In this document: positions 1 through 12,863 of the stretch, in pieces
Layout of the letters: every line of letters begins with the position of its first letter
How positions within the stretch are numbered: position 1 is the stretch's first letter
Notes under the pieces: model-generated
Seen by the model: only the letters and a program-made list of their open reading frames with translations
Told to the model about the DNA's origin: nothing
Database searches by the model: none
Assembly: GCA_039803745.1 (NCBI GenBank)
Contig: JBDRZD010000010.1
Location: forward strand, 23,499 to 36,361
DNA from: a candidate division WOR-3 bacterium
Lineage (GTDB): Bacteria > Hydrothermota > Hydrothermia > Hydrothermales > Hydrothermaceae
Length of the DNA: 12,863 nucleotides
Direction of reading: 5' to 3'
Translations under genes and position numbers: made by a program

Positions 1-2714
1 GGCTTTTTTGTTGAAATAAAAATCGGTATTAAAATTAAAGAAGATAAAGAAGAAATTATCATTGTAATAAAAGTTAAAAATCCAAATCTTTTTATAGGAA
101 GTAAGTCAGCAAAAATTAACACAAGGAAACCAAACCCAACAGAAAAGGCATTTATTAAAACTGCTTTTCCGGTTGTTCTTAAAAGGTTTTCAAAGGCATT
201 TTCATAACTTTCTTTTTTTATTTCTATTTTAATTCTTGAAATAACATGAATTGCATAATCTATTCCTATACCTATTATAATAGGTGCAATCATCACACTT
301 GCAGCATCAAGAGGGAATTTTAAAAATCCTAAAAGTCCAAAATATAAAAGGATTGTAAAACTAATGGGCAGAATTGAAATCAAGCCCCCTATAATTGATT
401 TCCATTCAATTGATACAAAAATAAAAACTAATATTAAAACCATTAAAAGACTCTGTAACTGACTTTTCAAGAGGTTCTCATCAAGTTTTTTGTAAATTTG
501 GGGAACTCCTGCATGATAAATTTTAAAACTAACTATTTCTCCTTTATTCTCAAACTCTTTTTTATAGGGTATGATCCATCTATCTCCTGTAAATTCATAA
601 ATATAATCTTTTATTTTTCCATTCAAATTCACACTATTTACAAAATTTTCTCTTTTTACCTCTTTGAGAATTTCTTTCAATTCAGAAGAAGTTTCTTCAA
701 TTTCTTCTTCATTATTTTTAAAATACTTTTTCAATGTATTTTCTATATCTTTATTTTTTAGTATTTCTTTTATAATTTTTTCTCTCAACTTTTTATCTTC
801 TATCTTAATATAAGCTTCTTCACTCTTAAAATATTCATCCAATTTTTTAAAAGCCAATGCCTCAAAGGATTTTTTATGATTTTCTTCATTTAAAAAAGAA
901 TAGAGGAGTCCATAAATTTTTGAGGAATCTTTTATCTCAAAAACATCGCAAATCATCTTTGTATAGAATTTTGCATATTCTTTAAATACTTTTTCTTTTT
1001 CATAAAAATTTAAATTATTTTCTTCAACTATTAAATATTTACCATCAATTTTTTTTACAATTTTTTCTATTTCTTCGGTAATTTCCCTGTTTAGTTTTGT
1101 CCTTCCGAGTTCTGATACTACTTGAATTAATGCCTTTTTGCCATCTTTTTTTATTATCATATCAAGTTGAGGTTCACCTTCCAATAAAAAGTAAAGATTA
1201 TTTATCTTTTCTTCTGATTCCGGTATTGATCTGAATCCTGTTACAAGTTCATTCATTTCGGCAATTAAATCTGCAATTGATTGGGGATTATGGAGATAGG
1301 GTGATGTTTTAAGTTTATCACCTGTATATTTCATTAATTTTAGAATGAGAGGATTTTTGATATTATCAGCCTCAAAAACTATATAAGAGGAGGCATAGCC
1401 TCCAAATTCTTTTCTCACAAGTTCTGCAGAAAGCCTTACAGGATTTTTTTCAGGAAAATAAGAAATCATATCAACTTCCCGAGTTATTTTCAAAATTCCC
1501 ACAATACTTAAAAAGATAAGAATTATGGATATTTTTATTATTTTGTCTCTTAAAGTAACAATTAATTTAGAAAATAAAATAAGCCAGGAAGTAGGTGGAA
1601 AAGTAAGATCTTTGTTTGTAGAAGGTATTGCTTTTTTAAAAGAAAGAATAACAGGGATAAAAGTTAAAGTTAATATTAAAGCAAAGAGAACTCCTATTGC
1701 TGAGAAAATGCCAAATTTTCTTATTACATCAAGTTGAGTGTATATGAGAGATATAAATCCAAAAAAGGTTGTGATTGCTGCCATAAATATAGGAACCCAT
1801 ATTTCTTTTATACCTTCTTTTATTTTATTTCTTTCATTTCCAAGTTCTCTATATTTATTTAAAAGGTGTATTCCATAAGCAGAACCTACTACCAGAAGAA
1901 TAACAGGTAAAATATTTGAAACTATTGAAAGGGGTATATTTAAAAATCCCATAATACCAAGTGTCCATAAAATTGAAATTAAAACAACCAAAATCGGAAG
2001 TATAACTCCCTCTAAATTTCCGAATCCTAAAAATAAAATAAAAGCAATTATAACTGTTGAAAAAGGAATTAATCTTGTTATTTCCTTTCTTATCATTTCA
2101 TTTACAAATATAACTACAAGGGGAATCCCACTATAATAAATCTCAAAATCCTCTTTAATTTTTTCTGTTATCTCTCTTATTTTTAAAGCAGTTTTTTCTT
2201 TATCTCCCTCTTCAGAGAATCTTATTATAATTGAAGCATATTTGCCATCCTCTGAAACTATTACACCTTTGAATCTATCCTTTGACATTATATATTTTCT
2301 TAAACTGTCAAATTCTTCTTTTGTTTTTGGAATATAATTTGCGGGCAGAAGTTTACCAACTTCTATTCCTTCTTCTATTTTTTTAATATCCATAATATCT
2401 GCAAGACTTGTTACACCAGAAACCCCTTCTATTTTTTTATATTCCTCTGTAAGTTCTTGAATTTTCTTAAATGCTTTTTCATTAAATATATCAGGCTCAC
2501 CCTTTAATATAATCATTCCGATCAAATTCCCTTCAAATTCTTCTCCTATTTTGTTAAAAATTTTTATGTAAGGTTCATCTGGAGGAAGCGCCTTTAAGAT
2601 ATCTCCCTGAACCTTAAGTTTTGATATGCCAAAAATAGAAAAGATAGTTAAAGAGATAATGAGAATTAAATAAAAAATTCTTTTTTTAATTAAAAAATTT
2701 ATGATTTTGACCAT
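1..2714 (-). CDS. MMPL/RND-family transporter (COG1033-type lipid/hydrophobic-substrate permease), 3'-truncated by the window edge, >=904 aa
   Basis: Not in the ORF track because it has no stop inside the window. Hand translation from ATG 2714 (MVKIINFLIKKRIFYLILIISLTIFSIFGISKLKVQGDILKALPPDEP...) stays in one frame to ...MIISSLSSLILIPIFISTKK at position 3. It has the two-fold RND architecture (1 TM, periplasmic domain, 5 TM, twice). TM4 is VVGSAYGIH (GSAYGIH at 1866-1886) and TM10 is GIGIDYAIH (246-272). Paired repeat motifs: MAAITTFFGFISL / INAFSVGFGFLVL and SGIPLV / AGVPQI. Confidence 0.93.
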   Translation of the reverse strand, partial: MVKIINFLIKKRIFYLILIISLTIFSIFGISKLKVQGDILKALPPDEPYIKIFNKIGEEFEGNLIGMIILKGEPDIFNEKAFKKIQELTEEYKKIEGVSGVTSLADIMDIKKIEEGIEVGKLLPANYIPKTKEEFDSLRKYIMSKDRFKGVIVSEDGKYASIIIRFSEEGDKEKTALKIREITEKIKEDFEIYYSGIPLVVIFVNEMIRKEITRLIPFSTVIIAFILFLGFGNLEGVILPILVVLISILWTLGIMGFLNIPLSIVSNILPVILLVVGSAYGIHLLNKYRELGNERNKIKEGIKEIWVPIFMAAITTFFGFISLIYTQLDVIRKFGIFSAIGVLFALILTLTFIPVILSFKKAIPSTNKDLTFPPTSWLILFSKLIVTLRDKIIKISIILIFLSIVGILKITREVDMISYFPEKNPVRLSAELVRKEFGGYASSYIVFEADNIKNPLILKLMKYTGDKLKTSPYLHNPQSIADLIAEMNELVTGFRSIPESEEKINNLYFLLEGEPQLDMIIKKDGKKALIQVVSELGRTKLNREITEEIEKIVKKIDGKYLIVEENNLNFYEKEKVFKEYAKFYTKMICDVFEIKDSSKIYGLLYSFLNEENHKKSFEALAFKKLDEYFKSEEAYIKIEDKKLREKIIKEILKNKDIENTLKKYFKNNEEEIEETSSELKEILKEVKRENFVNSVNLNGKIKDYIYEFTGDRWIIPYKKEFENKGEIVSFKIYHAGVPQIYKKLDENLLKSQLQSLLMVLILVFIFVSIEWKSIIGGLISILPISFTILLYFGLLGFLKFPLDAASVMIAPIIIGIGIDYAIHVISRIKIEIKKESYENAFENLLRTTGKAVLINAFSVGFGFLVLIFADLLPIKRFGFLTFITMIISSLSSLILIPIFISTKK

Positions 2715-2716
2715 TT

Positions 2717-3358
2717 TTATTTAAGTTTTCTTAAAATTTCTTTCAGGTCTTTCTTTATTTCTTTTAAATCTTCCTTTATTTCATCCATTTCTTTTATTTT
2801 ATTCTCAGATACTCCTATTTCTGAAAGTATTTCTCTTATGTTATTTTTTAAATGTTCTTCAAGTTCCTTTTTTGAGGTTATCCCTATTTTTTTGAGTGCT
2901 TCATCAAGGATTGATTTTATTTTTTCTTCAAGTATTTTTTCCCTTTCTCTTGCAGATTCAATCAATAAATTTTTTAATTCTTCACCTTCTTTCTCACTTA
3001 TTTTCTTTTTATCTATAAGATTTCTTACAATTTCCCTTGCCTTCTGTTCTGTTAAAGAGATTGCATTTATTGAGGCAAGAAGAGAATTTTTTATAAATTC
3101 AATAACTGTTGATTTACCCGATTTTATGATTTCTCTTAAAATATAAGGAGCTGAAGAAAATTCTTTTCTATCTTTTACTATTTCCATTAAAATTTGAACA
3201 AGGGTTAAATCCGTTATATCATCACCGGTTTCGTTATCAATTACCTGAAAATCAATTCCCTCTTTTACATAATTTGCAAGTTCTGGAATGGTAATCATTT
3301 TTGATGCTTCTGTATCATATAATTTTCTATTTGAATATTTTTTAATTATTCTCTTCAT
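2717..3358 (-). CDS. PhaR-type (PHB_acc_N) DNA-binding regulator fused to a phasin-like (COG3937-type) helical domain and a C-terminal coiled coil
   Basis: N-terminus RIIKKYSNRKLYDTEASKMIT...VIDNETGDDITDLTLVQILME matches the PhaR N-terminal signature (IKKYxNRRLYDT...D..TG.D.T...L.QII.E). Residues ~86-170 (LLASINAISLTEQKAREIVRNLIDKKKISEKEGEEL...LKKIGITSKKELEE) resemble COG3937 phasin-family proteins. Confidence 0.85.
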   Translation of the reverse strand: MKRIIKKYSNRKLYDTEASKMITIPELANYVKEGIDFQVIDNETGDDITDLTLVQILMEIVKDRKEFSSAPYILREIIKSGKSTVIEFIKNSLLASINAISLTEQKAREIVRNLIDKKKISEKEGEELKNLLIESAREREKILEEKIKSILDEALKKIGITSKKELEEHLKNNIREILSEIGVSENKIKEMDEIKEDLKEIKKDLKEILRKLK

Positions 3359-3359
3359 T

Positions 3360-4646
3360 TTAAAAACTCACTTTTAAGTTCAAATAAAATTGATCGAAGT
3401 TCTTCCAGGAGCCTAAAAGACTTTGCCCTTTACCATGAAGGCTTATAGTTCCTAAATTTATTTCAATATTATCGTAAGGTTTATAGGAAATTTCTGGTAT
3501 CATTGAATAACCATAATTATCTTTAGGAAAATCCCAGTTTGCAATTTCATAGATTCCCGCTATTCCAATTTTTAATTTTTCTTCAAAGAATTTTTTCTCA
3601 ATTTTTGAAACAAAATAATCATGAATAGAATATGGAATGCTTGGGCTATATCTTTCAAAGAAAAAGCCATGATTCCATTGAAAATTGATATAAATCCCAT
3701 TTTTAAAAGTGTAGTCAAATCCAAAAGTAGATTTAACATAGGGTTTACTTAAAATCGTATCCTCATGAGGAATTGGTATTGGCATAATTATTATTACAGT
3801 ATCTCTTGGTATAAAATACCCTATTTCTCCCCATATTCCTACACTTTTAATTTCTCCAGCAAAATCAAATCCTATCATATGAATTTTCGGGAAAAAATAT
3901 AAAGCCTTTATTATTGTATCATGGTAGACTCTTATTCCCTTAAAAATTGGAAAATTATCAAAACCATAAAAATAGGATAACGAAGAATTGAATTTTAAAA
4001 ATTTTCCATAAATCTTTCCTGCAAACATTGGATTTTTAGAAGAGGGATATATAATTGTGTCTTTAATCCCGGGAAATTGAGAGTTTTCCAAAATTGGGAA
4101 TTCTCCTTCGGGCAAAAGTGGAGGTACGAATTTAGGTAAAAAAATTCCTTCTAAAGTAAATTCTTTTGGAAGATATAAATCAATTACAATTGCCTCTGAA
4201 GGTATCTTTTCTCCAAAGTCAAATGGATTTTGCAAATCATAAGGATTTAAAATATCTGTTGGATTCAATCTATCAGCTGTTCCCCAGGCAATTCTTTGTT
4301 TTCCTATTTTAACATCAATATTTTCAAATATAAAACTGTATAGATTTAAATAAAGTTCCCATAGATGAGGTTTGAGTTTATAAGAAGGGTTTGAAAGTTT
4401 TAAAAGGCTTGTTTCGGCATTTTTTGCCCATAATCTAAAAAGCAGGGATGCTCCATACTCGTAATTTTCTTTTTTATCTTTTAAATTGATTTCAAGTTGA
4501 TGAAACATATAAGGGATAGGTTTTATGGTATCTATTTGAAAGATATCTGGCTGGATAAGATAAGAATTATTGATTTTTGCTTCACCTTCAATTTCAATAG
4601 AGTAGAGGAGACTGAAAAAGAATAAAATAATAAGTATTTTTTTCAT
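3360..4646 (-). CDS. Outer-membrane beta-barrel protein, DUF1302-like porin associated with MMPL/LolA-like operons
   Basis: Signal peptide MKKILIILFFFSLLYS. Contains the motif LWELYLNLY...DVKIGKQRIAWGTADRLNPTDILNP typical of these barrels, alternating amphipathic strands, and a C-terminal Phe in a beta-signal-like tail (FYLNLKVSF). SD AAGGAGGT at 4650-4657. Confidence 0.78.
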   Translation of the reverse strand: MKKILIILFFFSLLYSIEIEGEAKINNSYLIQPDIFQIDTIKPIPYMFHQLEINLKDKKENYEYGASLLFRLWAKNAETSLLKLSNPSYKLKPHLWELYLNLYSFIFENIDVKIGKQRIAWGTADRLNPTDILNPYDLQNPFDFGEKIPSEAIVIDLYLPKEFTLEGIFLPKFVPPLLPEGEFPILENSQFPGIKDTIIYPSSKNPMFAGKIYGKFLKFNSSLSYFYGFDNFPIFKGIRVYHDTIIKALYFFPKIHMIGFDFAGEIKSVGIWGEIGYFIPRDTVIIIMPIPIPHEDTILSKPYVKSTFGFDYTFKNGIYINFQWNHGFFFERYSPSIPYSIHDYFVSKIEKKFFEEKLKIGIAGIYEIANWDFPKDNYGYSMIPEISYKPYDNIEINLGTISLHGKGQSLLGSWKNFDQFYLNLKVSF

Positions 4647-4655
4647 ATTACCTCC

Positions 4656-5360
4656 TTATTCTGCTCTTTTAAGATTTCTCTGTGTAAAAATTTCGTCTGA
4701 AAGTCCTGAATCAAGTTCCTCTTTAATTGTTTTCATTATTGTTTTGTGTTTATTTTTTACATTTTCCATTTCAATTTCAGAAATCACCCAATAATTTTTA
4801 ATTTGATTAAATTTTTTATTTCTCATTATTTTTAAAAGATTTTTTCCTTTGTCAAAAAATTTTACCGAGTCTGGAAGAAAAACTTTTTTATTTACAAACA
4901 TTATAAGTTTTGAATATTCTACATCAGAACCCTCTTTGGGAATAAGTTCAAGAACATATTGATTTTCATTTTCTTCCTTTATTTCTGCATTATAGTTTTT
5001 TGTAAATTCACTCTTTGCAAGGTCATTATAAGAAAAATCTGTTCCCATGAATGCCTCATTTTTCACATGGGAAGCAATCCTTCTTATTTTTTTAAAAGCA
5101 GGAAGATAAAGGTAAAGTTCATCATCTGAAAGAACAAGAAAACCTACTCCTTTTACCTCTGCAGGAGATTTAAAAACAAAAAGTTTTTTATACTTTCCTT
5201 TCATCCATATTTTCATCTCTCTTTCCTTTTGATTGCCCTCTGATTCAACAAGAACCATTTTAATTTCGCCAACTCTATCACAAGGTGCATTATAGTTATC
5301 CTCAACTTTTTTTAAAATATCATTCCCTGTTAACATTAAAAAGATTAACACAATGTTCAT
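4656..5360 (-). CDS. Outer-membrane lipoprotein-sorting (LolA-like fold) periplasmic carrier protein
   Basis: Family motifs F.SPAEVKGVGFL, LYLYLPAFKKIRRIAS, FMGTDFSYNDL and the C-terminal GLSDEIFTQRNLKR. Strong SD (AAGGAGGT, 5365-5372), with an in-frame TAA immediately upstream of the ATG. Confidence 0.9.
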   Translation of the reverse strand: MNIVLIFLMLTGNDILKKVEDNYNAPCDRVGEIKMVLVESEGNQKEREMKIWMKGKYKKLFVFKSPAEVKGVGFLVLSDDELYLYLPAFKKIRRIASHVKNEAFMGTDFSYNDLAKSEFTKNYNAEIKEENENQYVLELIPKEGSDVEYSKLIMFVNKKVFLPDSVKFFDKGKNLLKIMRNKKFNQIKNYWVISEIEMENVKNKHKTIMKTIKEELDSGLSDEIFTQRNLKRAE

Positions 5361-5385
5361 TTAAACCTCCTTTCCGGGAGAAAGA

Positions 5386-5411
5386 TTACACATTGAATTT
5401 ACGCATTGCAT
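5386..5411. promoter_or_regulatory. Candidate operator: tandem 13-bp direct repeat containing a PhaR-box-like TGC-N3-GCG
   Basis: TTACACATTGAAT (5386-5398) and TTACGCATTGCAT (5399-5411) are 11/13 identical. The minus strand reads ATGCAATGCGTAA at the predicted +1. Confidence 0.5.
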
Positions 5412-5417
5412 AATAAA

Positions 5418-5446
5418 ATAATACAGGAAAATTTTTAATTTGTCAA
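5418..5446 (-). promoter_or_regulatory. sigma70-type promoter for the LolA-like/OMP/PhaR/MMPL operon
   Basis: Minus strand reads TTGACA (5446-5441), 17-nt spacer AATTAAAAATTTTCCTG, TATTAT (5423-5418). Predicted start is ~5411, about 50 nt upstream of the ATG at 5360. Confidence 0.75.
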
Positions 5447-5465
5447 GGGTATAAAATTTAATTCA

Positions 5466-5497
5466 TTTTGAATTCAAAAATTATTTTCCCTTAAAAT
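5466..5497 (+). promoter_or_regulatory. Possible weaker promoter for the divergent OMP gene, with a 14-bp palindrome over its -35
   Basis: TTGAAT (5468-5473), 18 nt, TAAAAT (5492-5497). Perfect palindrome TTTTGAATTCAAAA at 5466-5479. The AT-rich background lowers specificity. Confidence 0.4.
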
Positions 5498-5524
5498 TTA
5501 AAAGTTAATTAAAAGGAGGTTTAA

Positions 5525-6067
5525 ATGAAAAAAATACTTGTTGTGGTCGTGTGTATAGTAGGACTTCTATCTGCCAAAAATCTGAAAGGGTCATTTGGAA
5601 TGGGTATAGGATGGAGTCCATTAGCATATGCAGGTGCCAGGGATTTTCCAACTCCTGACTTTGTAATTACAAAAATTGGGGTTTCTGACAAAATTATTAT
5701 TGAGCCACTTATTGGTTTTGATTTTACATCATATTCAAATGGAGCATCAGAATCCGGGAGTCTTATACAACTTCAGGGAATTCTGGGTTATATTTTTAGA
5801 GAACATAAAAAAACAAATATTTATTTAAAAGGAGGAATTGGATTTATGGTTGAATCGCCACCAGGAGATACTCCTTATTCCTCTGCCTTTGGTATAGGTA
5901 TACCATTTGGTTTTGGATTAGAGCACTTCTTTTCTGATTATTTTTCAATAAACCTTGATGCTTTTTCAGGATTTTCATTCATAAATATCAATGACCCTGA
6001 TGGAAGTGAAACCTCTTTTTCTCTTGGGAATCATAAAATATTCATTTCTCTGATGTGGTATTATTAA
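5525..6067 (+). CDS. Small outer-membrane beta-barrel protein (probably 8-stranded, OmpA-TM/OMP_b-brl-like)
   Basis: SD AAGGAGGT at 5513-5520. Signal peptide MKKILVVVVCIVGLLSA, Gly/aromatic-rich strands (IYLKGGIGF, FGIGIPFGFGLEHFF, FSINLD) and an aromatic C-terminus (ISLMWYY). Confidence 0.8.
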   Translation: MKKILVVVVCIVGLLSAKNLKGSFGMGIGWSPLAYAGARDFPTPDFVITKIGVSDKIIIEPLIGFDFTSYSNGASESGSLIQLQGILGYIFREHKKTNIYLKGGIGFMVESPPGDTPYSSAFGIGIPFGFGLEHFFSDYFSINLDAFSGFSFININDPDGSETSFSLGNHKIFISLMWYY

Positions 6068-6089
6068 AAAATTTAATAGGAGGGGGAAG

Positions 6090-6503
6090 TTAATCAATTT
6101 TCATATAAAATCTTTTTATATTTTTTCTCCCTTTTCTTTCAAAATCAAATTTATCTATTAATTTTTGAACAATAGAAAGTCCAAGTCCTCTTTCTTTTTT
6201 TAAAATTTCTTTTTCTTCAATATCTGCTTTACCCTTTTTATATATAAAAGGTTTTCCTTGGTCTTCAAAAGTTATAATTATATTTCTTTCATCTTTTTCT
6301 ATTTTAATCTTTATTGGTCCCTTTTTAAATTTATAAGAATGTTCAACAATATTTGAAAGGATCTCGTCAACCACTATTACTACATTAAGGATTTTATCCT
6401 TAGAAATTCTGAAGTTTTCAAGTGATTCATTTAAAATTGTTCTGAGTTCATTAAATTTTGTAAAAGGAGAAAATGTACAGAATTCAAAAATTTTCTTTTT
6501 CAT
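6090..6503 (-). CDS. RsbW/SpoIIAB-like anti-sigma factor Ser/Thr kinase (HATPase_c_2), ~137 aa
   Basis: N-box VVDEILSNIVEHSY, G1 FEDQGKPF, G2 ERGLGLSIVQKLID. Start moved from the track's 6569 to ATG 6503 (MKKKIFEF), which lies 1 nt after the upstream stop and avoids a 65-nt overlap. Confidence 0.88.
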   Translation of the reverse strand: MKKKIFEFCTFSPFTKFNELRTILNESLENFRISKDKILNVVIVVDEILSNIVEHSYKFKKGPIKIKIEKDERNIIITFEDQGKPFIYKKGKADIEEKEILKKERGLGLSIVQKLIDKFDFERKGRKNIKRFYMKID

Positions 6504-6504
6504 T

Positions 6505-7920
6505 TTAGTGCCATATATTTGCAGAAACAAAAATGGTAAGGTGTGGCTCGTAAAAATTAAAACCCTCAATTAAATAAAATTTTTGATTAAAAATATTATT
6601 AATCCTTAAAGTAATAAATAAAACATCAAAAAAGTTTGCTTTTAATTCACCTGAACTCATATTTGTTTTTTCTGTAAGAAATAAAGAATATTCAAATAAT
6701 ATTTTTACATTTTCTCTAACTATTTTTTCACTTCCTACAGTGATTTTTGAATTCATATTTGGATAAAAATCAGAAAGAGTAATGTAGATTATAGAGGGTT
6801 TAAAGAAAATTTTTTCAAAAATTAAAATTTTATTGAATTCTTTAAATAGATTAAATTGAAAGGAATGTAACTTTTCATTTATAAAATTATACATACCATT
6901 TTTAAAAATTGGCATATCTTTTACATATGCATATTCATAACTAAAAGATAAATTTTTGAATTCTTTATCATAAAAATTAAATCCAAAAATATTTCTTCTT
7001 TCCCTTTTAATAAAAGGAGTGGAGTAGAGGGAGAAAATACGAGATTCAATTACAGGATTTGGAAAATAAAGTCCTATAGAATAAAAAGGTAGAAATAACA
7101 TATTTTTAAATGGAATATTTAAAATACTTTCAAAAGAAAAATGATTTGATAAATTTTTATCATTTTCATAATCTAAAGTAAAATAAATTAATTTTTTAAA
7201 ATCTAAAGATGTAAAAAATCCAAACCTATTTTTTTCCTTATTTTTTACAAATTTTAATATTTTATCTTTTAAAATAATATTGATATTTAATAATTTATAA
7301 GTGAAAGTTAAAGTAATTTCTGATTTTAATTGAGAAATAGATTGATGATTTAAAAAGTTTCCAAGATATTGATAATCAATTGAAAATTTCAAATTTTTAA
7401 AGTAATAATTTAAATTATAATCTTCGTATTTTTCTTTTTGTGGATTACCAAAATAGTAAAGGGGAAAATCAAAATCTGAATGATAATAAAGCAAATCAAT
7501 GAAATCTTTCCTATAAAGTTGAACAAAATAGTGATGCTGAACAATTTGAGAATGATAAGCCCGAGATGTATAAATATCATATCCGGTTTTAAAATTAGAG
7601 AATTTTTTAAAAATAGGAGTTTGAAAAGAAAATCCATTAAGAGTACTTTCATATTTATCTCTTTCAGCATATACAGAAGTAATTATTTGTGAATCAGGAT
7701 AAGTAATTTTGTTAGAAACAAAAAGAGAGCGGGTTATATGGGCATTATTAAGTAAAAGTTCAAACCCATTTCTTAAAGGAATTAAAAAATAAATTCCATC
7801 CTTAAAATAATCCCATTTTAAAGAATAATCCAAAGAATAGTAATTATAAAAATCAGGAGCACCAGGTGTAAATTCCTTTTCAAAATAAAAATTTAAAAAA
7901 AATAATATAAGCCAATTCAT
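6505..7920 (-). CDS. Hypothetical outer-membrane beta-barrel with a TonB-dependent-receptor-like C-terminus
   Basis: 471 aa, aromatic-rich with alternating strand patterns. The C-terminal ITLRINNIFNQKFYLIEGF...LTIFVSANIWH resembles the TBDR terminal 'NLFN..Y...G' strands. Short hydrophobic N-terminus. No SD seen. Confidence 0.55.
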   Translation of the reverse strand: MNWLILFFLNFYFEKEFTPGAPDFYNYYSLDYSLKWDYFKDGIYFLIPLRNGFELLLNNAHITRSLFVSNKITYPDSQIITSVYAERDKYESTLNGFSFQTPIFKKFSNFKTGYDIYTSRAYHSQIVQHHYFVQLYRKDFIDLLYYHSDFDFPLYYFGNPQKEKYEDYNLNYYFKNLKFSIDYQYLGNFLNHQSISQLKSEITLTFTYKLLNINIILKDKILKFVKNKEKNRFGFFTSLDFKKLIYFTLDYENDKNLSNHFSFESILNIPFKNMLFLPFYSIGLYFPNPVIESRIFSLYSTPFIKRERRNIFGFNFYDKEFKNLSFSYEYAYVKDMPIFKNGMYNFINEKLHSFQFNLFKEFNKILIFEKIFFKPSIIYITLSDFYPNMNSKITVGSEKIVRENVKILFEYSLFLTEKTNMSSGELKANFFDVLFITLRINNIFNQKFYLIEGFNFYEPHLTIFVSANIWH

Positions 7921-7945
7921 AGAAGAGAGTATTAAAAATTAATGA

Positions 7946-7972
7946 TTTTAAGTTAAAATTTTCAACTTAAAA
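7946..7972. repeat. 27-bp near-perfect palindrome in the intergenic gap (operator or weak hairpin)
   Basis: TTTTAAGTTAAAATTTTCAACTTAAAA has 9-bp perfect arms (7946-7954 / 7964-7972), one mismatch, then 3 further pairs around centre 7959. Confidence 0.5.
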
Positions 7973-8016
7973 AAGGTATTTTATGCAAGTTAACATAAGA
8001 AAAATTATCGGAAGTG

Positions 8017-8436
8017 CTATTTAGAGAATTTTATATAAAGATTTAGTTTTAATTTCTGTATTTCCTTTGAAGAAGCATTTTCAAAAATAAAATAGTATTT
8101 ATCTCTTGCAGGAGTGATGAAAAGAAATTCTTTATCTTTTGTCAAATAAAAACTCATATAAGGATGAAATTCTTTATTTTCTTTATAATTCTCAAATTCT
8201 TCTTTTTTTAAAAGATACATATTTATATTTTCTCCTTTTATCAAATGAATTTTCCCCTCTACTCTTGCACCTTTTGGAAAATTAAAATAAATTGCTTTAT
8301 ATTTTTGAGGAAAGATTTCAATAAAGTTTCCTGTCATAAATTGAAAGGTTTTAGTTTTTAAATAAAAATAAGAAGCCAAAGTTAAAATACCTGTGACACA
8401 GAAAAGTATAGATAAAAAAATAAGTATTTTTTTCAT
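8017..8436 (-). CDS. Membrane-anchored hypothetical protein with a small beta-sandwich (emp24/GOLD-like) domain
   Basis: One N-terminal TM/signal helix, then ...INMYLLKKEEFENY...FLFITPARDKYYFIFENAS, a pattern seen in prokaryotic GOLD-like proteins. ATGA overlap with the upstream gene. Confidence 0.5.
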   Translation of the reverse strand: MKKILIFLSILFCVTGILTLASYFYLKTKTFQFMTGNFIEIFPQKYKAIYFNFPKGARVEGKIHLIKGENINMYLLKKEEFENYKENKEFHPYMSFYLTKDKEFLFITPARDKYYFIFENASSKEIQKLKLNLYIKFSK

Positions 8437-8945
8437 TTGTTGCTATTTAAAGAAAAAAATGAAGTGGCAAGCACTATGAATCCTATCCAGGCAATGAATG
8501 CTCCAACTAAAATTATAATCAATATTCCTCCTATAAGCATTAAAATGCCTGAAATTTTAAATAAATTTTCATTCGTTTTCTCTGAAACTATTTCTGTGCC
8601 TCTAAAAAACAAATAACCTGCTATTCCTGCAATGATCCATGTGATTGAAATACTAATGATTATAAAAGGGAAAGTAAAAGGAATTAAAAAAAATGTATAA
8701 ATTAATTTTTTGAAAAAGTATAAAGAAAAAATAGTATATACACCAAAAGTTGCAAAAATATCAAGTATAAGAGCAGCAAGAATATAACTCCATATTCTAT
8801 AATCTTTTAACTCACGAGATAATTTTTTAAAAGCAATTGAAAGAAGAACATATCCTGCAATAAAAAAGAGAAAACCAAAATTTGGTAAAGGAGATAAAGC
8901 ACAAAATATTGCTCCTATTCCTCCTATTAATTTTATTTCCTTCAT
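8433..8945 (-). CDS. DUF996 (COG2245) integral membrane protein
   Basis: Characteristic start KLIGGIGAIF...IAGYVLLSIAFKKLS and C-terminal TNENLFKISGILMLIGGILIIILVG...FFSL. About 5-6 TM helices. ATGA overlaps on both sides. Confidence 0.82.
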   Translation of the reverse strand: MKEIKLIGGIGAIFCALSPLPNFGFLFFIAGYVLLSIAFKKLSRELKDYRIWSYILAALILDIFATFGVYTIFSLYFFKKLIYTFFLIPFTFPFIIISISITWIIAGIAGYLFFRGTEIVSEKTNENLFKISGILMLIGGILIIILVGAFIAWIGFIVLATSFFSLNSNK

Positions 8946-11305
8946 TCTTTCTTTTTAAATTTACCAATAAAGATTAGGGTGATTAAAGAAATTATAAAAA
9001 TCAAATAACCTGTAAAACTTAATAAAATACCAATTTTGTGTCCTTTAGAAGTGAACTTTAATTTTACATTATGATTCCCTTCTGGTAATATAAATCCTGT
9101 TAGAGTGTGATTCACAGGAAAACTTTTAACAATTTTCCCATCTACTCTTATTCTCCATTTTGGATGCCAGTTTATTGATAATACACATACTGCTGGATGG
9201 GAAAGAGAATACTCAAATTCAATTCTATCTGCCTCATATTTTTTAATCTTATATGAAAATTCAATAGAATCTTTCTGTGGTGGAAAATCTATATTTTTTA
9301 TCTTATCTTCCTCAATATAAATATAAGATAACTCTTTATCAAGGAAAAGATTTTTAAGAATTTCATCTTGTGGCAAAATCTTCCATTTTCCATAGAAAAA
9401 TATCCTTCCTTTATCTCTTGGATTTTTGTAAATTACATAATCTTTTCCTGAATAAACTTTCTCATAGTCTTTATAAAATTCATGCCAGAAAATTAGTTGT
9501 CTTCTAATATTTTCAGGATATCTTTCAATATCAGGAGGTAAGGGAATATCAATTATATATTTAACATTTAAAAGATTTAAAAGATGCTTATAATTTATAA
9601 GGTTTATTGGAACAAACATAACTGATTTTTCTGCACCTATAAAATCCTGATATCTTTGCAGGGGATTTGCTACATATCCACCAATACTTTCAATTCCATA
9701 AAGCATCAGAAGCCCTTCATCTGCTCTCTTATATCTTAACGGGAAAACTCTATACATATCATTATCATTTTTTAAAAATTTGATAACCTCATCTTCTCCA
9801 TAATAAATCTCAGGAGGCTCTATACTTTTAATAAAATCTTTTTCAATTCTCCATACATCAAAAATAAAAAAAGGTAAAAATAAAAGGAGAAGAGTTTCAC
9901 TAAGTTTTTTAAAATTTATGAGGTAAATAATTGTTAAAAAAATAAGATAAAGGAAAAACAAAATCCATACATCTTTTAACAAAAATTCATAATTTGTATA
10001 AACTGCATTCTCTTTATCACCTTTTGCAAATTCTGAAAACAAATTTATAAAACTTTCTTTGAAAACCGAGAAAATTAATGCAAGGAGGAATAAAAGACCT
10101 GCCGAAATGATTATAAATATTTTTAAATCCTTTTCTTTAAATTCTTTAAATTTACTGATGAAAAATGCAGAAGAAATTGCGAGTATAAAGTTAATTTGAT
10201 AAAAAATTAAAGATGGTGCCCTGAATTTCTTTACCCCAGGTAAAATTGTATAAAATATATGAAAAACTGGTGTATATCCACCAAGAGCATAAAAAACTAC
10301 AACTATAAACCATACAATCAGGAATTTAATCTTTTTATCTTTAAAGAAATATATAAAAGACGAAAGCCCAAGAACAAATGGAACTATACCCATATATTCA
10401 AGGTGTAATCTAAAAGGGGACTCTCCCCAGTAATTTTCTAAATAGCCTGAAAAATGGGGATATAAGAGGTTTAAAATTTCAATAGGAGGTAATGACCAGG
10501 AAGTGCTATATTCATAACCTCTTTCTGCTCCTCTTGCTGCATGTTTTAAATTTTCAAGAACAGGAAATATGTAAAAGGAATACATCATAAAAGAAACAAG
10601 AACCCCTGAAATTGCATAAATAGAAAATTTAATTATCTCTTTTAAATTTGCTTTTTTTACTCCTATTAAGTAAAAATAAAAATAAAAAACTGAAAGAGCA
10701 AAGGCAAAATATGTTAGTTGAAAATGTCCCTGTAAGAATGCAAGTCCTCCAAACCCTCCTGCAATTAAAAAGAAAACTATATTGTTTTTATTGGTGCCTC
10801 GGGTTAAGAAAAAAAGCATAAAGGGAAATATACAGGCACTCACACTTCTTCCAAGATGTCCTCCATAAACTGTTGTAACAAGTGAGCCTGAAAACATATA
10901 GAATAAGCCTGCAAAGAATGAAGATAAAGGGTTTAATTTCCATTCTCTTGAGAAAAGATAGGTTCCAAGTCCACCAAGCGAAAGGTATATTAAATATCCT
11001 AAAACCTGGACTTTATGGACAGGGAAAATGAGTCTTAAAATTGTTAAAGGAGTTAGAATATCCATATAAAAAGAAGCAACAGTTGGAAGACCGCATCTTG
11101 CATAGGGATCCCATAAAGGAATTCTTCCATAATTTTTTATGAATTCACTTATCCATTTTTTATAAGTATAAGTTCCAAGGAGCCAGTCAGTTCCATATAT
11201 AAGCACATTTTCAATCAGGATTTTGGCAAAGAGAATAAAAGAAAGAAAAAAATATATTAAAAATACTGCCCACCATTTCTCAAATATTTTCTCCAATTTT
11301 TTCAT
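8942..11305 (-). CDS. YfhO-family polytopic membrane protein (GT-C-fold glycosyltransferase-like)
   Basis: First-loop motif GTDW...GRIPLWDPYARCGLP, many TM helices, LPGVKKFRAPS, and a YfhO-type C-terminal domain VLSINWHPKWRIRVDGK...VNHTLTGFILPEGNHNVKLKF followed by a final TM. Confidence 0.85.
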   Translation of the reverse strand: MKKLEKIFEKWWAVFLIYFFLSFILFAKILIENVLIYGTDWLLGTYTYKKWISEFIKNYGRIPLWDPYARCGLPTVASFYMDILTPLTILRLIFPVHKVQVLGYLIYLSLGGLGTYLFSREWKLNPLSSFFAGLFYMFSGSLVTTVYGGHLGRSVSACIFPFMLFFLTRGTNKNNIVFFLIAGGFGGLAFLQGHFQLTYFAFALSVFYFYFYLIGVKKANLKEIIKFSIYAISGVLVSFMMYSFYIFPVLENLKHAARGAERGYEYSTSWSLPPIEILNLLYPHFSGYLENYWGESPFRLHLEYMGIVPFVLGLSSFIYFFKDKKIKFLIVWFIVVVFYALGGYTPVFHIFYTILPGVKKFRAPSLIFYQINFILAISSAFFISKFKEFKEKDLKIFIIISAGLLFLLALIFSVFKESFINLFSEFAKGDKENAVYTNYEFLLKDVWILFFLYLIFLTIIYLINFKKLSETLLLLFLPFFIFDVWRIEKDFIKSIEPPEIYYGEDEVIKFLKNDNDMYRVFPLRYKRADEGLLMLYGIESIGGYVANPLQRYQDFIGAEKSVMFVPINLINYKHLLNLLNVKYIIDIPLPPDIERYPENIRRQLIFWHEFYKDYEKVYSGKDYVIYKNPRDKGRIFFYGKWKILPQDEILKNLFLDKELSYIYIEEDKIKNIDFPPQKDSIEFSYKIKKYEADRIEFEYSLSHPAVCVLSINWHPKWRIRVDGKIVKSFPVNHTLTGFILPEGNHNVKLKFTSKGHKIGILLSFTGYLIFIISLITLIFIGKFKKKE

Positions 11306-12861
11306 ATATAACCCAATCCTTTTAAATGTTTTTTTATACTTTCAGCATCCTTCTCATCCATCTCATACTCCTCTACCCCTTTATAAGGCAAATTTATAAA
11401 CTCATATTTTATCTTTTCTTCAAATAAATTTTCAGGGATCTTTCCATCCACATCATCCAGAATTTTTTCACCAAGAAGATAAAGAAGAGTTGGAAAAATA
11501 TCATAAATTTTGATTTTTTCTTCGTATATTCCTCTTTTAATTCCATCTGCCTTTATAAAAAATATTCCATCTAAATCTGCATGGTGATGTCCCTTTAAAT
11601 CAGGTCTATCAATTCTTTTATCAAATAATTTATTACTTATATTCACATTTATTCTGAAATCTTCTTCTGTTGTATAAACAACTTCTGGCATTAAATCAAA
11701 ATAAGGACCATTAAAAATTTCATATTTTGTATAAACAATCTTAAATACTTTTCTTCCTTTATCATCCCTTAAATTTAAAAAATCCTCTTTAATTTTTTCT
11801 GCAAATTTCCTTTTTTCTTCTTCATTTTTAAAAAATTTATCATTTAAATAAACTCCCGCATACCAGTTTGCAAAACACATAGAATTTTCCCAGTCAACCC
11901 TTTTAATTATTTCTTCTCTTGCAACCTTATATTTAAATTTTTCAGGTATGAGATTTCTTAAAAATGGCATCATTCTTATAATCTTTTCACCGATATTATA
12001 TAAAAATATAGATGTTTTTCCACTTATTGTTTTTGCTCTTTTTAAATATCCCTTTTTTTCAAGAAAACTGTTTATATAAAAATATGTTCTTGGAACTTTA
12101 TGAAATCCGTGGTCTGACATTATTATAAAAATATCTGGATTTAAAAGACTATATAATTTTTCAGTATAATAATCAGCAACCTTGTAAATTTCAAGAATCT
12201 CTTCCTCATTTTCATAAAAAAAATGCATAAAATCGTCAAGTTCTTTAAAATTTATTATAAAGAAATCCGGATTAAATTCATTTATAAGTTTTAACGCACA
12301 TTCCCCGTGTTCCTTTAATATTTCTATTAAATCTCTTTTCATCCTTTTTAAGTTAACTTTTGAATCGGGATGCCCGTATCTTCCTATATCTAAATCAGGA
12401 GAAATTTTATAATTTTTTAATCTTTCATTAAGATAAGGTGGATAGGCAAAATCCTTTGCTTCTTTTGGTGTTAAAAAATCAGTTATTAAAAATCCATTTA
12501 CCTTTTTTGGGGGATATGTAACAGGAACATGCATAACCCCTACTTTATACCCAAGATAAGATAAATATTCCCATATTGTCCATGTCTTTATGTCAGTTGA
12601 ATTTATAAAAAAAGATTTTGAAAAACTTTCAGGGTCAAACCCTTTTGATTTTATTAAAAATGGCCCTATTTTTGCAGGATTTTTACCTGTATAAAAGCAA
12701 GGCCATGCAATCATTGTATATGCAGGAACAACCGATTCAAGAATTCCAAAAGCGCCTTCTTTATAAATCTTTGAGAAAAAATGGAGTTTTTCTTCTTTTA
12801 AAAATTTAAGAATCAATCTAAATGGAGCACCATCAAAACCTATTATAAGGGATTTTTTCAT
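11302..12861 (-). CDS. Alkaline-phosphatase-superfamily protein (COG3379, nucleotide pyrophosphatase/phosphodiesterase-like)
   Basis: IIGFDGA (metal Asp), ESVVPAYTMIAW..FYTGKNP (Thr nucleophile), PVTYPP, DDFMH, IIMSDHGF, GHH and the C-terminal HLKGLGYI. No signal peptide. Confidence 0.9.
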   Translation of the reverse strand: MKKSLIIGFDGAPFRLILKFLKEEKLHFFSKIYKEGAFGILESVVPAYTMIAWPCFYTGKNPAKIGPFLIKSKGFDPESFSKSFFINSTDIKTWTIWEYLSYLGYKVGVMHVPVTYPPKKVNGFLITDFLTPKEAKDFAYPPYLNERLKNYKISPDLDIGRYGHPDSKVNLKRMKRDLIEILKEHGECALKLINEFNPDFFIINFKELDDFMHFFYENEEEILEIYKVADYYTEKLYSLLNPDIFIIMSDHGFHKVPRTYFYINSFLEKKGYLKRAKTISGKTSIFLYNIGEKIIRMMPFLRNLIPEKFKYKVAREEIIKRVDWENSMCFANWYAGVYLNDKFFKNEEEKRKFAEKIKEDFLNLRDDKGRKVFKIVYTKYEIFNGPYFDLMPEVVYTTEEDFRINVNISNKLFDKRIDRPDLKGHHHADLDGIFFIKADGIKRGIYEEKIKIYDIFPTLLYLLGEKILDDVDGKIPENLFEEKIKYEFINLPYKGVEEYEMDEKDAESIKKHLKGLGYI

Positions 12862-12863
12862 AT

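Follow-up and report, generated by a model that had tools for sequence, protein, structure and literature searches.

A trans-envelope transporter operon that carries its own predicted PhaR-type switch was identified in a bacterial phylum in which no matches to PHA synthase were found, and the regulator is the new part of this operon. PhaR is known from textbooks for linking gene expression to bioplastic granules. In this operon, the evidence taken as a whole tips modestly in favor of a local autorepressor that would control the export of lipids or other hydrophobes across the cell envelope and that hydrophobic cargo probably releases.

The source organism is an uncultured, heat-loving bacterium of the Hydrothermota with a genome of 1.67 Mb (93.5% complete). 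The window, by which is meant the entire stretch of 12,863 nucleotides that was analyzed, carries four genes on the minus strand in the order LolA-like, barrel, PhaR-N/phasin and MMPL. The ORF coordinates bear out the intergenic gaps of 9, 1 and 2 nt given in an earlier reading made from the sequence only (the sequence-only reading). The features, all on the minus strand, are as follows.

5446-5418, minus strand: sigma-70-type promoter (-35 at 5446-5441, 17-nt spacer, -10 at 5423-5418)
5411-5399 and 5398-5386, minus strand: putative PhaR-type operator made of two 13-bp units in tandem, the first beginning 6 nt past the -10 box
5366-5370, minus strand: ribosome-binding site GGAGG, 5 nt before the ATG at 5360, read from the sequence
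4656-5360, minus strand: LolA-like periplasmic carrier, 234 aa, PF17131
3360-4646, minus strand: outer-membrane beta-barrel, DUF1302-like, 428 aa, with signal peptide
2717-3358, minus strand: PhaR-N/phasin-like fusion regulator, 213 aa
3179-3349, minus strand: PhaR-type DNA-binding domain of the regulator (residues 4-60), PF07879
2738-3079, minus strand: phasin-like helical half of the regulator (residues 94-207), PF05597-like
3-2714, minus strand: MMPL/HAE3-type RND inner-membrane transporter, 904 aa seen, open at the window edge

The window ends inside the MMPL gene, next to a stretch of 166 N in the contig. In the relative L002 the corresponding gene encodes 913 aa and a convergent gene lies behind it, and the operon was therefore taken to comprise four genes. 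A FadL-family gene follows the 166-N gap in the same contig and is not conserved in the 10 relatives searched. The promoter (TTGACA-17 nt-TATTAT) matches at 11 of 12 positions and was the best of 33 sigma-70-like matches in window positions 1-6200, a total not above that of shuffled sequences (mean 34.5); both hexamers are conserved in an alignment of five loci. The consensus promoter described earlier was thus recovered as the best match of the region, and the view that the four genes form one cassette behind it was supported. In one metatranscriptome library, contigs 95-99% alike were found for portions of each of the four genes, two of these contigs reaching across gene junctions; note that the library may hold DNA and that such contigs cannot establish a single transcript, and they were counted as weak evidence.

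The relationship of the regulator to known families was studied using profile searches. The protein matched PHB_acc_N (PF07879) over residues 4-60 with an E-value of 6.5e-24, and residues I5, Y8, N10, R11, Y14, D15 and G34 were invariant in 38 homologs. The score against the PhaR equivalog model TIGR01848 was 74.3 bits, which is below the cut-off of 109.45. PHB_acc (PF05233), which we take to be the central and C-terminal domain of canonical PhaR, was not listed at E ≤ 10 for either the whole regulator or its C-terminal part. The C-terminal half showed a weak match to PF05597 in Pfam that spans profile positions 20-123 of 126 (E 0.011; 16.2 bits, the cut-off being 28.8), and an hhalign comparison of nine such C-terminal halves with five stand-alone PF05597 proteins of the phylum returned a probability of 97.8% (E 1e-12, 77 columns). 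Precomputed Pfam annotation placed PF07879 and PF05597 together in 7 of 41 homologs. On sequence comparison, then, the regulator is a PhaR-N/phasin fusion, as had been proposed, and its C-terminal half is homologous to PF05597 phasins. The regulator is 83-87% identical to its relatives, and no other gene of the operon except the LolA-like one is as well conserved.

A putative PhaR-type operator is present at the operon promoter, overlying the expected transcription start. The core of its 13-bp unit fits YGCRNYGCR, the PhaR consensus of S. meliloti that is described as experimentally supported in an extract of PMC12542648. A single match to this consensus was found in the window (5402-5410) against 0.07 expected, while at least one match occurred in 15 of 200 shuffles. 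With a matrix derived solely from 19 units at five distant loci, the window site ranked above every other two-unit site of the 1.67-Mb genome, at 25.2 bits where the runner-up had 15.6. Its second unit is degenerate and speaks against the operator (8.7 bits against 19.7 for the first); the 10 other top genome sites examined all lay inside ORFs. The 13-bp repeat was found in one to five units between the -10 box and the ribosome-binding site in all nine PhaR-linked cassettes (23 units in total). Among 33 other loci scanned, only L037 and L039 reached 16 bits, in both cases at sites adjoining PhaR-like genes, and no 16-bit site was detected at the seven MMPL-LolA-barrel loci without an adjacent PhaR-like gene. 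Since the predicted site lies at the promoter of the regulator's own operon, autoregulation is implied.

The pairing of regulator and transporter was next explored by a neighborhood survey of the phylum, and it proved not to be unique to this genome. Regulator and operator stood beside MMPL, LolA-like and barrel genes at nine of nine such loci, from six families and in two gene orders. The four-gene order of the window, with the LolA-like gene first, is kept in L002, L003, L004 and L036, and a rotated order (PhaR-MMPL-LolA-barrel) was observed in L043, L045, L050 and L051; the PhaR-like gene directly precedes the MMPL gene in both. The PhaR-like regulator is not general for the transporter cassette. 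LolA-like genes are present in 192 of 272 phylum genomes, of which just 11 have a PhaR-like gene next to the cassette. Among 80 PhaR-like metagenome loci, 36 at least 6 kb long, not one had MMPL/LolA/barrel genes. Other neighbors were seen at 13 of 20 flanks in one set and at 12 of 12 in another (L063-L074). In L055, L057, L059 and L060 the cassettes sit among genes for patatin lipases, PlsC-type acyltransferases, ACP and KAS III, and also near FakA/DegV, PlsY, glycosyltransferases and stand-alone PF05597 phasins. Across the phylum 28 places with PF05597 were counted, nine of them on contigs that also carry a LolA-like gene, at a distance of 1.7-10.3 kb.

The transporter components were assigned in the same way. 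The carrier matched PF17131 strongly (1.5e-55; 188.1 bits against a cut-off of 30) and DUF1329 only weakly (3.4e-5), and it is 82-84% identical to its orthologs in L002-L004. Its nearest solved chains are 9tp6, 3bk5, 4z48 and 3buu, the first being LolA3 of Porphyromonas gingivalis (PDB 9TP6; 8.9e-27), which has a hydrophobic groove; LolA3 binds LolB-PG weakly and its authors propose a separate role (PMC13103446). The barrel gave a partial match to DUF1302 (PF06980; E 3.9e-5), confined to profile positions 146-238 of 541 and scoring 23.3 bits where the cut-off is 23.2, and no solved DUF1302 member was found by sequence search with it. Its AF2 model (pLDDT 80.9, pTM 0.78) is a large barrel fold, which gave 318 matches in the PDB at E ≤ 0.001, the best being 18-strand barrels (OccAB4, MOMP, AlgE) at a TM of about 0.5. 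The MMPL protein matched PF03176 (3.3e-47; 161.5 bits against a cut-off of 20.5) and a sterol-sensing domain; with the gene cut at the window end, it scored 275 bits against HAE3 TIGR00921, below the cut-off of 351.9. Its nearest solved chain is MmpL4 (7.6e-12).

The three transporter genes are of an already described kind, that of the Ame-type or APE-type cassettes; the regulator is new. AmeABCD of Castellaniella defragrans and the DUF1302/DUF1329/COG4447/COG1033 cofitness cluster (Price et al.), as described in extracts of these sources, likewise combine a HAE3/COG1033 pump, a LolA-superfamily protein and a DUF1302-type barrel, with a hydrophobic substrate as proposed here. However, Ame-type cassettes have a COG4447/BNR protein, and no BNR/PSII_BNR domain was detected in the 11 window ORFs; the carrier belongs to PF17131 (234 aa) rather than to DUF1329 (about 450 aa), the barrel has 428 aa rather than 605, and no PhaR-type regulator is described for the Ame-type or cofitness clusters. 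In the aryl-polyene cluster, the LolA-like chaperone and RND transporter among ApeL, ApeM and ApeN are proposed to bring a specialized lipid to the outer membrane, and the genes sit among acyltransferase, ACP and KAS genes like the clusters of relatives here (PMC8253772). In that case, the function is predicted only, the outer-membrane partner is a LolB-like DUF3261 protein and not a barrel, and there is no embedded regulator.

The regulator was compared with two known proteins. It shares the N-terminal PHB_acc_N DNA-binding domain with PhaR/AniA/PhbF (PF07879, TIGR01848) and, from the sequence, a putative YGCRNYGCR-type operator at its own operon's promoter, PhaR having palindromic sites of this type at the promoters it regulates, its own among them; by analogy, the architecture of a DNA-binding half and a half that binds hydrophobic surfaces may also be common to both. 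In contrast to PhaR, it falls short of the equivalog cut-off and has the PF05597-like half in place of PHB_acc. PhaR works with genes for PHA synthase, phasin and depolymerase, whereas no PHA synthase was found in this genome or phylum. The targets of PhaR are phasin and depolymerase genes, and the predicted target here is a transporter operon with a tandem operator array of 13-bp period. PhaF of Pseudomonas putida, according to an extract of PMC5658603, also has a PF05597-type domain and a DNA-binding part in one protein with a regulatory role, but acts on PHA granules, has the reverse domain order and contacts DNA through a non-specific histone-like AAKP repeat, unlike the sequence-specific PhaR-type domain seen here. 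A full-text literature search found no paper joining PhaR, phasin and MMPL, in agreement with the sequence-only reading, which knew of no characterized transporter operon with such a regulator inside it.

The preferred interpretation of these data is that the four proteins would build a route from the inner membrane through the periplasm to the outer membrane for hydrophobic cargo, with an endogenous lipid or glycolipid of the envelope as the likeliest candidate. The PhaR-family domain would bind the tandem 13-bp operator 6 nt after the -10 box and repress the entire operon, including the gene for the regulator itself. The phasin-like half, on the model of PhaR and PhaF, may bind a hydrophobic surface or molecule (accumulating cargo, lipid or membrane), and this binding would pull the repressor off the DNA and turn the exporter on. 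The same extract of PMC5658603 reports that the granule-binding sequence of PhaF, a PF05597 domain, also binds oleic acid and phenyl-sepharose, its hydrophobic binding being non-specific. Of the lipid route across both membranes put forward in the sequence-only reading, the cassette of four genes stood; the cargo and the direction of transport are ones that we infer.

The same genes might alternatively form a tolerance or efflux pump for exogenous hydrophobic toxicants, with the PhaR/phasin protein as a hydrophobe-responsive repressor in a TetR-like role. TetR proteins regulate many efflux pumps, and in L044, L047 and L060 a TetR gene neighbors either a PhaR-like gene or the cassette. PhaR-like paralogs are divergent from TolC-HlyD-AcrB efflux operons in L046, L049 and L054 and next to AcrB in L039, and an extract of PMC6394551 reports that deletion of AmeABCD lowers monoterpene tolerance. 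That RND pumps of the same subfamily include this xenobiotic tolerance pump weighs against an endogenous lipid cargo. However, the relatives' cassettes are embedded in genes of lipid synthesis and remodeling and not in catabolic islands, and the window lacks the COG4447/BNR partner; an efflux pump is considered unlikely, if still worth weighing. The patatin lipases, FakA/DegV fatty-acid kinase, PlsY and PlsC of related clusters constitute a pathway for the incorporation of exogenous fatty acids, and together with the FadL-family gene beyond the gap they would suit an inward route, in which barrel and carrier would take up lipids or fatty acids from outside for building membranes. This direction seems improbable: the characterized RND/MMPL pumps HpnN, AmeD and MmpL are exporters, the FadL neighbor is not conserved in the 10 relatives searched, and the organism probably makes its own fatty acids since KAS III and ACP are present in its genome.

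Two further explanations concern the signal. It could be that the fusion is signal-blind, either a plain constant-level autoregulator or a PhaF/PhaM-like DNA-tethering or scaffold protein. The C-terminal helices are rich in Lys and Glu and could be merely an oligomerising coiled coil, which counts against phasin-like sensing. The last helix (residues 185-212) is heptad-like and clearly amphipathic, none of 500 shuffles scoring as high, but the other three do not exceed shuffles in this respect (0.07-0.45). The structure model of this half is of low confidence (overall pTM 0.34), and leucine zippers are common in phasins according to an extract of PMC5658603. Note, however, that the homology detected by hhalign is to stand-alone phasins, which sit in lipid clusters without a DNA-binding part, and that the C-terminal half is conserved within the protein as a whole; a signal-blind regulator was judged very improbable. 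The sequence-only reading had instead tied expression to intracellular storage bodies, with PHA or neutral-lipid droplets titrating the regulator. Granule titration is the canonical PhaR mechanism in extracts of PMC3079617, PMC3570403 and PMC12542648, and in relatives stand-alone phasins adjoin ABC1 kinases and patatin lipases, a combination that would be compatible with lipid droplets. On the other side, neither PhaC_N nor class III PhaC (TIGR01836) was found in any of 272 genomes of the phylum, and no PHA synthase, thiolase or reductase was present among the 11 window ORFs scanned by domain search, as noted earlier. In the organism's own genome no WS/DGAT match was obtained, in a search whose positive control was silent, and patatin, ABC1 and stand-alone phasin were not found by tblastn; the only PF05597-like stretch in that genome is the regulator itself. 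As no PHA synthase was found in 272 genomes, the link to storage granules is unsupported, and titration by storage bodies was rated the least probable of these alternatives.

Returning to the autorepressor released by hydrophobic cargo, a broader and distinctly more tentative proposal is that the PhaR-N/phasin module is at heart a general sensor of hydrophobic load and not a PHA device, here driving lipid export in a PHA-free phylum. The phasin-like half would read the build-up of lipid or hydrophobe on the surface of a membrane or droplet, a signal that the PhaR domain would convert into transcription. Environmental relatives carry PhaR-like genes with a phasin neighbor or fusion and a patatin lipase downstream. 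If the proposal is true, these would represent a widespread, undescribed class of lipid-homeostasis switches, and PHA control in Proteobacteria would be one specialization of it.

If the phasin-like half does sense lipid or hydrophobe load, PhaR-family regulators and phasin domains would have a wider role, and the protein, its 26-bp site and candidate ligands would provide an in vitro handle on the cargo of HAE3/LolA-like/DUF1302 systems. These systems are poorly understood yet very common, as the frequency of LolA-like genes in the phylum alone illustrates. Since the organism is uncultured, the self-contained regulator-operator pair is one of few probes of the system.

At C10:23499-36361, in a WOR-3 assembly of 1.67 Mb that is 93.5% complete (the phylum is named Caldifarciminota in the tree used here), an operon with intergenic gaps of just 9, 1 and 2 nt takes up the window's first 5.4 kb:

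4656-5360, minus strand: carrier, LolA-like protein of 234 aa; LolA_like PF17131, 1.5e-55
3360-4646, minus strand: barrel, outer-membrane protein of 428 aa; marginal, partial match to DUF1302 PF06980 (23.3 bits; cut-off 23.2)
2717-3358, minus strand: regulator, 213 aa; PHB_acc_N PF07879 over residues 4-60, 6.5e-24
3-2714, minus strand: pump, MMPL RND protein of 904 aa, open at the window edge; MMPL PF03176, 3.3e-47

Against the NCBIfam models, both the regulator (74.3 bits to TIGR01848 PhaR, cut-off 109.45) and the pump (275 bits to HAE3 TIGR00921) scored under the cut-off. The window end truncates the MMPL gene, and 166 N adjoin there in the contig. The operon comprises four genes, because in L002, a close relative with the same gene order, the pump ortholog is 913 aa long and precedes a convergent gene. 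To the left of the gap, C10:12001-23498 (L075) encodes a FadL/TodX-family barrel, a hexapeptide transferase, a 3-hydroxyacyl-CoA dehydrogenase, two amidohydrolases and an AAA_16-domain adenylate cyclase. The 10 related loci searched contain no homolog of any of them, and on that result, together with the convergent gene of L002, continuation of the operon into the first three of these genes was rejected.

A transporter trio of this kind is already known, from AmeABCD, from a cofitness cluster of DUF1302, DUF1329, COG4447 and COG1033 (10.1101/072470) and from a predicted ApeL/M/N route; compared with AmeABCD and cofitness-type clusters, the window cassette is without a BNR partner and its carrier and barrel are smaller. 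The novel part is the pairing of the trio with a PhaR/phasin regulator. A full-text literature search returned no paper combining PhaR, phasin and MMPL, and among the papers listed for PF07879/PF05597/COG3937 and for PF17131/COG1033 no title or abstract contained such a pairing. The regulator retains the DNA-binding domain and operator type of PhaR, but it departs from the PhaR equivalog in score, in the PHB_acc domain and in PHA context.

The description of the regulator as a PhaR-N/phasin fusion, first made by the sequence-only reading, was borne out. Its C-terminal half alone matched PF05597 weakly (E 0.011), while hhalign of nine such halves with five of the phylum's stand-alone PF05597 proteins gave a probability of 97.8% (E 1e-12), and in precomputed Pfam annotation PF07879 and PF05597 occurred together in 7/41 sequence relatives; the fusion label is therefore right. 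In the structure model the N-terminal domain was confident (pLDDT 86-90) and the long helices less so; a fold search with this model gave 0 PDB matches at E<=0.001, and the regulator profile against PDB sequences gave coiled-coil noise only. Several PhaR-like matches in the phylum (G249, G225, G268, G026, G270 and others) are interrupted by in-frame stop codons (one or two each), and the copy in G046 is split over two frames; these may reflect decay of some copies or assembly errors.

The pairing was then followed across genomes. The close relatives L002-L004 have the same order of four genes, with identities to the window of 83-87% for the regulator, 82-84% for the carrier, 58-72% for the pump and 56-64% for the barrel. 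The regulator was matched in 59 of the 272 genomes of the phylum, and among 20 flanks fetched it lay directly beside transporter genes in five: the order was that of the window in L036, and PhaR-MMPL-LolA-barrel in L043, L045, L050 and L051. These two orders are rotations of one another, with PhaR immediately 5' of the MMPL gene in each. In L040 and L038 the regulator lay 3-6 kb from the transporter genes, and in 13/20 flanks it had other neighbours; the further PhaR-like places L063-L074 had transporter genes in 0/12. Counting the window's own order of bacteria, direct adjacency was seen in 11 genomes of six families, among the LolA-like matches listed. The pairing is not general: LolA-like genes occur in 192/272 genomes of the phylum, and no MMPL, LolA or barrel genes were found in 80 metagenome loci with a PhaR-like gene, of which 36 measured >=6 kb.

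The top sigma-70-like match in window positions 1-6200 was found at 5446..5418 on the minus strand (11/12 positions), 58 nt upstream of the carrier's ATG, which is preceded by GGAGG. Two tandem 13-bp units of a putative PhaR-type operator follow at 5411-5399 and 5398-5386, the first starting 6 nt past the -10 box. In 9/9 loci with a PhaR-like gene adjoining transporter genes, such units were present downstream of the -10 box and ahead of the RBS, one to five in each (two to five on visual inspection), and the conserved blocks of a five-locus alignment were the -35 box, the -10 box and the first unit. The unit core agrees with YGCRNYGCR, the PhaR consensus defined in S. meliloti, for which PMC12542648 reports EMSA support with mutated sites; this consensus has a single match in the 12.9-kb window, at 5402-5410, against 0.07 expected. 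With a matrix built from 19 units from five distant loci only, the window's putative operator ranked first genome-wide at 25.2 bits, the runner-up reaching 15.6, and the other top genomic sites inspected were all within ORFs (10/10). On 33 further loci, the matrix gave >=16 bits only in L037 and L039, both sites lying beside PhaR-like genes, and none of the seven MMPL-LolA-barrel loci without an adjacent PhaR-like gene reached 16 bits. The operator data fit a dedicated, autoregulated local repressor, with binding predicted in silico.

Between operator and RBS, the leaders of two close relatives (L004:125-240 and L003:5860-5993) are longer by ~100 nt, which form a strong, G+C-rich, terminator-like hairpin (z -3.15 and -2.43) with a U run behind it. 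This extra stretch, perhaps an attenuator or a small repeat that was inserted, is absent from the window; an Rfam scan of the window, L003 and L004 gave no family.

Metatranscriptome library X1 contained contigs 95-99% alike that covered parts of all four genes (15/30 bins), two of them crossing the PhaR/barrel and barrel/LolA junctions. The library may contain DNA, and contigs are no proof of a single transcript; they are consistent with expression and nothing beyond.

PhaR combines a DNA-binding half with one that attaches to hydrophobic surfaces, and its titration lifts repression (PMC3079617, PMC3570403 and PMC12542648); the PF05597 domain of PhaF also binds oleic acid and phenyl-sepharose (PMC5658603). 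By analogy with PhaR and PhaF, the regulator would occupy the operator over the transcription start until accumulating hydrophobic cargo met its phasin-like half and pulled it off the DNA, whereupon pump, carrier and barrel would take the cargo outward across the periplasm, from inner to outer membrane. Clear amphipathicity was confined to the last of the regulator helices, and this helix could alternatively be a coiled coil, which counts against the sensing step.

The sequence-only reading had also tied the operon to intracellular storage bodies. PHA storage was rejected: PhaC_N was found in 0/272 genomes of the phylum, as was class III PhaC, for which the Caulobacter control gave only a weak signal. 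Wax storage was likewise rejected, yet the WS/DGAT search of the window's own genome, which gave no match, is uninformative, its control being equally silent. By tblastn, that genome had no patatin, ABC1 or stand-alone phasin, and its PF05597-like stretches were those of the regulator only; KAS III, ACP and PlsY-like genes were present. With no matches to PHA synthase, patatin, ABC1 or stand-alone phasin, the storage-body link is therefore unsupported.

On the export side of the proposed route, the barrel model (pLDDT 80.9, pTM 0.78) matched 318 PDB chains at E<=0.001, with 18-strand barrels (OccAB4, MOMP and AlgE among them) at the top. The closest solved relative of the carrier was LolA3 of P. 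gingivalis (9TP6, 8.9e-27), a paralog that bound LolB-PG only weakly and for which a separate role is proposed (PMC13103446). The genome encodes LpxC and gave no canonical LolA (PF03548) match; a stand-in role of the cassette for the Lol pathway is a candidate reading. Carriers of PhaR-linked cassettes (window 4656-5360, L036, L043, L045, L050, L051) have a short hydrophobic start that contains neither Lys nor Arg, and the ATG of the window's carrier comes right after a stop codon; carriers of PhaR-free cassettes have ordinary MKK-type signal peptides.

Divergent from the operon, a plus-strand gene (5525-6067) encodes a 180-aa outer-membrane beta-barrel with weak OMP_b-brl and DUF2715 matches, kept in L003 at 61% identity. 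The minus-strand stretch 6090-7920 contains two overlapping ORFs, one encoding an RsbW/SpoIIAB-like anti-sigma kinase (HATPase_c_2, 5.1e-19) and the other, of 471 aa, without a Pfam match; L003 has the pair in synteny, at identities of 74% and 57%. An envelope gene run at 8017-12861 (minus strand) encodes a GOLD-like lipoprotein (139 aa), a DUF996 membrane protein, a YfhO-like protein (787 aa) and a type I phosphodiesterase/AlkP-family enzyme (519 aa).

Related cassettes free of PhaR (L055, L057, L059, L060) cluster with two patatin lipases, PlsC-type acyltransferases, ACP, KAS III, FakA, DegV, PlsY, a glycosyltransferase, radical SAM enzymes, an ABC1 kinase and stand-alone PF05597 phasins. 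As L055-L062 were selected for having, on one contig, a LolA-like gene along with a match to the C-terminal half of the regulator, they are unusable for counting association. An unbiased count placed PF05597 in 21/272 genomes, at 28 places, at least nine of which had a LolA-like gene on the same contig at a distance of 1.7-10.3 kb, as judged from 150 listed of 318 LolA-like matches. In this phylum, where no PHA synthase was found, a stand-alone PF05597 phasin stands beside an ABC1/UbiB-type kinase at L055:13048-15046, L059:7311-9326 and L060:11945-15456.

In several families of the phylum, the gene immediately 3' of PhaR-like paralogs encodes a radical SAM protein of ~460-500 aa, in some cases with a SPASM domain:

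L038:9679-11184, radical SAM gene
L039:9685-11190, radical SAM gene
L040:7432-8895, radical SAM gene
L053:8558-9943, radical SAM gene
L047:9629-11104, radical SAM gene

Glycosyltransferase, methyltransferase, CrtC-lipocalin or lipid A acyltransferase genes frequently accompany them, and these look like lipid-modifying clusters under PhaR-type control. In L040, a CrtC-type lipocalin and then MMPL-LolA-barrel genes lie near the PhaR-like paralog; the paralogs of L049 and L054 have an acyltransferase and ACP nearby with a divergent TolC-HlyD-AcrB operon, and those of L048 and L052 adjoin MFS transporters. Among the 80 PhaR-like metagenome loci, a phasin was adjacent or fused in 18, and a patatin lipase lay downstream in seven. 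In L082, L085, L111, L131, L136, L139 and L140 the patatin-like lipase is just 3' of the PhaR-like gene, often with a phasin gene just 5', an arrangement that recurs in soil and sediment contigs. Judged by predicted gene content, the common theme of these neighbourhoods is the handling of envelope lipids or hydrophobes.
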